DNA of 64,000 nucleotides from an uncultured Acidobacteriota bacterium. Lineage in GTDB: Bacteria > Acidobacteriota > Terriglobia > Terriglobales > Acidobacteriaceae. The translations under genes were made by a program, and so were the position numbers. Positions 1 through 64,000 of the stretch are shown in pieces (position 1 is the first letter of the stretch; each line of letters opens with the position of its first letter). The stretch is taken from positions 80 through 64,079 of the forward strand of contig CAWHVF010000011.1 of NCBI GenBank assembly GCA_963832785.1, given 5' to 3'. The notes below the pieces were generated by a model. It did not search any database. It was given only the letters and a program-made list of their open reading frames with translations, and was not told where the DNA came from.

Positions 1-624
1 AAACCGGAAGATCCTCTCCGCCCCTAGCAACTCAACCTCGGTGAGGTCGCTAAGCTGCCCACTCAGGCTTCGGATTTTCTGTTGGAGCAGGAGCCGGTCG
101 CGCTCGATCTGCTCATACAGCAGCATCCGTTGCTGACTTCCGGCGAAGAGCGACTTGAGCTGCTTGATCGAGCCGTGCGGGTCTCGCGGAAGCTGCGACA
201 GGGCGCGAAGCAGGCCACTCTTGGCGTAGCTGCCATCGATCATCACCTCCCAGAAGATTTCAACGCTGTACAGCCGGTCAGCCTTCGACTGGAGAAACCC
301 CACGCGTTGTTCCACGGCGGCGCGCACCAGCGGGTTTTGATAATGCTCGTGTGGCACCTCGGGCCGATTGTGCTTGAATAGAATCTGATAGAGCCGCGTC
401 TTGTCATCGAGGCTACGGAAGGCCGCCTCCAGGCGCTTCACCGTGTAATCCCGCCCGGCATGGTCGAGGCTCTCGTAATCGATCCCGCCGATCCTGAGCA
501 CTGCGCCAAGGTCGCCGGATTTTGTCAGGAACGCGTGCTCGTCCCAGAAGCCGTACAGGTTGATGTGCGCCTGCAACGATCCAGCTTCCTTCCAATCCTT
601 CGTGATCTGATCAACCTTGAACAT
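1..624 (-). CDS. virB4: Type IV secretion ATPase VirB4/TrbE, N-terminal part (gene runs off the left edge)
   Basis: Absent from the ORF track because it is open at the window edge. My minus-strand translation from ATG (622-624) reads MFKVDQITKDWKEAGSLQAHINLYGFWDEHAFLTKSGDLGAVLRIGGIDYESLD... and stays open for 208 codons to base 1. It resembles the VirB4/CagE/TrbE N-terminal domain. It overlaps the VirB3-like gene by 14 nt. Confidence 0.75.
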   Translation of the reverse strand, partial: MFKVDQITKDWKEAGSLQAHINLYGFWDEHAFLTKSGDLGAVLRIGGIDYESLDHAGRDYTVKRLEAAFRSLDDKTRLYQILFKHNRPEVPHEHYQNPLVRAAVEQRVGFLQSKADRLYSVEIFWEVMIDGSYAKSGLLRALSQLPRDPHGSIKQLKSLFAGSQQRMLLYEQIERDRLLLQQKIRSLSGQLSDLTEVELLGAERIFRF

Positions 625-940
625 TGCGCCTTGCGATCCCTATCTCCGTCGGTTGCCATTTCATCGGGTCATAACGGCGGCGGAACTTTGTTGAATTCAG
701 CCGCACCCGTAAGATTTCCACGTCGTATTTAGTCGCCCGCTGCGCGGCAATTACTCCCACCACAAAGAGCAGGATTCCCCCAAGCAAGGAGTGCATGAGC
801 GAGAAGATCGCGCCGCCGGAGATCAGCGCGACAAAGAACAGACGGCGCTCCGCGCCCATGATGGTCAGTGGGCGGTTCATTGCCTTGAACACCTGGTTGT
901 GTCGATATTCCCGTAGTGAAGCACCCTTCGCCATGCGCAT
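611..940 (-). CDS. virB3: VirB3/TrbD-like small T4SS membrane protein
   Basis: MRMAKGASLREYRHNQVFKAMNRPLTIMGAERRLFFVALISGG... is a small two-TM protein with the usual VirB3 N-terminus. A GAGGAGG SD lies just before ATG at 938-940. It sits between pilin-like and VirB4-like genes. Confidence 0.65.
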   Translation of the reverse strand: MRMAKGASLREYRHNQVFKAMNRPLTIMGAERRLFFVALISGGAIFSLMHSLLGGILLFVVGVIAAQRATKYDVEILRVRLNSTKFRRRYDPMKWQPTEIGIARRNVQG

Positions 941-959
941 CACCTCCTCTTCTGTTGGG

Positions 960-1286
960 TTATGGAAATAGCCAGGACATAAAGTTCGCCGCTCCAATAG
1001 CCATGCCAACGCCGAAGACGATCCCGGCGAGCATCCGTTTCGACTGGCCTTCGCCGTAAGCGAACATCAAGCCGCCGACCACGATGGCAACGAGCGATAG
1101 CCCCTGTGCAATAGGACCAGTGAATGAAGTCTTCAGGGCATTGACGGCATTCTCCCAAGGCGAACTGCCGATGCCCTGGGCGTAGGCGGGCGCGGCAAGC
1201 AGGGCGATGGCCGTAACTGGTGCAAAGCGCCACAGACGCGATCTCTTTGCTGGTTGTTGGGAAACTGGATTGGCTGGCTGCGACAT
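960..1286 (-). CDS. virB2: VirB2/TrbC-type T4SS pilin
   Basis: MSQPANP...RFAPVTAIALLAAPAYAQG has a signal peptide, followed by two hydrophobic helices (GLSLVAIVVGGLMFAY, GIVFGVGMAIGAANF). AGGAG SD lies before ATG at 1284-1286. Confidence 0.65.
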   Translation of the reverse strand: MSQPANPVSQQPAKRSRLWRFAPVTAIALLAAPAYAQGIGSSPWENAVNALKTSFTGPIAQGLSLVAIVVGGLMFAYGEGQSKRMLAGIVFGVGMAIGAANFMSWLFP

Positions 1287-1520
1287 TGGGTCTCCTTCGC
1301 GTGTTTTCAAGCACAACGTGTGCTGCTGGATTTCGATGGAAAACGCAAGCCAAAAACAAGTGGGCGATTATTGCTCTTTTGAGCTGGCTTATTCCGTTTT
1401 GGCAATAATCGCCCGCAACGGTCTATGAAGTGCACATCCTGGGTTGCGCCAAGCCCGTGGGGTGGGGTGAACAAGACGCCTGCGAAAGCAGGAGTTCCAC
1501 AGACGGGTGGGCCACGGGCT

Positions 1521-1560
1521 TTCAAAAGTGAGAAAAGGCGCCCGGAACTACCGAGCGCCT
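1521..1560 (-). terminator. Rho-independent terminator after the ParB-like gene
   Basis: Minus-strand reading is AGGCGCTCGG-TAGTT-CCGGGCGCCT followed by TTTTCTCACTTTT. It lies immediately 3' of the stop at 1578. Confidence 0.6.
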
Positions 1561-1577
1561 GGGGGAAGTTGGATTGG

Positions 1578-3173
1578 TTATGCCGCGCGCTTTTTCACGT
1601 CCTTTTTTTCTTTCATTTCCAGCTTGGCGCGTTTGGTTGCAAACTCCTGTTCGATGGTCTTGCGCAGTTTGTCCGCATCTAAGCGATGCCGTTTTGCGGT
1701 CTCCATCAGCATATCTGGCTCGCTCTTAGGCGCATAGTCCACGGTTTCGAGCAGCGCAATCTCAACCAACAGTTTGCACAGTTCGGCTTCGTCGGACTGC
1801 TTAAACAGTTTGGCGATAGCCTGTTGTACCTGTGGATAGGTAACCTCGCTTGCTGTTCCCTCAACGAGCTTGTGCCGTCGCGCCAGCCGTTCTCTGCGCA
1901 TCGGCTCAAGTCTGTTTACCAACACAGTCGCCAGGAATCCAAGGTCGGCGCGGCCGAGTGGAGAACCGACGCGCTTGAGGACTTCGGCCAAAATGCGGTG
2001 CCGCACGGTGGTTTCGAGTTTCTGACGTTCGAGTTCCTTGCGCCGCCCTGCACGCTCCTTCGCGGTTTGCTCCGGGGTAGGCGTGCGGCGGTCAGCGAAG
2101 TGAACCGAGCAGGTCGGGTCAGCACAAACCTTCACCACGCGCCCACGCTCGCTGCCGTCCACCACGATGGCCTCACTCATTTGCTTGCATGGCTTCTGGT
2201 AGGGCGAGAGCTGTGCCTTAGACTTGTCACTCTTTACGGAGAGATTCAGCGCAACGTAGCGGTTGCGTCCCAGCACAGCATCGTTACCACGTGTTCCGTA
2301 ACTGGTCGTGATCTGTACCAGTTTCGGCTTCTCTGTAACCTGCCGCTCGATGTGCTTAGCGAGTTTGTTGTTGTAACACGCGCCATCGGTACAACTGTCC
2401 TTGATCGCCTCGCCGAACAGCAGGGTGTTGAAGCCGGTGCGCTTCGGGCAGTTGGTGCAGCTTCCGGCCTCAGGTACAAGGGCCTCATCGTTCTTGTCGA
2501 ACGGCACGGCATCAAGCGAGAGCAAGATGTTCTGCTCAATCCATGCCGTCAACTCCCGCACGGGGAGCAAAACGCGGTTCTCTTTGCTGCCACTCCATAC
2601 ACTACGGAACGCGGCATCGAAGGCGCGTTGCTGCTCCGGGTGTGGCAGCTTGGCGATTTCCAGCGCATGGCCTACACCAATCTGGTCGGCCAGAAAGGCT
2701 TCGGCGATGGATGGGATGAGTTCGGCCAGGCGAAGGCGAGTGGCCACGTAAGTCTGGCTGCGGCCAATCTTGGCGGCTATGCGAGCAACATCATAGTGCG
2801 CGCCATTGACTTCCAGCATTGCTTTGTAGGCGAATGCCTCTTCCATCGGATGCACGCCTTCCCGCTGTCCGTTCTCGATTAGCTGGCATTCCAGAACTTC
2901 GATGTCGGACAGTTTCACAACACGCGCCGGAACCTCTTCCAAGGCGGCGAGCTTAGCGGCCCGCAATCTGCGCGCTCCGGCAACGACTTCATATTTGCCA
3001 TCATCGATGATGCGGACAAGCAAAGGCTGTAACACTCCTTGCGCTTTGAAGCTCTCCGCCAGTTCCGAGAGGCTGTCCTCATCGAAGCGGCGGCGCGGGT
3101 TGGTGGACGATTCCTGCAATTGCGCTACGGGCAGGTTGCGATATTCGTGGTTACTGCGAATGGCGGTGGACAT
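1578..3173 (-). CDS. ParB/Spo0J-like nuclease-domain protein with long Cys-containing C-terminal extension (ICE/plasmid type)
   Basis: The N-terminus (LPVAQLQESSTNPRRRFDEDSLSELAESFKAQGVLQPLLVR...VVAGARRLRAAKLA) is the ParB box pattern. AGGAG SD favours the second ATG (3171-3173). Confidence 0.8.
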   Translation of the reverse strand: MSTAIRSNHEYRNLPVAQLQESSTNPRRRFDEDSLSELAESFKAQGVLQPLLVRIIDDGKYEVVAGARRLRAAKLAALEEVPARVVKLSDIEVLECQLIENGQREGVHPMEEAFAYKAMLEVNGAHYDVARIAAKIGRSQTYVATRLRLAELIPSIAEAFLADQIGVGHALEIAKLPHPEQQRAFDAAFRSVWSGSKENRVLLPVRELTAWIEQNILLSLDAVPFDKNDEALVPEAGSCTNCPKRTGFNTLLFGEAIKDSCTDGACYNNKLAKHIERQVTEKPKLVQITTSYGTRGNDAVLGRNRYVALNLSVKSDKSKAQLSPYQKPCKQMSEAIVVDGSERGRVVKVCADPTCSVHFADRRTPTPEQTAKERAGRRKELERQKLETTVRHRILAEVLKRVGSPLGRADLGFLATVLVNRLEPMRRERLARRHKLVEGTASEVTYPQVQQAIAKLFKQSDEAELCKLLVEIALLETVDYAPKSEPDMLMETAKRHRLDADKLRKTIEQEFATKRAKLEMKEKKDVKKRAA

Positions 3174-3257
3174 GTTCTTTTCTCCTATTGGTGAAAGGGT
3201 GGAGGTCATGCGGACAGAGACACCTCCCTTGTCCGCGCCGAAAAGGGCACAGTGGAC

Positions 3258-4208
3258 TTAGGCGGCGGATTGCTCCGCCTCCGTGGTTGGGAACCGAGAC
3301 TCCGGGACTTCCTGTGAAACGGATTCTTCCGTCTGAATGGCCGCCAGGATTACGGAAGCCGTGTGCTGCACTATCTCAAGGCTCTCCATCAGCAACTCGG
3401 CGTTGCCGTGGTAAAGCTGGATGTAAGAGGGGCTGGTATCGGCGTTTAATCCGATAGCTTTGGCGACTACAAAGGCGACTGCTTCCGCTTCCGTCTCGCG
3501 TACTGCCTTGGTGGTTGCGGTGCGCCGTTCTGCTTTGTGTAGGAATTCGTGCGCCGTTTCGTGGACAAGCGCCGCAAACTCTTCGGGCTTCGTCTGTCCG
3601 GGCAGCAAAGCGATTCTTCCGCCGTAAGAAACTCCGAGAGCGGGTGCGATGTCTTCGCTGTATTCCAACTCGATTCCGCATGAGACAACAAACTTCCGCA
3701 GTCGGTCCAGATACGTGCCTACTTCTCCGGTGATTTCACCAAGCGTGGGCAGTGGTGCACCTTCGGTCTGGGCCTCGTCCCACACGTACACGCGGCGAAA
3801 TCCGAGCAGTGCGGATTTGGTCGAGTCTGCTTCTTCCGTGTCGGGCTCCTGTTCACGCTTCCTGCGACGGGTGCCGATCATCGGCGCAAGAATGGCAATG
3901 CCCTTCTCTCCACGCTTTACTCGGCGTCCAAGCTCGTTCCATGTCCGCATCCCTGCAACGTGGGTTGCCGTGGGTCGCTGTCTCGCAATCAGCAATACGT
4001 TACCGAACGAGTAGTTGTGAAAATGTGCCATTGCATCGAGAAACGCGGTGAGAGCTTCGCTGTGGCCGGTCTCAAGCTGCTCGATCAGGTATTGAACGTT
4101 TTCGCGGATGAGTTGCTGCGCAGTGGCGGGCTTCCGGTTATTGCTGCCGGAAGCTGCATTGACGGCGGCTGAGCCGTTGCTGCTGCTGTTGTTGCTTTGA
4201 TATTCCAT
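3258..4208 (-). CDS. ardC: ArdC-like antirestriction protein (N-terminal ssDNA-binding domain plus HExxH metalloprotease-like domain)
   Basis: LIEQLETGHSEALTAFLDAMAHFHNYSFGNVLLIARQRP...GMRTWNELGRRVKRGEKGIAILAP matches the ArdC N-domain pattern. The C-terminal half carries HETAHEFLH. Likely start is MEYQSNN (4206-4208); the longer ORF-track N-terminus looks spurious. Confidence 0.75.
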   Translation of the reverse strand: MEYQSNNSSSNGSAAVNAASGSNNRKPATAQQLIRENVQYLIEQLETGHSEALTAFLDAMAHFHNYSFGNVLLIARQRPTATHVAGMRTWNELGRRVKRGEKGIAILAPMIGTRRRKREQEPDTEEADSTKSALLGFRRVYVWDEAQTEGAPLPTLGEITGEVGTYLDRLRKFVVSCGIELEYSEDIAPALGVSYGGRIALLPGQTKPEEFAALVHETAHEFLHKAERRTATTKAVRETEAEAVAFVVAKAIGLNADTSPSYIQLYHGNAELLMESLEIVQHTASVILAAIQTEESVSQEVPESRFPTTEAEQSAA

Positions 4209-4630
4209 TGTTTTTTCCTTTGTCTGCCCTGTGGGGCGTTTTTTTCTTTCACCCCGGAGCGAAGCGAAGGAAAAAACGCGGCACAGGCAGACAAGGAGGA
4301 ACGACAGAGGGCGAGGGTGCAGGCCCAAGAGGCGGGCGCGGCAAGTGCCAAACACGCTCTACCGTTTGGCTCGCGGACGCGCTGTCCCGAAGGGCCGTCC
4401 TGGAGCGTTAGCGGAGTGGGCGCACTCGTCCGGCGGAAGTGAAGAAACGGCTGCGCGGCCAAGCGCAATCCGAAGAAGGTGGTTTGCAATTGGATTGGGC
4501 GAAGAATAATGATGGGACGGTCAGGTCCGTGCACGGTCTAGACACTGACGATATTACAGTCGCGGGCAGCGTCACTTCGTGAAACGCCGCGCCAAAGAAC
4601 ATTTAAGGGGCAGTTCGTGCGGGCTGCGGG

Positions 4631-4677
4631 CTTTGAAAAACGAGGAAAAGGCGCTCGGAAGTTGGGGCGAGCGCCTT
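4631..4677 (-). terminator. Rho-independent terminator after the antitoxin gene
   Basis: Perfect 10-bp stem AAGGCGCTCG/CGAGCGCCTT (4648-4657 / 4668-4677), followed on the minus strand by TTTCCTCGTTTTTCAAAG. Its flanks are paralogous to the terminator at 1521-1560. Confidence 0.6.
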
Positions 4678-4699
4678 GGGGCGAAGTTGGGTTGGTCTT

Positions 4700-5026
4700 C
4701 TAAGCCACGTGAACGCGAGCCCGTGACCGAGAGCGCGGGCACCCTTGCACCGTGATTTTAATGTCTTGTCCAAGCAGAAGCAGAAAACGTATTAACCGTT
4801 CCAGCGAAAAGCCCGAAAGACGCCCGCGCATGAGGGCCGAAACCTTGGGTTGATCAACTCCCAACAGTTTGGCGGTCTGGGCTTGGGTGAGCCTTTTGTC
4901 GCGAACCAGAAGCGTAATTTTGTGGGCTAGCTCAGCCTTGGCAAGCACTTCCTCCGGATTCGGCATACCCAGATCGGCGAATACGTTGCCGCTGCTGACG
5001 GTGTAATCCAGTTGGCGTTTTGTCAT
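4700..5026 (-). CDS. XRE-family HTH antitoxin (HigA-like)
   Basis: MTKRQLDYTVSSGNVFADLGMPNPEEVLAKAELAHKI...LTQAQTAKLLGVDQPKVSALMRGRLSGFSLERLIRFL is a typical HTH_XRE antitoxin. Its start lies 2 nt after the toxin stop. Confidence 0.8.
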   Translation of the reverse strand: MTKRQLDYTVSSGNVFADLGMPNPEEVLAKAELAHKITLLVRDKRLTQAQTAKLLGVDQPKVSALMRGRLSGFSLERLIRFLLLLGQDIKITVQGCPRSRSRARVHVA

Positions 5027-5028
5027 CG

Positions 5029-5376
5029 TTATTTCCCCCACTCCCGGTCGATTTCGATAGCGCGTTGCAACCGCTGTTCTACCACCTCCATCATGCTCTT
5101 TGGTGTCGCGATACCCTGCCTTGCCTTCTTCTGAAACGCATGCAGCACATACACGGCCTTCTCCAGCTTCACGGTATAGACGGTTCGAAACGTGTCGCCC
5201 CGATGATCGGAAACAACCTCCAGCACGCCGGTTCCGATATTCTTCAACGGCTTGACGTCGATGTGCTTGCCGCCCATCTGTGCCTGATAAAGGGCAAAGC
5301 CGATGTGTTGCTGTACGGCCCGCGGAAACTCCCGCAGTTTGCGGTGCGAGTCGGCGACGAAGATCAATGGTTTCAT
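5029..5376 (-). CDS. RelE/ParE-superfamily toxin (HigB / phage Gp49-like)
   Basis: 115 aa. MKPLIFVADSHRKLREFPRAVQQHIGFALYQAQMGGKHIDVKPLK...VYVLHAFQKKARQGIATPK is the toxin-first HigBA-like arrangement. Confidence 0.75.
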   Translation of the reverse strand: MKPLIFVADSHRKLREFPRAVQQHIGFALYQAQMGGKHIDVKPLKNIGTGVLEVVSDHRGDTFRTVYTVKLEKAVYVLHAFQKKARQGIATPKSMMEVVEQRLQRAIEIDREWGK

Positions 5377-5640
5377 CGGGACTTTACAAGACTACTCGAA
5401 TATGCCAGATATGGCATATACGGGTCAAGAACATCTTTCGGTATGAATCGAATCCGCGCGTTAAAAATAGGGCTTTGGGGGATTATTGCCTAAACGGAAA
5501 GAGTCGGTTCAAAAAGGCATAAATCGAGTCAGAGTTTCTGCCCTCCTACCTTGAGGACAGATGAGCCAGCGGAATCGATTCCGCCGTCGGACCCACTTTG
5601 AGGTGCTTGTGCAGAGGTCGATTCCGTTTCCTTTTCCGCT

Positions 5641-5871
5641 GTGGAGATGTTTGAGATGAGCTGTGAAGCCTTAATCGACGCGAAGGAAGCTGCCAAGATC
5701 CTCAAGTTACATCCCAATACGGTCCAGCAACTTGCCCGCCAGCGCAAAATCCCGGCGCTTCGTCTGGGCCGGGTATGGCGCTTCCGAGCCTCAGCGCTAG
5801 ACGAGTGGATGCGTGCCCAGTTAAACTCTTCTCCACTGCCTTTCGCACCGTCTCGTGGAGCAATTCAATGA
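5641..5871 (+). CDS. Excisionase / MerR-superfamily helix-turn-helix DNA-binding protein
   Basis: LIDAKEAAKILKLHPNTVQQLARQRKIPALRLGRVWRFRASALDEWM is the excisionase-type HTH_17 pattern. Its stop overlaps the integrase ATG (ATGA). Confidence 0.7.
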   Translation: MEMFEMSCEALIDAKEAAKILKLHPNTVQQLARQRKIPALRLGRVWRFRASALDEWMRAQLNSSPLPFAPSRGAIQ

Positions 5872-7000
5872 GACGAATGCGATACCAATTCGGAGCCGTG
5901 CAGCAGAAAGAACGCAAGCGCGGCCCAAACGTGTGGGTGTTTCGGTTTAGGGATGAACATGGAGTGAAACGATCCGTGGAAATCGGCACCGTAGAGAAGC
6001 TCCCTCGGAGAGCGGATGCCCAGCGCGCCGCTGAATCTCTGCGATTAGCCGCCAACTCAGACGCGCCGGCGATTCACGGGCTCACTTTCGCGGGCCTGAT
6101 CGATCGTTACATCGCTGACGAAATGCCAAAGCGGTACTCCACTGCCAAGGCCTATCAAGCCTATCTTCGGACTCACATTAAGCCGAAGTGGGGTGATTAC
6201 CAACTGAGCCAGATCAAGCCCTTCGGAGTCGAGCAGTGGCTTAAGGGACTCGATCTGGCACCCAAGAGCAAAGGGCACATCCGGACCATTATGCTCAACA
6301 TCTTCAATTGCGCGATGCGATGGGAATTCATCCCCATCGGCAAGAATCCGCTGAGCTTGGTGCGAGTGCCTGATATTAGTAAGCGGCAAACTAAGGCGGA
6401 GGTGTTGACCTCGGCCCAAGTTACCAAATTGATTGGCGCGATTGAGCGCGAGCCTTTCCGCACCATGGCCTGGCTCGCGGTCTGCCTCGGGCTGGAGCCG
6501 AGCGTACTGGCAGGGCTGAAGTGGGGGGATTTTGACTTTGCGAAACTGCAAGTCAAAATCCAGCGTGGCGTGGTGGAAAACCGCGTGGACCGGGCGAAGA
6601 ACGAATATCGCGAGGCCGCCCTGCCCATCGATCAGCAGCTTACCGAGATGCTCTTGCACTGGCAAAAGCAGACCAAGTGGAACGGTCCCCAGGACTGGGT
6701 ATTTGCTAGTCCATATTTTGCGGGGCAGAAACCATACAGTCCACTTCATGTCGCCGACTCCATCTCTGGCCGGCTGCTAAGAAGGTTGGCTTGGGCGAAA
6801 AGCTTGGCTGGCGTACCTTTCGCCGTACCTATTCAAGCCTGCTGCGCCAACTGGGAGTCGATGTGAAAGTGCAGCAGGAGCTGATGCGTCACGCAGACAT
6901 TAGGACGACGATGAACTTGTACACAGATTCGTTTTCCGAGGATCTGCGGGTGGCGCACAGCATGGTGGTACGACAGGTTTTGCCCACCACAGTCATGTGA
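5868..7000 (+). pseudogene. Tyrosine recombinase/integrase with one apparent frame break near 6745-6790
   Basis: The N-terminal piece (MRRMRYQFGAVQQKERKRGPNVWVFRF...) runs in the frame of ORF 5775-6866. The catalytic C-terminus (AAKKVGLGEKLGWRTFRRTYSSLL...MRHADIRTTMNLYT) continues in the frame of ORF 6791-7000. It could be a real pseudogene or an indel error. Confidence 0.8.
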
Positions 7001-7067
7001 TGGGGGCTTAACGGACCCTAATGGACCCTCGCCGAATCGAGAAACACCGAAGATTCAAGGGGTTAGT

Positions 7068-7143
7068 TGGGGTGGGTGGTGGGATTCGAACCCACGACAG
7101 CCGGAGCCACAGTCCGGAGTTCTACCACTGAACTACACCCACC
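7068..7143 (-). tRNA. tRNA-His (anticodon GTG)
   Basis: The reverse complement folds as a cloverleaf: G(-1), acceptor GTGGGTG/CACCCAC, anticodon stem CCGGA/TCCGG with loop CTGTGGC, T-arm GTGGG-TTCGAAT-CCCAC, and 3' C-CCA encoded. The extra 5' G paired with C73 is the tRNA-His hallmark. Confidence 0.9.
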
Positions 7144-7368
7144 GCGGCAAGTATGAGGAAACCCCACCCATAGGCTCAGGCACAGGGCCGGGCAAGCTTG
7201 ATTATAACAGACGCGAATTGCGACTCCTTACGGAAGGAATCAAGTACCCGCCAAAACCTCTTCAGCCGGGAAGGCAAGGCTATGATTTCCGTGAGCACTC
7301 GTGAGAAGAAGCTCAGCGGCGAACAAGCGCGGGCGAGGGGTGCTGCTAAATTGTCCGCGCACGCGGCT

Positions 7369-8553
7369 CTAGTTCTGTGCGGCTCCGCGGCTGCGCGTGG
7401 CCAGCTGGGTGAACAATGCTCTTATGCCGAACGTCCAGGGAGCAACCCGGTTGCAGTGTTCGACCCGGTTCGCCAGCGTGCCCAGTTTGGGGCTGGAGAT
7501 ATACACCATGTCTCCCACCTTATGAGTAAAGCCGCCGCCCGGCTCATTGCGGTCTTCGATGGGCGCGAACATGGTCCCCAGGAAAAGCACCATCCCATCC
7601 GGATACTGGTGATATCGCCCCATGGATTGCGCCACCAGATCGAGCGGATCGCGGCTAATCTGGCTCATGGAGCTGGCGCCGCGCAGGCGGAAGCCGTCTG
7701 TTCCCTCCACCAGCAAACTGATTACGGCGTTGCGCACATCGTCGATGGAGAAGGTTGAATCGAACAGGCGGATGTACGGCCCGATGGCGCAGGAGGCATT
7801 ATTGTCCTTGGCCTTGGGCAGCAACAGCGCGCTGCGCCCCTCGAAGTCGCGCAGGTTTACATCGTTTCCCAGGGTGGCGCCGACGGTCCGGCCGCGGCTG
7901 TTGACCGCCAGCACGATCTCGGGTTCGGGGTTGTTCCAGGCCGAATCGGGGTGAATGCCGATGTCGCTGCCGGTGCCCACGGCTGACAGCACCGGCGCCT
8001 TGGTGAAGACTTCGGCATCGCTGCCGATTCCGACCTCCAGGTATTGCGACCACAGTCCACGCTTGATCAGTAGTTGCTTGATCTTCAGCGCCTCCGGCGA
8101 ACCCGGCTTCAGCGAGCGCAGGTTCTCGCCGATGAGCGAGACCACCTCTTTGCGCACGGCTTCGGCGCGCGCCGGATCGCCCCGCGCTTGTTCTTCGATC
8201 ACCCGCTCCAGCAGGCTGGAGGCGAAGGTCACACCCGCCGCCTTGATCACCTGGAGATCGCAGGGAGCCAGCAAGAATGGCTTTTGCGGGTCGGGCCGGC
8301 GGGTGGTGTTGTCCAGCAGTTCCCGGATCGCGGCTACTCGCGAGCCGGGCGTTTGCCGGACCAGCGCGGCGGGGTCCACGTCCTCAAGCAGGTCGCTCAT
8401 GGTCGGCGCCACGTCGGAGATGTCATAAACGCCTGCTTCGCGAATGGCGATGACCCTTGCTCCCGCGCCCGGTACCCAGGCGCGTCCCACCAGCGTTCCG
8501 GAATATCCGTCCTGTGGAAGAAACTGCTCCAGGTTCAGGGGAACACTTGCCAT
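7369..8553 (-). CDS. Fumarylacetoacetate hydrolase (FAH) family protein
   Basis: 394 aa. The C-terminal half (EPEIVLAVNSRGRTVGATLGNDVNLRDFEGRSALLLPKAKDNNASCAIGP...) fits the FAH-fold catalytic domain pattern. Confidence 0.65.
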   Translation of the reverse strand: MASVPLNLEQFLPQDGYSGTLVGRAWVPGAGARVIAIREAGVYDISDVAPTMSDLLEDVDPAALVRQTPGSRVAAIRELLDNTTRRPDPQKPFLLAPCDLQVIKAAGVTFASSLLERVIEEQARGDPARAEAVRKEVVSLIGENLRSLKPGSPEALKIKQLLIKRGLWSQYLEVGIGSDAEVFTKAPVLSAVGTGSDIGIHPDSAWNNPEPEIVLAVNSRGRTVGATLGNDVNLRDFEGRSALLLPKAKDNNASCAIGPYIRLFDSTFSIDDVRNAVISLLVEGTDGFRLRGASSMSQISRDPLDLVAQSMGRYHQYPDGMVLFLGTMFAPIEDRNEPGGGFTHKVGDMVYISSPKLGTLANRVEHCNRVAPWTFGIRALFTQLATRSRGAAQN

Positions 8554-8716
8554 ATTAGAAATCTCCTCGGGATATCGGACATATCATCACTGGAAAGGGC
8601 TACAGTAGACCCGTTCTAAGTAGGCGTATCGCTGCCGCGATGCCGAACCTGTGTGATTCGTATCAGGGCACGACTAAAGCGGATGCTCAACGCCGACAAC
8701 TTAGTATTCAAGGAAC

Positions 8717-9754
8717 TCACGGCCGCTTAGCTGTAAATGGTGAAAGTGGCATCATGAAACCTTCGGGTCGAATTAATCTGATTGTTTGCCGTTCCACGTT
8801 ATCACCTATTTGCGCAGTAACGAATTCCGGGAAGGATACCTGTGCAACTTGGTCACTCTGGTTATAGATGTAGAAGATGAACGGGTGATCCGGACCTGTA
8901 TCTATTTTCTGTATGGCAATCGGCCAATCACGAGACAAGGAAACATCTCCAGACCTCGACACGCCCGGCTGCTTAGGGTCTTTAATTACCTTCCAGAAAG
9001 TCAGATGAAGCGTAAGTCGAACATTAAATAACGCCGTAGCCGAATAGTTTGTTAATCGACACTCATCGAATCTATTTACTGGCGGAAGGCCTAGTTTATA
9101 GCCGGGCTCGCCGAACATTTCCGATAGTCCCCCACCCCCTGCCGGAAGAGGCCATAAATCAAGTACAAAAACTCTTCCCTCTTTTGGTACTATCGGAGCA
9201 AGTCCCGAATGCCATTCAACTGATAAAAAATGCTGCCCAGCGGATGCGCTGGTTGGCGGTCTGGGTGGAATAGTTCCAGCTTCCGGATGCGATGGCTGCC
9301 CTTGCGTTTGTGGAACAAGTCCGGGTGCTGTACCAAGAGTCTTGGACGTTGGCGAATCCTTTGACTTTTCCTGTCCTAGCGCCGGAGGTGTTACCACCGC
9401 TGGCTGTGTGCGGCGATCCCATACTGAAAACAACGATATTGCTACTATGCCCCAACACAAAAGACCGCACGGCGTCGCAACCCAGCGGTTGCGTACTTCC
9501 CTCCATGCCAGCCACAATGGTACAGCCGATACCAACCACGCAATCCAGAGCAGTGCTTTAGCAAGCTGCGTTGGTGGCAAGAGCAAGCCGCCCGCGACTA
9601 ACACGGCAGCCACCACAAACGAGACAAGTCCCCAAAACAGATTTCTCTCGTAGAATGGCACGTGACGTTGCTCGGGCTGGATGGGCGGAATGGCAACCTG
9701 TCCAGGGGCTTGTTGGGCTCCGCCGCTATTCTCGCTATTGCCGCCGGAATCCAT
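8717..9754 (-). CDS. Hypothetical membrane protein (three N-terminal TM helices, Pro/Thr-rich linker, C-terminal globular domain)
   Basis: Long ORF with hydrophobic helices (LFWGLVSFVVAAVLVAGGLLL, ALLWIAWLVSAVPLWLAW, LLCWGIVAISLF). I recognise no family. The region is visibly more AT-rich than its neighbours. Confidence 0.5.
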   Translation of the reverse strand: MDSGGNSENSGGAQQAPGQVAIPPIQPEQRHVPFYERNLFWGLVSFVVAAVLVAGGLLLPPTQLAKALLWIAWLVSAVPLWLAWREVRNRWVATPCGLLCWGIVAISLFSVWDRRTQPAVVTPPALGQEKSKDSPTSKTLGTAPGLVPQTQGQPSHPEAGTIPPRPPTSASAGQHFLSVEWHSGLAPIVPKEGRVFVLDLWPLPAGGGGLSEMFGEPGYKLGLPPVNRFDECRLTNYSATALFNVRLTLHLTFWKVIKDPKQPGVSRSGDVSLSRDWPIAIQKIDTGPDHPFIFYIYNQSDQVAQVSFPEFVTAQIGDNVERQTIRLIRPEGFMMPLSPFTAKRP

Positions 9755-9856
9755 CTCTGGGGATTGTACCGCCTCGCGTGAAATACACAGTCCCGACTAA
9801 AGTCGTGCCTGATATAAAACCGCGCTATATCCTAACTGTGGTCCTGGCCTAAACGC

Positions 9857-10129
9857 TTACCGCCCTCCTGACACCGCGGGCACAATTTCAATCTGGTCGC
9901 CCGCTTTTACCGCCGTGCCCAACTGGGCGGCGCCCAGCAGTTGACCGTTGAGAAAGATGGCCATCATCGGGTTGACGACCTTCTCCTCGGACCAGACCAG
10001 GCGCGTCAGTTTGGGATACTGGTCCGTGAGGACACGCAGGGCAAACTCCACCGTCGCGGCCGCGACTTCGACCGAGTTGATGCCACCGATGCGGTCCGCC
10101 AGAAGGCTGGTGAAACGGATGCGTACCAT
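9857..10129 (-). CDS. MoaD/ThiS-family ubiquitin-like small protein
   Basis: MVRIRFTSLLADRIGG...VKAGDQIEIVPAVSGGR has the beta-grasp pattern and ends in GG plus one residue. Its ATG overlaps the AOR stop (ATGA at 10129). Confidence 0.65.
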   Translation of the reverse strand: MVRIRFTSLLADRIGGINSVEVAAATVEFALRVLTDQYPKLTRLVWSEEKVVNPMMAIFLNGQLLGAAQLGTAVKAGDQIEIVPAVSGGR

Positions 10130-11958
10130 CAGAGCGCGGCAATCTCCTTGTCGAACACCGCCCAAACCCGCTCGCTGAGAGCGGAAAAGAACTCGCGGGT
10201 AACGAACGGGCCAATGCCCAGCTTAGTGTTAGGGCGGTCAAACACCTGCGCGGGCAGCGTGTAATCCGCGCGCTCGTAGCCCTGCTTGCGTTCCAGCCAC
10301 AGGCCGCGAATGTAGGCGCGCCGGATGGCCGCCAGCATCGCCTCCGGGGCGACATCCAAGCCGATCTCGTGCTTCACCGCCAGGGCGATATTCTGCGGCG
10401 TGGCCCCGGCGAATTTGCACAGTCCGGACATGTCGTCCTTCACCTGAAAGAGGCCGCGCTCGGTGATGGCCTTGACCCAGTACTCGAAACTGGTGTCGCC
10501 TTCAAAGGCCAGAAGCAGGTGCGTCGCCATGGACATGTGCCCGCCGGCAATGGCCCAGGGATACCCAGGGTTCGAGTCGGGCAGGTAGGCCGGCAACTCC
10601 AGGCCCTTGACATGCATGGCGTAGGCAGTTTCGCCCATCTTCGCGGAGAGCCGTTTGACGCCGTGTCCGATCTCCGGATAGCGGCCCCGGCCGGTCTCCT
10701 GGATCAGTTGCTTTACCTTCTCGAAGTCGCCGAAGGTAGCGCCGTTGCAGATGCGCCGCTCGGGATGCCGCTCGTTGTAGTCGAGCACGTAGGCAATGGT
10801 GGTGCCGAGGGAGATCTGGTCCATCCCCAAATGGTCGGCCATGCTGATAAGCTCGGCCGCCAAGTGCGGATTATCGATTCCGATATTGGTCGAGAGCAGG
10901 TTCACCGGCTCGTAATCGAATTTCGCCAGGAACCTGCCGCGCGAGCCGTCGGCTTTTTTTTCGTAGACGTTCTTGTGGCAATGAATGCCGCAGCGGAGGC
11001 AGGATTCGGCCTTGATGACAAACTCCGGCTCGACGTTGTCGCGAAACATCTTCTCCACCAGGCCGTCGGCCCTGGGACTGAAGTTGTGCTGCGGCACGAG
11101 GTGGTATTTCTCCAGGGGAACGTAGTTGGCCCAGGTACCGCCCAGGCCGCCGCGCTCCTTCTCGCGGAAGCGGCGCGAAGCGGGCCCGTTGCCGATATCC
11201 TTGATAAAGTCGCGCAGTTCCGGCTTGATCTTGGCCGGCTGCTCGGGCGCCTGGGCCACAATGGCGATCACATTTTTATAGCCGAGCACGCTGCCCATGC
11301 CGCCGCGGCCAGCCCAGCGGCACTTGTCGTCGCCGGACTTCAGCAGGTTCTCGGTGCTCAAGGCCACGGCGCCGAAATAGCAATTCTCATAGTTCTCGCC
11401 GGCCGGGCCGATCACCGCGAAGTGGGCGTCGGGGTAGTCTTTTTGCAGCAGCAGCATCTTCCGGTAGCACTCCAGCCCAAGCAGATGGCTGGCAGGTTTG
11501 AGTTCCACCGTGGGCCCGCTGTCGCCATGGCGAACCACCAACATGACCGGCTCGCTCGACCGTCCCTCCAGGATCAGCTCATCGATTCCCGTCCATTTCA
11601 GCTTGGCACCGAAGCTGCCGCTGCCCGCCGACCAGATGGCCGCGGGCATGCCCTTATTGGAAGCCTTCAGCGGGCTGTAGGCGGAGAAATAAGCGCGCAA
11701 GCCGGTCATCACGTTGGAACCGGTAAGGATGCCCGTGTTCACCACCACCGGGTTTTCCGGCGAGTAGGCATTGGTCACGGTGCGCTCGCCCAGAAACTGG
11801 AAGGAGCGGCCGAATCCGCCTATGGCCTCTTCCAGGTTGCGGCAGGGCACCTCCTCGAAGCGCATCTGGCGCGTGGGCAAGTCGATAGTACAGCGGGAGT
11901 AAAGAACCGCCTTGGGATCATTGCGGGTTTCACTGGTCTCTCTGAAGGACAGTCGCAT
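10129..11958 (-). CDS. Aldehyde:ferredoxin oxidoreductase family (tungstopterin/[4Fe-4S]) enzyme
   Basis: 609 aa. It carries AOR N-domain-like sequence, the Cys motif CLRCGIHCHK and DDMSGLCKF (DxxGLCxF). Confidence 0.85.
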   Translation of the reverse strand: MRLSFRETSETRNDPKAVLYSRCTIDLPTRQMRFEEVPCRNLEEAIGGFGRSFQFLGERTVTNAYSPENPVVVNTGILTGSNVMTGLRAYFSAYSPLKASNKGMPAAIWSAGSGSFGAKLKWTGIDELILEGRSSEPVMLVVRHGDSGPTVELKPASHLLGLECYRKMLLLQKDYPDAHFAVIGPAGENYENCYFGAVALSTENLLKSGDDKCRWAGRGGMGSVLGYKNVIAIVAQAPEQPAKIKPELRDFIKDIGNGPASRRFREKERGGLGGTWANYVPLEKYHLVPQHNFSPRADGLVEKMFRDNVEPEFVIKAESCLRCGIHCHKNVYEKKADGSRGRFLAKFDYEPVNLLSTNIGIDNPHLAAELISMADHLGMDQISLGTTIAYVLDYNERHPERRICNGATFGDFEKVKQLIQETGRGRYPEIGHGVKRLSAKMGETAYAMHVKGLELPAYLPDSNPGYPWAIAGGHMSMATHLLLAFEGDTSFEYWVKAITERGLFQVKDDMSGLCKFAGATPQNIALAVKHEIGLDVAPEAMLAAIRRAYIRGLWLERKQGYERADYTLPAQVFDRPNTKLGIGPFVTREFFSALSERVWAVFDKEIAAL

Positions 11959-12235
11959 TAAGGGTCTCCATAGCCATCGCGCCCGCTATGGCCGGAAGCG
12001 GCCGCGGGCGGGGTTCGGTCCGGGAAGATCGACGTAAAGCGAAATGGTAGCATCACTCGCGCGGCAGTACCAGCTTTCAGCAGCGACGCTCGTTACGGGC
12101 GTTATCGCTTATTCTTGAGCCCACACGCGACCGAGCGGGGCGGAAGATTCCCGGAAAGAGGCTCTGGATGCAGTAGGCGTATTACGTCATAATTGATTGC
12201 CCATAATGATAACCATATGACTGGGAGAGGCAATC

Positions 12236-13075
12236 GTGCATAAAAAATGGGAATTGCACAACTTGGACGGCTCTAAAGCGCGCGCCCTGCGGCCCGCAAC
12301 GTTGTTCGATCTCACCGGAAAGACGGCAATTGTCACCGGGGCTGGCGGCGGGATAGGTTCATGGCTGTCCGCCGGGCTGGCTGCTGCCGGGGCGAACGTC
12401 CTCCTGACCGATCATCCAAAGGCATCGATGGCGGCGACGGCCGAGGCAGTCAAGACGGCGGGCGGCCGCTGCGAGGAATTCTCGATGGACCTGCTGGCTC
12501 CCGAGGCGGTCGATGCCATCATCGAAGCCGCTCGCGCCCGCTTCGGCCGGGTGGACATTCTCGTCAACAACGCCGGGGTCAATCGGCGGGAGCGGATATT
12601 CGACGTGTCGCGGGAATCTTGGGACCTCATCTCAACCATCAACCTGAGAATTCCCTACGAGCTGTCGCGCGCCGCGGCCCGGGTGATGGCTAAGGGCGAC
12701 GGCGGTTCCATCATCCACATCGGTTCGATGAACAATGCGGTCGGTTTGGCGGGCGTCTCCGTCTACGGGGCGCAGAAGGCGGGACTGTGTCAACTGGCCA
12801 AGTCGATGTCGGTGGAATGGGCGGAGCACAAGATCAGGGTCAATGCCATCTGTCCGGCCTTCGTGCTGACCCCGCTGACGACCGCCGTTTGGGACGATCC
12901 GGTCCGCTCGAAATGGATCCTCGATCGCACCTCGTGGAAGCGGCCCAGCTACCCGGATGACCTAGTCGGGTTGTGCCTCCTGCTGGCCTCGAATGCCGGT
13001 GCTTTTATCACCGGCCAGGCGATTTACGTCGATGGCGGCTTCCTGGCCGGGACGCCCTGGGACAAAACGGACTAA
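12236..13075 (+). CDS. Short-chain dehydrogenase/reductase (SDR)
   Basis: TGAGGGIGS cofactor motif, NNAG, and YGAQKAG (YxxxK). GTG start with GGAGAGG SD. Confidence 0.85.
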   Translation: MHKKWELHNLDGSKARALRPATLFDLTGKTAIVTGAGGGIGSWLSAGLAAAGANVLLTDHPKASMAATAEAVKTAGGRCEEFSMDLLAPEAVDAIIEAARARFGRVDILVNNAGVNRRERIFDVSRESWDLISTINLRIPYELSRAAARVMAKGDGGSIIHIGSMNNAVGLAGVSVYGAQKAGLCQLAKSMSVEWAEHKIRVNAICPAFVLTPLTTAVWDDPVRSKWILDRTSWKRPSYPDDLVGLCLLLASNAGAFITGQAIYVDGGFLAGTPWDKTD

Positions 13076-13118
13076 GACCCGGCGCACTGATTAAAGTTGT
13101 TCTTAATAATTAGTTGGA

Positions 13119-13988
13119 ATGGAGAAACCTGTGGTCTCATCCGAACTGGTTCACAAGCTGCAAGAAAAGGCGCTGGTGCTGCGCGAGCACATCGTCAAGG
13201 ACCTGATTGGCGTAGGCAAAGTCGGGCATCTGGGAGGCTCTTCTTCCTGTGCCGAGATCGTGGCGACGCTCTACTTTCACAAAATGAAAATCGATCCCCA
13301 GAATCCGGCGATGGAGAATCGGGACCGGTTTCTGTTGAGTAAGGGGCACGCGGCGCTGGTGCAATATGCTGCCCTGGCCATGGCCGGCTACTTCCCCACC
13401 GAAGAGCTAAAGAAAGTGAAAGTGCTGGGCGGCATGCTGCAAGGCCATCCCGACATGACCAGCACGCCCGGGGTGGAGGCCAACACCGGCTCGCTGGGGC
13501 AAGGCCTGTCGGTGGCCAACGGCATGGCGCTGGGGCTGCGGCTGGACGGCAAGAAGAGCAAAGTTTACGCCATCATTGGCGACGGTGAGCTGGCCGAGGG
13601 GCAGATCTGGGAAGCGGCCATGGCGGCGGCCCGCTTCAAGCTGGACAACCTGACCGCCATCGTCGACCGCAACCGGGTGCAGGCGACCGGCCCGATTGTC
13701 GAGCGCTTCGACATTGGAGACGTCGCTGCCAAGTGGCGCGCCTTCGGCTGGAACCTCATCGAGATCGACGGGCACGACCCGGCCGCCATCATTGAAGCGC
13801 TTGACCAGGCCGATACCGTCAAGGGCAAACCCACCGTCATCATCGCCAACACCGTCAAAGGCAAAGGCATTTCCTTCGCCGAACACAACGCCGCCTTCCA
13901 CAACGGGGCCATGACGGCCGAACAGTACGCAATCGCCATGCACGATCTGGAGAAGCTGCGCCAGCAGCGGCAGGAGAAACAAATATGA
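13119..13988 (+). CDS. Transketolase, N-terminal (TPP-binding) subunit
   Basis: GHLGGSSSCAEIVATLYF, SKGHA and GDGELAEGQIWEA are motifs of split transketolases. Confidence 0.9.
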   Translation: MEKPVVSSELVHKLQEKALVLREHIVKDLIGVGKVGHLGGSSSCAEIVATLYFHKMKIDPQNPAMENRDRFLLSKGHAALVQYAALAMAGYFPTEELKKVKVLGGMLQGHPDMTSTPGVEANTGSLGQGLSVANGMALGLRLDGKKSKVYAIIGDGELAEGQIWEAAMAAARFKLDNLTAIVDRNRVQATGPIVERFDIGDVAAKWRAFGWNLIEIDGHDPAAIIEALDQADTVKGKPTVIIANTVKGKGISFAEHNAAFHNGAMTAEQYAIAMHDLEKLRQQRQEKQI

Positions 13989-14938
13989 GCACCACCAGTC
14001 TGCGGACCGCCTATGGCGAGACCCTGGTTGAGTTGGGAAAAGAGAACAAGAACATCGTGGTGCTGGAGGCCGATCTGGGCAAGTCGACCATGTCGATTCT
14101 GTTCCAGAACGCCTATCCCGAGCGTTTTTTCGAGATGGGCATTGCCGAACAGAACATGGCCTCGACGGCGGCCGGACTGGCGCTGACGGGCAAGATTCCT
14201 TTCATCAGTTCGTTTGCCACCTTTGCCTCGGGCCGATGCTATGACCAACTGCGGCAGACCATCTCCATTGCCAGGCTCAACGTCAAGATCTGCGGCTCGA
14301 GTTCGGGGCTGTCGGATTTCGGCGACGGCTCGACCCACCAGTCGGTGGAGGACATGGCCATCATGCGGGCCATTCCCAACATGACGGTGCTGGTGCCGGC
14401 CGACGCGGTGGAGACGCGCAAGATGGTCAAGGCAATGGTGGGCTGGCGGGGGCCGGTCTACTTGCGGGTCAGCCGCGCCGAGCTGCCCATCCTGACCAGC
14501 GCGGAGGGCGAGTACCAGATCGGCAAGCTCTATACGCTGCGAGAAGGTAAGCACGTGGTGGTCTTCGCCAACGGGGTGATGCTTGCAAAGTCGCTGGAGG
14601 CGGCCGCAGCCCTGGAAACGGACGGGATTTCGGTGAAGGTCATTAATGTCAGCACGGTCAAACCGCTGGACCGGCAGGCGGTCATCGACTGCACGCAGGG
14701 ATGCTGGGGGGCGGTGGCCGCGGAAGAGCACAGCGTAATCGGCGGACTGGGCAGCGCCATCGCCGAGGCGTTGCGCGGGGTGGTCGGCCTGCCGCTGGAA
14801 TTTGTGGGCATCCAGGACCGCTTCGGCACCTCGGCCGAGAACTACCCGGAACTGCTGGCCCATTACGGGCTGACCTCGGAGGCCATCGTCGGTTGCATCC
14901 GCAAGATGCGGCCTTCGTCGGTAGCCTCGGCCAGATAG
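13985..14938 (+). CDS. Transketolase, C-terminal (pyrimidine-binding) subunit
   Basis: FFEMGIAEQNMASTAAGLA and GDGSTHQSVEDMAIMRAIPNM. It has a 4-nt ATGA overlap with the upstream subunit. Confidence 0.9.
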   Translation: MSTTSLRTAYGETLVELGKENKNIVVLEADLGKSTMSILFQNAYPERFFEMGIAEQNMASTAAGLALTGKIPFISSFATFASGRCYDQLRQTISIARLNVKICGSSSGLSDFGDGSTHQSVEDMAIMRAIPNMTVLVPADAVETRKMVKAMVGWRGPVYLRVSRAELPILTSAEGEYQIGKLYTLREGKHVVVFANGVMLAKSLEAAAALETDGISVKVINVSTVKPLDRQAVIDCTQGCWGAVAAEEHSVIGGLGSAIAEALRGVVGLPLEFVGIQDRFGTSAENYPELLAHYGLTSEAIVGCIRKMRPSSVASAR

Positions 14939-15004
14939 CAGGGTGCGACGGCCGGGTGCTATGGCGAGAAAAGCGGGCTAGTCCAGCCTGGGAATAGACG
15001 CGAC

Positions 15005-17210
15005 TTAAGCGTTGTTGGCCGGGTGCGGGCCGAGTTTGATCAGCAACGCGTTCTGCGCGTTGACCGGCGGCTCGCCGGGCCGGGCCGGCCGCCGCAGGTA
15101 GCTGCCATCGGCCTGCATCTCGCGAGCCTTGACGTTGTCAGCCAGATAGGTCGCCAGGATATCGTCGTGCAGGTGGCGGACCATCTGGCGGTCCTCGACC
15201 GGAAACAGCACTTCTACGCGGCGATTCAGGTTGCGCGGCATCAGGTCGGCGCTGCCGAGGTAAATCTCCTCGTCTCCGTTGTTATGGAAGTAGTAGATGC
15301 GGCTGTGCTCCAGGAAACGGCCGACGATGCTGACCACCCGGATATTCTCGCTAATTCCCGGCAGCCCCGGACGCAGGCAGCAGATGCCGCGGCATAACAG
15401 GTCGATCTTGACCCCCGCCTGCGAGGCCTGGTAGAGAAGCTGGATAATTCTGCGGTCGACCAACGCGTTCATCTTAAAAATCAGCCGTCCGTTGCCGTAC
15501 TTGCGCTGATGGGCGATCTCGCGCTCGATCAGCTCGGAAAACTTCCGCCGCAGGTTGGTGGGGGCCACCAGCAGCTTGCGGTAATCGGCCTTGGCCGAGT
15601 AGCCGGTCAGGTAATTGAACAAGTCGGTGGCGTCGGCGGCGATGTCCGGATCGGTGGTAAGCAATCCGATGTCGGTGTAGAGGTGGGCGGTAACCGCGTT
15701 GTAGTTGCCGGTGGCAAGGTGGACGTAGCGCCGGATGGTGTCGCCTTCGCGGCGTACGATGAGCAGCACTTTGCAATGGACCTTGAGCCCGACCAGGCCG
15801 TAGCTGACGTGGGCTCCAGTCCGCTCCAGCGCCCGCGCCCATCCTATATTGCTCTCCTCGTCGAAGCGCGCCTTCAACTCGACCACCGCCGCCACCTGCT
15901 TGGGGTCCTCCATGGCTTCCACCAGCGCCTGCACCACCGGCGCGTTTCTGCCCACGCGGTAGAGGGTGATCTTTATGGCGAGCACGCCCGGATCAACCGC
16001 CGCCTTCTGCACCAGGTCGATGATCGGCTGAAACGATTCGAAGGGATGGTGCAGCAATATGTCGCCGCGGCGCAGGGTGGCGAAGATGTCCTCATCTTCG
16101 TTCTCCGGGTCGAAGGCCGGCGGCAGCGCCGGCACGAACGGCGTCCATTTCAAATCCGGCCGGTTCAGGGCCACCAGATGCTTCAAGCGGCCGAAGGAGA
16201 GCGGCCCGCTCTGCTTGTAGATGCACTCCGGCTCGATCTCCAGGTTGGTAACCAGAATCTTGAGCATGCGGGAAGACATGCCCACGTTGACCTGCAGCCG
16301 CACCACGGCCCCGAAGCGCCGCTGGCGGATGCCTTCCTCGGTCAGCTCCAGCAGGTCCTCGGCGTCAACCTCGGTGGCCTCCAGGTCGGCGTTGCGCGTG
16401 ATGTGGAACGGATGGGCCTCGATGATCTCCATGCCGGGAAAGAGCTTGTGGAGATTGGCCGCCATGAGGTCTTCCAGCCAGATAAACGATTGCTCGCGGA
16501 AGGCGCCGGCGGGCGCGCGGCGGCGCGGCGGGCGGTCGATGGGCACCAGTTGCGGCAACGTGTCGGGAACTTTGATGCGCGCAAAGTGCTCTTCGCCTTT
16601 GTCGTCGCGGATCAGCACCGCCAGGTTCAGGCTCAAGTTCGAAATGTGCGGGAAAGGATGCCCGGGATCGAAGGCCAGCGGCGTAAGCAGGGGAAAGACC
16701 GTGCTGTCGAAGTAGGCGTTGAGCTTGTCCCGCTGCCGCTGCGTCAGGCCGGCGTAGCGCAGCAGATGAATGCCATTGGCTTCCAGCACGGGAAGCAGTT
16801 GCCGGCGGAAACAGCGATACGCGCTGGCCAGCAGCGAGGCGACGTTCTTGCGGGCGGCCTCAAGCTGCTCGGAGGCGCTCATGCCGTCCGGCCCCTCGTC
16901 GGAAACTCCCGAGTCGAGCTGGCGCATGAGGCCGGCCACCCTGACCATAAAGAATTCGTCCAGGTTGGAGCCGACAATGGAAAGGAAAAAGGCGCGCTCC
17001 AGGGGCGGATTGGACGCGTCCTGCGCCTCCTGCAGAACGCGCCATTGAAAGGCGAGCGAGGCTCAACTCGCGGTTGACGTAATAGGAAGGATCATCCAGG
17101 TTGATCGGCGGCAAAGCAGGCGCCTCATCAGCGTCGACCGGCGTCAACGCAGGTCTCTCACCAGCCTCTTGCTTTCCATCTTTCACAGCCAGCGCAGCCT
17201 TGGTTCTCAT
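15005..17210 (-). pseudogene. ppk1: Polyphosphate kinase 1 with a single apparent +1 indel near 17051
   Basis: The main ORF 15005-16948 is clearly PPK1. The authentic N-terminus (DDPSYYVNRELSLAR) lies in ORF 16860-17210. The continuation FQWRVLQEAQDASNPPLERAFFLSIVGSNLDEFFMVRVAGLMRQ is one base out of frame at CGC-C-TTT. Confidence 0.85.
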
Positions 17211-17512
17211 AAGCGGATCTCATTGGGACCGCAGGCAACCAAGAGAGCCTATTCCACCGTTCAAGCCGCCGGAGCCGAGTGACAGGCGGAGCCAACCATC
17301 ATACCCGAGGGGTTTTGCCGTCGTCAGCCAAATGAGCCAGCTTTTAACGGCATTTTAAAGCGGCATTAACATAATATTACTTGGTAGTAACCTGTCGCGC
17401 ATCTCTGCTGCGAGCGGCTCCTTTTGCTGAAGCAGCCCGTGCCCCCTGACGGGGCCCAAGGTTTAAAGTCTTGCCGACGAGAGGCTCTGACGTTATTGCC
17501 GGGAGCTTGCCT

Positions 17513-18307
17513 TCACCGGCTGTGCACGCGGGTGGCGTTCTCGTCTGCCAGGATGGTGCTCCAGATGCCGAACGCCGGGCGCGCCGTGGTAAACGACTGC
17601 AGGGCCGCCTTGTTGCAAATCACCAGAGTGGATCCCCTGGTTTCCACGATGTGCTGTTTTTTCAGTTCAGAGATGAGCCGGGTAACGGTTTCGCGCGAGA
17701 TGCCGATCATCTGCGCCATTTCCTCCTGGGTGAGCAGCATCTTTATGCTGGGGCGGCGATTGTCCGCAGCACTGCCGGCGTTGCTTAATTCCAGGAGCAG
17801 TTTGGCCAGCCTGTCTCCGGCCGAACGCGAAGGAGCGAGCCGGCGCAGCTCCTGGCAGGAGTCGTGGTATTTCTCGCTCAGCTTTTCGGCAATGCGCAGG
17901 GCAACTTCGTTGTGCTGCTGGAGGAAGCGCAAATATTCGTCGCGCCTGATGAAACCGATGCAGCAATGGTCGATCGCCTCGGCCGTCCACTCGTAAGGTT
18001 TGTTGCAGACGACGGCGCTCAAGCCGATAACCTCTCCGGGGTTGGCGACCCTGCGGATGAGGATTTTTCCGTTTACCGACCCCAGCGAAAGCTTCACGCG
18101 CCCCTGGCACAGAATGAAAATTCCGCGCGGCGTTTGTCCTTCGGCGAACACCACCGAGCCTTTGGGATAGATGGAGGTGGACTTGATGGCTTCCAGGCGT
18201 TGCAGGGCCGAGCAGGCCAGGTCACAGAAGCCGTTTTTCGGCTTGGCCTTGCACTCAAAACAGCTCTGGCAGATTGCCACCCCATGAGGTGAAGACATCA
18301 TAACCAT
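17513..18307 (-). CDS. Crp/Fnr-family transcriptional regulator with N-terminal cysteine cluster
   Basis: The N-terminus has CQSCFECKAKPKNGFCDLAC (five Cys). A cNMP-binding-like beta-barrel follows (GIFILCQGRVKLS), then a C-terminal HTH (QEEMAQMIGISRETVTRLISELK). Confidence 0.85.
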   Translation of the reverse strand: MVMMSSPHGVAICQSCFECKAKPKNGFCDLACSALQRLEAIKSTSIYPKGSVVFAEGQTPRGIFILCQGRVKLSLGSVNGKILIRRVANPGEVIGLSAVVCNKPYEWTAEAIDHCCIGFIRRDEYLRFLQQHNEVALRIAEKLSEKYHDSCQELRRLAPSRSAGDRLAKLLLELSNAGSAADNRRPSIKMLLTQEEMAQMIGISRETVTRLISELKKQHIVETRGSTLVICNKAALQSFTTARPAFGIWSTILADENATRVHSR

Positions 18308-18470
18308 CGTACCCCCTGTTACGTGCCATTGGCGGCTGCGCGCCGCCTGGCGCTGTTTGCTGTACCGGGCCCCGGACCATGAGCCAATGCTTTTTCACGC
18401 CGAGAATGCAACCCCATCCCCCAGCCGGCGCCGATTCGCGCTTGGCGGGAAAGGCATTCCGCATATATCG

Positions 18471-19160
18471 CTACTGCGTGCCCACGGAGGCGGTCGAAAC
18501 GGAATTGATTGCCGCCTGCGACCCGGGGCCTAACACGGCCTTGGCGATGACGCTCGTTTCTCTAATAAAACCAGGCAATGCTTGGCGCTCCACCCGCGTG
18601 CAAGGCCAATAGACGAAAACCCAGTCAGGGCTCGATTCTATGCAGAAGCGCTTTACGCACGGCTGAAGCTGGGAAAGCTTGTCGCGGGTGAAGAACTCAT
18701 CGGCGCCCTGGTTATCGCTGCACTGGAGCACCAGCCCCTTTTCCAGTTCGCGCTCGTGCTCCAGGCGGCGGTGGTGCATGGCTTCATTCATGTAACGCAA
18801 CAGGTCTCTGGCGCCGATGCGAAATATGGGAAGCCTGCCGCAGGTGGACCGGAAAGCGGCGACGGTCACCGCCCGTACCGACCGGCAGTGCTGGCCGGCG
18901 CAGATCAGATCACAGACCACCGCGGCGGAATCGCCCACCTTGCCGGTCATGGTGAGATCGAAAATGGCGGTCGGGTCGCACTGTAAGACGGAGAGTTGGC
19001 GGATGTCGGAATCTTTAAACGGGTGGAAGTTGCCGCCGAAGGAGAAGCCCAGAATTTGCTGCTCCAGCGTCCGCCGGCGCCGCTCTCTGTGCTTTTGAAC
19101 CAGAAGCGTAATGGCGACAATAACTACGGTCCAACTGACGAGAAGCAGAACGAGATGCAC
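18471..19160 (-). CDS. Hypothetical protein with N-terminal membrane anchor
   Basis: MHLVLLLVSWTVVIVAITLLV followed by a basic stretch. I recognise no family. Confidence 0.45.
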   Translation of the reverse strand: MHLVLLLVSWTVVIVAITLLVQKHRERRRRTLEQQILGFSFGGNFHPFKDSDIRQLSVLQCDPTAIFDLTMTGKVGDSAAVVCDLICAGQHCRSVRAVTVAAFRSTCGRLPIFRIGARDLLRYMNEAMHHRRLEHERELEKGLVLQCSDNQGADEFFTRDKLSQLQPCVKRFCIESSPDWVFVYWPCTRVERQALPGFIRETSVIAKAVLGPGSQAAINSVSTASVGTQ

Positions 19161-19934
19161 AAAGAACCGGCCTCTCTCTCACCCCATCAGTCCGACTGCG
19201 ACACGCTGCGGCGCCTCACATGCGCGGAGTTCGAGGGGCATCGCTGGGGCTGGTGCCTGCCAGGATGCGCCATAAAGCCGGCGCGGCGTATTTCTCGGAT
19301 TTCATTCCCCGCGCAGGGCCGCTCACGCGAACTCGACGTGCGGCGCTAACTTAATTGTAGGCAATGCTAATAACCTCTCAGCACTTATTGCCGTGACAAC
19401 AATCACGGCCCAATGTGACTGGCCGGCAGCCCTTCAGGTGGTCCATGCCCCCGCCGCTTTTCCGTCCCGAACGAGCGGCAACTTGCTCCCAGGCACTCAG
19501 GTGATAGTTTTGCCCGGTCAGGCAACGTCTATCGGCGAGTGTGCCGACACAAAAGCGATATGACCGCCCCGCAGACCCCGAGCAGTTCCGCCAGAAATAG
19601 CGCCATGGCACCGCTTGGCCGGTTTAATTCGTAGTACCGGCACTTCAGGGTAGCCGGAACCAGGCACGACGTGGTTGTGACAATTATCACACTGACCAAG
19701 AGACGTGATAGAGGTCACAGTGTCGCCCGCCAATATGGATGCATGATGTCGTAGTCATCAACGCAATTTACTTATTGGTGATTTGATGTTCTTATTTGGC
19801 GGCTCCAGTTTGTATGGTAAGCGAAACCCGGGCTGCAGGCGGGCTTTTGTTCTGGGGGAAGGCGAAGCGTCCGCTTTCGCGCAAGTGGCCTCAGGACGCC
19901 TGTTGCAGGGCGACACTTGGACACCCGCCAGGCC

Positions 19935-19961
19935 GCCTCCGCGGCTACGGCGGAGGCTTTT
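19935..19961 (+). terminator. Terminator-like hairpin inside the aprB upstream region (possible attenuator or end of a small transcript)
   Basis: Perfect 8-bp GC-rich stem GCCTCCGC/GCGGAGGC (19935-19942 / 19950-19957) with a 7-nt loop, followed by TTTT. It lies about 135 nt upstream of the aprB start. Confidence 0.3.
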
Positions 19962-20096
19962 CCCCCGCAGTGATTCGTACTGCAATGGCGGCGCGCAAAG
20001 GCATGCAGGTGCGCCGTAAACCGCAACACGACTCCTCTCGAGTGTCTTAACCAGGGCCAGAATCTACATTCAGCAGTGTTGGCCTGGAGGTGACTA

Positions 20097-20540
20097 GTGC
20101 CAAGTTACGTAAATCCTGAGAAATGCGATGGGTGCAAAGCGCTGGACAAGACAGCCTGCCAGTACATTTGCCCCAACGATCTCATGGTCCTTGATAAACA
20201 ATCCATGAAGGCGTACAACCGCGACGCCTCCCTCTGCTGGGAGTGCTACAACTGCGTAAAGATTTGTCCGACGCAGGCGGTAGAGGTTCGCGGCTATGCA
20301 GATTTTGTCCCACTCGGTGCTTCGGCCACGCCTCTCCGGTCCACTGATTCGATCATTTGGACGATTAAGTTCCGGAACGGAAACCTGAAGCGCTTTAAGT
20401 TTCCCATTCGCACCACGCCTGAAGGCGCGGCTGCCCCCAGCGGCGGATACCAGACGCACACCGACCTCAACAGTCCCGCGCTGTCGGCCGAACCGGAAGC
20501 CTTGGGAGTTCCCGTGTTCACCCTGAAAGGAGGCAACTAA
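20097..20540 (+). CDS. aprB: Adenylylsulfate (APS) reductase beta subunit
   Basis: MPSYVNPEKCDGCKALDKTACQYICPNDLM...CWECYNCVKICP carries two [4Fe-4S] motifs, and a typical AprB C-terminal tail follows. GTG start. Confidence 0.95.
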   Translation: MPSYVNPEKCDGCKALDKTACQYICPNDLMVLDKQSMKAYNRDASLCWECYNCVKICPTQAVEVRGYADFVPLGASATPLRSTDSIIWTIKFRNGNLKRFKFPIRTTPEGAAAPSGGYQTHTDLNSPALSAEPEALGVPVFTLKGGN

Positions 20541-22459
20541 TGCCTAATTTCGAGACTGTCACTGTCGAAACCGATCTTCTCATTCTGGGCGGCGGCATGG
20601 CGGCCTGCGGGGCGGCGGTCGAAGCGGCATACTGGGCAAAAGAAAAAGGGCTGAAGGTTACCCTTGTTGACAAGGCGGCGGTTGACCGTTCCGGCGCCGT
20701 CTCCCAGGGCCTGTCGGCCATCAACCAGTACGTCGGCCTGAAAGACGGCGCCAACACCGTGAAGGACTACGTGGATTACGTCCGCAACGACCTGATGGGC
20801 GTCACCCGCGAAGACCTGGTGGCCAACATCGCGCGTCACGTGGACTCCACCGTGCACCTGTTCGAGAAGTGGGGTCTGCCCATTTGGAAGGACGAGAAGG
20901 GCGCCTACGTTCATGAGGGCCGCTGGCAGCTCATGATCAACGGCGAGTCCTACAAGGTAATAGTGGCGGAAGCCGCCAAGAACGCCCTGCTGCAGTCGGG
21001 TGTGGGGCAGATTTTCGAGCGCGTGTTCATCACCGGCCCGCTTATGGACGGCGACCGCTGCGCCGGCGCCGTGGGCTTCTCCGTGCGTGAAAACAAGGTG
21101 TACGTGTTCAAGGCCAAAGCCACTCTGCTGACGATGGGCGGCGCCGTGCACGTGTTCAAGCCGCGGAGTTCGGGCGAGGGCTTCGGCCGCGCCTGGTATC
21201 CGCCGTTCAACACCGGCTCCTCGGCCTACTTCACCCTGAAGGCCGGGGCGGAGATGACCTGCCAGGAAGTGCGCTTCATCCCTGTCCGCTTTAAGGATGC
21301 CTACGGACCGGTAGGCGCCTGGTTCCTGCTGTTCAAATCGCGCGCCACCAACGCCATGGGCGGCAACTACATGGTGGAGCGCAAGGAAGAGCTGGAGAAG
21401 TGGGGCCCCTACGGCCGGGTGAAGCCGATTCCGGCCAACCTGCGCAACTACCTCGGCATGCTCGACGTGCAGGAGGGCAAAGGCCCGCTGTACATGCGCA
21501 CCGAGGAAGCCATGGCGGCCATCGCCGCGCAGTACAAGGACGATCCCAAGGCGTATGCGAAGAAGAAGAGGGAACTGGAATCCGAGGCGTGGGAAGACTT
21601 CCTCGACATGACGATTTCGCAGGCCATCCTGTGGGCGGCCACGAACGTTCAGCCGGAAGAGAAGTCGTCCGAAATCGCGCCCTCCGAGCCGCTCTTCATC
21701 GGTTCGCACTCCGGCGCATCCGGCGCCTGGGTTAGCGGTCCCGAGGACCTGCAGACAAGCGAGACCAAGTCCCAGTACTTCTGGGGCTACTCCAACATGT
21801 CGACGGTCAAGGGCCTGTTCTGCGCGGGCGATGCCTCCGGCGCTTCGAGCCACAAGTTCTCTTCCGGCTCGCATGCCGAAGGCCGCATCGCCGCCAAGTC
21901 CGCCATCAAGTTCGTCGTTGAAAACAACGCCGCGCCCAAGGTGGACCAGGCCGCGCTGGATGCGCAGGTCAAGGAAATGCTGAAGCCGCTGGAGACCTAC
22001 GAGCAGTTCTCCAAGGCGACCAGCGATCCCGAGGTCAATCCCAACTACATTAAGGCGCGCATGTTCATGAATCGTCTGCAGAAGATCATGGACGAGTACG
22101 CCGGCGGCGTCACCTCGCAGTTCACCACCAACAAGCCCTCGCTGGAGCGCGCGTTGGAGCTGCTGAACTTCCTCCGCGAAGACTCGGAGAAGCTGGCGGC
22201 CAAGGACCTGAACGAGTTGATGCGGTGCTGGGAAAACATCCACCGGATGTGGCAGGCCGAGTCCCACGTGCGCACGGTGCTGTTCCGTGAAGAGACGCGT
22301 TGGCCCGGCTACTACTTCCGCGCCGATACGCCGAAGATCGACGAAGAAAAGTGGCACGTCTTCGCCAACTGCCGGCGCGACCCGAAGACCGGAGCCTGGG
22401 AACTTATCAAGCGGCCCATCCTCGCTGTCTTCAGCCAGAGCCAGAAGGCTGGCGCTTAG
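20540..22459 (+). CDS. aprA: Adenylylsulfate (APS) reductase alpha subunit (FAD)
   Basis: 639 aa with an N-terminal FAD fold (DLLILGGGMAACGAAVEA). Its start overlaps the aprB stop. The sequence has AprA character throughout. Confidence 0.95.
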   Translation: MPNFETVTVETDLLILGGGMAACGAAVEAAYWAKEKGLKVTLVDKAAVDRSGAVSQGLSAINQYVGLKDGANTVKDYVDYVRNDLMGVTREDLVANIARHVDSTVHLFEKWGLPIWKDEKGAYVHEGRWQLMINGESYKVIVAEAAKNALLQSGVGQIFERVFITGPLMDGDRCAGAVGFSVRENKVYVFKAKATLLTMGGAVHVFKPRSSGEGFGRAWYPPFNTGSSAYFTLKAGAEMTCQEVRFIPVRFKDAYGPVGAWFLLFKSRATNAMGGNYMVERKEELEKWGPYGRVKPIPANLRNYLGMLDVQEGKGPLYMRTEEAMAAIAAQYKDDPKAYAKKKRELESEAWEDFLDMTISQAILWAATNVQPEEKSSEIAPSEPLFIGSHSGASGAWVSGPEDLQTSETKSQYFWGYSNMSTVKGLFCAGDASGASSHKFSSGSHAEGRIAAKSAIKFVVENNAAPKVDQAALDAQVKEMLKPLETYEQFSKATSDPEVNPNYIKARMFMNRLQKIMDEYAGGVTSQFTTNKPSLERALELLNFLREDSEKLAAKDLNELMRCWENIHRMWQAESHVRTVLFREETRWPGYYFRADTPKIDEEKWHVFANCRRDPKTGAWELIKRPILAVFSQSQKAGA

Positions 22460-22521
22460 CAACTGACCGGGGCGGGGGCTGGCTGCCCCGCCCCGCTATT
22501 TTCGTTTGCCATAGAGGTTCC

Positions 22522-22869
22522 TTGAACGATCTAAGCAAAACACGTTGTCCACATTGTGGCGAGCCCTTGCAGAGGTGGAGCACCCCCCAGCTTGGCTCAT
22601 GGAGCAGCGAGTATCAGTGCGTCTGCTTCAACGACGAATGCCCTTATTTCGTGAGCGGCTGGAGATGGATGCTGGAGCAATACAATGTGACAGCCTCCTA
22701 CCGGTATCGATTCGATCCAGCCACGGGAGAAAGCGGTCCGCTTCCGGTGTGGTCCAAGCAGGCGCTGCGCGCCAACATTATCGAATCCGAGGTTGGAGGT
22801 CCAAGTCATGACCGAAGTCGAGTCGCTGGCACCCGAATTTCTGAAGAGCACGTCCCATCTGGGTCCTGA
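22522..22869 (+). CDS. Small zinc-ribbon-like Cys-rich protein of unknown function
   Basis: Likely TTG start at 22522 after AGAGG; the upstream part of ORF 22300-22869 overlaps aprA and is not credible. Sequence: LNDLSKTRCPHCGEPLQRW...EYQCVCFNDECPYFVSGWRWMLEQYNV. The 3' 62 nt overlap the next gene, so the true stop is uncertain. Confidence 0.55.
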   Translation: MNDLSKTRCPHCGEPLQRWSTPQLGSWSSEYQCVCFNDECPYFVSGWRWMLEQYNVTASYRYRFDPATGESGPLPVWSKQALRANIIESEVGGPSHDRSRVAGTRISEEHVPSGS

Positions 22870-23638
22870 CGACCGCTTTACGTTCGCTTGCGATCCCGCT
22901 CTGGATTGCTTCGGCAAGTGCTGTCACGATGTCTCCATCGCGCTGACCCCTTACGACGTCCTGCGCATGAAAAATGCGGTCGGGGCTGATTCCTCCGCTT
23001 TCCTGGACCGGCATACCTCGGTCGCCTACTCCACCGAGACCCGAGTGCCGGTGGTGTTCCTCAAGATGGAAGACGGCAGCAAGAAGTGTTCCCTGTTGGG
23101 CGAGCATGGTTGCCAGGTCTACGCGCACCGGCCCTGGGCCTGCCGCATGTATCCGCTGGGAATGGCCGAACCGGCCGACCCGCGCCAGTCGGCGCAAAGA
23201 TTTTACTTTGTGGTTAAAGAAGAGCTGTGTCACGGTCACGGCAAGGGCGGCGAATGCGCCGTGCGGGAGTTCATTCAGAGCCAGGGGATCGAGCCCTACG
23301 ACCTGATGCAGACCTCGTTTCGCAAGCTGCTGATGCTGGCGGCGGAGCGCAAGGAGCCGCTGAGCGACGATCAAGCCGCCATGTACTTCATGGCGCTTTA
23401 CGATCTGGACCGCTTCCGGCGCTTCGTCTTCGAGACGCGCTTCCTGGAGCTGTTCGATATCGACGAGTCGGTCGTGGAAGAGGTCCGCAGCAACGACGAA
23501 GAGCTGCTGGAGCTGGCAATCAAATGGCTGGCCTTCAGTTTGTTCCGCCAGCGTTCCATGAAACTGAGCAAGCAAGCGGCCCAGCAGCAGCCAGGCGACG
23601 TCCCCGCGCAGGGCCCGGCCGGAGCCTCGGCGAGCTAA
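22808..23638 (+). CDS. YkgJ/UPF0153-type cysteine-cluster (putative Fe-S or Zn) protein
   Basis: FACDPALDCFGKCCHD (C-x-C-x3-CC pattern) plus CSLLGEHGCQVYAHRPWACRMYP, typical of the CxxCxxCC family. GGAGGT SD lies before ATG at 22808. Its stop is 6 nt before qmoA. Confidence 0.7.
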   Translation: MTEVESLAPEFLKSTSHLGPDDRFTFACDPALDCFGKCCHDVSIALTPYDVLRMKNAVGADSSAFLDRHTSVAYSTETRVPVVFLKMEDGSKKCSLLGEHGCQVYAHRPWACRMYPLGMAEPADPRQSAQRFYFVVKEELCHGHGKGGECAVREFIQSQGIEPYDLMQTSFRKLLMLAAERKEPLSDDQAAMYFMALYDLDRFRRFVFETRFLELFDIDESVVEEVRSNDEELLELAIKWLAFSLFRQRSMKLSKQAAQQQPGDVPAQGPAGASAS

Positions 23639-23644
23639 AGGATT

Positions 23645-24955
23645 ATGTCAAATACTCAACCGGAAAACGGAAATCGCAAAGCATTGCTGGTGATCGGCGG
23701 AGGCATTGCCGGAATGACGGCGGCCATCGAGGCTGCCGAGGCGGGGCTCGCCGTCGTCCTGATCGAGAAGTCGACTTATCTGGGCGGCCAGGTGGCCCGG
23801 CTTCATCACTATTTCCCCAAGCTCTGCCCGCCGGCTTGCGGCCTGGAGATCAACTTCAAGCGCCTGCGCGGTAACCCGCGAATCACCGTACTGACGCTGG
23901 CCGAACTGCAAAAGCTGGAGGGGGCGCCGGGGAATTATCAGGCGACGGTGAAGATCGCGCCCCGCTTTGTGACCGCGGCATGCACCTCGTGCGGCGACTG
24001 CTCGGCGGCGTGCCCGGCGGAGCTGGCCGATCCCTTCGACTTCGGACTGGCCAAGATCAAGGCGGCGCATACGCGGCGGCTGTCGGCCTATCCGGCAACC
24101 TATGTCATAGAGCGCTCGGCCTGCGCCGTGGAGTGCAGCGCCTGCGTCACAGCCTGCAAGTACGGAGCCATCGATCTCACGCAGACAACCAGCTTCCAGA
24201 CATTTAATGTCGGGTCGGTGCTGGTGGCGACCGGATGGCAGCCGTACGACGCCACCAAGCTGGACAACCTCGGCTTCGGCAAGCACGCCAACGTGGTCAC
24301 CAACCTCATGTTCGAGCGCCTGGCCGCCCTCGACGGCCCCAACGGCGGCAAAGTGCTGCGGCCCTCCGACGGCAAGGAGCCGAAGTCGGTGGCCTTTGTG
24401 CAGTGCGCCGGCTCGCGCGACCACAACCATCTTCCCTACTGCTCCACTGTGTGCTGCTCGGCTTCACTGAAACAAGCCAGTTACGTGCGCAGCCTTTACC
24501 CCGAGGCCAAGGTCACCATCTTTTATATAGACCTGCGCACCTCCGGGCAGTTGCAGGAGTTCGCCACCAAGGTGTGCGCGGACACTGGCATCGAGTTGGT
24601 GAAGGGCAAGGTCGGCAAGATAGAAGAGGACCCGCCAAGCAAGAACCTGCAGCTCACCGTCGAAGACGTGCTCAATAGCAAAAAGATGACACGGGACTTC
24701 GACATGGCCGTCCTGGCCACCGGCATGGTGCCGCAGACCGGCGGCCTGCCGGCCGATTGCAAGCTCGACGAGTTTGGCTTTGTGGCCGACGGCACGGCCG
24801 GGATTTTCGCCTCCGGCTGCGCCAAGCGCCCCTCCGAGGTTGCCGGCTGCGTACGCGGCGCCACTGGAGCGGCGCTGAAGGCACTACAGATCGCGGGGTC
24901 CCCCACAGACCTCGCGTCTGTTGGGGCAGGGATGGGGGCCGCGAACAATGGCTAA
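23645..24955 (+). CDS. qmoA: Quinone-interacting membrane-bound oxidoreductase subunit A (HdrA-like flavoprotein)
   Basis: ALLVIGGGIAGMTAAIEAA FAD motif, HdrA-like Cys pattern (CSTVCC) and ferredoxin-like Cys motifs. It sits directly before qmoB/qmoC. Confidence 0.9.
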   Translation: MSNTQPENGNRKALLVIGGGIAGMTAAIEAAEAGLAVVLIEKSTYLGGQVARLHHYFPKLCPPACGLEINFKRLRGNPRITVLTLAELQKLEGAPGNYQATVKIAPRFVTAACTSCGDCSAACPAELADPFDFGLAKIKAAHTRRLSAYPATYVIERSACAVECSACVTACKYGAIDLTQTTSFQTFNVGSVLVATGWQPYDATKLDNLGFGKHANVVTNLMFERLAALDGPNGGKVLRPSDGKEPKSVAFVQCAGSRDHNHLPYCSTVCCSASLKQASYVRSLYPEAKVTIFYIDLRTSGQLQEFATKVCADTGIELVKGKVGKIEEDPPSKNLQLTVEDVLNSKKMTRDFDMAVLATGMVPQTGGLPADCKLDEFGFVADGTAGIFASGCAKRPSEVAGCVRGATGAALKALQIAGSPTDLASVGAGMGAANNG

Positions 24956-27200
24956 GAAAGTGGGGGTTTATATCTGCAGCGGTTGCTCCATTGGCGATGC
25001 CATGGATGTCGAAAAACTGGCCAAGCTGGCCCAGTCGGAGTGCAAAGCGGCCTCTGTCCACTGTCACTCGTTCCTGTGCGGTGACGAGGGCAAGGGCCTT
25101 ATTCGCGCCGATTTGACAAGCCGAACGGTCGATGCGGCCGTGATCGCCGCCTGCTCGCAGCGCGCCATGACCGCCAGCTTCGGCTTCGATCCTCCGGCCA
25201 TCGTCGAGCGCGTGAACTTGCGCGAGCAGGTTGCCTGGTCGCACGAAGCGCAGAACGAGGATTCGCAGGCGCTGGCCGAAGATTTGCTCCGCATGGGCAT
25301 CGTCAAGGCCGAGAAATCGGAGCCCCTGGAGCCGCTGGCGGAAGCCATCTCGCGTACCGTGCTGGTGGTCGGTGGCGGCGTGGCCGGCCTGAGCGCGGGA
25401 CTGGCGGCGGCCGAGGCAGGCTACGAGGTCGTGCTTGTCGAAAAGCAGGCGCGGCTCGGCGGCTTCCTGGGTGGGATGAAAAAGAGCTTTCCCACCACGG
25501 CTCCTTACACCGAAGCCTCTTCCGATGGAATAGCGGCCAAGGCCAGCGCGGCGGCTTCGCATCCGCGCATGAAGGTCTTCTGCTCGAGCCGGATCGTGAA
25601 GACCGAGGGCCAGCCGGGGATGTTCGACGTGACCCTGGAAACGCCGTCGGGAGCGTCGACGCTGCGGGTGGGCTCCATCATCCTGGCGAGCGGATGGAAG
25701 CCGTACGATGCCGCCAAGCTGGCGCCATTGGGCTACGGCCTTCCCAACGTGATCACCAACGTCGAATTCGAACAGATGGCCGCCGGCAAAGGCATTGCCC
25801 GGCCATCGGACGGCCAGCCGGTCAAGCGCGCACTGTTCGTGCAGTGCGCCGGTTCGCGCCAGGCGGAACACCTGTCCTATTGCTCTTCGGTCTGCTGCAT
25901 GACCACCCTCAAGCAAATGGAGGAGATCCGCGAGCAGAATCCGCAGGCGGAAATTTTCGTGGTCTACCGGGACATGATCACCCCGGGACCGTACGAGAAG
26001 TATTACCAGAAGCTGCAGGAGCAGCCGCTGAACTTCTTCATGAAGGGCAAGGTGACCGGAGTCGCCCCGGCGGCGGACGGGCGCGTGCAGGTGAGCCTCG
26101 ACAGCGAATTGCTGGGAGCGCCGATGCAGGCCGAAGTCGACCTGGTGGTGCTGGCCAGCGGCATGGTTCCCAATTCCGCCGACGGCCCGGCCATTCGCAC
26201 CTTGCGCGATGCCACGGCCAAGCTGGCGCGCAACGAGTCGGAAAGCCAGCGGCAGGAGGCGGAGAAGACCATCGAGCAATTCAAGCGCTATGAAGGAACG
26301 GAGATTCTCAACCTCACCTACCGCCAGGGGCCGGACCTGCCGGTGCTGCAGGACGGGTTTTCGGATTCGAAGTTCATCTGCTTCCCGTACGAAAGCCTGC
26401 GCACGGGCATCTACGCCGCCGGCACGGTGCGCGCGCCCATGGACGCCGCGCTGGCCGAGGAAGACGGCCTGGGAGCGGCGCTGAAGGCGATTCAGAGCAT
26501 CGAGCTGGCTTGCCAAGGCCAGGCCGTACATCCGCGCGCCGGCGATCTTTCCTATCCCAGCTTCTTCCTGCAGCGCTGCACGCAGTGCAAACGCTGCACC
26601 GAGGAATGCCCCTTCGGCTCCCTGGATGAAGACGAGAAGGGCACGCCGAAGTTCAACCCGTACCGCTGCCGCCGCTGCGGCATCTGCATGGGGGCCTGCC
26701 CGGAGAGGATCGTCTCCTTCAAGAATTACTCGGTGGACATGATCGCGGGCATGATCAAGGCCATCGAGGTGCCGGAGGAGTTCGAGGAGAAGCCGCGCGT
26801 GCTGGTGCTGGCCTGCGAGAACGACGCCTATCCGGCGCTCGACCTGGCGGGGCAGAACCGGCGGAAATACGATCCCTGCGTGCGCATAATCCCGCTGCGC
26901 TGCCTGGGCTCCATGAACATTGTGTGGATTGCCGACGCCTTGTCGCGCGGCATCGACGGCGTGCTGCTGCTGGGCTGCAAGTTTGGCGACGATTATCAGT
27001 GCCACTTCATGCGCGGCAGCGAACTGGCCAACCGGCGCCTGGAAAACGTGAAGGAAACCCTGGAGCGGCTGCGACTGGAATCGGAGCGCATCGCCCTGGT
27101 GCAGCTCGGCATGGACGAGTACCGCCGGCTGCCGGAGGTGATCGATCAATTCGTCGCCCGCGTCCGCGAACTGGGCCCGAACCCTTACAAGGGATTTTAG
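24948..27200 (+). CDS. qmoB: Qmo subunit B (HdrA-like flavoprotein with 2x[4Fe-4S] and MvhD-like C-terminal domain)
   Basis: MAKKVGVYICSGCSIG, VLVVGGGVAGLSAGLAAA, CTQCKRCTEECP and CRRCGICMGACP. The C-terminus (VLVLACENDAYPALD...IPLRCLGSMN...LLLGCKFGDDYQCHF) is MvhD-like. It overlaps the qmoA stop by 8 nt. Confidence 0.9.
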   Translation: MAKKVGVYICSGCSIGDAMDVEKLAKLAQSECKAASVHCHSFLCGDEGKGLIRADLTSRTVDAAVIAACSQRAMTASFGFDPPAIVERVNLREQVAWSHEAQNEDSQALAEDLLRMGIVKAEKSEPLEPLAEAISRTVLVVGGGVAGLSAGLAAAEAGYEVVLVEKQARLGGFLGGMKKSFPTTAPYTEASSDGIAAKASAAASHPRMKVFCSSRIVKTEGQPGMFDVTLETPSGASTLRVGSIILASGWKPYDAAKLAPLGYGLPNVITNVEFEQMAAGKGIARPSDGQPVKRALFVQCAGSRQAEHLSYCSSVCCMTTLKQMEEIREQNPQAEIFVVYRDMITPGPYEKYYQKLQEQPLNFFMKGKVTGVAPAADGRVQVSLDSELLGAPMQAEVDLVVLASGMVPNSADGPAIRTLRDATAKLARNESESQRQEAEKTIEQFKRYEGTEILNLTYRQGPDLPVLQDGFSDSKFICFPYESLRTGIYAAGTVRAPMDAALAEEDGLGAALKAIQSIELACQGQAVHPRAGDLSYPSFFLQRCTQCKRCTEECPFGSLDEDEKGTPKFNPYRCRRCGICMGACPERIVSFKNYSVDMIAGMIKAIEVPEEFEEKPRVLVLACENDAYPALDLAGQNRRKYDPCVRIIPLRCLGSMNIVWIADALSRGIDGVLLLGCKFGDDYQCHFMRGSELANRRLENVKETLERLRLESERIALVQLGMDEYRRLPEVIDQFVARVRELGPNPYKGF

Positions 27201-28382
27201 ATGGCTACACCTATTCTGATCGAACCCGACCGCGGACTGATCCGCGACGTCATGGAGGCCGGCGGAGCAGACGTCAAGAAATGCTTCCAGTGCGCCACCT
27301 GCACCTCGGTCTGTTCGCTCTCCACCGCCGATCACGCCTTCCCGCGCAAGCAGATGCTGATGGCCCAGTGGGGACTGAAGGAGCAGCTGACCGGAGATCC
27401 CGGGCCGTGGCTGTGCTTCTACTGCGGCGAGTGCTCCAAGACCTGCCCGCGCGAAGCCAACCCCGGCGAGACCATGATGGCTATCCGCCGCTACCTCACC
27501 GCCTGCTACGACTGGACAGGGCTGTCGCGGCTCATGTATCGCTCGGCGATTTGGGAGATCGGAGTGTTGGCGGTGGCGGCGGCCATAGTGGTGCTGTTCT
27601 TTACGGTGCCGGCCAACTTCGGGTTCGGGCTGCTGCGCCAGTCGCCGGTGGCCCTGTCGACGGTCATGCTGGACCAGTTTGCGCCCAAGCTGGTCGTGCA
27701 CCACGCCGACCAAGTGCTGGCCGTGCTGCTTAGCATTTGCCTGTTGCTAAACGCCGGGCGCATGTTCAGGGCGCTGACCCGCGGCGACAACATTCCGCTG
27801 CGTTTTTACCTGGCGCAAATCCCGGCCGTGATTGTCGAGGCGGTGACGCAGAAGCGCTGGCGAAACTGCGGCGGAGACGGCAGCCAGAACTGGCTGCGCC
27901 ACTTCCTCCTGGTTACCGGCTACGCCACCATATTTGGACTGGTGCTGCTGTTCCTGCCCTGGTTCCAGATTGAAGACAGCAGCTTTCACTGGACGAGCAT
28001 ACCGGGCTACTACTCGACGGTGGTTCTGCTGGGTACCACGGTATGGATCATTCTGGACCGGGTCAACCGCAAAACGGAAATGCACCGCTTCAGCGAGCTT
28101 TCCGACTGGCTGTTCCCGATCCTGCTGTTTCTTACCGGCCTGACCGGAATTTTGCTGCATCTGTTCCGGCTGTTGAACCAGCCGATGCCCACTTACGTCA
28201 CTTACACGGTACACCTGGCGGTGGCAGTGCCCATGCTGGTGGTGGAAGTGCCGTTCGGCAAGTGGGCTCACCTGCTGTACAGGCCGGTGGCGATTTATGT
28301 TGCCAGCGTAAAATCGGCGGCGCTGAAGGAGGGCTTGGTCTCCGTGGAGGCGCAGCCGGCCGGCGCTGGCGTCGGACGGTAA
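27201..28382 (+). CDS. qmoC: Qmo subunit C (HdrC-like Fe-S domain fused to HdrE/NarI-like membrane cytochrome b domain)
   Basis: CFQCATCTSVC and CFYCGECSKTCP are followed by about six hydrophobic helices. Its start is adjacent to the qmoB stop. Confidence 0.9.
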   Translation: MATPILIEPDRGLIRDVMEAGGADVKKCFQCATCTSVCSLSTADHAFPRKQMLMAQWGLKEQLTGDPGPWLCFYCGECSKTCPREANPGETMMAIRRYLTACYDWTGLSRLMYRSAIWEIGVLAVAAAIVVLFFTVPANFGFGLLRQSPVALSTVMLDQFAPKLVVHHADQVLAVLLSICLLLNAGRMFRALTRGDNIPLRFYLAQIPAVIVEAVTQKRWRNCGGDGSQNWLRHFLLVTGYATIFGLVLLFLPWFQIEDSSFHWTSIPGYYSTVVLLGTTVWIILDRVNRKTEMHRFSELSDWLFPILLFLTGLTGILLHLFRLLNQPMPTYVTYTVHLAVAVPMLVVEVPFGKWAHLLYRPVAIYVASVKSAALKEGLVSVEAQPAGAGVGR

Positions 28383-28460
28383 TTTGCAAGGCCGGTGCGG
28401 TTCAAACCGGTGATGTAGGGCTTGGCGAAGTTGGAATTACGTTTATATCAAGGAGAATTT

Positions 28461-29720
28461 ATGAGTAAGCTCGTCCCACCGCATGGTAGTTCAGAGTTGA
28501 ACCCCCTGCTGCTTGAAGGTCAGGCGCGGAGCGAGGAAGTCAAGCGCGCGCAGGGCCTGAAGAAGGTCATGATCACCAGCCGTGAAAGTGGCGACCTGAT
28601 GATGATGGGCATCGGCGCTTTCACCCCGCTTGACGGCTTTATGGGCAGGCAAGACTGGCTGAGCGTGTGCGACAACTACACCATGCCCAGCAAGAAGGGC
28701 TTGTTCTGGCCCATTCCCGTTACCCTTTCGGCCAGCGAAGATGTTGCCAAATCGATTGCCATCAACCAGGAAGTGGCGCTCTGGGATACGGAGGCCAACG
28801 AACTGGTGGCGACCATGAAGGTGGCCGAGAAGTACACCATCGACAAGAAGCACGAGTGCAAGCAGGTCTTCCGCACCGACGACCCCGAGCACCCGGGCGT
28901 GCAGAAGGTCATGGAGCAGGGCCCGGTGAACCTTGCCGGACCGGTGAAGGTCGTCTCCGAGATGTTCTTCCCCAGCGAGTTCAAGGGCATCTATGAGCGT
29001 CCGGCGGAAGCCCGCAAGCAGTTCGAGGAGCGTGGCTGGAACACGGTGGCTGCCTTGCAGTTGCGCAATCCCATGCACAACTCGCATGCCTATCTGGCCT
29101 GGATCGCCATCGAGATCTGCGACGGCGTTTATGTTCACCAGTTGCTGGGCAAGCTGAAGCCCGGCGACATTCCGGCCGACGTGCGCGTGCGCGCCATCGA
29201 CGCGCTGGTCAGCAAGTACTTCCGCAAGGAGCGCGTGATCCAGGGCGGATATCCGATGGAGATGCGCTATGCCGGGCCGCGCGAGGCATTGTTGCATGCC
29301 CTGTTCAGACAGAACTACGGCTGCTCGCACCTGATCGTGGGCCGCGACCACGCCGGCGTGGGCAATTACTACGGCCCCTTCGACGCGCAGAAGATCTTCA
29401 AGGAAGTTCCGGCCGGCGCCCTGGCAATTCAGCCGCTGCCGCTGGATTGGACCTTCTACTGCTACGAGTGCGGCTCCATGGCTTCCATGAAGACCTGCCC
29501 GCACGAGAGCAAGGCGGTGATCGACGACAATGGCAACTACAAGGGCGGCGCCCGGCTGCTGCTGTCCGGCACCATGCTGCGCAAGCTGATGAGCGAGAAC
29601 AAGCCGGTTCCGGCCGAGTTCTCCAAGCCCGAAGTAATCGCTGTATTGAAGGAGTACTACGACAAACTGGAAACCAGAACGGAGGTGAAACTGCACAAAG
29701 CCGCAACAGGTGAGAAGTAG
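28461..29720 (+). CDS. sat: Sulfate adenylyltransferase (ATP sulfurylase)
   Basis: [10 protein letters not shown] and GRDHAGVG motifs. AGGAGA SD lies before ATG at 28461. Confidence 0.95.
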
Positions 29721-30126
29721 GCGCCGGCCGCGAGGCACGGACGGCGCCGGCCGCGTGCTGGCTCCGGCAAGCCCGACTCAGGCCTGCCGGGCGCTTTCAG
29801 ATCACCGGCTGCGCACGAAGGCGCGCTTCCAACCGCCGGGTAGCCCAGCAACGCCGTCGTGGCATTGCTGGGATGCCCGCCAGGAGGCCGCAACCTGAGC
29901 GTTGCGGCTCTCCGTGCGGATCAAAAAAACAGAAAGCAAAGCTGATGATGTACGTACGTCCAATCCGATCGTCGGCGAACTCCCATCTTTCATATTCTCG
30001 CTGGGGAATCTCATTTTTCATATCCATAGCTTTGGCGTCTCCGAGCGTTCGGGTTCGGGTTTATTCTCAAGACAATTTGGCTCAAGGTTCGAGGTCTTTG
30101 AGCGGGATAGCAAGGAGGAGCAGAGA

Positions 30127-30420
30127 ATGCGCAAGCTTTCTTGGAAGTTGCTCGGGATAATAACGGTGCTGCTGTTGCTTTCCGGACAGTTGTTTGCGGC
30201 CGGAGGCGGCGGCGCCGGTATCGTCATGGTTGCCGATACTCGTAAGTTCAGCGGTCTGGAAGCCTGGTGGGGCAATGTGTACAACGAAGGGCATGCAATG
30301 TTTACGCTTGTGACCTGCATTATAGTTCCCGTTTTCGGTTGCCTTTTGGGGATGCTTGCCGACTTCGTAATGGCCCGCCTGGGTATCGATCTGAAGAAAC
30401 GCGTTCTGGCCGAACACTAG
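30127..30420 (+). CDS. Small membrane protein (signal/anchor plus one C-terminal TM helix), unknown function
   Basis: MRKLSWKLLGIITVLLLLSGQLFAAGGGG...FTLVTCIIVPVFGCLLGMLADFV. AAGGAGGAG SD is present. The gene ends 40 nt before the TSUP gene. Confidence 0.6.
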   Translation: MRKLSWKLLGIITVLLLLSGQLFAAGGGGAGIVMVADTRKFSGLEAWWGNVYNEGHAMFTLVTCIIVPVFGCLLGMLADFVMARLGIDLKKRVLAEH

Positions 30421-30460
30421 GTGGCTGGAATCGGGTGTGGCGACACACCAGGAGGGAATA

Positions 30461-31537
30461 ATGGACTGGCTACATTTATTTATGCCCATTTCCGGTGTCC
30501 CGATCTTCTGGCCAGGACTAATCATATTGGGCTTCGGGGTGGGTATTATTGGCGGTTTTTTCGGCATGGCAGGGGCGTGGATGGTGACTCCCGGCCTGAA
30601 CATTTTGGGCTTTCCCATGGCCTTTGCCATTGGGACCGACGTGGCGCACATGGCGGGCAAATCGATCATCTCCACCATGCGGCACGCCAAGTTCGGCAAC
30701 GTGGATTACAAGCTCGGCTGCATCATGATCATCGGCACCGTGGGCGGATTCGAGGTCGGCGCGCGCATAATCATGTGGCTGGAGCGCATTGGCGAAATTA
30801 ACCTGGTGGTTCGTTGGCTGTACGTCGTGCTGCTGACTTGTATCGCCTGGATGGTCTTTGCCGACGTCTCCAAGCGAAAGAGAAAGGAGCGCGAAGCTCT
30901 GGCCGCCGGTCAGAAGCTGGATCCGCTGGCCACCGGCCTGGAGTGGCACAAGTGGCTGCACAAGATCAAGATTCCCCCGGTCATGGAATTCAAGACCGCG
31001 GGCATCCGCTGCTCGGCCTGGCTGCCGATTGGCATCAGCTTTCTCACCGGGGCTCTGGCAGGAATACTAGGAATCGGCGGCGGCCTGATCCGCATGCCTT
31101 CGCTGATCTACCTGGTCGGCGTTCCCACTCACATTGCCGTAGGCACGGACTTGTTTGAAGTCATAGTCTCCGGACTGTACGGAACGGCGACCTACAGTTA
31201 CAAGGGACGCGTCGAACTGCTGGCTGCTCTGATCATGCTGTGCGGCGCGGCCGTTGGGGCGCAGATCGGCACGGTGGCAACAAAGTACGTAAAAGGTTAC
31301 GGCATTCGTATCTTCTTCGGCCTGGCCGTGATCGGTTGCGAACTGTCGGTGATCATGAAGCTGCTTCCCATGTATTACCCGGCCCTGAAATCGTTCACGG
31401 ATGTGGCGGCAACTGTCTTGATCCTGGGAGTCGTGTCCGGCATTTCACTTTATATCTTCATTGCGTTCCTTAAAGGCGTAATTGAGGAACGGGCACAACT
31501 GCGCGCCAAAAAAGCCTTCGGCGCTCATGCCGACTGA
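30461..31537 (+). CDS. TSUP (TauE/SafE) family anion permease with enlarged central loop
   Basis: There are two homologous halves, each with a glycine-rich helix (GIIGGFFGMAGAWMVTP; GILGIGGGLIRMP). A charged central loop (KRKRKEREALAAGQKLD...) separates them. AGGAGG SD is present. Confidence 0.85.
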   Translation: MDWLHLFMPISGVPIFWPGLIILGFGVGIIGGFFGMAGAWMVTPGLNILGFPMAFAIGTDVAHMAGKSIISTMRHAKFGNVDYKLGCIMIIGTVGGFEVGARIIMWLERIGEINLVVRWLYVVLLTCIAWMVFADVSKRKRKEREALAAGQKLDPLATGLEWHKWLHKIKIPPVMEFKTAGIRCSAWLPIGISFLTGALAGILGIGGGLIRMPSLIYLVGVPTHIAVGTDLFEVIVSGLYGTATYSYKGRVELLAALIMLCGAAVGAQIGTVATKYVKGYGIRIFFGLAVIGCELSVIMKLLPMYYPALKSFTDVAATVLILGVVSGISLYIFIAFLKGVIEERAQLRAKKAFGAHAD

Positions 31538-31552
31538 GGGAAGGAGCGAACT

Positions 31553-32149
31553 ATGGCTGCAAACGGACAAAGAATGAAGTTGTTCCTGGTCTGCGCCGCC
31601 GCGTTGCTGGCCTTCGGATGCGGCAATTATGGCAGCGTCGAGCAGGGACGCGTAATCGCCTTCGATAAACAGAAGGGAGAAGTGACAATCATTCGCGACT
31701 CGGCCGCAGCCCGGGGTAAGCCGCAGTATGATGCGCTGCCTCCGGTGAGCGTGAAAGTTCCCGCGGACCACAGCGAAATGGGAGCGGAGCCGGCGGTAGG
31801 CAAACGGCTGGCACTGGATACGGCCAGGAAATCGGTGGTCTTCTTCGACACGAAGTCGAATTTGATCAAGACGGTTACCTACACGGTTGTCAGCGAGCTC
31901 TCGAACGTGGCCAGCGATGACCCGCGGGTGAAAGGCGTGAAGTTCCCGGTCGTTGATCGCCAGAACAAGGTGATTACGATCTACTCGTCCAGCGAGAAGA
32001 AGCTTATAAAGTTCACCGTAGCGGACGAGTATTTCTCCCTTCCGGATGATACCTGGAAATCTGGCGACGAGATCCGCTACTACTACAAACAGCCGGGCCA
32101 GGCCCTGCGCATGATGAACGTCACCACCACGAACGTCATGAAAGGGTAG
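31553..32149 (+). CDS. Lipoprotein of unknown function
   Basis: The signal peptide has lipobox LLAFGCG. The mature domain is soluble and about 175 aa. GAAGGAG SD is present. Confidence 0.7.
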   Translation: MAANGQRMKLFLVCAAALLAFGCGNYGSVEQGRVIAFDKQKGEVTIIRDSAAARGKPQYDALPPVSVKVPADHSEMGAEPAVGKRLALDTARKSVVFFDTKSNLIKTVTYTVVSELSNVASDDPRVKGVKFPVVDRQNKVITIYSSSEKKLIKFTVADEYFSLPDDTWKSGDEIRYYYKQPGQALRMMNVTTTNVMKG

Positions 32150-32432
32150 GCTCGAAACCTAAGAAGCGCCCGTTTTGAATGAGGCGCGCGTTTGCTTATT
32201 CCCGGCCCGCGCTCTTTGCGGGTCGGGCACCCAGCTTGATGCGCTTTTGTGTCCGCCGGGAGAGTTTGCTTGTGCCTCGTAGCTTGAGCAGGACACTCCC
32301 CGGTTATAAACCGGCACTTTTGGCGGGCGCAGGTTTTCACGAATCAGTGATTCCAGATAGTTTTACGCGGTTTTGACCTTCCGGCGCTTGTTTGAGAGAC
32401 TGTGTGCGGGCAAGCGCCAGCAGGAGAGTTTC

Positions 32433-35009
32433 ATGTGGTTTGGGTGGTGGCGGAAAAAGAAGGCGCCGCTGGAGCCGGCCGGCTCGGTGCAGGAAAGGCT
32501 TCGTGTCCGCTACACCGCTTTTCGCGGGCTGCTGGCGCTCAACAACGAATGCCTGGAGCTGCTGGCCGGCATTCAGGAAGACCTGCAATTCACCCATCCG
32601 ACCTCCGATCTGCTTAGCGAGCGCGTTGAGACCATTTTCCGCAAGACGGCCGAAGTGGTGGCCGAGTTGGAGCGCTTGACCGGCTACGACCAGGAAGCGC
32701 TGCTGCAGGCTGTCAGCTCCCAGCGCCAGGAAGTGGAACACTACCTGGCAAAACTGGAGTTGAAACCGCAAAACGTTTCGGCTTCACTGTCTGAGGTCGA
32801 TGCCGGTTCGGCCGCCGTGGTTGGGGCCAAGGCCGCGGCGCTGGGCGAAATCAAGAACAAGCTGAAGCTGCCAGTGCCGGACGGCTTCGTGCTGACCGCG
32901 CAGGCATACCGCGACTTCTGCGGCATCCCTTTGTGGCAGCAGATCCGGGACGCCACCCGCAACCTGGACCTCAACGAGTTGAGCTTGCTGCGCCAGGCTT
33001 CAAACCACTTGACCAAACTGGTCATGTCGGCGCCCATACCGCGAAGAATCGAGGTGGCTCTCACTGAGCGCGCGCTGGCATTGCAGCGGGCCGGGCTGGC
33101 CATTGCGGTACGCTCCAGCGCCGTCGGAGAAGGCGGCGAAAAGACCTTCGCCGGCCAGTTCATCAGCATTCTCAATGTTCCCCTGGAGCAGGTGGTCAAC
33201 GCCTACAAACGGGTCATTGCCGGGCGCTTCAGCGAACGCGCGCTGTTTTATCGCCTGTCGGCGGGTTTGCCTGAAATAGACAGCCCCATGGCGGTGTTGT
33301 GTCTCGGGGTGGTGCGCGCCACCTCGGCCGGAATCATCTACACCCGAGACCCAAAGGATCCGAAGCTCGACGCGCTCTGGATCACGGCCACGCGCGGCTT
33401 CGGCGTGGACATCGCCAGCGGCCAAGTCCCCGCCGACCTGTTTGTTCTGGAGCGCAACTGGCCTCACCGGGTCCTGGAGCAGAACATCGTGCCCAAGACC
33501 GAGCAGGTTGTGCTCGCGCCCGAAGGCGGAATACTGCGCCAGCCCACGCCGCCGGAAGACGCCGCCGCCCCCAGCCTGAACCAGAAGCAACTGGCGCTGC
33601 TGGCCGACTGGGCGCTGCGAATCGAGAAGCACTTTGGCGCGCCGCAGGATATCGAGTGGGCATGGGACGACCTTGGCCAGGCCTGGATTGTGCAGGCGCG
33701 GCCGCTGGCGCTGGCCGATTCGCCGCAGGTGCGAAACCGGGCACGCGCCAAGGGCGAACCCATTCTGGCAGGCGGTCTCACGGTGTATCCCGGCCGGGTT
33801 TCCGGACCGGCGTTCCTGGCGGGCGATCTGAAAGCGCTGAGCGAGACTCCCGAGGGCGCCATTTTGTTTTTGCGCAAGGCGTCGCCGGAGATCGTGACGG
33901 TTTTCCCCCGCGTTTCCGGCGTGGTAGCGGAACTGGGAAATGTCGCCGGTCATGCCGCCTCGCTGTTGCGCGAGGCCAAGATTCCGTCGGTCTTCGGAAT
34001 GGCCGGCGTTTTTGACCGCGTAAAGCGGGGCGATGCGGTCAGCCTGGACGCGGTGCAGCCACGAATCTATCCCGGCTCGCTATGGCCGCCGCGCGCCGTG
34101 GAAGCCAATATCCGGGAACGATACGGCGAAAAGGCAAGCGACGACGACCCCATCAACCGGCGCCTGCTGGCGCTTCACCTGCTGGACCCGCTGGGAACGC
34201 GGTTCCGGCCGTCAGGCTGCAAATCCGCGCACGACGTGCTGCGCTACTGCCACGAAAAAGGCATCGAAGCGATGTTCGCCGTCAATGACAGCGTGCTGGA
34301 AGGAGGTCTGGCCGCCGCCAAGCAGTTGGTGGCGCCGGTGCCGGTCAACATCCATGTGCTCGATCTGGGGGGCGGGCTGGCGCTGGCGAATCCGGCAGTT
34401 TCACGGGTCGCGCCGGCGGAGATCGTCTCGGCTCCTTTTCAGGCGCTCTGGCGCGGGCTGACGCATCCCGGGGTGAGCTGGCAGCGCGAAATGCCCGCCA
34501 GCTTCTCGGACATGGCTTCCGTCATGGCCAACACCTTGACCTCTTCCAACGCAGCCATGCGCGCCCTGGGAGACCGCAGCTACCTGCTGGTCGCCAAGGA
34601 GTACATGAACCTCAATTCGCGGCTGGCATATCACTTTACGCTGGTGGACGCCTGCGTCTCCGACATTGCCAGCCACAACTACATCTCCTTCCGCTTCGCC
34701 GGCGGAGGGGCAACCCCGTACCGGCGCAATCTGCGGGCCTGCTTCATCGACGCCTGCCTTTCGCACTACGGTTTTCTGGTGGACCGCCGCAACGACCTGG
34801 TGAATGCCTGGTTCAAGAAGGCGCCCGCCGAGGAAACCCGGGCGCAGCTCGATATGCTGGGGCGCCTCATGGCCTGCACCACGCAGTTGGATATGTACAT
34901 GACCAATACCGCCACCATGCGCTGGTACGTGCAGCAGTTCCTGGAAGGCAATTATGCTTTCCGGGCCGTTGAAACTTCCGCTAAGACCAACACTTCCGAA
35001 GGCAGCTAG
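32433..35009 (+). CDS. PEP-utilising-enzyme family protein (PpsA/PPDK-like ATP-grasp plus swivel His domain) with non-canonical N- and C-terminal regions
   Basis: VVGAKAAALGEIKNKLKLPVPDGFVLTAQAY is a PPDK_N-type start. The mobile domain is GRVSGPAFL...VVAELGNVAGHAASLLREAKIPSVFG, with the phospho-His context GHAA. I could not recognise the PEP/pyruvate TIM-barrel motifs in the last roughly 300 aa. Confidence 0.75.
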   Translation: MWFGWWRKKKAPLEPAGSVQERLRVRYTAFRGLLALNNECLELLAGIQEDLQFTHPTSDLLSERVETIFRKTAEVVAELERLTGYDQEALLQAVSSQRQEVEHYLAKLELKPQNVSASLSEVDAGSAAVVGAKAAALGEIKNKLKLPVPDGFVLTAQAYRDFCGIPLWQQIRDATRNLDLNELSLLRQASNHLTKLVMSAPIPRRIEVALTERALALQRAGLAIAVRSSAVGEGGEKTFAGQFISILNVPLEQVVNAYKRVIAGRFSERALFYRLSAGLPEIDSPMAVLCLGVVRATSAGIIYTRDPKDPKLDALWITATRGFGVDIASGQVPADLFVLERNWPHRVLEQNIVPKTEQVVLAPEGGILRQPTPPEDAAAPSLNQKQLALLADWALRIEKHFGAPQDIEWAWDDLGQAWIVQARPLALADSPQVRNRARAKGEPILAGGLTVYPGRVSGPAFLAGDLKALSETPEGAILFLRKASPEIVTVFPRVSGVVAELGNVAGHAASLLREAKIPSVFGMAGVFDRVKRGDAVSLDAVQPRIYPGSLWPPRAVEANIRERYGEKASDDDPINRRLLALHLLDPLGTRFRPSGCKSAHDVLRYCHEKGIEAMFAVNDSVLEGGLAAAKQLVAPVPVNIHVLDLGGGLALANPAVSRVAPAEIVSAPFQALWRGLTHPGVSWQREMPASFSDMASVMANTLTSSNAAMRALGDRSYLLVAKEYMNLNSRLAYHFTLVDACVSDIASHNYISFRFAGGGATPYRRNLRACFIDACLSHYGFLVDRRNDLVNAWFKKAPAEETRAQLDMLGRLMACTTQLDMYMTNTATMRWYVQQFLEGNYAFRAVETSAKTNTSEGS

Positions 35010-35063
35010 TATGTCGGCGCGATTCTCCGCCCGGGCGGTCCCATGCGCAGCCGGTCAAGGCCT

Positions 35064-35078
35064 GTTGCAAATTGCAAC
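35064..35078. promoter_or_regulatory. Perfect 15-bp palindrome GTTGCAA-A-TTGCAAC upstream of the first tandem TSUP gene (possible operator)
   Basis: Read directly from the sequence. It lies about 25 nt upstream of the Crp-like box. Confidence 0.3.
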
Positions 35079-35104
35079 GGTTGCCAGCCACTTCACAATT
35101 GTGA

Positions 35105-35120
35105 CGTGACTCAACGCACA
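35105..35120. promoter_or_regulatory. Crp/Fnr-type box cGTGA-N6-gCACA in the conserved promoter block of TSUP copy 1
   Basis: CGTGACTCAACGCACA, preceded by an overlapping TTGTGA and followed by TATAGC (35137-35142). The block is duplicated before copy 2. Confidence 0.4.
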
Positions 35121-35154
35121 TATTTACGCGCTCGCCTATAGCAAGTTAGCAAAT

Positions 35155-36201
35155 ATGGCCATGTGGTTGGCGATTGCCGCCGCACTCTCGCTTGGCTTGC
35201 CCATTCTCCTGCCAGTGGCGGGAGTGTCGATCAACATGGGCCTGCTGGTCTCGGTAGGGCTGGGGATCGGATTTTTGTCCGGATTGCTGGGGGTTGGCGG
35301 CGGCTTCCTCACAACTCCCATTCTGATGATGATCGGCATCCCGCCGATTTTCGCCATATCTTCCGATACCAACGCCATCGTCGCCACCTCGGCTTCGGGC
35401 GTGGCCGCTCACTTTCGCCTCAACAATGTCGATTTCAAGATGGGCGCCTACTGCGTGCTGGGCGGCCTGGGCGGCTCGGCGATAGGCGTGCCGCTGGTCA
35501 GAATGCTGCGCAACCGGGGCGAAGCTGACTTTTTGATCAGCGTGATGTACATCGTAGTGCTGGGGGCGGTCGGCGGATTCATGGTCTACAACAGCATCCG
35601 GAGGCTGCGCAGCGGGGTGATGACGCAGGCGGTGCATAAGCCCGCTGACAACGCTTTCGGAATCTTTCTGGCGCGCCTGCCCTTGCAGACCGGCTTTCCG
35701 AGATCAGGCGTGCGGCATTCGGCGCTGCTGCCGCTGGGGCTGTGCATTATTGTCGGAATCATGACGGCGGTGATGGGTGTTGGCGGCGGATTCATCCTGG
35801 TGCCGGTCATGGTTTACCTGCTGCGCATGCCGGCGCACGTGGCCGTGGGCACCGGCCTGTTCCAGATCCTGTTTACCTGTATCGGCGTGACCGTCATGCA
35901 GGCCACCAGCAATCACAGTGTCGACATCGTGCTGGCGCTGCTGATCGCGGCCGGTTCAACCATCGGCGCGCAGCTCGGAGCCCGGGCCAGCCGCCACCTG
36001 CGGGGCGAGCAACTGCTGATCGTGCTGGGAGTTCTGGCGCTGGCCGTGTGCCTGAAGATGGTGGTCGGGCTCGTGCTGCCCCCGTCCAACCCGCTTTCGG
36101 TCACCCATCTTCATGCCCGGCTGCAAGCGGAACCCGGCACGACGCGCGCCTCGGCAGCGGCGATTTTTAGACACATAGCCGGCCGGGAAATCCGGCACTA
36201 G
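35155..36201 (+). CDS. TSUP (TauE/SafE) family permease, tandem paralogue 1
   Basis: GLLGVGGGFLTTP and MGVGGGFILVP motifs, one in each half. It is roughly four-fifths identical to the next gene by eye. There is no SD and only about 12 nt between the putative -10 and the ATG. Confidence 0.85.
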   Translation: MAMWLAIAAALSLGLPILLPVAGVSINMGLLVSVGLGIGFLSGLLGVGGGFLTTPILMMIGIPPIFAISSDTNAIVATSASGVAAHFRLNNVDFKMGAYCVLGGLGGSAIGVPLVRMLRNRGEADFLISVMYIVVLGAVGGFMVYNSIRRLRSGVMTQAVHKPADNAFGIFLARLPLQTGFPRSGVRHSALLPLGLCIIVGIMTAVMGVGGGFILVPVMVYLLRMPAHVAVGTGLFQILFTCIGVTVMQATSNHSVDIVLALLIAAGSTIGAQLGARASRHLRGEQLLIVLGVLALAVCLKMVVGLVLPPSNPLSVTHLHARLQAEPGTTRASAAAIFRHIAGREIRH

Positions 36202-36246
36202 AGTTTATGAGGATGACAATGGCTGCCGCGAATGTCACAGTTGTGA

Positions 36247-36262
36247 TGTGATCCAACGCACA
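36247..36262. promoter_or_regulatory. Crp/Fnr-type box TGTGA-N6-gCACA in the conserved promoter block of TSUP copy 2
   Basis: TGTGATCCAACGCACA. The surrounding roughly 55 nt (36235-36290) align with 35095-35150 with only a few mismatches. Confidence 0.4.
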
Positions 36263-36372
36263 TATTTACGTGCTTACCTATAGCAATTTAGGACGATCAA
36301 CCTTCTCGGCTGTTCACGGCCGGATTAGTTACAGGCTGGGCGTTCGATTTCTGGGGTGAGGATTCGGGCCTT

Positions 36373-37407
36373 ATGGGTACGTTGTTGGTAATTGCCGCCG
36401 CACTCTCCCTTGGGTTACCCCTGCTCCTGCCGATTGCGGGGGTGTCGATAAACATGGGACTGCTGGTCTCAGTGGGCCTGGCGATCGGTTTTTTGTCCGG
36501 GCTGCTGGGCGTGGGCGGCGGGTTCCTGATGACCCCTATCCTGATGATGATCGGCATTCCGCCGATTGTCGCCGCCGCCTCGGACGCCAACGCCATTATA
36601 GCCACTTCCGCCTCGGGGGTCGCCGCTCACTTCCGTTTGAATAATGTCGATTTCAAGATGGGCGCCAACTGCCTGATCGGCGGCCTGTGCGGTTCGGCGG
36701 TAGGCGTGCAGGCGGTCAGGATTCTGCGGGCCCGCGGCGAAGCCGACCTGCTGATCAGCGTGATGTACATCGTGGTGCTGGGCGCTGTCGGCGGCTTCAT
36801 GGTTTACAACAGCGTGCAGAGGCTGCGCCGCGGAGTCATGATCCGGGAAGCGCGCACGCGCGGCCCTCATTCGCTGACGACCATGCTGGCGCGCCTGCCT
36901 CTGCAGACCGAGTACCTGAGATCGGGGGTGCGGCATTCGGCGCTGGTGCCATTCGCCCTCTGTTTCATGGTTGGAATCATGACCGCGGTCATGGGAGTCG
37001 GCGGCGGATTCATCATGGTGCCGGTCATGGTTTACCTGCTGCGCATGCCGGCGCACGTGGCCGTGGGCACCGATCTGTTCCAGATTTTGTTCACCTGCAT
37101 CGGCGTGACCGTCATGCAGGCTGCCAGCAATCACACCGTGGACGTCGTGCTGGCGCTGTTGATTGCGGCCGGCTCGACCATCGGCGCGCAGTTGGGAGCC
37201 CGGGCCAGCCGCCACCTGCGGGGCGAGCAACTGCTGATCGTACTGGGAGTTCTGGCGCTGGCCGTGTGCCTGAAGATGGTGGTCGGAATCGTGTTGACCC
37301 CAGCCAACCCGCTTTCCGGCGCAGACGCTCACGCCACGCTGCGAGCGAAGCCCGGCACGCCAATCCTCAGCGTGCGGGATTTCGCGAGGTCACCGATATG
37401 GCACTGA
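36373..37407 (+). CDS. TSUP (TauE/SafE) family permease, tandem paralogue 2
   Basis: Same motifs as copy 1. GGTGAGGA SD is present. Its stop overlaps the next gene by 10 nt. Confidence 0.85.
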   Translation: MGTLLVIAAALSLGLPLLLPIAGVSINMGLLVSVGLAIGFLSGLLGVGGGFLMTPILMMIGIPPIVAAASDANAIIATSASGVAAHFRLNNVDFKMGANCLIGGLCGSAVGVQAVRILRARGEADLLISVMYIVVLGAVGGFMVYNSVQRLRRGVMIREARTRGPHSLTTMLARLPLQTEYLRSGVRHSALVPFALCFMVGIMTAVMGVGGGFIMVPVMVYLLRMPAHVAVGTDLFQILFTCIGVTVMQAASNHTVDVVLALLIAAGSTIGAQLGARASRHLRGEQLLIVLGVLALAVCLKMVVGIVLTPANPLSGADAHATLRAKPGTPILSVRDFARSPIWH

Positions 37408-38459
37408 AGTCACGGCCGGGATTGTTCGGGCTTGCGACCGGGCTGGCTCTGTTGGCCGTCCTGGCCATTATTCTCGCTTCTCCCAGCAGCCGCGCACAGG
37501 CGGCGCCGCCTCCGCCCCAGCCAGTGCAAACACAGCCATCGGCGAGGAGCGCCGTTTCCCCGGTAAGGCTGAAGCTCTCTCCCCAGACCATCGAAATGGG
37601 GGCGTTCTACAACGGCGCCAGGCTGAAGATGGAGGGCACCGTCCCCAGCGGCTCGAAGGTGATGGTGGTTATCCGGGGCGCTTCCAAGGATGAAGTGTTC
37701 AACAAAAAATCGCACGTCGGCCCCATCTGGGTCAACGTCGACAAGGTGCACGTTACCGGACCTCCTTCGCTGTTTCTGCGCTTCAGCTCCGAAGACGTGC
37801 ACACGTTTCTGGATCGCCAGACAATTGACGCTTACGTGCTGGACGAGCTCTCCATCAGGAACCGCCTGCATATTCGCACGGAGCGCGGAGTGCGGGACCC
37901 GGATGCCCTGCGTCAGCTCGCCGACTATTACGTGGAGTTGAAGAAGAAAGACGGCAGTTATCGCCGCCTTTCGGACCGGGTCCAGGTCAACCCGGGCGCC
38001 GACGGGCTCGAGCATTACAGCCTGGAATTCGGCTGGCCCAAACTGGCTCTACCGGGCACTTACCAGGTGGAAGTCTACGCCTGCCGCGACGGGCAGATCG
38101 TGGGACAAAGCGGATCTCAGCTTCGCCTGGTGGAAGTCGGCTTTCCCGCCCTGCTGTTAATTACCGCGCAGAAACACCCGCTGGGATATGGCATTCTGGC
38201 GGTGCTGGCGGCGGTAATCGCAGGACTCGGAATCGATCTTCTTGTTATGCTTGTAAGCGGCAAGAAGAAACTGCCCGGGAAACTGACGCCCGCTCCCCAA
38301 CCGGCACAGCGCGTCAGGGGGGCGGCCGCGGGTGCGGGCGGACCGCCGCGGCGGGAGCAGGATGGCGGATTGCCCATCGCGGAGCTCGAGCCGGGATGCG
38401 GCGCCAATCATACAGCGGAGAGTGGGGAAACCGCTGAGGGCAGCGACCTTGGTCCTTGA
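37398..38459 (+). CDS. TIGR02186/Alph_Pro_TM-like membrane protein (signal anchor, periplasmic domain, C-terminal TM segments)
   Basis: MALKSRPGLFGLATGLALLAVLAIILA...; the C-terminus reads FPALLLITAQKHPLGYGILAVLAAVIAGLGIDLLVML. From memory, this family is commonly encoded next to TauE-type permeases. The first 237 codons of ORF 36687-38459 are an out-of-frame overlap and were rejected. Confidence 0.55.
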   Translation: MALKSRPGLFGLATGLALLAVLAIILASPSSRAQAAPPPPQPVQTQPSARSAVSPVRLKLSPQTIEMGAFYNGARLKMEGTVPSGSKVMVVIRGASKDEVFNKKSHVGPIWVNVDKVHVTGPPSLFLRFSSEDVHTFLDRQTIDAYVLDELSIRNRLHIRTERGVRDPDALRQLADYYVELKKKDGSYRRLSDRVQVNPGADGLEHYSLEFGWPKLALPGTYQVEVYACRDGQIVGQSGSQLRLVEVGFPALLLITAQKHPLGYGILAVLAAVIAGLGIDLLVMLVSGKKKLPGKLTPAPQPAQRVRGAAAGAGGPPRREQDGGLPIAELEPGCGANHTAESGETAEGSDLGP

Positions 38460-38618
38460 GCGCGCATATCGGCGTCGGGGACCGGCGTCTCGAAGTAGCA
38501 AAACCCTAAGTTATGTTTTAAGCTCGAACTCTTCTGATCCAGGTTGCCCGGGCAAAGCTGTGAACTGCCGACGGGCGCTGGCCGTTCGGCAGCAGGAATA
38601 TCGGAGCAGGGGGCTGAC

Positions 38619-39428
38619 ATGTCTGTGGTCACCATTTCGCGCGGAACCTTCAGCGGCGGCAAGGCGTTGGCCGAATGCCTGGCCCAGAGGCTGGGATATC
38701 GCTGTGTCGACCGCGATGTAATCGTCGAAAGAGCTGCCGCGCACGGGGTATCGCAGGACGTCTTGCGCGACGCGCTGCAAAAGCCGCCGACCTTCCTGGA
38801 ACGCTTCAGCCACAACCGATACATCTACCTGACTCTTATCCAGGCCGCCCTCACCGAGGAGGTCAAGGACGGCAAGGTAATCTACCATGGGAATGCCGGC
38901 CATCTCCTGCTGCGCGGCGGGCCCAACGTGCTGCGCACCCGCATCATCGCTCCCTTGGAGTTCCGCATTCGCACCATGATGGAGCGGCTCAAGTACAGCC
39001 GGGAGGAAGCCGCGGTTTTTCTCCAGAAGGGCGATGAAGACCGCCAGAAGTGGACCCACTTCCTCTACGGCGTGAATTGGGGAGATCCATCGCTTTACGA
39101 CATTGTCATCAACCTCGAGCACATGGGGATAGACGAGGCTTGCAAGGTCATCTCGGGACTGGCGAAACAACCTTGCTTCCAGCACACGGCCGAAAGCCGG
39201 AGACGCATGAAGGACCTGGCCCTAGCCAGCCGCGTCAAGGCCGACCTGGTTCTCGACCCCAAGACCTCGGAGCTGGAGCTGGATGTGCAGGCACGCGATG
39301 GGGAGGTAACTATCAGCGGAAAGGTTCCGTTCCTCAGCGAGGTCGATGAAATCGAGCGCGTGGTCCGCTCGACTCCGGGCGTGGCCGTCCTGCGCCTGGA
39401 TGAGCTGGTTTCTTCCACCCGCGACTAA
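38619..39428 (+). CDS. Cytidylate-kinase-like P-loop protein with C-terminal BON domain
   Basis: P-loop ISRGTFSGGKALAECLAQRLGY. The C-terminal part (ELDVQARDGEVTISGKVPFLSEVDEIERVVRSTPGVAVL) looks BON-like. Confidence 0.6.
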   Translation: MSVVTISRGTFSGGKALAECLAQRLGYRCVDRDVIVERAAAHGVSQDVLRDALQKPPTFLERFSHNRYIYLTLIQAALTEEVKDGKVIYHGNAGHLLLRGGPNVLRTRIIAPLEFRIRTMMERLKYSREEAAVFLQKGDEDRQKWTHFLYGVNWGDPSLYDIVINLEHMGIDEACKVISGLAKQPCFQHTAESRRRMKDLALASRVKADLVLDPKTSELELDVQARDGEVTISGKVPFLSEVDEIERVVRSTPGVAVLRLDELVSSTRD

Positions 39429-39436
39429 AGCTAATT

Positions 39437-40438
39437 TCAGAGCTGATGTTCCGGCTTGATGGCAATGGTTCGTCCGCCGGCGGCGGACTCGATGGCCGCC
39501 AGCACCACCGACAACGAGCGGATGGCCTCCGGACCATCCACTTCCGGCTGGCAGCTCTGGCGTACGCAGAAGGCGAACTCCTCCAGTTCGGCCCGCAGGT
39601 AATCGACGGGCGCGAATGTCACCTGCTCCGCCTTCTCCTGGCCGCGGCGCAACACGCTCAGACCCTGGGCCAGATCGCAGGTAGCCAGCGCCTCGGTTCC
39701 ATGCACAGTCAGCGCGAACTTCTCGGCCGAAATGTAGTCGGCCGCCACGTGTCCGATAGCGCCGCTGGCGAAGCGCATCAGCACGGCGCTCACGTCGGCA
39801 ATGTCGCCGGCGGTCTGCAGGTGCGCAAGCATGGCGGAGACCGCGGTGACGCTTCCCAGCAGGTAAATAAGGTTATCGATCTGGTGTATGCCGATCTGCA
39901 TCAGGCAGCCGCCCGGCATCTCGCCCTCTTGCGTTCTCCAATCGCCGGCTTTCAGGTACATGCCGCGGTCCTTGGAGTAGACCGCCTGCGCCAGGCTGAT
40001 GCGGCCCAGCTCGCCTTGCCTGATCATCTCCGCCAGCTTGCGCACAGCGCCATGGCGGCGATAGCTGTGTCCGACGGAAAGGACTACGCCGGCGCGGCGG
40101 CAGGCGTCGACAATGGCATAGGCGTCCGCCAGATCATTGGCGATCGGCTTCTCGACAAAGACATGCTTTCCGGCTGCGGCGGCGGCTTCGGCGCCTTGGC
40201 GATGCTGGGAGTTGGGAGTCGTCAGGATCACGCCTTCGACATTCTGGCATGACACAAGTTCATGCAGAGAGCCCATCGGCTCGCAGCCGAACTTCCAGGC
40301 AAAGGCGCGAACTTTCTCGGGATTGCGCGAATAACAAGCCGTCAGGCGTAGATGCGGGCTATCTTGCAGCGCCGTCGCCAGCACATCCGACCACCATCCC
40401 ATGCCGACGATTGCGACCTTTAGCTTGTCCATGACCAT
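39437..40438 (-). CDS. Gfo/Idh/MocA-family NAD(P)-dependent oxidoreductase
   Basis: KVAIVGMGWWSD Rossmann start and EKPIAN motif. Likely start is MVMDKLK (ATG 40436-40438) rather than the longer ORF. Confidence 0.8.
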   Translation of the reverse strand: MVMDKLKVAIVGMGWWSDVLATALQDSPHLRLTACYSRNPEKVRAFAWKFGCEPMGSLHELVSCQNVEGVILTTPNSQHRQGAEAAAAAGKHVFVEKPIANDLADAYAIVDACRRAGVVLSVGHSYRRHGAVRKLAEMIRQGELGRISLAQAVYSKDRGMYLKAGDWRTQEGEMPGGCLMQIGIHQIDNLIYLLGSVTAVSAMLAHLQTAGDIADVSAVLMRFASGAIGHVAADYISAEKFALTVHGTEALATCDLAQGLSVLRRGQEKAEQVTFAPVDYLRAELEEFAFCVRQSCQPEVDGPEAIRSLSVVLAAIESAAGGRTIAIKPEHQL

Positions 40439-40685
40439 CACTCTGGATTTGTAGCGCTGGCCTCCCGCCCGGCTGGCCGTACTGGCGGCGTCTGCGCCGA
40501 CAGCCAGCACTGCTTCCCTCTCCGCCACTCGCCGGGCCTTCTCCCGGGCAAGCCGCACGGACCGTAGATTGCGTTCGATCAGGGGCAGGAGCGGACGTTT
40601 TTCCCCGCCCTACCGTACATATCAACGGCAACAAAATACGGCTCCGTGCGGCAGAACAGCAAGTCGTTTACTGCTATCTCACTCA

Positions 40686-42485
40686 CTACTGCCAAGGTAC
40701 AAAATCGCCGGGCCTTGGCGGCTTTATAGGTGTCAAACCTATGTCTTCTGGTGAAGTTGGCGGCGGTTTGAGCAGGTTTCGTATCTCCATAAACTGAGCC
40801 TCTGCCCTGGTAAACGCGCCAAGTGATTTGCTATAAAGAAATATCATTTCATCTCCATTGGCGAGTTGAGCATCGGCCAGATAGTTTCGTCCACGATATA
40901 GCTCGTCCTGCGCTTTCGAAAATTTATCGGACAACAGCAGGTATACCGCCATGTTGGAATTTAGCTCTATTTTAGTGAGTTTCAGCACTGCACCCGCTCG
41001 TCTCAGGGCATCTTCTGCCGAGCGCAAAGACGCCTCTACAACCGCAGAAGGGCTGGACCTAAGGCTCAATGTAAAAAATGAGTCTGTTCCCATTTGAAGG
41101 CGTGGGGCTATCCCGCCGCCAAAAGTACTAAGTTTGTTCTTGCCAATGGGACCGGTAGCAATTAACCTTACACCCTTGTCTCCCTTGTCAGGTAAGCTAA
41201 GAGTGATCCAGTCATTTTCGCCATGCCCCATGTAAAGAGTCTGCTTTTCGACATCTGTATGGCGGTACAACATCTTGGCGAACTCGAGATCGATCTTGCC
41301 GGCATACTTGTTAAGCATAATCCAAGCATGGATCATTCGGGGGTCCTCTTGGAATACGCGCTCAGGCCCGGCCACACCAAGCGTTTTGGTGGCCGATGGG
41401 ATGATGTATGCATTCATGGCGGCAATCCAGTCTTTTTCGCCAAAGTCACCTGGCTTACGCCAGCTATTCACAGCCGCCGTTAGTTCGGATACATAAGCGA
41501 CACCGTCCGTATCGATCAAAAGCCAGTTGTGCACCCTTTGGCCTGTATACTTCCAGGTCGATGCATCTTGTTTGGCTTTCGCCGCCGACGAGTAGAGTTG
41601 AGTGAGGTGCCTTAGCGCAAGAGTAGGAACGAGTCCAAAGTCTTTGTCAATTTCACGTGGCGTCGGTAAGTAGCCTCCGGAGGTGTAAAAGCCTTGATTG
41701 TTCATGCCTGGATGGCGATATAGTTCTCCTGGCCACGCGCCGGTGGCTATAAATGGATAACCTTCTTTTGGGAATGCGACGTAAGTGACAGGCCATGGAC
41801 CGCATTGGTCGCATGAGTCACCGATGACCATCTTTCCACTCTTAGTTGCTGAGCCCCACGCTGCCCAGCGGCTGCAACTATGCTCATCTTCACTCTTTAA
41901 AAACGATTCATTCATTGCATTCAGTTTAGCTAGCTTGCCAGGCTGGTAGCCTGTTGGCGAAATATAGCGATACTGTTTTGGCGGCAGCGACTGCCCTTTC
42001 GCCTCGGCAGGATAGGTTGCTGTGGGGCTTAAACCAAATTCTATCCAAGGTGCGATGTTGATCACCAGGGTATCGATGTAGTGCATAGGATAGCCGGCAT
42101 CAGTGGCCCCCTCCGCCATTCCAATTAGCCAATCGATAGTCTCCGGAGCCGTTTTTTCAATGTAATACTGCATTCCTTTCAGTAGATAGATAACTTTCTC
42201 TGGATCGTTTTTCGTGACGTTAAGAGCAAAGACCCATTGCGCACTCTTGGAAGCGTTGATTCCTGCAGCCAACTGGTACCCATACTGATACCCCATTTCA
42301 CGGTTGCTTCCCGCGACGATGATAGTCGGCATAATTCGGGAAGGAATGGTTTGTTCCTGGGAGAACATTGCCGAATTTCGAGCAGATGGTTGAGATGCTC
42401 CATATACCAGCACGGCTGATAGTGAAGTGGCCAACATCAAAACGACTGGTATCAGAGCATTCCGTAAGGCTTTGCAACGGTTCAT
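40686..42485 (-). CDS. Secreted C45-family (acyl-CoA:6-APA acyltransferase-like, Ntn-type) hydrolase, tentative
   Basis: 599 aa with an N-terminal signal peptide (VVLMLATSLSAVLVYGA). The general pattern resembles C45 peptidases, with HSCSRWAAWG as a possible autoprocessing site. The family assignment comes from memory only. Confidence 0.45.
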   Translation of the reverse strand: MNRCKALRNALIPVVLMLATSLSAVLVYGASQPSARNSAMFSQEQTIPSRIMPTIIVAGSNREMGYQYGYQLAAGINASKSAQWVFALNVTKNDPEKVIYLLKGMQYYIEKTAPETIDWLIGMAEGATDAGYPMHYIDTLVINIAPWIEFGLSPTATYPAEAKGQSLPPKQYRYISPTGYQPGKLAKLNAMNESFLKSEDEHSCSRWAAWGSATKSGKMVIGDSCDQCGPWPVTYVAFPKEGYPFIATGAWPGELYRHPGMNNQGFYTSGGYLPTPREIDKDFGLVPTLALRHLTQLYSSAAKAKQDASTWKYTGQRVHNWLLIDTDGVAYVSELTAAVNSWRKPGDFGEKDWIAAMNAYIIPSATKTLGVAGPERVFQEDPRMIHAWIMLNKYAGKIDLEFAKMLYRHTDVEKQTLYMGHGENDWITLSLPDKGDKGVRLIATGPIGKNKLSTFGGGIAPRLQMGTDSFFTLSLRSSPSAVVEASLRSAEDALRRAGAVLKLTKIELNSNMAVYLLLSDKFSKAQDELYRGRNYLADAQLANGDEMIFLYSKSLGAFTRAEAQFMEIRNLLKPPPTSPEDIGLTPIKPPRPGDFVPWQ

Positions 42486-42751
42486 TCTTTTAATGCCCCA
42501 CCTTTCTTTTTGAGTGTTTGTGACTTCATATTAGAGTTAGCTATTTGGTGTAGTTTCCACGACGAGAATGCGGCAGTTTCCGCTTGACCGTGTAATGTTG
42601 TTTCTTTTGTAGGCAAATAAGCGCCTGTTTCGGGCTCCCTCGTGGGGGACCAACCGCTATTTCTTCGCTTGCCATGCTCTCCTGCAACGCCCAACCTCTA
42701 AGGTGGCCACGGCACTGGCCAGGAGCTTGATTTTGGCGTGCTGTGTGAAAG

Positions 42752-44098
42752 TCATTTTCCTGCAGCCGCGCCTGCCACCAGCACCTTCTCAGTGGGCATC
42801 TCCGCCTCCGGAGGGGCGATCGACTTGGTTGGATTCACCGTGACAATGGCCACGGCTCCGATAGCCAGCAGTGAGGTGGAGACGATAAACGGAACCACCC
42901 AGGAACCGCTCCAATCGACAATGGCGCCGAATATAACCGGAGAGATCATTCCGGCGACACCAAATCCGGTATTCATGACTCCCGAGACGGTGCCGGAATA
43001 GTAGTTCCCGCCCAGGTCCATGGCGATAGCCCACAAGTTTGCATTGGCGCCTTCCAGGCAGAAGAAAGCAGCCGTAAGCGCATAGACGGCGGTGTAGGGG
43101 TTGGCCGTGTAGACTCCGATGATCGTGAAGATCATCGAGCTGACGAAGGCGGTGAAGGTTATAGAGCATCTGGCCAGTCTCAGATTGCCGGTCTTGACAA
43201 ACATCCAATCGGAGAGCAGTCCGCCCACCAGGTCGCCCACCATGCCTCCGAGCAGGGGCAGCGCGGCGTAAAAGCCCATCTTCAGCAGGGTGAAGTGGCG
43301 CGAGGCAACCAGGTAGGTGGGAAGCCAGGTTAGATAGACCCATAAGCTGTACCCATAGCAGAAGTCGGAAAAGACCAGGCGCCAGATATTGCCGTTGCGG
43401 GCGATGAGCCGCCAGGGAATCGGTCTTTTCTTGGGCGCGGCCGCGGCGGCGCCGGCGCGGCCGCCGGCAATTCGGCCTAGCTCGGCTTCATTGACGCCGC
43501 GATGGTCCCTGGGATTATCCCGATAAACCACAAAAAAACCAACAGACCAAGCTAAGCCGATTGCGCCGAGCACATAGAATACGGAACGCCATCCGAAGCG
43601 CACCATCAAAGCCACTGCCACCGGAGGAGCAACGGCGGCACCGAAGCGCGAAGCCGCATGGGTTATTCCCTGCAGGTTGCCCCTGGCTTCCGGCGGAAAC
43701 CAGGTGGCCATTGCCCGGGTGGCGACCGGGAAGCCGCCGGCCTCGCCCAATCCAAACAGCAACCGGATACAAAAGAGCGATATCAGGTTCCATCCCAGCG
43801 AGGTTATAGCGGTAAAGGCCGACCACCAGGACATCATTATCGACAGTACCCTGCGCGGCCCGTAAGCATCGCCCATGGTTCCGCCGACAATCTGAAAGAG
43901 CGCATAAGGATAGGAAAACGCCGCAAATATCAACCCCATCTGCGTCTTGCTGAAGGCAAGCTCCTTCATCATTTGCGGCGCGGTTACGGAAATAGCTACG
44001 CGGTCTAAGTAGGAAATGAGATAAAGAAGGCAGAGCCAGAAGAGAACAACATAGCGAACTTTGCTCGCCCTAGGTGAATTATTCAGGACATCTTCCAT
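42752..44098 (-). CDS. MFS transporter (anion:cation symporter/ACS-like)
   Basis: About 12 TM helices. YLDRVAISVTAP and GTMGDAYGPRRVL motifs are typical of ACS-type MFS carriers. Confidence 0.8.
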   Translation of the reverse strand: MEDVLNNSPRASKVRYVVLFWLCLLYLISYLDRVAISVTAPQMMKELAFSKTQMGLIFAAFSYPYALFQIVGGTMGDAYGPRRVLSIMMSWWSAFTAITSLGWNLISLFCIRLLFGLGEAGGFPVATRAMATWFPPEARGNLQGITHAASRFGAAVAPPVAVALMVRFGWRSVFYVLGAIGLAWSVGFFVVYRDNPRDHRGVNEAELGRIAGGRAGAAAAAPKKRPIPWRLIARNGNIWRLVFSDFCYGYSLWVYLTWLPTYLVASRHFTLLKMGFYAALPLLGGMVGDLVGGLLSDWMFVKTGNLRLARCSITFTAFVSSMIFTIIGVYTANPYTAVYALTAAFFCLEGANANLWAIAMDLGGNYYSGTVSGVMNTGFGVAGMISPVIFGAIVDWSGSWVVPFIVSTSLLAIGAVAIVTVNPTKSIAPPEAEMPTEKVLVAGAAAGK

Positions 44099-44128
44099 AC
44101 GATCACGCCCTCCAGATTGCTTAGAACG

Positions 44129-44331
44129 TGTTTCATAAATGGAATTAGCCGGTGGAAGCCCACGCCTTCAGGCGTGGGAAACAATGCGCAATAGAGAACG
44201 CCTTTAGGCGCTGTGGATAGATCGCCACGGCGGCTAAAGCCGCTTTAGACTGATGCCTTGGTCCCCACGGCTAAAGCCGTGGGCTTCCACGATAACCCCT
44301 CTCCCTTAAAGCCAAAACCATTTATGAAACA
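44129..44331. repeat. REP/BIME-like nested palindromic element (MITE-like) of about 200 bp
   Basis: Perfect 14-bp terminal inverted repeats TGTTTCATAAATGG / CCATTTATGAAACA (44129-44142 / 44318-44331). Second-level 13-bp inverted repeat GTGGAAGCCCACG / CGTGGGCTTCCAC (44152-44164 / 44278-44290). There are four internal short GC hairpins with TTCA/TTTA/TAAA loops. Confidence 0.7.
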
Positions 44332-44435
44332 AGCTCCAGGAAAGATCGCACATCGGCTACTCTATACAGCCTGTTCCTGAACGCCTTGATCTTACGTCGA
44401 CTACCCACCTCCAACACCGGCTTACCAAACAGCTT

Positions 44436-45413
44436 CTAGATGACGCTGAAGCACTGCCTCTGCTGTTCCGAGCGGTGCCGGAGCGATTTGTCGCTGTCCT
44501 GCTTGCCTTGCTCATAGAATTTCGCGGCATCAACGAATTGCCCAATAACAGCCGGTCTGCGCTCATGCTTCAGGGTGGCTATATAAAGCCTGCGCACCAG
44601 CGACACCCCTTCAATGCGGACCGATGCTACCCTGCCAATTTCTATGGCATCCTGCGCCGAATAACGGGGAACAATGCTAATCCCCAAGCCGGCATTTACG
44701 CTGGACAGCAGCGACATGGTGCTGGACACCTCTCCACAACTGCCGGCCTGCGCCGGAAGCGCCGCCTGCCGCTCGGCAAGCTTCTCCTGGACAAACATCC
44801 TGATGCCGCTGGCGCTCTTATGCCAGATAAAGATCTGCTCCATCAGCTCAACCGGCTGCACGCTTTGCCGGCTTGCCCAGGGATGGCTGGGCGGTACGAT
44901 CAGCACCAGTTCATCCTCAATCCATTCCGCCAGTTCCAAGCGATCATCTCTCAGGGGAAAGCCGACGAAGCCCACATCGTAGGCATGGTCCAGAACGCCC
45001 TTGATAATCGCCGCCGTTTCCGCCGGCTCGACCATGACCTCGATGCCGGGATGGGTTTGCTGGAAGCGCGCCACCACGTGAGGAAGGACGTGGTCGGTCA
45101 TGATCGGTCCGGCGCCGACGCGAATCTGTACCTTACCCCGTTGCAGTTCTTCGAAAAGCTCGGCTTCCAGCTTCTGGCAGGAGGTGGTTAGCTGTACCGC
45201 CTTGCGCAGTACGATTTCTCCCTCCGGAGTAAGCTCCACCCCTTTGCCCTTTCGGGTCAGGAGCTTGACTCCAATGGATTCCTCCAGGTTCTGGATTTGC
45301 AGGGTAATGGTAGGCTGGCGGAGATGCAGCTTCTGCGCCGCCGCCGATAGAGTGCCCTGTTCAACCACGACGATAAATGTTTTTAGCAGGTTCAGGTTTA
45401 ACATATCCGGCAA
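44436..45413 (-). CDS. LysR-family transcriptional regulator
   Basis: N-terminal HTH LNLLKTFIVVVEQGTLSAAAQKLHLRQPTITLQIQNLEE followed by a LysR substrate-binding-type domain. Confidence 0.9.
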   Translation of the reverse strand: MPDMLNLNLLKTFIVVVEQGTLSAAAQKLHLRQPTITLQIQNLEESIGVKLLTRKGKGVELTPEGEIVLRKAVQLTTSCQKLEAELFEELQRGKVQIRVGAGPIMTDHVLPHVVARFQQTHPGIEVMVEPAETAAIIKGVLDHAYDVGFVGFPLRDDRLELAEWIEDELVLIVPPSHPWASRQSVQPVELMEQIFIWHKSASGIRMFVQEKLAERQAALPAQAGSCGEVSSTMSLLSSVNAGLGISIVPRYSAQDAIEIGRVASVRIEGVSLVRRLYIATLKHERRPAVIGQFVDAAKFYEQGKQDSDKSLRHRSEQQRQCFSVI

Positions 45414-45538
45414 TTCACTTCTCTCTGTGCGCCGCTCTCAATCCGACGCCGGCCGGCGGAGTAGCGCCGGACTCCGGTCCGGCGCTCCCACCTCTTGTCA
45501 GCGTTTGGGATACAGCATTTCTCCTCGCGCACTAATAG

Positions 45539-46078
45539 TCATGCATTTACGGCAGCCAGCGAATACCCGATCTCAAAGGCTTTCTTATTCTCCTCCTGCA
45601 TCTTCGGTATCCGTTCCAGCATGACCTGCAAAGTGTTTTCCTTGCTCAAGGTGTTCTCCATCAGATGCGTCAGATAACCGAGAGCTATGACGTTGGCGTA
45701 AACCTCTCTCCCCAGCTCCTTGAGAGCAAGGTCGCGGGCGGGCAGGGGCATCTGGCGGCAAGGCAGGGCGTTATCTACTTCGACATAGTGAGGCTCGTAG
45801 ATGAGCAGCCCCTGGCTGACCAGGTGCTTGAATTGGGTGTAAGCGGCCTTCGAGAGGGCCACCATGAAATCCGGATTTTCGCAAACCGGACTATCCACCG
45901 GTTCGTCGGAGATGACCACCTGCGCCCGCACGTATCCGCCGCGGGTTTCGGTTCCGTGGCTTACGAGCATGGTGGTATACAGGCCTTGGTTCACCGAAGC
46001 GTTGGCAAGAATCTGTCCCAGCCTGACAACGCCCTGGCCGCCGAAGCCGCTAACCAGCACTTCCAGCCTGTAACTCAT
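45539..46078 (-). CDS. 2-oxoacid:ferredoxin oxidoreductase gamma subunit
   Basis: VSGFGGQGVV motif and a 179-aa size. Confidence 0.85.
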   Translation of the reverse strand: MSYRLEVLVSGFGGQGVVRLGQILANASVNQGLYTTMLVSHGTETRGGYVRAQVVISDEPVDSPVCENPDFMVALSKAAYTQFKHLVSQGLLIYEPHYVEVDNALPCRQMPLPARDLALKELGREVYANVIALGYLTHLMENTLSKENTLQVMLERIPKMQEENKKAFEIGYSLAAVNA

Positions 46079-46941
46079 TATCGTGCCCTCCTCTGAATGT
46101 TCCTGGTGAACTCGAACAGCCGGTCGGCGAACTCCTGGCGGGTGTTGCGGGCATCCAGGTAGATGCCCGTGCGGAAGGAAATTTCTCCGTCAGGCACCTT
46201 GTCATGCAGACGATAGGTGTGTTCCTTGATCCAGGTTTGCATCGCCTTGGGATTGCGCGTGCCGAGAGCGCGATCGGAAAAGTTGGTGACGCAGGGATAA
46301 ATGACATGGATCAGTGACATCCCCTTGTTGGCCAGCGCCATTTTCACGCTCTCCACTATTTCCGGCCCCTGCTGGCTGGTGTGCCGGGCAAGGAAAGTGG
46401 CGCCGGCGTCCCGCAGAAGGTTCATGACGTCCACGCCTTCCTGCATGAAGTTGTACTCGTAGCCGCCGTAAGGAGAGCTATCGGTTTTGACGCCCAGCGG
46501 GGTAGTCCAGCCATACTGGCCGCCGGTGGACATGTAGCCGAGGTTGTCGCACACCACCACCAGCATGTTGGCATTGCGGCGGGCGCAGTGTAATAGGTTG
46601 AGAAGACCGATGCCGAAGGCGTCGCCATCGCCGACCGTCAGCACGAGTTTCTTGTCCGGCTTGAGGGCGATGCGCAGGCCGGAAGCGATGGCGTAGACGC
46701 GTCCGTGGGTGCCGGCGAAGTTGTCGCCCTTCCAGGTGCCGAAGGTCTGGCGCCCGGCGCAGCCGATTCCGGTTCCCCAGACCACGTCACCGGTTTCCAG
46801 TCCCAGCTCATCAATGGCCTTGACGATCGCCTTCTGCACCTGACCCAACCCGCAACCGCTGCAGGCGTTGCTTGGGATCTTCCGCGGCCTCAGGTATTTC
46901 TGTGCCAAGTAGTCCATCGCTACCATACCTCCCATTCCCAT
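46078..46941 (-). CDS. 2-oxoacid:ferredoxin oxidoreductase beta (TPP-binding) subunit
   Basis: CSGCGLGQ, GIGCAG and GDGDAFGIG motifs. The exact start is uncertain because several in-frame Met overlap the alpha-subunit stop. Confidence 0.85.
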   Translation of the reverse strand: MGMGGMVAMDYLAQKYLRPRKIPSNACSGCGLGQVQKAIVKAIDELGLETGDVVWGTGIGCAGRQTFGTWKGDNFAGTHGRVYAIASGLRIALKPDKKLVLTVGDGDAFGIGLLNLLHCARRNANMLVVVCDNLGYMSTGGQYGWTTPLGVKTDSSPYGGYEYNFMQEGVDVMNLLRDAGATFLARHTSQQGPEIVESVKMALANKGMSLIHVIYPCVTNFSDRALGTRNPKAMQTWIKEHTYRLHDKVPDGEISFRTGIYLDARNTRQEFADRLFEFTRNIQRRAR

Positions 46942-48098
46942 TGATTCGCCTTAAGAGGCTTGCCAGCCATCATGTTTTCGGCGCAGTCGAGCAGTTCGGC
47001 CACGCTGGGCAGCTCGCCGCACTTGCCGAAGAAGCTGACCCGGCTGCCGGTCGGAGCGCAGCGCTGAACTTCACGTACCAGCTGGCCGTCGTAGTTCAAT
47101 TCGATCGACAGGTAATTGCTCTTGAGCTTGAAGAGTTCGTCGCAGAACGGCCACAGTGAAATCAGCCGGATGCAGCCTATCTTCATGCCGCGTTTGCGCC
47201 CCTGTTTGGCGGCGCTGAGCATGACCCGCGAGGGCGCGCCATAGGCCACCAGCACCACCTCCGGATCATCGTCCATGAACAGCGCCTCGTAGCGCCGGAT
47301 CACATCTTTATGATTCCGCACCTTGTAGATCAGCCGGTAAGCATGCTTGTGCTGCGACTCCACAACCTCTGTGTCGTAGCCTTCTTCGGTGGGAGTCCAA
47401 TCCGAGCAGCAGCCGCCGGTGTTGTGTCCCAGCACAACCGGAGGAACATCGAGAGCGTCAGTGGGCGGATAGAAAACCGGCCCCTGGCAGATCTCCCGAT
47501 CCTTGAACCTGAGCCCCATCTTGTCCATTTCTTCCTTGGTCTCGGGGATCTCAAGGGTTTCCCATCCATCTGTCACCAACTGATCGGCCAGGATGGTGAT
47601 GGGCATGCGGAAGCGCTCCGCCAGATAGAAAGCCTCGACGGTGAGCGCGAATACCTCCTGCACGCTGTTGGGAGCCAGGACGATTGCCTCCAGGTTCCCG
47701 CCGTGAGTCGGATAACGCGAGTTGTAAAACTCTCCCTGTCCGGGGGCGCCGGTGATGCCCGAAACCGGGCCGACGCGCTGCGCATTGACCACCACCAGGG
47801 GGATCTCCGAACCCAGGGCCCAGCCGTAAGGATCGCCATAAAGCACGAAGCCCGGTCCGGAAGTTGCGGTCATGGCTTTCAGTCCGCCGAGGGAAGCGCC
47901 GATGGCGATATGCATGCCGGCCATCTCGTCCTCAGCCTGTATGTAATAGCCGCCGACCTGCGGCAGGACGCGAGACATGTTTTCCGCGATTTCCGTAGCC
48001 GGCGTGATCGGGTACCCGGCAAACACCTTGCAGCCTGCCAGAATGGCGCCTTCCGTGATGGCGCGATTTCCGGTATCGAAGTAACGCTTCATTGGCAT
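46920..48098 (-). CDS. 2-oxoacid:ferredoxin oxidoreductase alpha subunit
   Basis: GNRAITEGAILAGCKVFAGYPITPATEI is the typical N-terminus. 392 aa. Confidence 0.85.
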   Translation of the reverse strand: MPMKRYFDTGNRAITEGAILAGCKVFAGYPITPATEIAENMSRVLPQVGGYYIQAEDEMAGMHIAIGASLGGLKAMTATSGPGFVLYGDPYGWALGSEIPLVVVNAQRVGPVSGITGAPGQGEFYNSRYPTHGGNLEAIVLAPNSVQEVFALTVEAFYLAERFRMPITILADQLVTDGWETLEIPETKEEMDKMGLRFKDREICQGPVFYPPTDALDVPPVVLGHNTGGCCSDWTPTEEGYDTEVVESQHKHAYRLIYKVRNHKDVIRRYEALFMDDDPEVVLVAYGAPSRVMLSAAKQGRKRGMKIGCIRLISLWPFCDELFKLKSNYLSIELNYDGQLVREVQRCAPTGSRVSFFGKCGELPSVAELLDCAENMMAGKPLKANQWEWEVW

Positions 48099-49708
48099 GC
48101 ACCCACTTTCTGCACACTGATGGCAAAGTCAGGACAGGCATAGAAACAGCGCAGGCAGCCGACGCAACGCTCGCCGCCCACCGTCTCCATGGCCTGGTAG
48201 CCGCGGTCGTTGAAAGTCTTGGACTGCTGGAAAATTCCCAGGCCGCAGGCATCTTTGCAATAGCCGCAGGCCTTGCAGGCGGCCAGGTCGACCTCGACCG
48301 AATACGTAATCTGGTCGCATCCCAGGCAGCGGCGAGCCTCACGCCGGGCGGAGTTCGGCGAATAACCTTTTTCCACCAGGCTGAAGCTGTTCAGCCGGGA
48401 AGCGAAGTCAACCGTATCGACGTAGGTGCGCATTTGCCCGGCCGGCGCGGGTTCCTGGCGGGGAGGAGCATCCGGCACCAGTGCTTCGGCGATGATTCCC
48501 TTCCCTCCTAAATACTTGTCTACCGCGGTGGCGGCCTGCCGGCCTTGGGCGATGGCCTGGATGATCGACGCCGGTCCGGTCACCACGTCGCCGGCGGCGA
48601 ATACTCCCGCACGGCTAGTGGCGAAGTTGGCGTCGACCTTGAGCGTGCCTTTGTCGCCGGCAGCCAACGTCAGTTCGGCGGCGCTGCTGAGTTGTCCGAC
48701 GGCGGTGATGACCGTGTCGCAGGGCAAGCTGAACTCGCTCCCGGCTATGGGAATGGGCGCCGGCCGGCCGGATGCATCTTTGCGGCCCAGCTTCATGCGC
48801 ACACAGGTGATCTTGCCTTTGCCCACGTTTACCGGCGCGGCCAGGAATTCGATCTGCACGCCTTCCTCGACGGCCTCGGCCACTTCTTCCGGCTCGGCCG
48901 GCATTTCCGCCCGACTGCGGCGATAAATAAGCGTCACCTCCCTGGCGCCAAGCCGGCGCGCGGTTCTGGCGGCATCGATGGCCGTATTGCCTCCGCCAAT
49001 GACTGCGACATTCGCGCCTATGCGCGGCGGATTGCCGCTGTTAACCTGCCGCAGAAAAGCCAGGCCGTCCAGCGCATTGGCATCGCCTTCCACGTTCATC
49101 TTGGAGGAGAGCCATGTGCCGGTGGCGACCAGCACAGCGTCATGGTCGGAAAGGAGATTTTCCGGGGCGTTCACCCTGGCGTTGGTCTTGATCTCCACTC
49201 CCAGCTCACGAACTGCGTCGATCTCCTGGTCGATAACATCGTTCGGCAAGCGGTATCCGGGGATGGCATAACGCAGCATGCCTCCGGCTTCGGGCAAGGC
49301 TTCGTAGACGGTGACCTTGTGGCCGAATCCGGCAAGGTAGTACGCCGCCGTCAGTCCGCCGGGACCCGAGCCCACGATGGCTACCTTTTTCCCGGTGGAA
49401 CGGGCCGGCTGGACCTTCTGCCTGGAGCTGGCGGTCAGGCCGTACTCGGCGGCCGCCCGCTTCAGTATGCGAATGGCCACCGGTTCGTCGTACTGGGCCC
49501 GCGCGCACTTGCGCTCGCAGGGGTGAACACAGGCATATCCGCAGACCGCCGGAAACGGAATGCTCCGGCGGACAACCGCCAGGGCATCGTCAAAGCGTCC
49601 TTCTCTTATGTATCGGACATAAAGTGGAACGTTCACGCCGGCCGGACAGGCTTCCCGGCAAGGAGCTACATTCGGTTGTTTGTCTTTGCTGTCCACCTTG
49701 GAATCCAC
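48089..49708 (-). CDS. GltD/NfnB-like NAD(P)H flavoprotein fused to a C-terminal 2x[4Fe-4S] ferredoxin (takes the place of the OFOR delta subunit)
   Basis: N-terminal Fe-S Cys pattern (CREACPAG...CGYACVHPCERKC). Two dinucleotide folds (VAIVGSGPGGLTAAYYLA; VAVIGGGNTAIDAART). The C-terminus has CKACGYCKDAC and CVGCLRCFYACP. The start was set at GTG 49706-49708 after AAGGAGAGGAG; the longer ORF overlaps the upstream gene. Confidence 0.75.
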   Translation of the reverse strand: MDSKVDSKDKQPNVAPCREACPAGVNVPLYVRYIREGRFDDALAVVRRSIPFPAVCGYACVHPCERKCARAQYDEPVAIRILKRAAAEYGLTASSRQKVQPARSTGKKVAIVGSGPGGLTAAYYLAGFGHKVTVYEALPEAGGMLRYAIPGYRLPNDVIDQEIDAVRELGVEIKTNARVNAPENLLSDHDAVLVATGTWLSSKMNVEGDANALDGLAFLRQVNSGNPPRIGANVAVIGGGNTAIDAARTARRLGAREVTLIYRRSRAEMPAEPEEVAEAVEEGVQIEFLAAPVNVGKGKITCVRMKLGRKDASGRPAPIPIAGSEFSLPCDTVITAVGQLSSAAELTLAAGDKGTLKVDANFATSRAGVFAAGDVVTGPASIIQAIAQGRQAATAVDKYLGGKGIIAEALVPDAPPRQEPAPAGQMRTYVDTVDFASRLNSFSLVEKGYSPNSARREARRCLGCDQITYSVEVDLAACKACGYCKDACGLGIFQQSKTFNDRGYQAMETVGGERCVGCLRCFYACPDFAISVQKVGACQ

Positions 49709-49790
49709 TCCTCTCCTTTCAATGGTGCGAAATTCTTCCAGAAGAACGGAACAATTTCTTTGAATAGTTTTGGAACCGGTGTATCCGATT

Positions 49791-51560
49791 TCAATTTCCT
49801 CCGCCCGCGGCTGCCGCGCTCTTTTTCGGGGCCTCACCCGAGTCGGCAAAATAAACGGGTGAAACATTGGCGCGCAGAACCTGCAGTTCCCGCTCCGTAG
49901 GCGGAGGCGTGACTCCGACGTTATCGGGAATGATCAACTCGAAGCCGGTGGCGTCCTTGACCTGCTGCACGGTAACGCCGGGATGCAGAGAAACCAGCTT
50001 CATGCGCTTCGAGTCGGGATCGAATCCCAGTATTCCGAGATCTGTGATCACCTTGTCCGGCCCGCCGCCAGTCAAGCCGGCCTCGCGGCGAGAGTTGCCG
50101 CCACTCAAAAAGCCGGGGCTGGTAATGTAATCGACCCGCTCCACGAAGCGGCGCTTTTGCTGTTGCATGATGACCAGTACGCGCTTGGCGCAGGAAGCAA
50201 TTACATTGGCTCCGCCGCTGCCGGGAAAACGCTTCTTGGGCCGGTCATAGTTTCCCAGCGAGGTGGCGTTCAGGTTGCCGTACTTGTCAATCTGGGCGCC
50301 GCCAAGGAATCCCACATCCGCCAGGCCGCGATGAACGACCATGCCCAGCCCTTCCAGGGTGTCGTTCACGAAGGCCGGACGGGCAGCCCCGGTAAGCCGA
50401 AGATCGGCCACCGAGAGCGCGGAGTGCTTGGGCTTTACGTCGCCAATGCCGGTTTCGACGATGTAGTTGCACTCCGGGGCGTGCGTGAGCTTGGCGACCG
50501 TGGTGGCTGCCATCGGCAATCCGGTCCCGGCAACGATGACCTCGCCATTTTTCAGCTCGCGCGCCGCGGCAATGATCATGAGTTCCTTCAGGTTGTACTC
50601 GCCGGGAGCCTTCTCGCCGACCTGCTTTCCGCCGCCGATAAGCTCCGCGATGTAGCCGGAGTATCCCAGGGCCGGATCGATCGCCAGCCGCCGGTAAGTC
50701 TTGGGCGTGCCGGCAATCTCCAGGAACTCTTCGAAATCCTTGACGCCGTAAACGAACCGCTCCAGGTAGGCCTGGAAGCTGGCCGGAGTGCTGGTCGCTT
50801 CCTGATAGGCTTTCAAAGCCTCATAGTCGTAGTCGTAGCAGCCGGGCACGGCCGTGGGATATGCGCCCCATGGACAATGGACGATGGCATCGACGCGAAA
50901 GCCGGGAATGATGGTGCTCTTGGGGTCGTTGCGAACAGCATCATTGCTGATCAACTGTTCGGCCACCAGAATGATCTTGCCGGCAGCTTTGGCTATGTAT
51001 TCATCGGAAAACGCCGTGCCGTCGATCTGGCAGTTTCCCTGCTCATCCACCCGGGGAACGTGTATGACGGCCACATCGGGCCGGCAGGGCGGCAGTAAGA
51101 CGACCTTTTCGCCGTCAAAAGGACTGCTGCCAAGCACGCACTTCTTTCCCGGGGCCACCTGATGGGTAAAAATGTCGGAGCCCAATATCGACTTGGTGGG
51201 AATAAATGGCAGACCCAATGCCCCCGCCAAATAGCGGAAGGTCATGGCTCCATGCTCGTAGTCTTCCGACTTTATGAGGCCCTGCTCCACCGCCCGGCAA
51301 AAATTCTTGGGCAGGCCCAGCCTTTCCATGTTCAGGCAGCCCGATTCCACCTCGCGAACCAGGCCGGCGCCGATCAGAATGTCCACGGAATAGGATGGAT
51401 TGACACTGGATAACTTAAGATTACCGATCTTCTGCCGAATGATTTCGTGAGATACCGCCATGGCATTGCGGCATAGAGAAAAACCGCCAAAGCCAACATG
51501 ACATCCGGGCTTGATGAATCCCTGCACAGCTTGCCGCAGGGACATTAATTTGCTCGCCAA
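49791..51560 (-). CDS. Fused family-I CoA-transferase (GctA-like plus GctB-like halves in one polypeptide)
   Basis: 589 aa. The N-terminal half (LRQAVQGFIKPGCHVGFGGF...) is alpha-type and the C-terminal half (...NYIVETGIGD...) is beta-type. TTG start follows GAGGGGG. Confidence 0.7.
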   Translation of the reverse strand: MASKLMSLRQAVQGFIKPGCHVGFGGFSLCRNAMAVSHEIIRQKIGNLKLSSVNPSYSVDILIGAGLVREVESGCLNMERLGLPKNFCRAVEQGLIKSEDYEHGAMTFRYLAGALGLPFIPTKSILGSDIFTHQVAPGKKCVLGSSPFDGEKVVLLPPCRPDVAVIHVPRVDEQGNCQIDGTAFSDEYIAKAAGKIILVAEQLISNDAVRNDPKSTIIPGFRVDAIVHCPWGAYPTAVPGCYDYDYEALKAYQEATSTPASFQAYLERFVYGVKDFEEFLEIAGTPKTYRRLAIDPALGYSGYIAELIGGGKQVGEKAPGEYNLKELMIIAAARELKNGEVIVAGTGLPMAATTVAKLTHAPECNYIVETGIGDVKPKHSALSVADLRLTGAARPAFVNDTLEGLGMVVHRGLADVGFLGGAQIDKYGNLNATSLGNYDRPKKRFPGSGGANVIASCAKRVLVIMQQQKRRFVERVDYITSPGFLSGGNSRREAGLTGGGPDKVITDLGILGFDPDSKRMKLVSLHPGVTVQQVKDATGFELIIPDNVGVTPPPTERELQVLRANVSPVYFADSGEAPKKSAAAAGGGN

Positions 51561-51574
51561 AATAGACCCCCTCT

Positions 51575-51700
51575 TTGCAAAGGCGCTCTATTAAATAAAT
51601 GTGAGATGTGCACATTATTAAGTCGATTTATATATGCATGTCAATGAAAAATATCTATGAACTAAAAGATATTAATATTGTGCATACTGCCGACCGCGAA
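51575..51700. promoter_or_regulatory. AT-rich promoter/operator region of the CoA-transferase/OFOR operon
   Basis: By eye this is the most AT-rich stretch of the window. It contains the perfect 10-bp palindrome ATGTGCACAT (51606-51615) and the inverted repeat ATATCT-N10-AGATAT (51651-51672). Confidence 0.4.
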
Positions 51701-51865
51701 GGCCTTAATTAAAGGGAAACTCCGGCGTTAGACGTAGGTGGGAATCACGGCGTCGCGGCATCAATAGACGCTTTGGGCGTAACGGGCGGCTTTGGACGAG
51801 TCGATGCCTATCCGCCCGGCGCGACCGGGGCCGCGCCAGGCGGATGGGGCTCTGGCCTGTCTTCC

Positions 51866-53227
51866 TCACTTTACTGCAATCATCAGGTTGGCAGGACCAG
51901 GCAGGCGCACGCGTTTGCATTCGCGGAAGCCGACGCCGCGCAGCCAGGCGTCATATTCGGTTTCGCTGTAGCTGGCCCCGCCCTGCGTGTTCACCAGCAT
52001 GTTCAGCGAGAACAGCACGGCGAAGTTGGGCGAGGTCTTGTCCGGTTCCAGAATAAAGTCCTGCAAGACCAGCCGGCCATTTGGCGCCAGGGCCTGGTAG
52101 GCCCGGCCCAGCAAGTCGCGGTTCTGCTCGGGAGAAAACATGTGGGCGATGGCCGAGAGCAGCACCAAGTCGTAGCCTTGGCCGAAAGTGTCGCTGCGCA
52201 GGTCGCCGGGGCGCGTGCGGATGCGAGCTTCCAAGCCGGCACGGCGAATGTAGTCTTGCGTCAGCGGCAACACCGCTGGCACGTCCAGCAAATCGATTTG
52301 GAGCTGTGGATTGGCCTGGGCGAAGGCAATCGAATACGCCGCCGAGCCGCCGCCCAGGTCCAGCATGCGCCGAAAATCGTTGCCCACGGCCCGCACCACC
52401 TGGGCAGCCCGTTCCTTGGCGTTGCGATCCATGGCGGCGATAAAGGCGCGGGTGGATTCTTCGTCGCGCTCGCCCGAGGGGCTCTTGCCCAGCGGAGCGC
52501 CGCGGCGCACGCACTCGGTCAGCCTGGACCAGGAGTCCCATAGATGGACGTTGTGCATCAGTCCGGGGCGGGCATTGTCTGGCGAGCCGGCGCTGAGGAA
52601 GCGCGCGGTAATGAACGTGTTGCAGAAAGCGCCGTCCTTTTTGCTCAGCAAATTCAGACTGACGAGCACGTTAAGCAACATCTCGGTAGCCCGGGTATCG
52701 GTGCCCAGCTTGGAGGCCAACTGCGCCGCGCTGGCGCCGCTGCCGACGGCGGTAAACACGTCCAGTTCCAGCGCCGTAAGCAGAGCGCGGCTGGACATGA
52801 AACCGCGCAAGATTTCGTGCAGGCTGATGTTGTCGGGCAGAATGCCGGCCTTGTCCCGTGCGGCCAGCATGGCGAAGTATTTCTGCCGATGATCGAGAAT
52901 TTCGGCGCGCAATGCGCTCTCGTCTTTTAACTCCAACCGGGCGACCGGGCGGCCGGCCTTCAGGTGCGAAGCCACGATCTCGGCGACGTCTGCCGGCTTC
53001 ACCTGACCGTACCAGGTGGCATCGGGATAGACGACCATCACCGGGCCGTGATCGCAGGCGCCCAGGCAGCCGGTGGTGCTGACGATGACCTCATCGCTCA
53101 ACCCCTGCTTGCCGAGCTGCTCATAAAGCGCGCCGACCACCTGGCCCGCGCCGGCGGCCGCACATGCGGGAACGTTCTCCGGTTTCTGCTGAGTGCAAAC
53201 GATTACGTGATAACGGAAAGGCTGCAT
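51866..53227 (-). CDS. Fusion of thioredoxin-like [2Fe-2S] ferredoxin and SAM-dependent O-methyltransferase-like domain
   Basis: N-terminus: MQPFRYHVIVCTQQKP...CAAAG...TTGCLGACDHGPVMVVYPD. The middle has a winged-helix dimerisation-like region. The C-terminus has MLDLGGGSAAYS (SAM motif I). Confidence 0.7.
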   Translation of the reverse strand: MQPFRYHVIVCTQQKPENVPACAAAGAGQVVGALYEQLGKQGLSDEVIVSTTGCLGACDHGPVMVVYPDATWYGQVKPADVAEIVASHLKAGRPVARLELKDESALRAEILDHRQKYFAMLAARDKAGILPDNISLHEILRGFMSSRALLTALELDVFTAVGSGASAAQLASKLGTDTRATEMLLNVLVSLNLLSKKDGAFCNTFITARFLSAGSPDNARPGLMHNVHLWDSWSRLTECVRRGAPLGKSPSGERDEESTRAFIAAMDRNAKERAAQVVRAVGNDFRRMLDLGGGSAAYSIAFAQANPQLQIDLLDVPAVLPLTQDYIRRAGLEARIRTRPGDLRSDTFGQGYDLVLLSAIAHMFSPEQNRDLLGRAYQALAPNGRLVLQDFILEPDKTSPNFAVLFSLNMLVNTQGGASYSETEYDAWLRGVGFRECKRVRLPGPANLMIAVK

Positions 53228-53288
53228 GGTTTTTCCCCTGGCAAGATGAAGATATATTTTCGCACCCACAGGAGGCGGCTGAACAGGG

Positions 53289-53738
53289 CTAATTGCGGTC
53301 CAGCCGGGCGCCGCTTCCCCCGTGAACGATGCGCGTGCAGTCGCCCACGACCTGGCGGAAGCGCTCGACCCAGGAGTGTGCGGCGATCACGTGACGGGCC
53401 TGGCCGCGCTCCAGGCGATGGCGAAGATCAGCCTCGGTCAACAGGGTGGAGGCCGGAATCAGTATGGCGCCCAGCTTCAGCGCGGCCAGCATGATCTCCC
53501 AGATGCCGGCCACGTTAGGTAACATTACTATTATCCGGCCTTCGCGCTTGGCTCCCTGCCGGCGCAGGAATTTGCCGCCTCCAAGCAGCTTCGACAAAAA
53601 AAGAGGTCTAAGCTGCTTCGGCATGCATCTGATCAACTGGTGAATGCTGAAAGGGCCAACCATTAGGATTAGGACGTTGCGGGGCCAGTGAACGGAAGTC
53701 GGCGCGCGACTCCTACGGGCAAAGGCAGCTTGAAGCAT
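53289..53738 (-). pseudogene. Remnant of an AMP-dependent acyl-CoA synthetase (N-terminal ~100-150 residues only)
   Basis: KFLRRQGAKREGRIIVMLPNVAGIWEIMLAALKLGAILIPASTLLTEADLRHRLERGQARHVIA is the conserved N-terminal block of acyl-CoA ligases. The ORF stops long before the AMP-binding core. Confidence 0.65.
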
Positions 53739-53888
53739 ACTGTGAAGCGAATGAGTCGGGTGTTGGTTACTTGGTCAAAAAATTGCATCTGGGCACTCTG
53801 GGGCAATAAGCATGCGACCGTGATCCCGATCGTAACCGGGAAAGACACCCACCTGACTGCAAAGCTTTCACCCCAAGCAGGCGACCAA

Positions 53889-54765
53889 CTCTTAGAATCT
53901 GTCCAAAAACTAAGTAGCGCGGCGCAGCAGCAGATGAGCGAAAGCGATGTAGATCATAGCTTCTGCCGAGGTGTGCCGCAGTTCGTAATCTTTACTGAGG
54001 CGGCGGGACCAGTTCAACCAAGCCAAGGTGCGCTCCACAATCCAGCGCTTGGGCAGAACCCGGAAGCGGTGCATCTCATTGCGCTTGACCACCTCAACCT
54101 GGTAGCCGAACATCTGCTTGGCCCAGTCAATCAATTTGCCCGCATAACCACCATCCACCAACACCTTGCGCAGAGTATCGAAACGACAAAACAGCCGCAT
54201 TAACACCGCCCGCGCCCCCACTCGGTCCTGGATGCCGGCCGAGTGTACCACTACCGTCAGCAGATTGCCTTGCGTGTCTACCGCGATGTGCCGCTTGCGT
54301 CCCTTGATCTTTTTGCCCGCATCGTAGCCACGCTGCCCCCTTTTAACACCGTCTTCGCCGATTGCGAATCGAGGATCGCCACCGTGGGCACCGCCTGGCG
54401 TCCCCCGGACTTGCGGCCCTGCTCACGCAAGCTCTTGCTCACCCGCTCCCACATCCCCTCATCCCGCCACGCCCGGAACTGCTCATGCACCGACTTCCAC
54501 GGCGGAAAGTCGCTGGGTAACTGCCGCCACTGACAGCCCGTCTTGACCACATACAGAAGGGCATCCACCACCCGGCGCAGTTCATACTTGCGCGGCCTGC
54601 CTCCGGCATGACGATTCTGGCGAGGTTGGCACAGCAAAGGCTCCAGTCTCCTCCACTGCTGCTCCGTCAAGTCGCTCGGGTACATGCCTCCAAGCTATGG
54701 CTATCGGCCTGCCTCGCATATTCCTTCTCAGGTTCCTTTACGAGTTTCTGGACAGATTCTTAGAG
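53889..54765. mobile_element. IS5-family insertion sequence (two-ORF, frameshift type), about 0.88 kb
   Basis: Imperfect ~23-bp terminal inverted repeats: CTCTTAGAATCTGTCCAAAAACT at 53889-53911, versus the reverse complement of AGTTTCTGGACAGATTCTTAGAG at 54743-54765. They enclose the transposase. Confidence 0.75.
53910..54685 (-). CDS. IS5-family DDE transposase, orfA plus orfB joined by a -1 frameshift in A4G5
   Basis: orfA: [18 protein letters not shown]...[12 protein letters not shown]...[10 protein letters not shown]. orfB, in the -1 frame, reads [35 protein letters not shown]...[23 protein letters not shown]. The overlap contains TTAAAAGGGGG (54336-54344 on the plus strand). Confidence 0.85.
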
Positions 54766-54890
54766 CGGTTTAGGGATTAGTGCGGTTCCGGGGCTATTTT
54801 CGGCTGTGCTAAGACCTATCCATCAGCGTGGGCTCCACCGGTAAAGATCTAGAAACGGTTTCCCTATTCTAGATTTGAGATTTAGAGCAA

Positions 54891-55097
54891 ATGACACCGG
54901 TAGCCCAATCGCCTCACGCTCAACCCCCAACCGGGGCGAAGAGCTTTTGGGGGGAGGTACGCCCGCCAGATGCGAAAGCGCTTGAGCCGATGCGTTGCCC
55001 CAGTTGCCGGAAGCTGCTTGCCAAGTGCGCGGTTCGCGGAATCATCGAAATCGTATGCACCCGGTGTAAAGCCCTCGTAAGGCAAGTATTCACCTAA
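54891..55097 (+). CDS. Com-like zinc-finger protein (phage Mu Com family), tentative
   Basis: The C-terminal 35 aa (MRCPSCRKLLAKCAVRGIIEIVCTRCKALV) have two CxxC pairs flanking an IEI motif, as in Com. The true start may be the internal ATG at 54990. Confidence 0.5.
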   Translation: MTPVAQSPHAQPPTGAKSFWGEVRPPDAKALEPMRCPSCRKLLAKCAVRGIIEIVCTRCKALVRQVFT

Positions 55098-55155
55098 TCC
55101 CAATCCCCAGGTCACAATCTAACACTGAGTGCCACGAGCGCCATTGGAGCAACGA

Positions 55156-55920
55156 ATGGCGTTCACGGTGTTTACTTGCGCTGGGAGCAAACTGCAACCA
55201 GCAACTCAATCCACAGGTGGTTTTTCTCCAAAGCTCTCTTCCGGCTGGCTGGCACGCGCGCGCTCGATAGCTTGCGTGCTGTGCCTGCTCTTGTGTCTTG
55301 GCGCGCCCGCCTTCGGCGACGCAGTACACGCAACACGTATACAGCCTGCCTCCGACTCCATACTTGCCGGGCACGCTGACGTTTATTCTGCGGAGGTTGC
55401 TTCCGGCGTGGTTCGCCTCACCGCCGGAAACAAGCGCGGAACCGGAGTGTGCTTGGACACTCCATGTGCCCACGTGCTGACCAACTATCACGTCACGACT
55501 CTTCTAGGCCGGGGACTTAAGGCGGAAGGAATAGGCATTGTAAAGATCACTGCGGCTACCGGGCCCGGCGACGAGGGCGCGCGCGATGTAGGAAGCTTGC
55601 AGAAGAACTTCACGTTCCGTTACGACCCGGCCAAAGACCTGGCTGTGTTGACGCTCCGCGAGCCGCTGCCTAGACCCTTTCACGGCCTCTCGTTCGCCAC
55701 TTACGGACCGGCAGAAAACCAACGTGTTGTGGGGATTACCTACGATCTTCCACCTGCGCCGCTGCCCGGCCTGGGGCTGGTTTCCGCAGGGCGGGGCCGG
55801 TTGCGCGTCAGCCAAGGCGAGATTCGCGCGCTTCGCGCACAAACCGTCTCCGCGGACAGCCATCCGGCGGTAAACGACGAGAGTTTGCTGTTGACCTTTA
55901 CGTCGAGGCTTCCAAACCGG
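55156..55920 (+). pseudogene. Secreted trypsin-like serine protease, 3'-truncated
   Basis: A signal-like segment (IACVLCLLLCLGAPAFG), His context GTGVCLDTPCAHVLTNYHV and Asp context DLAVL are present. The Ser-containing part is missing. The reading frame runs into the antisense of the anmK remnant at about 55915. Confidence 0.45.
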
Positions 55921-56239
55921 AGGGGATATGCCACAGGGTCTGGCCGTGGCACCCAATCAAATCTACATCCTGCGGTTTCAGCCCGGCGGCGGTAATCACC
56001 GACAGCGCCGCGCGCCCAAAAGCCTCACCCAGCGCAAAATTCAAAGCGCACAGCCGGTCTACCGTGCCTGTTTCGGGCCGGAAACCGGCGAAGATCGCCT
56101 CCTTGAGCTCGTGGGCATGCTCCAGGTGAATGTGCTTTTCCAGCTTCCACTGCAGGGCCGGGGGCTGCCCTTCCAGGCGCACCAGGGCGGCATCGATCCC
56201 ATCCGCGGACGTTCCCGACATTAATCCGATTACGCGCAT
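55898..56239 (-). pseudogene. anmK: Anhydro-N-acetylmuramic acid kinase, N-terminal ~110 residues only
   Basis: MRVIGLMSGTSADGIDAALVRLEG...DLIGCHGQTLWHIP is the canonical AnmK N-terminus. The ORF then terminates, whereas full-length enzymes are about three times longer. Confidence 0.75.
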
Positions 56240-57365
56240 TGATCCACCTCTTCGACAATCGCCCGGTGCAGTCTCACCCTGAAGCTCGTGATCTTTTGGG
56301 CATCCCGGCCATAATAAACCCGGTTGGTCAGAACCGCCACCACCAGCTTCCGCTGCGGGTCCATCCACAAGGAAGTCCCGGTAAAGCCGGTATGGCCAAA
56401 GGCGCCTGGCGAGAAGGGATTGCCGCTGGCTTCCGCATCGGGAGACCACAGTGCAAACCCCAAACCGCGCCGGGTCGCGCCCTCTTCCGCCTGAAGGCGG
56501 ATCATCTCGGCCGATGTGGCCGGCGCCAGCAAAGGGCTGCCAGTGGTTCAGGAAGGATTGGCCGAAGCGGGCCAGGTCATTCACCGTTGAAAACAGCCCG
56601 GCGTGCCCCGCGATCCCACCCAGGCGCGCCGCATTCTCATCATCCACCTCGCCCACCACCCGCCGCTTGCGCCAGGCGCACAGCTCGGTGGGGGCCACGT
56701 TCGTGGTATCGTAGGGCTGCCCGCTCAGCGGCAGGAAACGGGTGTGCGCCAGCCCCAGCGGGATGGTCACGCTTTCGCGCACGATCTCATCCAGCCGCCA
56801 GCGCAGGGTGCGTTCCAACGCCAGCCCGAGCAAGATCAGGCCGATATCGCTGTAGACCACCCGCGTGCCGCTCGGGTAAAAGAAAGGCGTCCCCAGCGCC
56901 ATGCGCAGCGCCGCCCCCGCATCCGGTTGATCCATGAGCGGCCGCCAGGCCGGCAGCCCCGCGCTGTGGCTGAGCAGTTGGCGGTAAGTGACCCGCCCGG
57001 CATCTACCCTCTCGGTCGTGCCTGGCTGTGGGTCTTACCCATTCACCCGGCTGCAAGGGATGTTCGTAAGGTTCAATGGGGCGCATCCCGGAAAACTCTG
57101 GGATGGTCTTGCTTACCGGTTCATCCAGCTTGAGTCGACCTTGCTCGACGGCGAGCATGAAAGCGGTTGTAGTAAACAGTTTGGTCACCGATGCCAGGTC
57201 GAAAAGCGTATCCATGCGCGCCGGCCTCTGGCATAAATCCGGGTCCAGCCAGCCCTTTGCCTGCTCGTAGACCGCCTTGCCTTCGCGCCACACCTGCACG
57301 ACAATCGCCGGCGCCACACTGCCGGCAGCCTCCGCTATCAGTTGGGTTATCCTGAAATCATTCAT
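56230..57365 (-). pseudogene. Serine hydrolase (class C beta-lactamase/PBP-like) with two frame breaks
   Basis: SVTK (SxxK) is in the first piece (ORF 56787-57365). The continuation VTYRQLLSHSAGLPAW...YSDIGLILLG...GHAGLFST is in a second frame. The ending GAFGHTGFTGTSLWMDP is in a third frame. The breaks lie near 57040 and 56530. Confidence 0.8.
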
Positions 57366-57412
57366 GCCCGAATATTAACATCCTGGCATGTTCCTACAAG
57401 GAGTTGGAGATA

Positions 57413-57499
57413 GATTGGGTGTGTTTCAGTTTCCGGGTAAAGCTCCGCCCAGCTTGTGGCTGGGCGGAGCTTTACCCGGAAACTGAAACACACCCAATC
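57413..57499. repeat. Perfect 41-bp inverted repeat with 5-nt loop (87-nt hairpin) in a divergent intergenic region
   Basis: GATTGGGTGTGTTTCAGTTTCCGGGTAAAGCTCCGCCCAGC-TTGTG-GCTGGGCGGAGCTTTACCCGGAAACTGAAACACACCCAATC, checked base by base. Confidence 0.9.
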
Positions 57500-57556
57500 A
57501 CTTAAAATCGCTCAAATCGGTTGCCCTCCGGTTGAAATTGGGCTAAACTATTAAGG

Positions 57557-58315
57557 ATGAGCCCTATGGTCTACATTGAAATCGATCCCCTCACCGGTCC
57601 CGTTCCCTTTTCGATGGCCTGCCTGGATGACGAGCGCCGCCTGGTAGCCCTCAGCCAGGGCCCGCTGGCTGAAATGCTGGCCTATGCCGCTGGGCAGGTG
57701 GAAGCGATTGTGGCGATCGGCGCTCCCCCACGCCCCAACCAGGGCCTGGTCACCCACCAGGATACCCTGCCGGAGACAGAAGTTTTTCCGGTCAGCCGCC
57801 AGAACAACCTGCGCCTGGCCGAACAGCAGCTGCGCCTGAAAGGCTTCCAGGTGCCGCTCACCCCTTCCGACCCGGCTCACTGCCAGAGTTGGATGAAGCA
57901 TGGGTTTGAGCTCTATGCGCAGCTCCAGGCAGCCGGATACGCCGCTTATCCAGGTGAATCTCCCCGCTGTTGGATCGAAACCCAGGTCAACGCCTGCTTT
58001 CAAGCCCTGATCGGCGTGCCGCCTTTCGCGGCTGGAACACTGGAAGGCCGCCTGCAGCGCCAGCTCGTGCTGCGCGACCAGCACCTGCCCGTGTCGGACG
58101 CGATGGATTTCTTCGAAGAGGTCACCCGTCACAAGCTGCTGCATGGCATCCTGCCCACGGAAAAGATTTATTCCCAAAATGAGCTCAACGCCCTGATGGC
58201 CGCCCAGGTCGCCTGGCTGGCCGTCCGCAAGCCCAACCGCCTGCAAAGTTTTGGCGACCCGGCCGAAGGCGAAGTCTTCCTCCCCCTTCCCGAACCCGAT
58301 ACAAGACAAGAATAG
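57557..58315 (+). CDS. Conserved-looking hypothetical protein (252 aa, intact)
   Basis: Uninterrupted ORF with plausible composition. I cannot assign a family with confidence. Confidence 0.5.
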   Translation: MSPMVYIEIDPLTGPVPFSMACLDDERRLVALSQGPLAEMLAYAAGQVEAIVAIGAPPRPNQGLVTHQDTLPETEVFPVSRQNNLRLAEQQLRLKGFQVPLTPSDPAHCQSWMKHGFELYAQLQAAGYAAYPGESPRCWIETQVNACFQALIGVPPFAAGTLEGRLQRQLVLRDQHLPVSDAMDFFEEVTRHKLLHGILPTEKIYSQNELNALMAAQVAWLAVRKPNRLQSFGDPAEGEVFLPLPEPDTRQE

Positions 58316-58335
58316 CCAAAACAGAATTCCCCCAA

Positions 58336-58384
58336 CCCCCCTTGGTAAGGGGGGCTTAAGATAAGCCCCCCTTACCAAGGGGGG
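58336..58384. repeat. Nested C6/G6 palindrome (23-bp arms, 3-nt spacer), terminator-like
   Basis: CCCCCCTTGGTAAGGGGGGCTTA-AGA-TAAGCCCCCCTTACCAAGGGGGG. Each arm is itself a C6...G6 hairpin. It lies 20 nt after the stop of the 57557-58315 gene. Confidence 0.75.
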
Positions 58385-58492
58385 TCTGGGGGGTTTCATG
58401 CCCTCGCTCACCAATGCCCCTTGATCTTTCCATAATTAGTATTAAAATTCACATATAATCGATCTTATTGATATCTGAAAAAGGTGGTAAAA

Positions 58493-59489
58493 ATGAACGT
58501 CTCCATGTGGTGGAAAGCTTTACGGGTCATCCCGCGCATCAGCCGGGAAGAATGGATAAACTGGACGTGATCTCGCGCTGGCTGGTCTCGACCCGCGCCG
58601 CCGTCTTGATGATGACCTTTATTCTCCGCCACCATTCCCGGCCTGCTGGCGCTGCGCACGGGCGAATTCAACCTGGGTCGCTGGGCTCTGTTGGTCGTCG
58701 GCCTGATCTTTGCGCATGCCACCAACAACCTGCTCAACGATCTAGACCGATTTCAAGCGCGGCGTGGATAAAGATAATTACTTCCGCACCCAATACGGCC
58801 CTCAACCGCTGCAACAGGGCTTGATGAGCGAACGCGAGCTGCTGACCTATGCCGCCATCACCGGCTTGATTGCCGTGGCAGCCGGCATCCCCCTGGTGAT
58901 CTTACGGCGGCACGCCGGCCCTGCTGTTGATGGCGGTCGGCGTCGTCTTCGTGCTCTTCTACACCTGGCCGCTGAAATATATCGGGCTGGGCGAGATGGC
59001 CGTGATTCTTGATCTGGGGTCCCCTGATGGTCGGCGGCGGTTATTTTGTCATCACCGGGCATTGGGACTGGAACGTGGTGCTGGCCAGCCTGCCTTATGC
59101 CCTCGGCCCGACCACGGTGCTGTTCGGCAAGCACATCGACAAGCTGCCGCAGGATGCTGCCAAGAAGATCCACACCATGCCGGTGATGATCGGGTGAAAA
59201 GGCGGCGCGCTACGCTGGCGCTGGCGATGATGGCCTGAAGTACTGCTGGCCTTGATTTACCTGGTGATCAGCGGTTATTTCTCGCCGGTGATGCTGATCG
59301 TTCTCCTGGCGCTCTATACCCTGGGACGGTGCTGCCGATCTTCCTCAGGCACCCAAGCCGGTCGAGCGCCCGGCCGAATATCCGGCGGATACCTGGCCGC
59401 TGTGGTTCTCGGCGCCTCCTTTCTACCACAACCGCACTTTCGGCCTGCTGTTCCTGCTCGGCCTGGTGCTGTCGTTGTTCATTCATTAA
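58493..59489 (+). pseudogene. UbiA/MenA-family prenyltransferase with at least five frame breaks
   Basis: Pieces appear in three frames: MNVSMWWKALRVIPRISREEW / DKLDVISRWLVSTRAAVLMMTFI / FAHATNNLLND / DKDNYFRTQYGPQPLQQGLMSERELLTYAAITG / LLMAVGVVFVLFYTWPLKYIGLGEMAVI / IWGPLMVGGGYFVITGHWDW...HIDKLPQDAAKKIHTMPVMIG / LIYLVISGYFSPVMLIVLLALYTLG. Confidence 0.75.
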
Positions 59490-59492
59490 ATC

Positions 59493-59538
59493 TCAAAATG
59501 AGTTGTGGGTCGGCACGCCGACCCACAACTCATTTTGA
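59493..59538. terminator. Bidirectional terminator hairpin between convergent genes
   Basis: 22-nt arms TCAAAATGAGTTGTGGGTCGGC / GCCGACCCACAACTCATTTTGA, with A/T runs on both sides. Confidence 0.7.
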
Positions 59539-59543
59539 AATTA

Positions 59544-61355
59544 TTATTTCTTTATGGGCAGCAGGATTTCGCTGCCCCAACTGACCTCCCACACCGGCGT
59601 GCCGTTGGCTGGCACCCGCGGGAAAGTGCCCGCGTCGTGCCCGGCCAGGGCCACCCGCAGGCGATGGCCTTTTTGGATGAGCGCCGAGACCGGCAGCAGG
59701 CCAAAACTGATTTCCGCGAGCTCGCCCAGGACCAACGGCCAGGCATCTTCCCGGTAAAAGGTGTGATAGGGAACCGATAGGCGGTACGGCGCGGGTTCAG
59801 AGCTGATCCTGCGGTGGATCGAGCGCAGTTGACCTTCGGTCAGCCCCACGATGCGCCCGTCCGGGAAAAGATCTTCCAGGTATGACAAAAAAGGCGCAGT
59901 CTGGTTCGCTGGATACTACCCGCAGCGTCACAACCGGCCAGCCGGCATATCTCCAGATCGTGTTCCAACGGCTCAGACTCGAAGGCCAACACGCTCTCAC
60001 GCTGGGCCTCGCGCCCGGTGGTATCCACCCCTTTGCCATTCACCACGCCCAGCTCCCACCAGCGGTTGTAAACCCCGCTGGTATGGCGATCGTCCACCAC
60101 GAAACGGTCAGACCCGGCTTCGGGCGGCGGCACCGGCGCCAGGCAGCCGGCCGCTGTCAAAATACCAGGGCTCGGCGTAACCCCCTCAGGCGGCCAACTG
60201 GCGCTCTTTTGCCAGGTCTCGCTCCCCAGGGGGTAATAATAGACGCAGTTCTCCAGCCCGGCCCCGGGTTCGTCGGATTTCAGGCAGGCATCCAGAAAGC
60301 GCAGGATCTCCATGCGCTGCACCTCGGGGGGCGGCGAAAGCGGCGCTTTATCGCCCAGGTAGGGGCTGGATTGATTGACCCCGCCGTGGTTCCAGGCTCC
60401 GATCATGGCCCGCTGCATTCCCGGGTACGTATTGAACGGCGCAGCGCGGCATTGCCGGTGCCGGCATCCATCCAACTGGCGATGCCGAATACCGGCACCC
60501 CGCTGGCCAGCACGGCATCCCGAAAACGCATGACCATCTGCTCGTCGGAAGAGAATCCCTCCTCAGAAACCGGCTGGTCTCGATAGGTGATGTTATCCTG
60601 GATCGCCGCCACCTGCACGTTGGCATGATGCGAAAGCAGCGCCTGCGCCAACAGCTCCGCGCCATCCGGCCCATCCACCGCCTTGACGCCCTCGCCCGAC
60701 CATCTCATTAAAGGGCCAAAACTGGGCGGCACCTGGTTGCGGTCCAGCGCTTCATCCATCTCGCCCCAGGCGCAGATAAAACGTTCGTTCATCAAGCCGC
60801 CCGGAAAGCCAATATCGTTGAACAAGTCTGGATGGTTGAACTCCGCAATCACCCCGCGCAGCGCCGGGTGGCCGGTCGCCATCAGCAGCTCGGCAGTGGT
60901 TCCCAGGTAAGAAACGCCCATTCCCACCACGCGCCCGTTTGACCACGGTTGCGCGCATATCCAATCCAGGATGCCGGCGCTGTCGTCGACGGTTACCCTT
61001 TCCCAGGGAGAGCGCCACGCGCCAAATGAGGCGCCCGTCCCGCGCACGTCGACCATCACCATGGCGTAGCCGCGCTTCACAAAAATTCTTTGGCGCTCCA
61101 CCCAGGCGGAGTCCGGTCGCCGGGTCCGCGCCAGATCCAACCAAACGGGGCGCGCAGGTCCAGCGCGCGCCAATAGCGGGTTTGCTCCAATATGGCCGGG
61201 ATGCGTTCTCCGCGTGGCAGCCCGCTAGGCAAATAGATATCCGCCGCCAGCCGCGTACCATCCGGTGCTGGAATGTAAATTGAGCTCACGTCCATCCCAC
61301 GATAGCGCGGGCCTGGATCGGGGTAAGGTTCAAATGGAAAATTGGTTTGCATCAA
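59544..61355 (-). pseudogene. CocE/NonD-family (X-Pro dipeptidyl-peptidase S15-like) hydrolase with at least three frame breaks
   Basis: Consecutive pieces lie in different frames: [43 protein letters not shown] / KRGYAMVMVDVRGTGASFGAW...GVSYLGTTAE / MIGAWNHGGVNQSS...RMEILRFLDACLK / LFPDGRIVGLTEGQLRSIHRR...HRLRVALAGHDAG. Confidence 0.75.
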
Positions 61356-61424
61356 AGCTTTCCTCCCTCTTTCGGAATATTTACCATAGCGCTCAATTTT
61401 AGCCTAAGTCAACAAGCAATTCTA

Positions 61425-61501
61425 GGGAAGTTTAGGGTTATTTTTTCGTGGTTTGAAACTGCTACTCAGTTTCAAACCACGAAAAAAACCCCAAACTTCC
61501 C
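61425..61501. repeat. Long imperfect inverted repeat (perfect 21-bp core stem) in a divergent intergenic region
   Basis: Core: TTTTTTCGTGGTTTGAAACTG-CTACT-CAGTTTCAAACCACGAAAAAA (61441-61487). The outer GGGAAGTTT / AAACTTCCC ends also pair. Confidence 0.85.
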
Positions 61502-61575
61502 TGGCTGATATTTTATTGCACGAATTACAATTTCCGATATATTGGTAATATAAAATCCTCTCACGGAGAAAATCG

Positions 61576-62814
61576 ATGACCATTCTTCGAAACCGCCGAC
61601 CGGCCTTGTGGGTCTGCGCGCTGATCGCTTTTATTTTTATCCTCCAGGCCGCCTGTAACCTCCCGGCGTTCACCTCTACGCCTGCGCAGCCACCGTCTAC
61701 CCGGCACGAGCGCCAGCGCCACGCCGGCGCCTGCCGCAGCCACCCAGATCGTTGTAATGGCGCCCTCTGCCACTCTGCAGCCCACGGCGCTGCCAACCCC
61801 AACCCTCAGCCCGACCCCCTCATCTCAATACCGCGGGCTGATCGCCTATGACCATGCTTCGCAATCGATCACCGGGGTTGATTTCACCGGCGCGCCCCTA
61901 ACATCAAGCTCAAATTGGCCGGCGCCGATTGGATCGGTTTCAACCAGGCGCAATGGGCCAACAATTCGGTCTATTACGTCAATCCGCCGACAAGACCATC
62001 ATGCAGATCGCCAATAACGGCGCCGCTCAAAAACTGGCGTTTATCCCCGCCCGGGATGACCTGAGCTTCAACTTTCTGGGACGGCAAGAAAATCGCCTGG
62101 TCGTTCGATATCACCACCGGCAAGAACCCTGCCAGCGAGTTATGGATCGCCAATATCGACGGCACGAATGCCAAACAAATCGCCACTATCGCCGCCGCCG
62201 CCAATTCGAAATGGCTGGTACTGCGTCCTTATCGTTGGCTGGCCGACGGACGCCTGCTGTACATCGATGAGCCGAACGGCATCGGCGGTTACATCTTATT
62301 CTACGGTTTCGCCGGCCTGCATCTTTACGATCCCGCCACGACCAAGCTGACCGATATGACCCCCAGCCTGGGCGCTGGAGCCTGTGCCTGTTGGATGTTT
62401 CGCCCAATTTGAAAACGCTGGTATCCTCCTGCGCCACGAGCCAGAACAACGATATCTCCTTTATCGATCTGGCCAATAACACCATCATCTCGCTCACCCG
62501 CCAGGCGGATCGAAGATCAGGTGGGCAGCCCGGCCTGGTCACCCTCCGGCGCCTGGATGGCATACGCCTACGCGCGCGGCGATCCTGACAACGAGCAGGG
62601 CAGCGTTGCCCTGGTCGCCAGCGGGTCTTCCACTCCCAAGATCCTGGCCACCCTGCCGAAGGGCTATTTCAACGTCGCCGCCTGGATCAATGAGAACCAA
62701 TTCATCGTCCAGCGTTACGAAAGCACCCTTTCCAGCATCTGGTTGTTCAACCGCGATGGCGCGCCCCCCGTCAAACTCTCCGATGGAGACGTGATCAGCC
62801 TGGTCCAAAATTAG
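61576..62814 (+). pseudogene. Secreted beta-propeller (TolB/WD40-like) protein with several frame breaks
   Basis: Signal peptide MTILRNRRPALWVCALIAFIFILQAACN. Later pieces are SELWIANIDGTNAKQIATI, GGYILFYGFAGLHLYDPAT, and SPAWSPSGAWMAYAYARGDPDNEQGSVALVASGSS...IWLFNRDGAPPVKLSDG. They are spread over three frames. Confidence 0.6.
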
Positions 62815-62822
62815 AATATCTC

Positions 62823-62862
62823 AAAGAAGGAGGTCGCGCCGATTGGCGCGACCTCCTTCTTT
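62823..62862 (+). terminator. Rho-independent terminator (perfect 18-bp stem)
   Basis: AAAGAAGGAGGTCGCGCC-GATT-GGCGCGACCTCCTTCTTT, directly after the stop at 62814. Confidence 0.75.
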
Positions 62863-62978
62863 GGATTTGTCCGATGAGATTTTTCACCTACGGTGAAAAA
62901 CTCATCCTCTTCAAAACTGTCCTGGCGCGTTTTTTTCAACTACGTTGAAAAAAAACACGCCCAAAAACCTACTTGGTT

Positions 62979-63517
62979 TTACCAGCATGGCGGCCCCTTC
63001 ACGGATCGCGCGCAGGTTGAGCGGCACAAAACGCTGGTGGCGGCCGGGCTGTGCTCGCTGATCGCTCGTTCCAGGGCTTCGAGCGGCAGCACCGGCAGGT
63101 TGGCCAGCAGCCCGCCCAGCAGCACCATGTTGGTCATGCGCTTGTCGCCGATGCTTCTCGGCAATCTCGTTGGCCGGCATCGCACGATCACTTTGATATC
63201 CTGTGCGTGTGACCGGCGGTTGACCATGGAAGTGTTGACCACCAGCACCCCGCCCGGTTTGACCAGCGGCTCATATTTATCCAACGAGGGCAGGTTCATG
63301 GCGATGACTCGCCTGCGGGTTGCGCACCAGCGGCGAGCCGATCTCTTCATCGGCGATGATCACGGTGCAGTTGGCCGTGCCGCCGCGCATTTCCGGCCCG
63401 TAAGAGGGGATCCAGGTCACTTCCTTGCCGTGCATCCATGGCGGCATAAGCCAGAAGCTGCCCGGCGAACAAAACTCCCTGCCCGCCAAATCCGGCAATG
63501 ATGAATTTCAGTTTGCA
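62979..63517 (-). pseudogene. Second 2-oxoacid:ferredoxin oxidoreductase gamma subunit, frame-broken (3' end uncertain)
   Basis: [25 protein letters not shown] / [38 protein letters not shown] / [28 protein letters not shown] / DKRMTNMVLLGGLLANLPVLPLEALERAI lie in alternating frames. AGGAGG SD lies before ATG at 63515-63517. Confidence 0.7.
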
Positions 63518-63519
63518 TG

Positions 63520-64000
63520 TCTGCCTCCTCCTAGATCCGCACCTGGGCCAGATCGCCGGGTGCACTTTGAAATCGTTGAGCGGATAGTAAGGGACCATTT
63601 TTTCTTCCAGCCACTTGGCAGCGATTCCAGCGGGGTCATGCCCCAGTTGGTCGGGCAGGTGGAGAGCAGCTCGACCATCGAAAAGCCCAGCCCGCGCACC
63701 TGCGTCTCGAAGGCCATGCGGATGGCCTTCTTGGCCAGGCGGATGTTCTTGGGGTCGTGCAGGCTGCGGCGGACCACGTAGCTGGCCCCATCCAGGGTCG
63801 CCAGCAGCTCGCAGGCCCGGATCGGGATAGCCCATGCTGTTCCACATCGCGCCCGTTGGGCGAAGAGGTGGTCTTCATGCCGGGCAGGGTGGTGGGCGCC
63901 ATCTGGCCGCCGGTCATGCCGTAGTTGGCGTTGTTGATGAAGATCACGGTGATGTTCTCGCCGCGGGCGGCGGCGTGCACGATCTCGCCCATGCCGATCG
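63520..64000 (-). pseudogene. Second 2-oxoacid:ferredoxin oxidoreductase beta subunit, C-terminal part (partial at window edge, frame-broken)
   Basis: [48 protein letters not shown] / [68 protein letters not shown] / AKWLEEKMVPYYPLNDFK lie in different frames. Confidence 0.7.

Follow-up and report, generated by a model that had tools for sequence, protein, structure and literature searches.

A conserved zinc-ribbon/YkgJ-like gene pair in the aprBA-qmoABC locus of Acidobacteriota, linked to apr/qmo genes across phyla

Two Cys-rich genes located between aprA and qmoA in an uncultured member of the Acidobacteriota encode, with high confidence, a conserved two-protein module that is functionally part of the dissimilatory APS-reductase/Qmo(Hdr) locus. 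The pair, consisting of a small zinc-ribbon gene (zr) and a gene for a YkgJ-like Cys-cluster protein (ykgJ), is small and highly constrained, accompanies apr/qmo(hdr) in different phyla and is induced together with these genes. Our preferred reading, to which we give a probability of roughly 40%, is a Zn/Fe-S accessory module with a post-translational action on Apr/Qmo, in which the metals, the complex, the target and the chemistry are all predicted.

Results

Gene organization of the locus

All genes described here are on the forward strand of the window, that is, the whole stretch of 64,000 nucleotides analysed. The genes for the beta and alpha subunits of APS reductase come first, namely aprB (20097–20540; Pfam APS-reductase_C at 111 bits and Fer4 domains) and aprA (20540–22459; FAD_binding_2 and Succ_DH_flav_C), the product of the latter sharing 83–89% identity with AprA of acidobacterial MAGs. 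They are followed by zr (22522–22869; PF04606) and ykgJ (22808–23638; PF03692), and then by qmoA for an HdrA-like flavoprotein (23645–24955; Pfam matches and synteny), qmoB (24948–27200; FlpD, Pyr_redox_2 and Fer4, together with the translation and the gene calls in the relative L001), qmoC for a membrane Fe-S subunit (27201–28382; Fer4_8 and Fer4_17, synteny) and sat for ATP sulfurylase (28422–29720; ATP-sulfurylase at 268 bits, PUA_2). The qmoA product here contains a ferredoxin-type two-cluster insertion at residues ~106–176. In case of qmoB, the mechanical ORF starts at TTG 24921, while translation from the ATG at 24948 yields MAKKVGVYICSGC, the overlap with qmoA then being 8 nt, as in the relatives. 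The ORFs, the Pfam matches and the identified flanking genes thus bear out the claim of the first-pass annotation that two Cys-rich genes sit between aprA and qmoA, and the two details given for the second one, a stop 6 nt before the qmoA ATG and its own Shine-Dalgarno sequence GGAGGT, are both seen in the sequence. A regulator of the Crp/Fnr family, with a Cys motif at its N terminus, is encoded upstream of aprB.

The zinc-ribbon protein

The zr ORF runs from a TTG start at 22522, preceded by GAGG, to a TGA stop ending at 22869, and its product of 115 aa contains CPHCG and CVCFNDECPYF. It matches the Pfam family Ogr_Delta (PF04606) with 37.7 bits (cut-off 26.3), residues 8–50 corresponding to positions 1–43 of the 47 in the profile, which agrees with the earlier description of a zinc-ribbon-like protein of ~115 aa. 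The conserved part is only ~90 aa long (22522–22791), as delimited by the PF04606 match, the alignments and the AlphaFold model. Within this core, the Cys4 pattern C9-x2-C12-x22-C35-x4-C40, of which all four Cys are conserved in the alignments, is followed by GWxWM and then by ASYRYRxDPxTGxSGPLPVWS, the invariant residues, among them the aromatic ones W19, W27, W47, Y60 and W77, being derived from the alignments. The AlphaFold monomer model has pLDDT >80 for residues 4–89. The proteins of this family are acidic, with a median pI of 5.5 and a net charge of about −2 (pI 5.3 for the core in the window). Sequence search retrieved 71 homologues and profile search 2348, and the family comprises 273 clusters at 50% identity among 1.84 billion representatives. 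No NCBIfam family matches zr, a PDB sequence search with the family profile returned noise only, and Foldseek searches with the model gave no PDB match and no viral match in BFVD at E up to 0.001; a weak match annotated as 'transcriptional regulator' was found in PHROG (E 0.006). Fusions of the zr domain with class-I SAM methyltransferase domains occur in eight distinct clusters at 50% identity, with either domain coming first. Since HEAT/zinc-ribbon and lipocalin-like domains are further fusion partners, the link to methyltransferases is not exclusive. We conclude with high confidence that in zr a Cys4 finger precedes a helix and a beta-hairpin and that the protein behaves like a modular adaptor domain, its metal being a predicted one.

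The YkgJ-like protein

The second ORF, from ATG 22808 to TAA 23638, encodes 276 aa, including CDPALDCFGKCC and GCQVYAHRPWACRMYP. It had been described as a YkgJ/UPF0153-type protein, and the profile search suggested at that time is positive, with 40.8 bits against PF03692 (cut-off 23; residues 28–118 on profile positions 2–72 of 85). There are 1422 homologues, and PF03692 was found in all but one of the 120 matches listed. Both this ORF and that of zr are well above what chance would produce. The N-terminal domain carries C28-x5-C34-x3-C38C39 plus C94, C102, C112, C141 and H144, and these Cys/His residues, including eight Cys, are invariant across 64–68 aligned sequences. The C-terminal domain (about residues 150–260) is helical and has no Pfam match. 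The AlphaFold monomer model reaches a pLDDT of 79 and a pTM of 0.76. No NCBIfam model matches the protein at E up to 1, the PDB sequence search with the family profile gave nothing, and Foldseek found no PDB match for the model at E up to 0.001. As PF03692 is the one recognisable domain, no SAM-binding domain is evident. An orthologue from Desulfobacterota shares 35% identity with the protein in the window over 235 aa (E 4e-61).

The overlap of zr and ykgJ

In the window the two ORFs overlap by 62 nt (22808–22869) in different frames, as had been noted before. The accompanying proposal of a missed stop or an indel, and hence of one fused protein, has to be abandoned, because in each of the 80 related acidobacterial loci zr and ykgJ are distinct genes read in different frames. 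In close relatives zr ends with ...ACT GAA TAA; comparison at the DNA level showed that this ancestral TAA has become TCC in the window, with an adjoining 6-nt deletion, so that reading runs on to the TGA at 22867. The resulting lineage-specific C-terminal extension of 25 residues (22792–22869), which creates the 62-nt overlap, is common only to one close relative, P0121, and is predicted to be disordered (pLDDT <50). The Shine-Dalgarno sequence GGAGGT of ykgJ lies inside the zr frame at 22795–22800, 7 nt ahead of the ATG, and an AGGAGG-like element is present at the equivalent position in the relatives. In about 64 of the 80 loci the two genes overlap by 1–22 nt (mostly 8, 11 or 14 nt), and in the remaining 16 they are separated by 0–31 nt in all but three. 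Such short junctions fit coupled, stoichiometric synthesis. Thus, zr and ykgJ are separate genes with high confidence and are probably translationally coupled. That the unusually long overlap is an annotation or assembly artefact hiding an indel, the true product being a fused zinc-ribbon/YkgJ protein, is extremely improbable and effectively refuted by the frame comparison and the stop loss visible in the DNA, considering also that the relatives have a normal stop with an overlap of 8–14 nt or a short gap, that the independent assembly P0121 has the 115-aa form of zr as well, that ykgJ retains its own Shine-Dalgarno sequence and ATG, and that no zr-YkgJ fusion occurs among the long family members examined.

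Distribution and synteny across phyla

The order aprB-aprA-zr-ykgJ is found in 80 of the 80 species-representative acidobacterial loci retrieved, with qmoABC next in all but one (L033), where the pair stays beside aprBA although qmoABC is divergent. In another locus (L014) a gene for citrate synthase is inserted after aprA, and the pair remains with qmoA. The same aprBA-zr-ykgJ order occurs in a MAG of Omnitrophota and in other metagenome contigs, and in a MAG of Zixibacteria the pair follows aprA with qmoAB absent nearby. Of the 41 testable contigs of Desulfobacterota, 33 have zr behind qmoC or hdrB. There, YkgJ-like paralogs, which are encoded on the other strand, occur within 5 kb in 16 of 30 cases, about half of the contigs having none close to zr. 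Directly next to zr these contigs encode another protein, with a SEC-C motif and HExxH (63 of 65 contigs), which is not related to the YkgJ-like protein in profile comparison. In the other 8 of the 41 testable Desulfobacterota-type contigs, zr-SECC is near dnaK/hrcA, holB or transporter genes with no apr/qmo within 8 kb, and such unrelated neighbourhoods suggest that zr may have a more general role. The first-pass annotation had called for a survey of gene neighbourhoods, and linkage to apr/qmo was found in every related genome examined and across phyla. The more specific claim that the genes are encoded exactly at the aprA-qmoA junction holds in Acidobacteriota and fails in Desulfobacterota, given the position after qmoC/hdrB and the minority of contigs away from apr/qmo.

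To our knowledge, the module is absent from the textbook aprBA-qmoABC operons of Desulfovibrio, Archaeoglobus and Chlorobi. It is thus not present wherever aprBA-qmo is, as a core subunit of AprBA/QmoABC would be, and the gene order varies, with zr elsewhere in the 8 of 41 contigs mentioned. DVU0851, which follows qmoC in D. vulgaris, was considered as a relative and rejected, as it is described in the literature as specific to Desulfovibrio and without homologues outside. Mean pairwise identity is 0.65 for zr and 0.59 for the YkgJ-like protein, compared with 0.65, 0.68 and 0.46 for QmoA, QmoB and QmoC, respectively. Mirror-tree and partial-correlation analysis of 50 loci made QmoA-QmoB stand out (0.54) and singled out no partner for zr or the YkgJ-like protein; since the known partners AprA and AprB score only 0.19, this analysis is without power to name a partner.

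Expression and the aprA-zr hairpin

A GC-rich hairpin with 10 G-C pairs, an 8-nt loop and a T-rich tail (CTATTTTCGTTT) is present at 22468–22495, beginning 9 nt after the aprA stop, and ranks first among the terminator-like sites of the scan. In 65 of the 68 acidobacterial loci the aprA-zr spacer contains an uninterrupted stem of 10 bp or more, and the median folding z-score of this spacer is −4; the structure is conserved and the sequence is not. Rfam assigns no known RNA family to the hairpin and finds only one tRNA window-wide. We regard it as a terminator/attenuator-like or mRNA-stabilising element.

Expression data were taken from the supplementary data of Dyksma and Pester 2023 (PMC10564751), in which MAG CO124 corresponds to our locus L057. 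In its metatranscriptomes, zr and ykgJ are silent with oxygen and induced with aprBA/qmo under sulfate reduction: RPKM rises from 0 (oxic) to 2.0–5.4 (anoxic) for zr (padj 0.003) and from 0 to 6.6–9.0 for ykgJ (padj 6e-10), as compared with 0–4.8 and 49–66 for aprA, 0 and 0.3–1.7 for qmoA, and 0 and about 2.6 for qmoB (PMC10564751). The published RPKM falls ~7–16-fold across the aprA-zr junction (PMC10564751). Co-transcription with the apr and qmo genes, as first proposed, is therefore supported in part: the genes are co-induced, but the hairpin splits aprA from zr and the transcript level drops there. The pair is transcribed only in anoxic, sulfate-reducing conditions alongside aprBA and qmo, and the conserved hairpin probably sets its level ~7–16-fold under that of aprBA. 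As the pair is syntenic with apr/qmo and induced with them, its functional link to APS reduction, already suggested in the first-pass annotation, is credible.

Discussion

Possible roles of the pair

The reading that we consider best, with the probability stated at the outset, is the following. The YkgJ-like protein is predicted to bind an oxygen-sensitive [4Fe-4S] cluster on C-x5-C-x3-CC, by analogy to C-x4-C-x3-CC of FliB, the flagellin lysine-N-methylase of Salmonella, and a second metal site is predicted at C94/C102/C112/C141(H144). It would form a complex of about 1:1 with zr, and this complex may serve as a maturation or modification factor for the Apr/Qmo machinery, with zr providing target recognition and with FliB-like cluster-dependent methyl transfer as a possible chemistry, for which the fusions of zr to class-I SAM methyltransferases in eight clusters give indirect support. 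An obligatory electron wire and a transcription factor are both disfavoured, since the absence of the module from textbook operons and the acidic nature of zr argue against a core electron-wire or regulator role. The boldest version, a dedicated, FliB-related, O2-sensitive Fe-S system in which zr is the targeting subunit and which would place a new kind of post-translational modification on AprA, AprB or a Qmo/Hdr subunit, much like the modification enzymes encoded near mcr in methanogens, or else the missing quinol-to-APS partner, is put forward here as speculative and rather unlikely.

How electrons are supplied from Qmo to AprBA, and what else this step needs, is still debated. Docked through zr, the YkgJ-like Fe-S protein could be imagined to relay or gate electron transfer from Qmo(Hdr) to AprB or back; in these lineages the pair would then represent the missing third partner that has been postulated for the flow of electrons from quinol to APS. 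The position between aprA and qmoA with a 6-nt spacer to qmoA, the eight invariant Cys, which suffice for one or two clusters, the co-induction with apr/qmo, the fact that the pair tracks whichever Qmo/Hdr variant is present (QmoABC or QmoAB-HdrCB) and a conservation equal to that of QmoA and QmoB are all consistent with such an adaptor. Its absence from the studied operons of Desulfovibrio, Archaeoglobus and Chlorobi, however, excludes a general requirement, the pair in Zixibacteria has no qmoAB nearby, and the YkgJ-like genes of Desulfobacterota lie on the other strand, with none near zr in about half of the contigs; furthermore, repeated fusions of zr with methyltransferases would not be expected of an electron-carrier adaptor. 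We therefore hold this role to be improbable, at about the level of the boldest version above.

Unlikely as well is the explanation that zr and its Cys-rich partners are a hitch-hiking general module of anaerobe housekeeping, for example in metal handling, protein quality control or RNA/protein methylation, which tends to insert near highly regulated apr/qmo operons. The 8 of 41 contigs with zr-SECC beside dnaK/hrcA, holB or transporters, the diverse fusion partners of zr and the change of partner with phylum (YkgJ-like or SEC-C/HExxH) would all fit it. But linkage to apr/qmo recurs in four gene orders and in at least four phyla, which would hardly be expected without selection, the regulation of the pair follows that of sulfate respiration, and a family of 273 clusters at 50% identity is small, unlike a general housekeeping protein.

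The Pfam name of zr suggests that it could be an Ogr/Delta-type activator of apr/qmo with the Fe-S protein as redox or oxygen sensor, which would account for the strictly anoxic expression. The match exceeds the Pfam threshold, the spacing C-x2-C-x22-C-x4-C is that of the finger of P2 Ogr, and the weak PHROG match points the same way. Ogr/Delta activators are basic proteins acting at TGT-N12-ACA type sites of their target promoters; the acidic zr is a poor fit to DNA binding, and no such site was found ahead of aprB or zr. The match is confined to the finger, the complete zr model having no significant counterpart in BFVD or PDB, and the conservation of zr is close to that of QmoA and QmoB, also between phyla, where faster divergence would be expected of a regulator. 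In addition, the Crp/Fnr-family gene already lies upstream of aprB, and fusions to methyltransferase and HEAT-repeat domains do not point to a transcription factor. A regulatory pair is thus quite unlikely, and the post-translational accessory module remains our preferred reading.

If either form of the boldest version is true, the pair would be an accessory component of dissimilatory sulfate reduction with a wide distribution, found in Acidobacteriota, Desulfobacterota, Zixibacteria and Omnitrophota. The pair is also relevant to the extra components of newly recognised, environmentally important sulfate reducers such as the peatland Acidobacteria. In the literature searched for YkgJ, PF03692 or Ogr/Delta in connection with apr/qmo or sulfate reduction, the two genes appear in no paper's main text, and they figure in published tables only as "hyp". 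We know of almost no biochemistry behind either family, and the locus gives a first biological context both to a distinct cellular branch of the 'Ogr/Delta' finger and to one PF03692 subfamily. The 90-aa zinc protein and the 276-aa Fe-S protein, as predicted, are concrete targets whose expression is expected to be easy.

Comparison with known systems

FliB is the only biochemically characterised protein with a Cys motif of this kind; it is a SAM-dependent protein methylase with eight conserved Cys and an O2-sensitive [4Fe-4S] cluster on CX4CX3CC, a motif which its authors liken to PF03692 (PMC8598068). The YkgJ-like protein resembles FliB in the N-terminal C-xn-C-x3-CC, in the eight conserved Cys and in having no other recognisable domain, and FliB modifies another protein post-translationally, as the YkgJ-like protein may do if its putative methyltransferase role is real. 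It differs in the first spacer, which is one residue longer (CX5 versus CX4), in being shorter with a helical C-terminal domain of its own, and in the genetic context, since it has a zinc-ribbon partner in a sulfur-respiration operon and not a flagellar one. No FliB-family similarity over the full length was seen, as no NCBIfam model, that of FliB included if there is one, matches at E up to 1, and the relation consists of a similar Cys motif and membership at the Pfam level. As for E. coli YkgJ, the window protein is above the PF03692 threshold, both proteins have an N-terminal four-Cys motif, and the segment G-C-x-[IV]-Y-x2-R-x3-C-R-x-[YF] aligns with the protein in the window. However, YkgJ has 109 aa and CxxCxxCC, whereas the window protein has 276 aa, CX5CX3CC and an extra helical domain of ~110 residues, and the profile-profile match between the YkgJ-like family and E. 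coli YkgJ is limited to 18 columns.

On the side of zr, the likeness to Ogr of phage P2 and Delta of phage P4 lies in the finger, which is above the PF04606 threshold, while zr is acidic, cellular and embedded in an operon, with a unique conserved C-terminal half. The Trm112-type activators are also small zinc ribbons, separate from or fused to class-I SAM methyltransferases. This resemblance is one of architecture and a lead rather than a membership, for there is no sequence similarity to zr and no Trm112 structure among the Foldseek PDB matches, of which none reached E up to 0.001. A further parallel is DsrD of the dsr operons, which was once thought to bind DNA and has now been shown to be an allosteric activator of DsrAB (PMC8794893). 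Like zr, it is small, conserved, nominally of a 'DNA-binding' type, encoded within an operon of dissimilatory sulfur metabolism, expressed along with the enzyme and lacking in some lineages; it is a winged helix with no relation to zr in sequence or fold, and zr has a Cys-cluster partner in addition. In the same way as DsrD was reassigned, the zr/ykgJ pair could reveal a new accessory step or modification in sulfate respiration.

Organization of the apr-qmo operon

The region 20097-29720 forms a single co-directional run on the + strand, in which aprB and aprA are followed by two extra genes and then by qmoA, qmoB, qmoC and sat, and all genes flanking the extra pair were identified by Pfam. 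The first extra ORF, here named zr (TTG 22522 to TGA 22869, + strand, 115 aa, with GAGG a few bases upstream of the start), encodes a zinc-ribbon protein matching Ogr_Delta (PF04606, 37.7 bits, cut-off 26.3). The second, here named ykgJ (ATG 22808 to TAA 23638, + strand, 276 aa, with GGAGGT at 22795-22800), encodes a YkgJ-like protein, and its proposed membership of PF03692 (CxxCxxCC/YkgJ) is confirmed at 40.8 bits (cut-off 23). The two ORFs lie in different frames with an overlap of 62 nt, and 6 nt separate the ykgJ stop from the qmoA ATG. All factual statements of the first-pass annotation on both ORFs, described there as cysteine-rich genes inside the apr-qmo string, proved correct in ORF, Pfam, overlap and frame checks. 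Two mechanical starts in the operon are probably too early: TTG 24921 for qmoB (region 24921-24955), where the alternative ATG 24948 yields MAKKVGVYICSGC and an 8-nt overlap with qmoA, like that of relatives, and TTG 28422 for sat (region 28422-28460), where MSKLVPPHG starts at 28461. The - strand ORFs at 22778-23575 (265 aa) and 20537-22462 (641 aa), which shadow ykgJ and aprA, respectively, are the usual shadow ORFs of high-GC DNA and were rejected as genes.

QmoA (23645-24955) is HdrA-like through a two-cluster insertion of ferredoxin type at residues ~106-176 (Pfam Fer4_9, E 1.7e-7); classical Desulfovibrio QmoA is not known to have Fe-S sites. Among the best 80 acidobacterial loci (L006-L085) the identity of QmoC to that of the window falls into two classes, ~62-71% and ~29-36%, in operons that are otherwise syntenic; this explains the low mean identity of 0.46 and suggests that acidobacterial QmoC is of two types or that the membrane subunit was replaced. 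A - strand gene (17513-18307) that lies ~1.8 kb upstream of aprB encodes a Crp/Fnr-family protein (cNMP_binding and HTH_Crp_2) with a Cys-rich N-terminal stretch, CQSCFECKAKPKNGFCDLAC, which would be a plausible candidate for an oxygen- or redox-responsive regulator of the operon. The part of the window 3' of sat (29902-31537 and 35155-36201) has an ORF for a small membrane protein (172 aa) and two genes of the TauE/SafE sulfite-exporter family, and in the related locus L001 the post-sat gene has PF28216 (DVU0150), with TauE and DUF4881 coming next. This gene set suggests a larger conserved sulfur locus.

Distribution and synteny of the gene pair

The genome scan, with one genome per GTDB species, gave 580 loci encoding a relative, the best 80 of which were analysed; since the genome and metagenome scans each contributed their best 80 loci, the taxonomic picture is a sample. 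The best 80 of the 580 all belong to Acidobacteriota (Korobacteraceae, Bryobacteraceae, Solibacteraceae, Terriglobales and one Thermoanaerobaculia) and the published MAGs SbA3 and CO124 are among them. When the window proteins were mapped onto these loci, the order aprB-aprA-zr-ykgJ(-qmoA-qmoB-qmoC) was recovered in 80 of 80, so that the synteny in related genomes, on which the first-pass annotation had made its link to APS reduction depend, is present. In L033, qmoABC lies upstream and divergent, and zr-ykgJ remains with aprBA. Five Terriglobales/Acidobacteriaceae-type MAGs (L014, L018, L022, L023 and L025) have ~1.5 kb inserted 3' of aprA, and there zr-ykgJ remains attached to qmoA; the sole insert inspected (L014, 7116-8657) holds a citrate-synthase-like gene of 513 aa with GYGHAVLRKTDPRY. 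Moreover, the order aprBA-zr-ykgJ-qmo occurs in one Omnitrophota MAG and further metagenome contigs, and a Zixibacteria genome has sat-aprBA-zr-ykgJ, with qmoAB not found nearby.

The metagenome scan, for which the most divergent zr sequences served as seeds, gave a second, large group (L093-L172, the best 80 loci) with the names Desulfobacteraceae, Desulfatiglandaceae and "Deltaproteobacteria", in which the order is aprBA-qmoABC-zr or aprBA-qmoAB-hdrC-hdrB-zr (for example, L088, 4418-7339, and L114, 6238-9199). Genes of qmo or hdr stand directly upstream of zr in 33 of the 41 contigs with enough upstream sequence, and the next gene after zr encodes a protein of 254 aa that has an N-terminal SEC-C motif and HELAH (HExxH-like) in 63 of 65 testable contigs. 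In addition, 16 of 30 testable contigs have, no more than 5 kb from zr, one or two genes for YkgJ-like paralogs on the opposite strand; among these is an orthologue that matches the window protein in full length (35% identity over 235 aa, E 4e-61).

Two separate genes with a lost stop codon

The YkgJ-like protein has 1422 database homologues (50-80% identity among the matches listed), and zr has 71 by sequence search and 2348 by profile search. Nearly all zr homologues are 88-100 aa long, with conservation ending around residue 90, while the final 25 residues of the window protein are common only to one relative at 77% identity (P0121) and are predicted to be disordered (AlphaFold pLDDT <50). 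DNA alignment shows that zr of close relatives ends ...ACT GAA TAA, ~20 nt upstream of the next ATG, and that in the window this ancestral TAA has become TCC with an adjoining 6-nt deletion; therefore translation continues to the next stop. The junction is a short overlap in ~64 of 80 related genomes, mostly of 8, 11 or 14 nt, and a 0-31-nt gap in all but three of the remaining 16. Translationally coupled genes typically have short overlaps such as these, and the 62-nt overlap is an exaggerated form of them. The suspected fusion of the two genes through a missed stop or indel was not borne out, given the lost TAA at the DNA level and the different frames in all 80 genomes.

Hairpin and expression

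Nine bases 3' of the aprA stop lies a hairpin (22468-22495) of 10 G-C pairs with a T-rich tail. Of 68 acidobacterial loci, 65 have a stem of at least 10 uninterrupted pairs in the spacer between aprA and zr, where the median folding z-score by mononucleotide shuffles is about -4, and the hairpin is conserved in structure, because the stem is kept while the sequences differ; it matched no Rfam family. In the metatranscriptome of MAG CO124, both genes are listed as "hyp" in the sulfate-reduction table (Dyksma and Pester 2023, PMC10564751). According to its supplementary data they are silent under oxic conditions, and under anoxic conditions the RPKM values are 6.6-9.0 for ykgJ, 2.0-5.4 for zr, about 50-66 for aprA and aprB, 0.3-1.7 for qmoA and about 2.6 for qmoB. 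These data show transcription of the pair and its co-regulation with the pathway. Of the co-transcription with apr and qmo expected in the first-pass annotation, the co-regulation thus stands, but the level of the pair is ~7-16-fold below aprBA (somewhat above qmoAB), and the drop coincides with the hairpin, which fits attenuated read-through or differential mRNA stability.

Protein features and possible function

The zr protein has a Cys4 site (C9-x2-C12-x22-C35-x4-C40), followed by GWxWM, a helix and a beta-hairpin bearing ASYRYRxDPxTGxSGPLPVWS, and 15 to 22 positions are invariant across phyla in the alignments. Its AlphaFold model is confident over residues 4-89 and resembled nothing in PDB or BFVD at E up to 0.001. 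The family is small (273 clusters at 50% identity, E up to 0.001, among 1.84 billion representatives in an exhaustive profile search). Eight clusters among its longer members are fusions with a class-I SAM methyltransferase domain (P0449, P0459, P0485, P0530, P0509, P0533, P0446 and P0458), in which the zr domain keeps its hallmarks and is C-terminal in seven and N-terminal in one. Other fusions add HEAT repeats and a zinc ribbon (P0467, P0488, P0499 and P0548; zinc ribbon only in P0434), a lipocalin-like domain (P0484) or a HisKA fragment (P0440). Being repeatedly coupled to enzymes, most often methyltransferases, zr appears as a modular adaptor. The YkgJ-like protein has C28-x5-C34-x3-C38C39, C94, C102, C112, C141 and H144, which are fully or almost fully conserved across 64-68 sequences, and its Cys-rich N-terminal domain precedes a helical domain at ~150-260 that is predicted well (pLDDT 79, pTM 0.76). 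No relative was found in PDB by sequence or fold, and no family in NCBIfam. Among proteins with a Cys motif of this kind, FliB alone has been studied biochemically: its CX4CX3CC binds a [4Fe-4S] cluster that is sensitive to oxygen, eight of its cysteines are conserved, and it requires the cluster for SAM-dependent flagellin methylation; its authors compare the motif to PF03692 (PMC8598068).

We conclude with high confidence that the apr/qmo(hdr) locus has in this pair a conserved accessory module, in which a zinc-ribbon adaptor is combined with a probable Fe-S protein and the synthesis of the two is coupled. As to its function, we tentatively assume, with a probability of about 0.4, that the pair acts post-translationally on the Apr/Qmo machinery in maturation or modification, where the chemistry might be FliB-like and zr would recognize the target. 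This is preferred to an obligatory electron relay, which is unlikely because the module is, to our knowledge, absent from the classical operons of Desulfovibrio, Archaeoglobus and Chlorobium as established descriptions give them, its position and partner vary, and the fusion partners of zr are enzymes and not redox carriers. A general housekeeping role, with the pair hitch-hiking near apr/qmo, is kept alive by eight contigs in which zr and the SEC-C gene lie amid unrelated genes, and is slightly less likely still. A regulatory role is the most doubtful, because the zr family is acidic (median pI 5.5; the comparison used an approximate Ogr sequence), no Ogr-type site occurs in the sequence upstream of either aprB or zr, the conservation of zr is roughly that of QmoA and QmoB, its model gave no fold match to Ogr/Delta proteins, and the region upstream of aprB already encodes a Crp/Fnr regulator.

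Comparison with known systems

By the locus tags of Hausmann et al. (2018, PMC6018796), two or three genes separate aprA from qmoA in acidobacterial sulfur loci. No paper discussing the pair was found in the literature searched, within which its cross-phylum conservation, the Desulfobacterota arrangement with zr after qmoC or hdrB, and the zr-methyltransferase fusions appear to be undescribed. The finding is an apr-qmo operon with a conserved two-gene accessory module drawn from known, uncharacterised domain families; with E. coli YkgJ, the YkgJ-like protein has in common the four-Cys motif and the GCxVYxxRxxxCRxY segment only.
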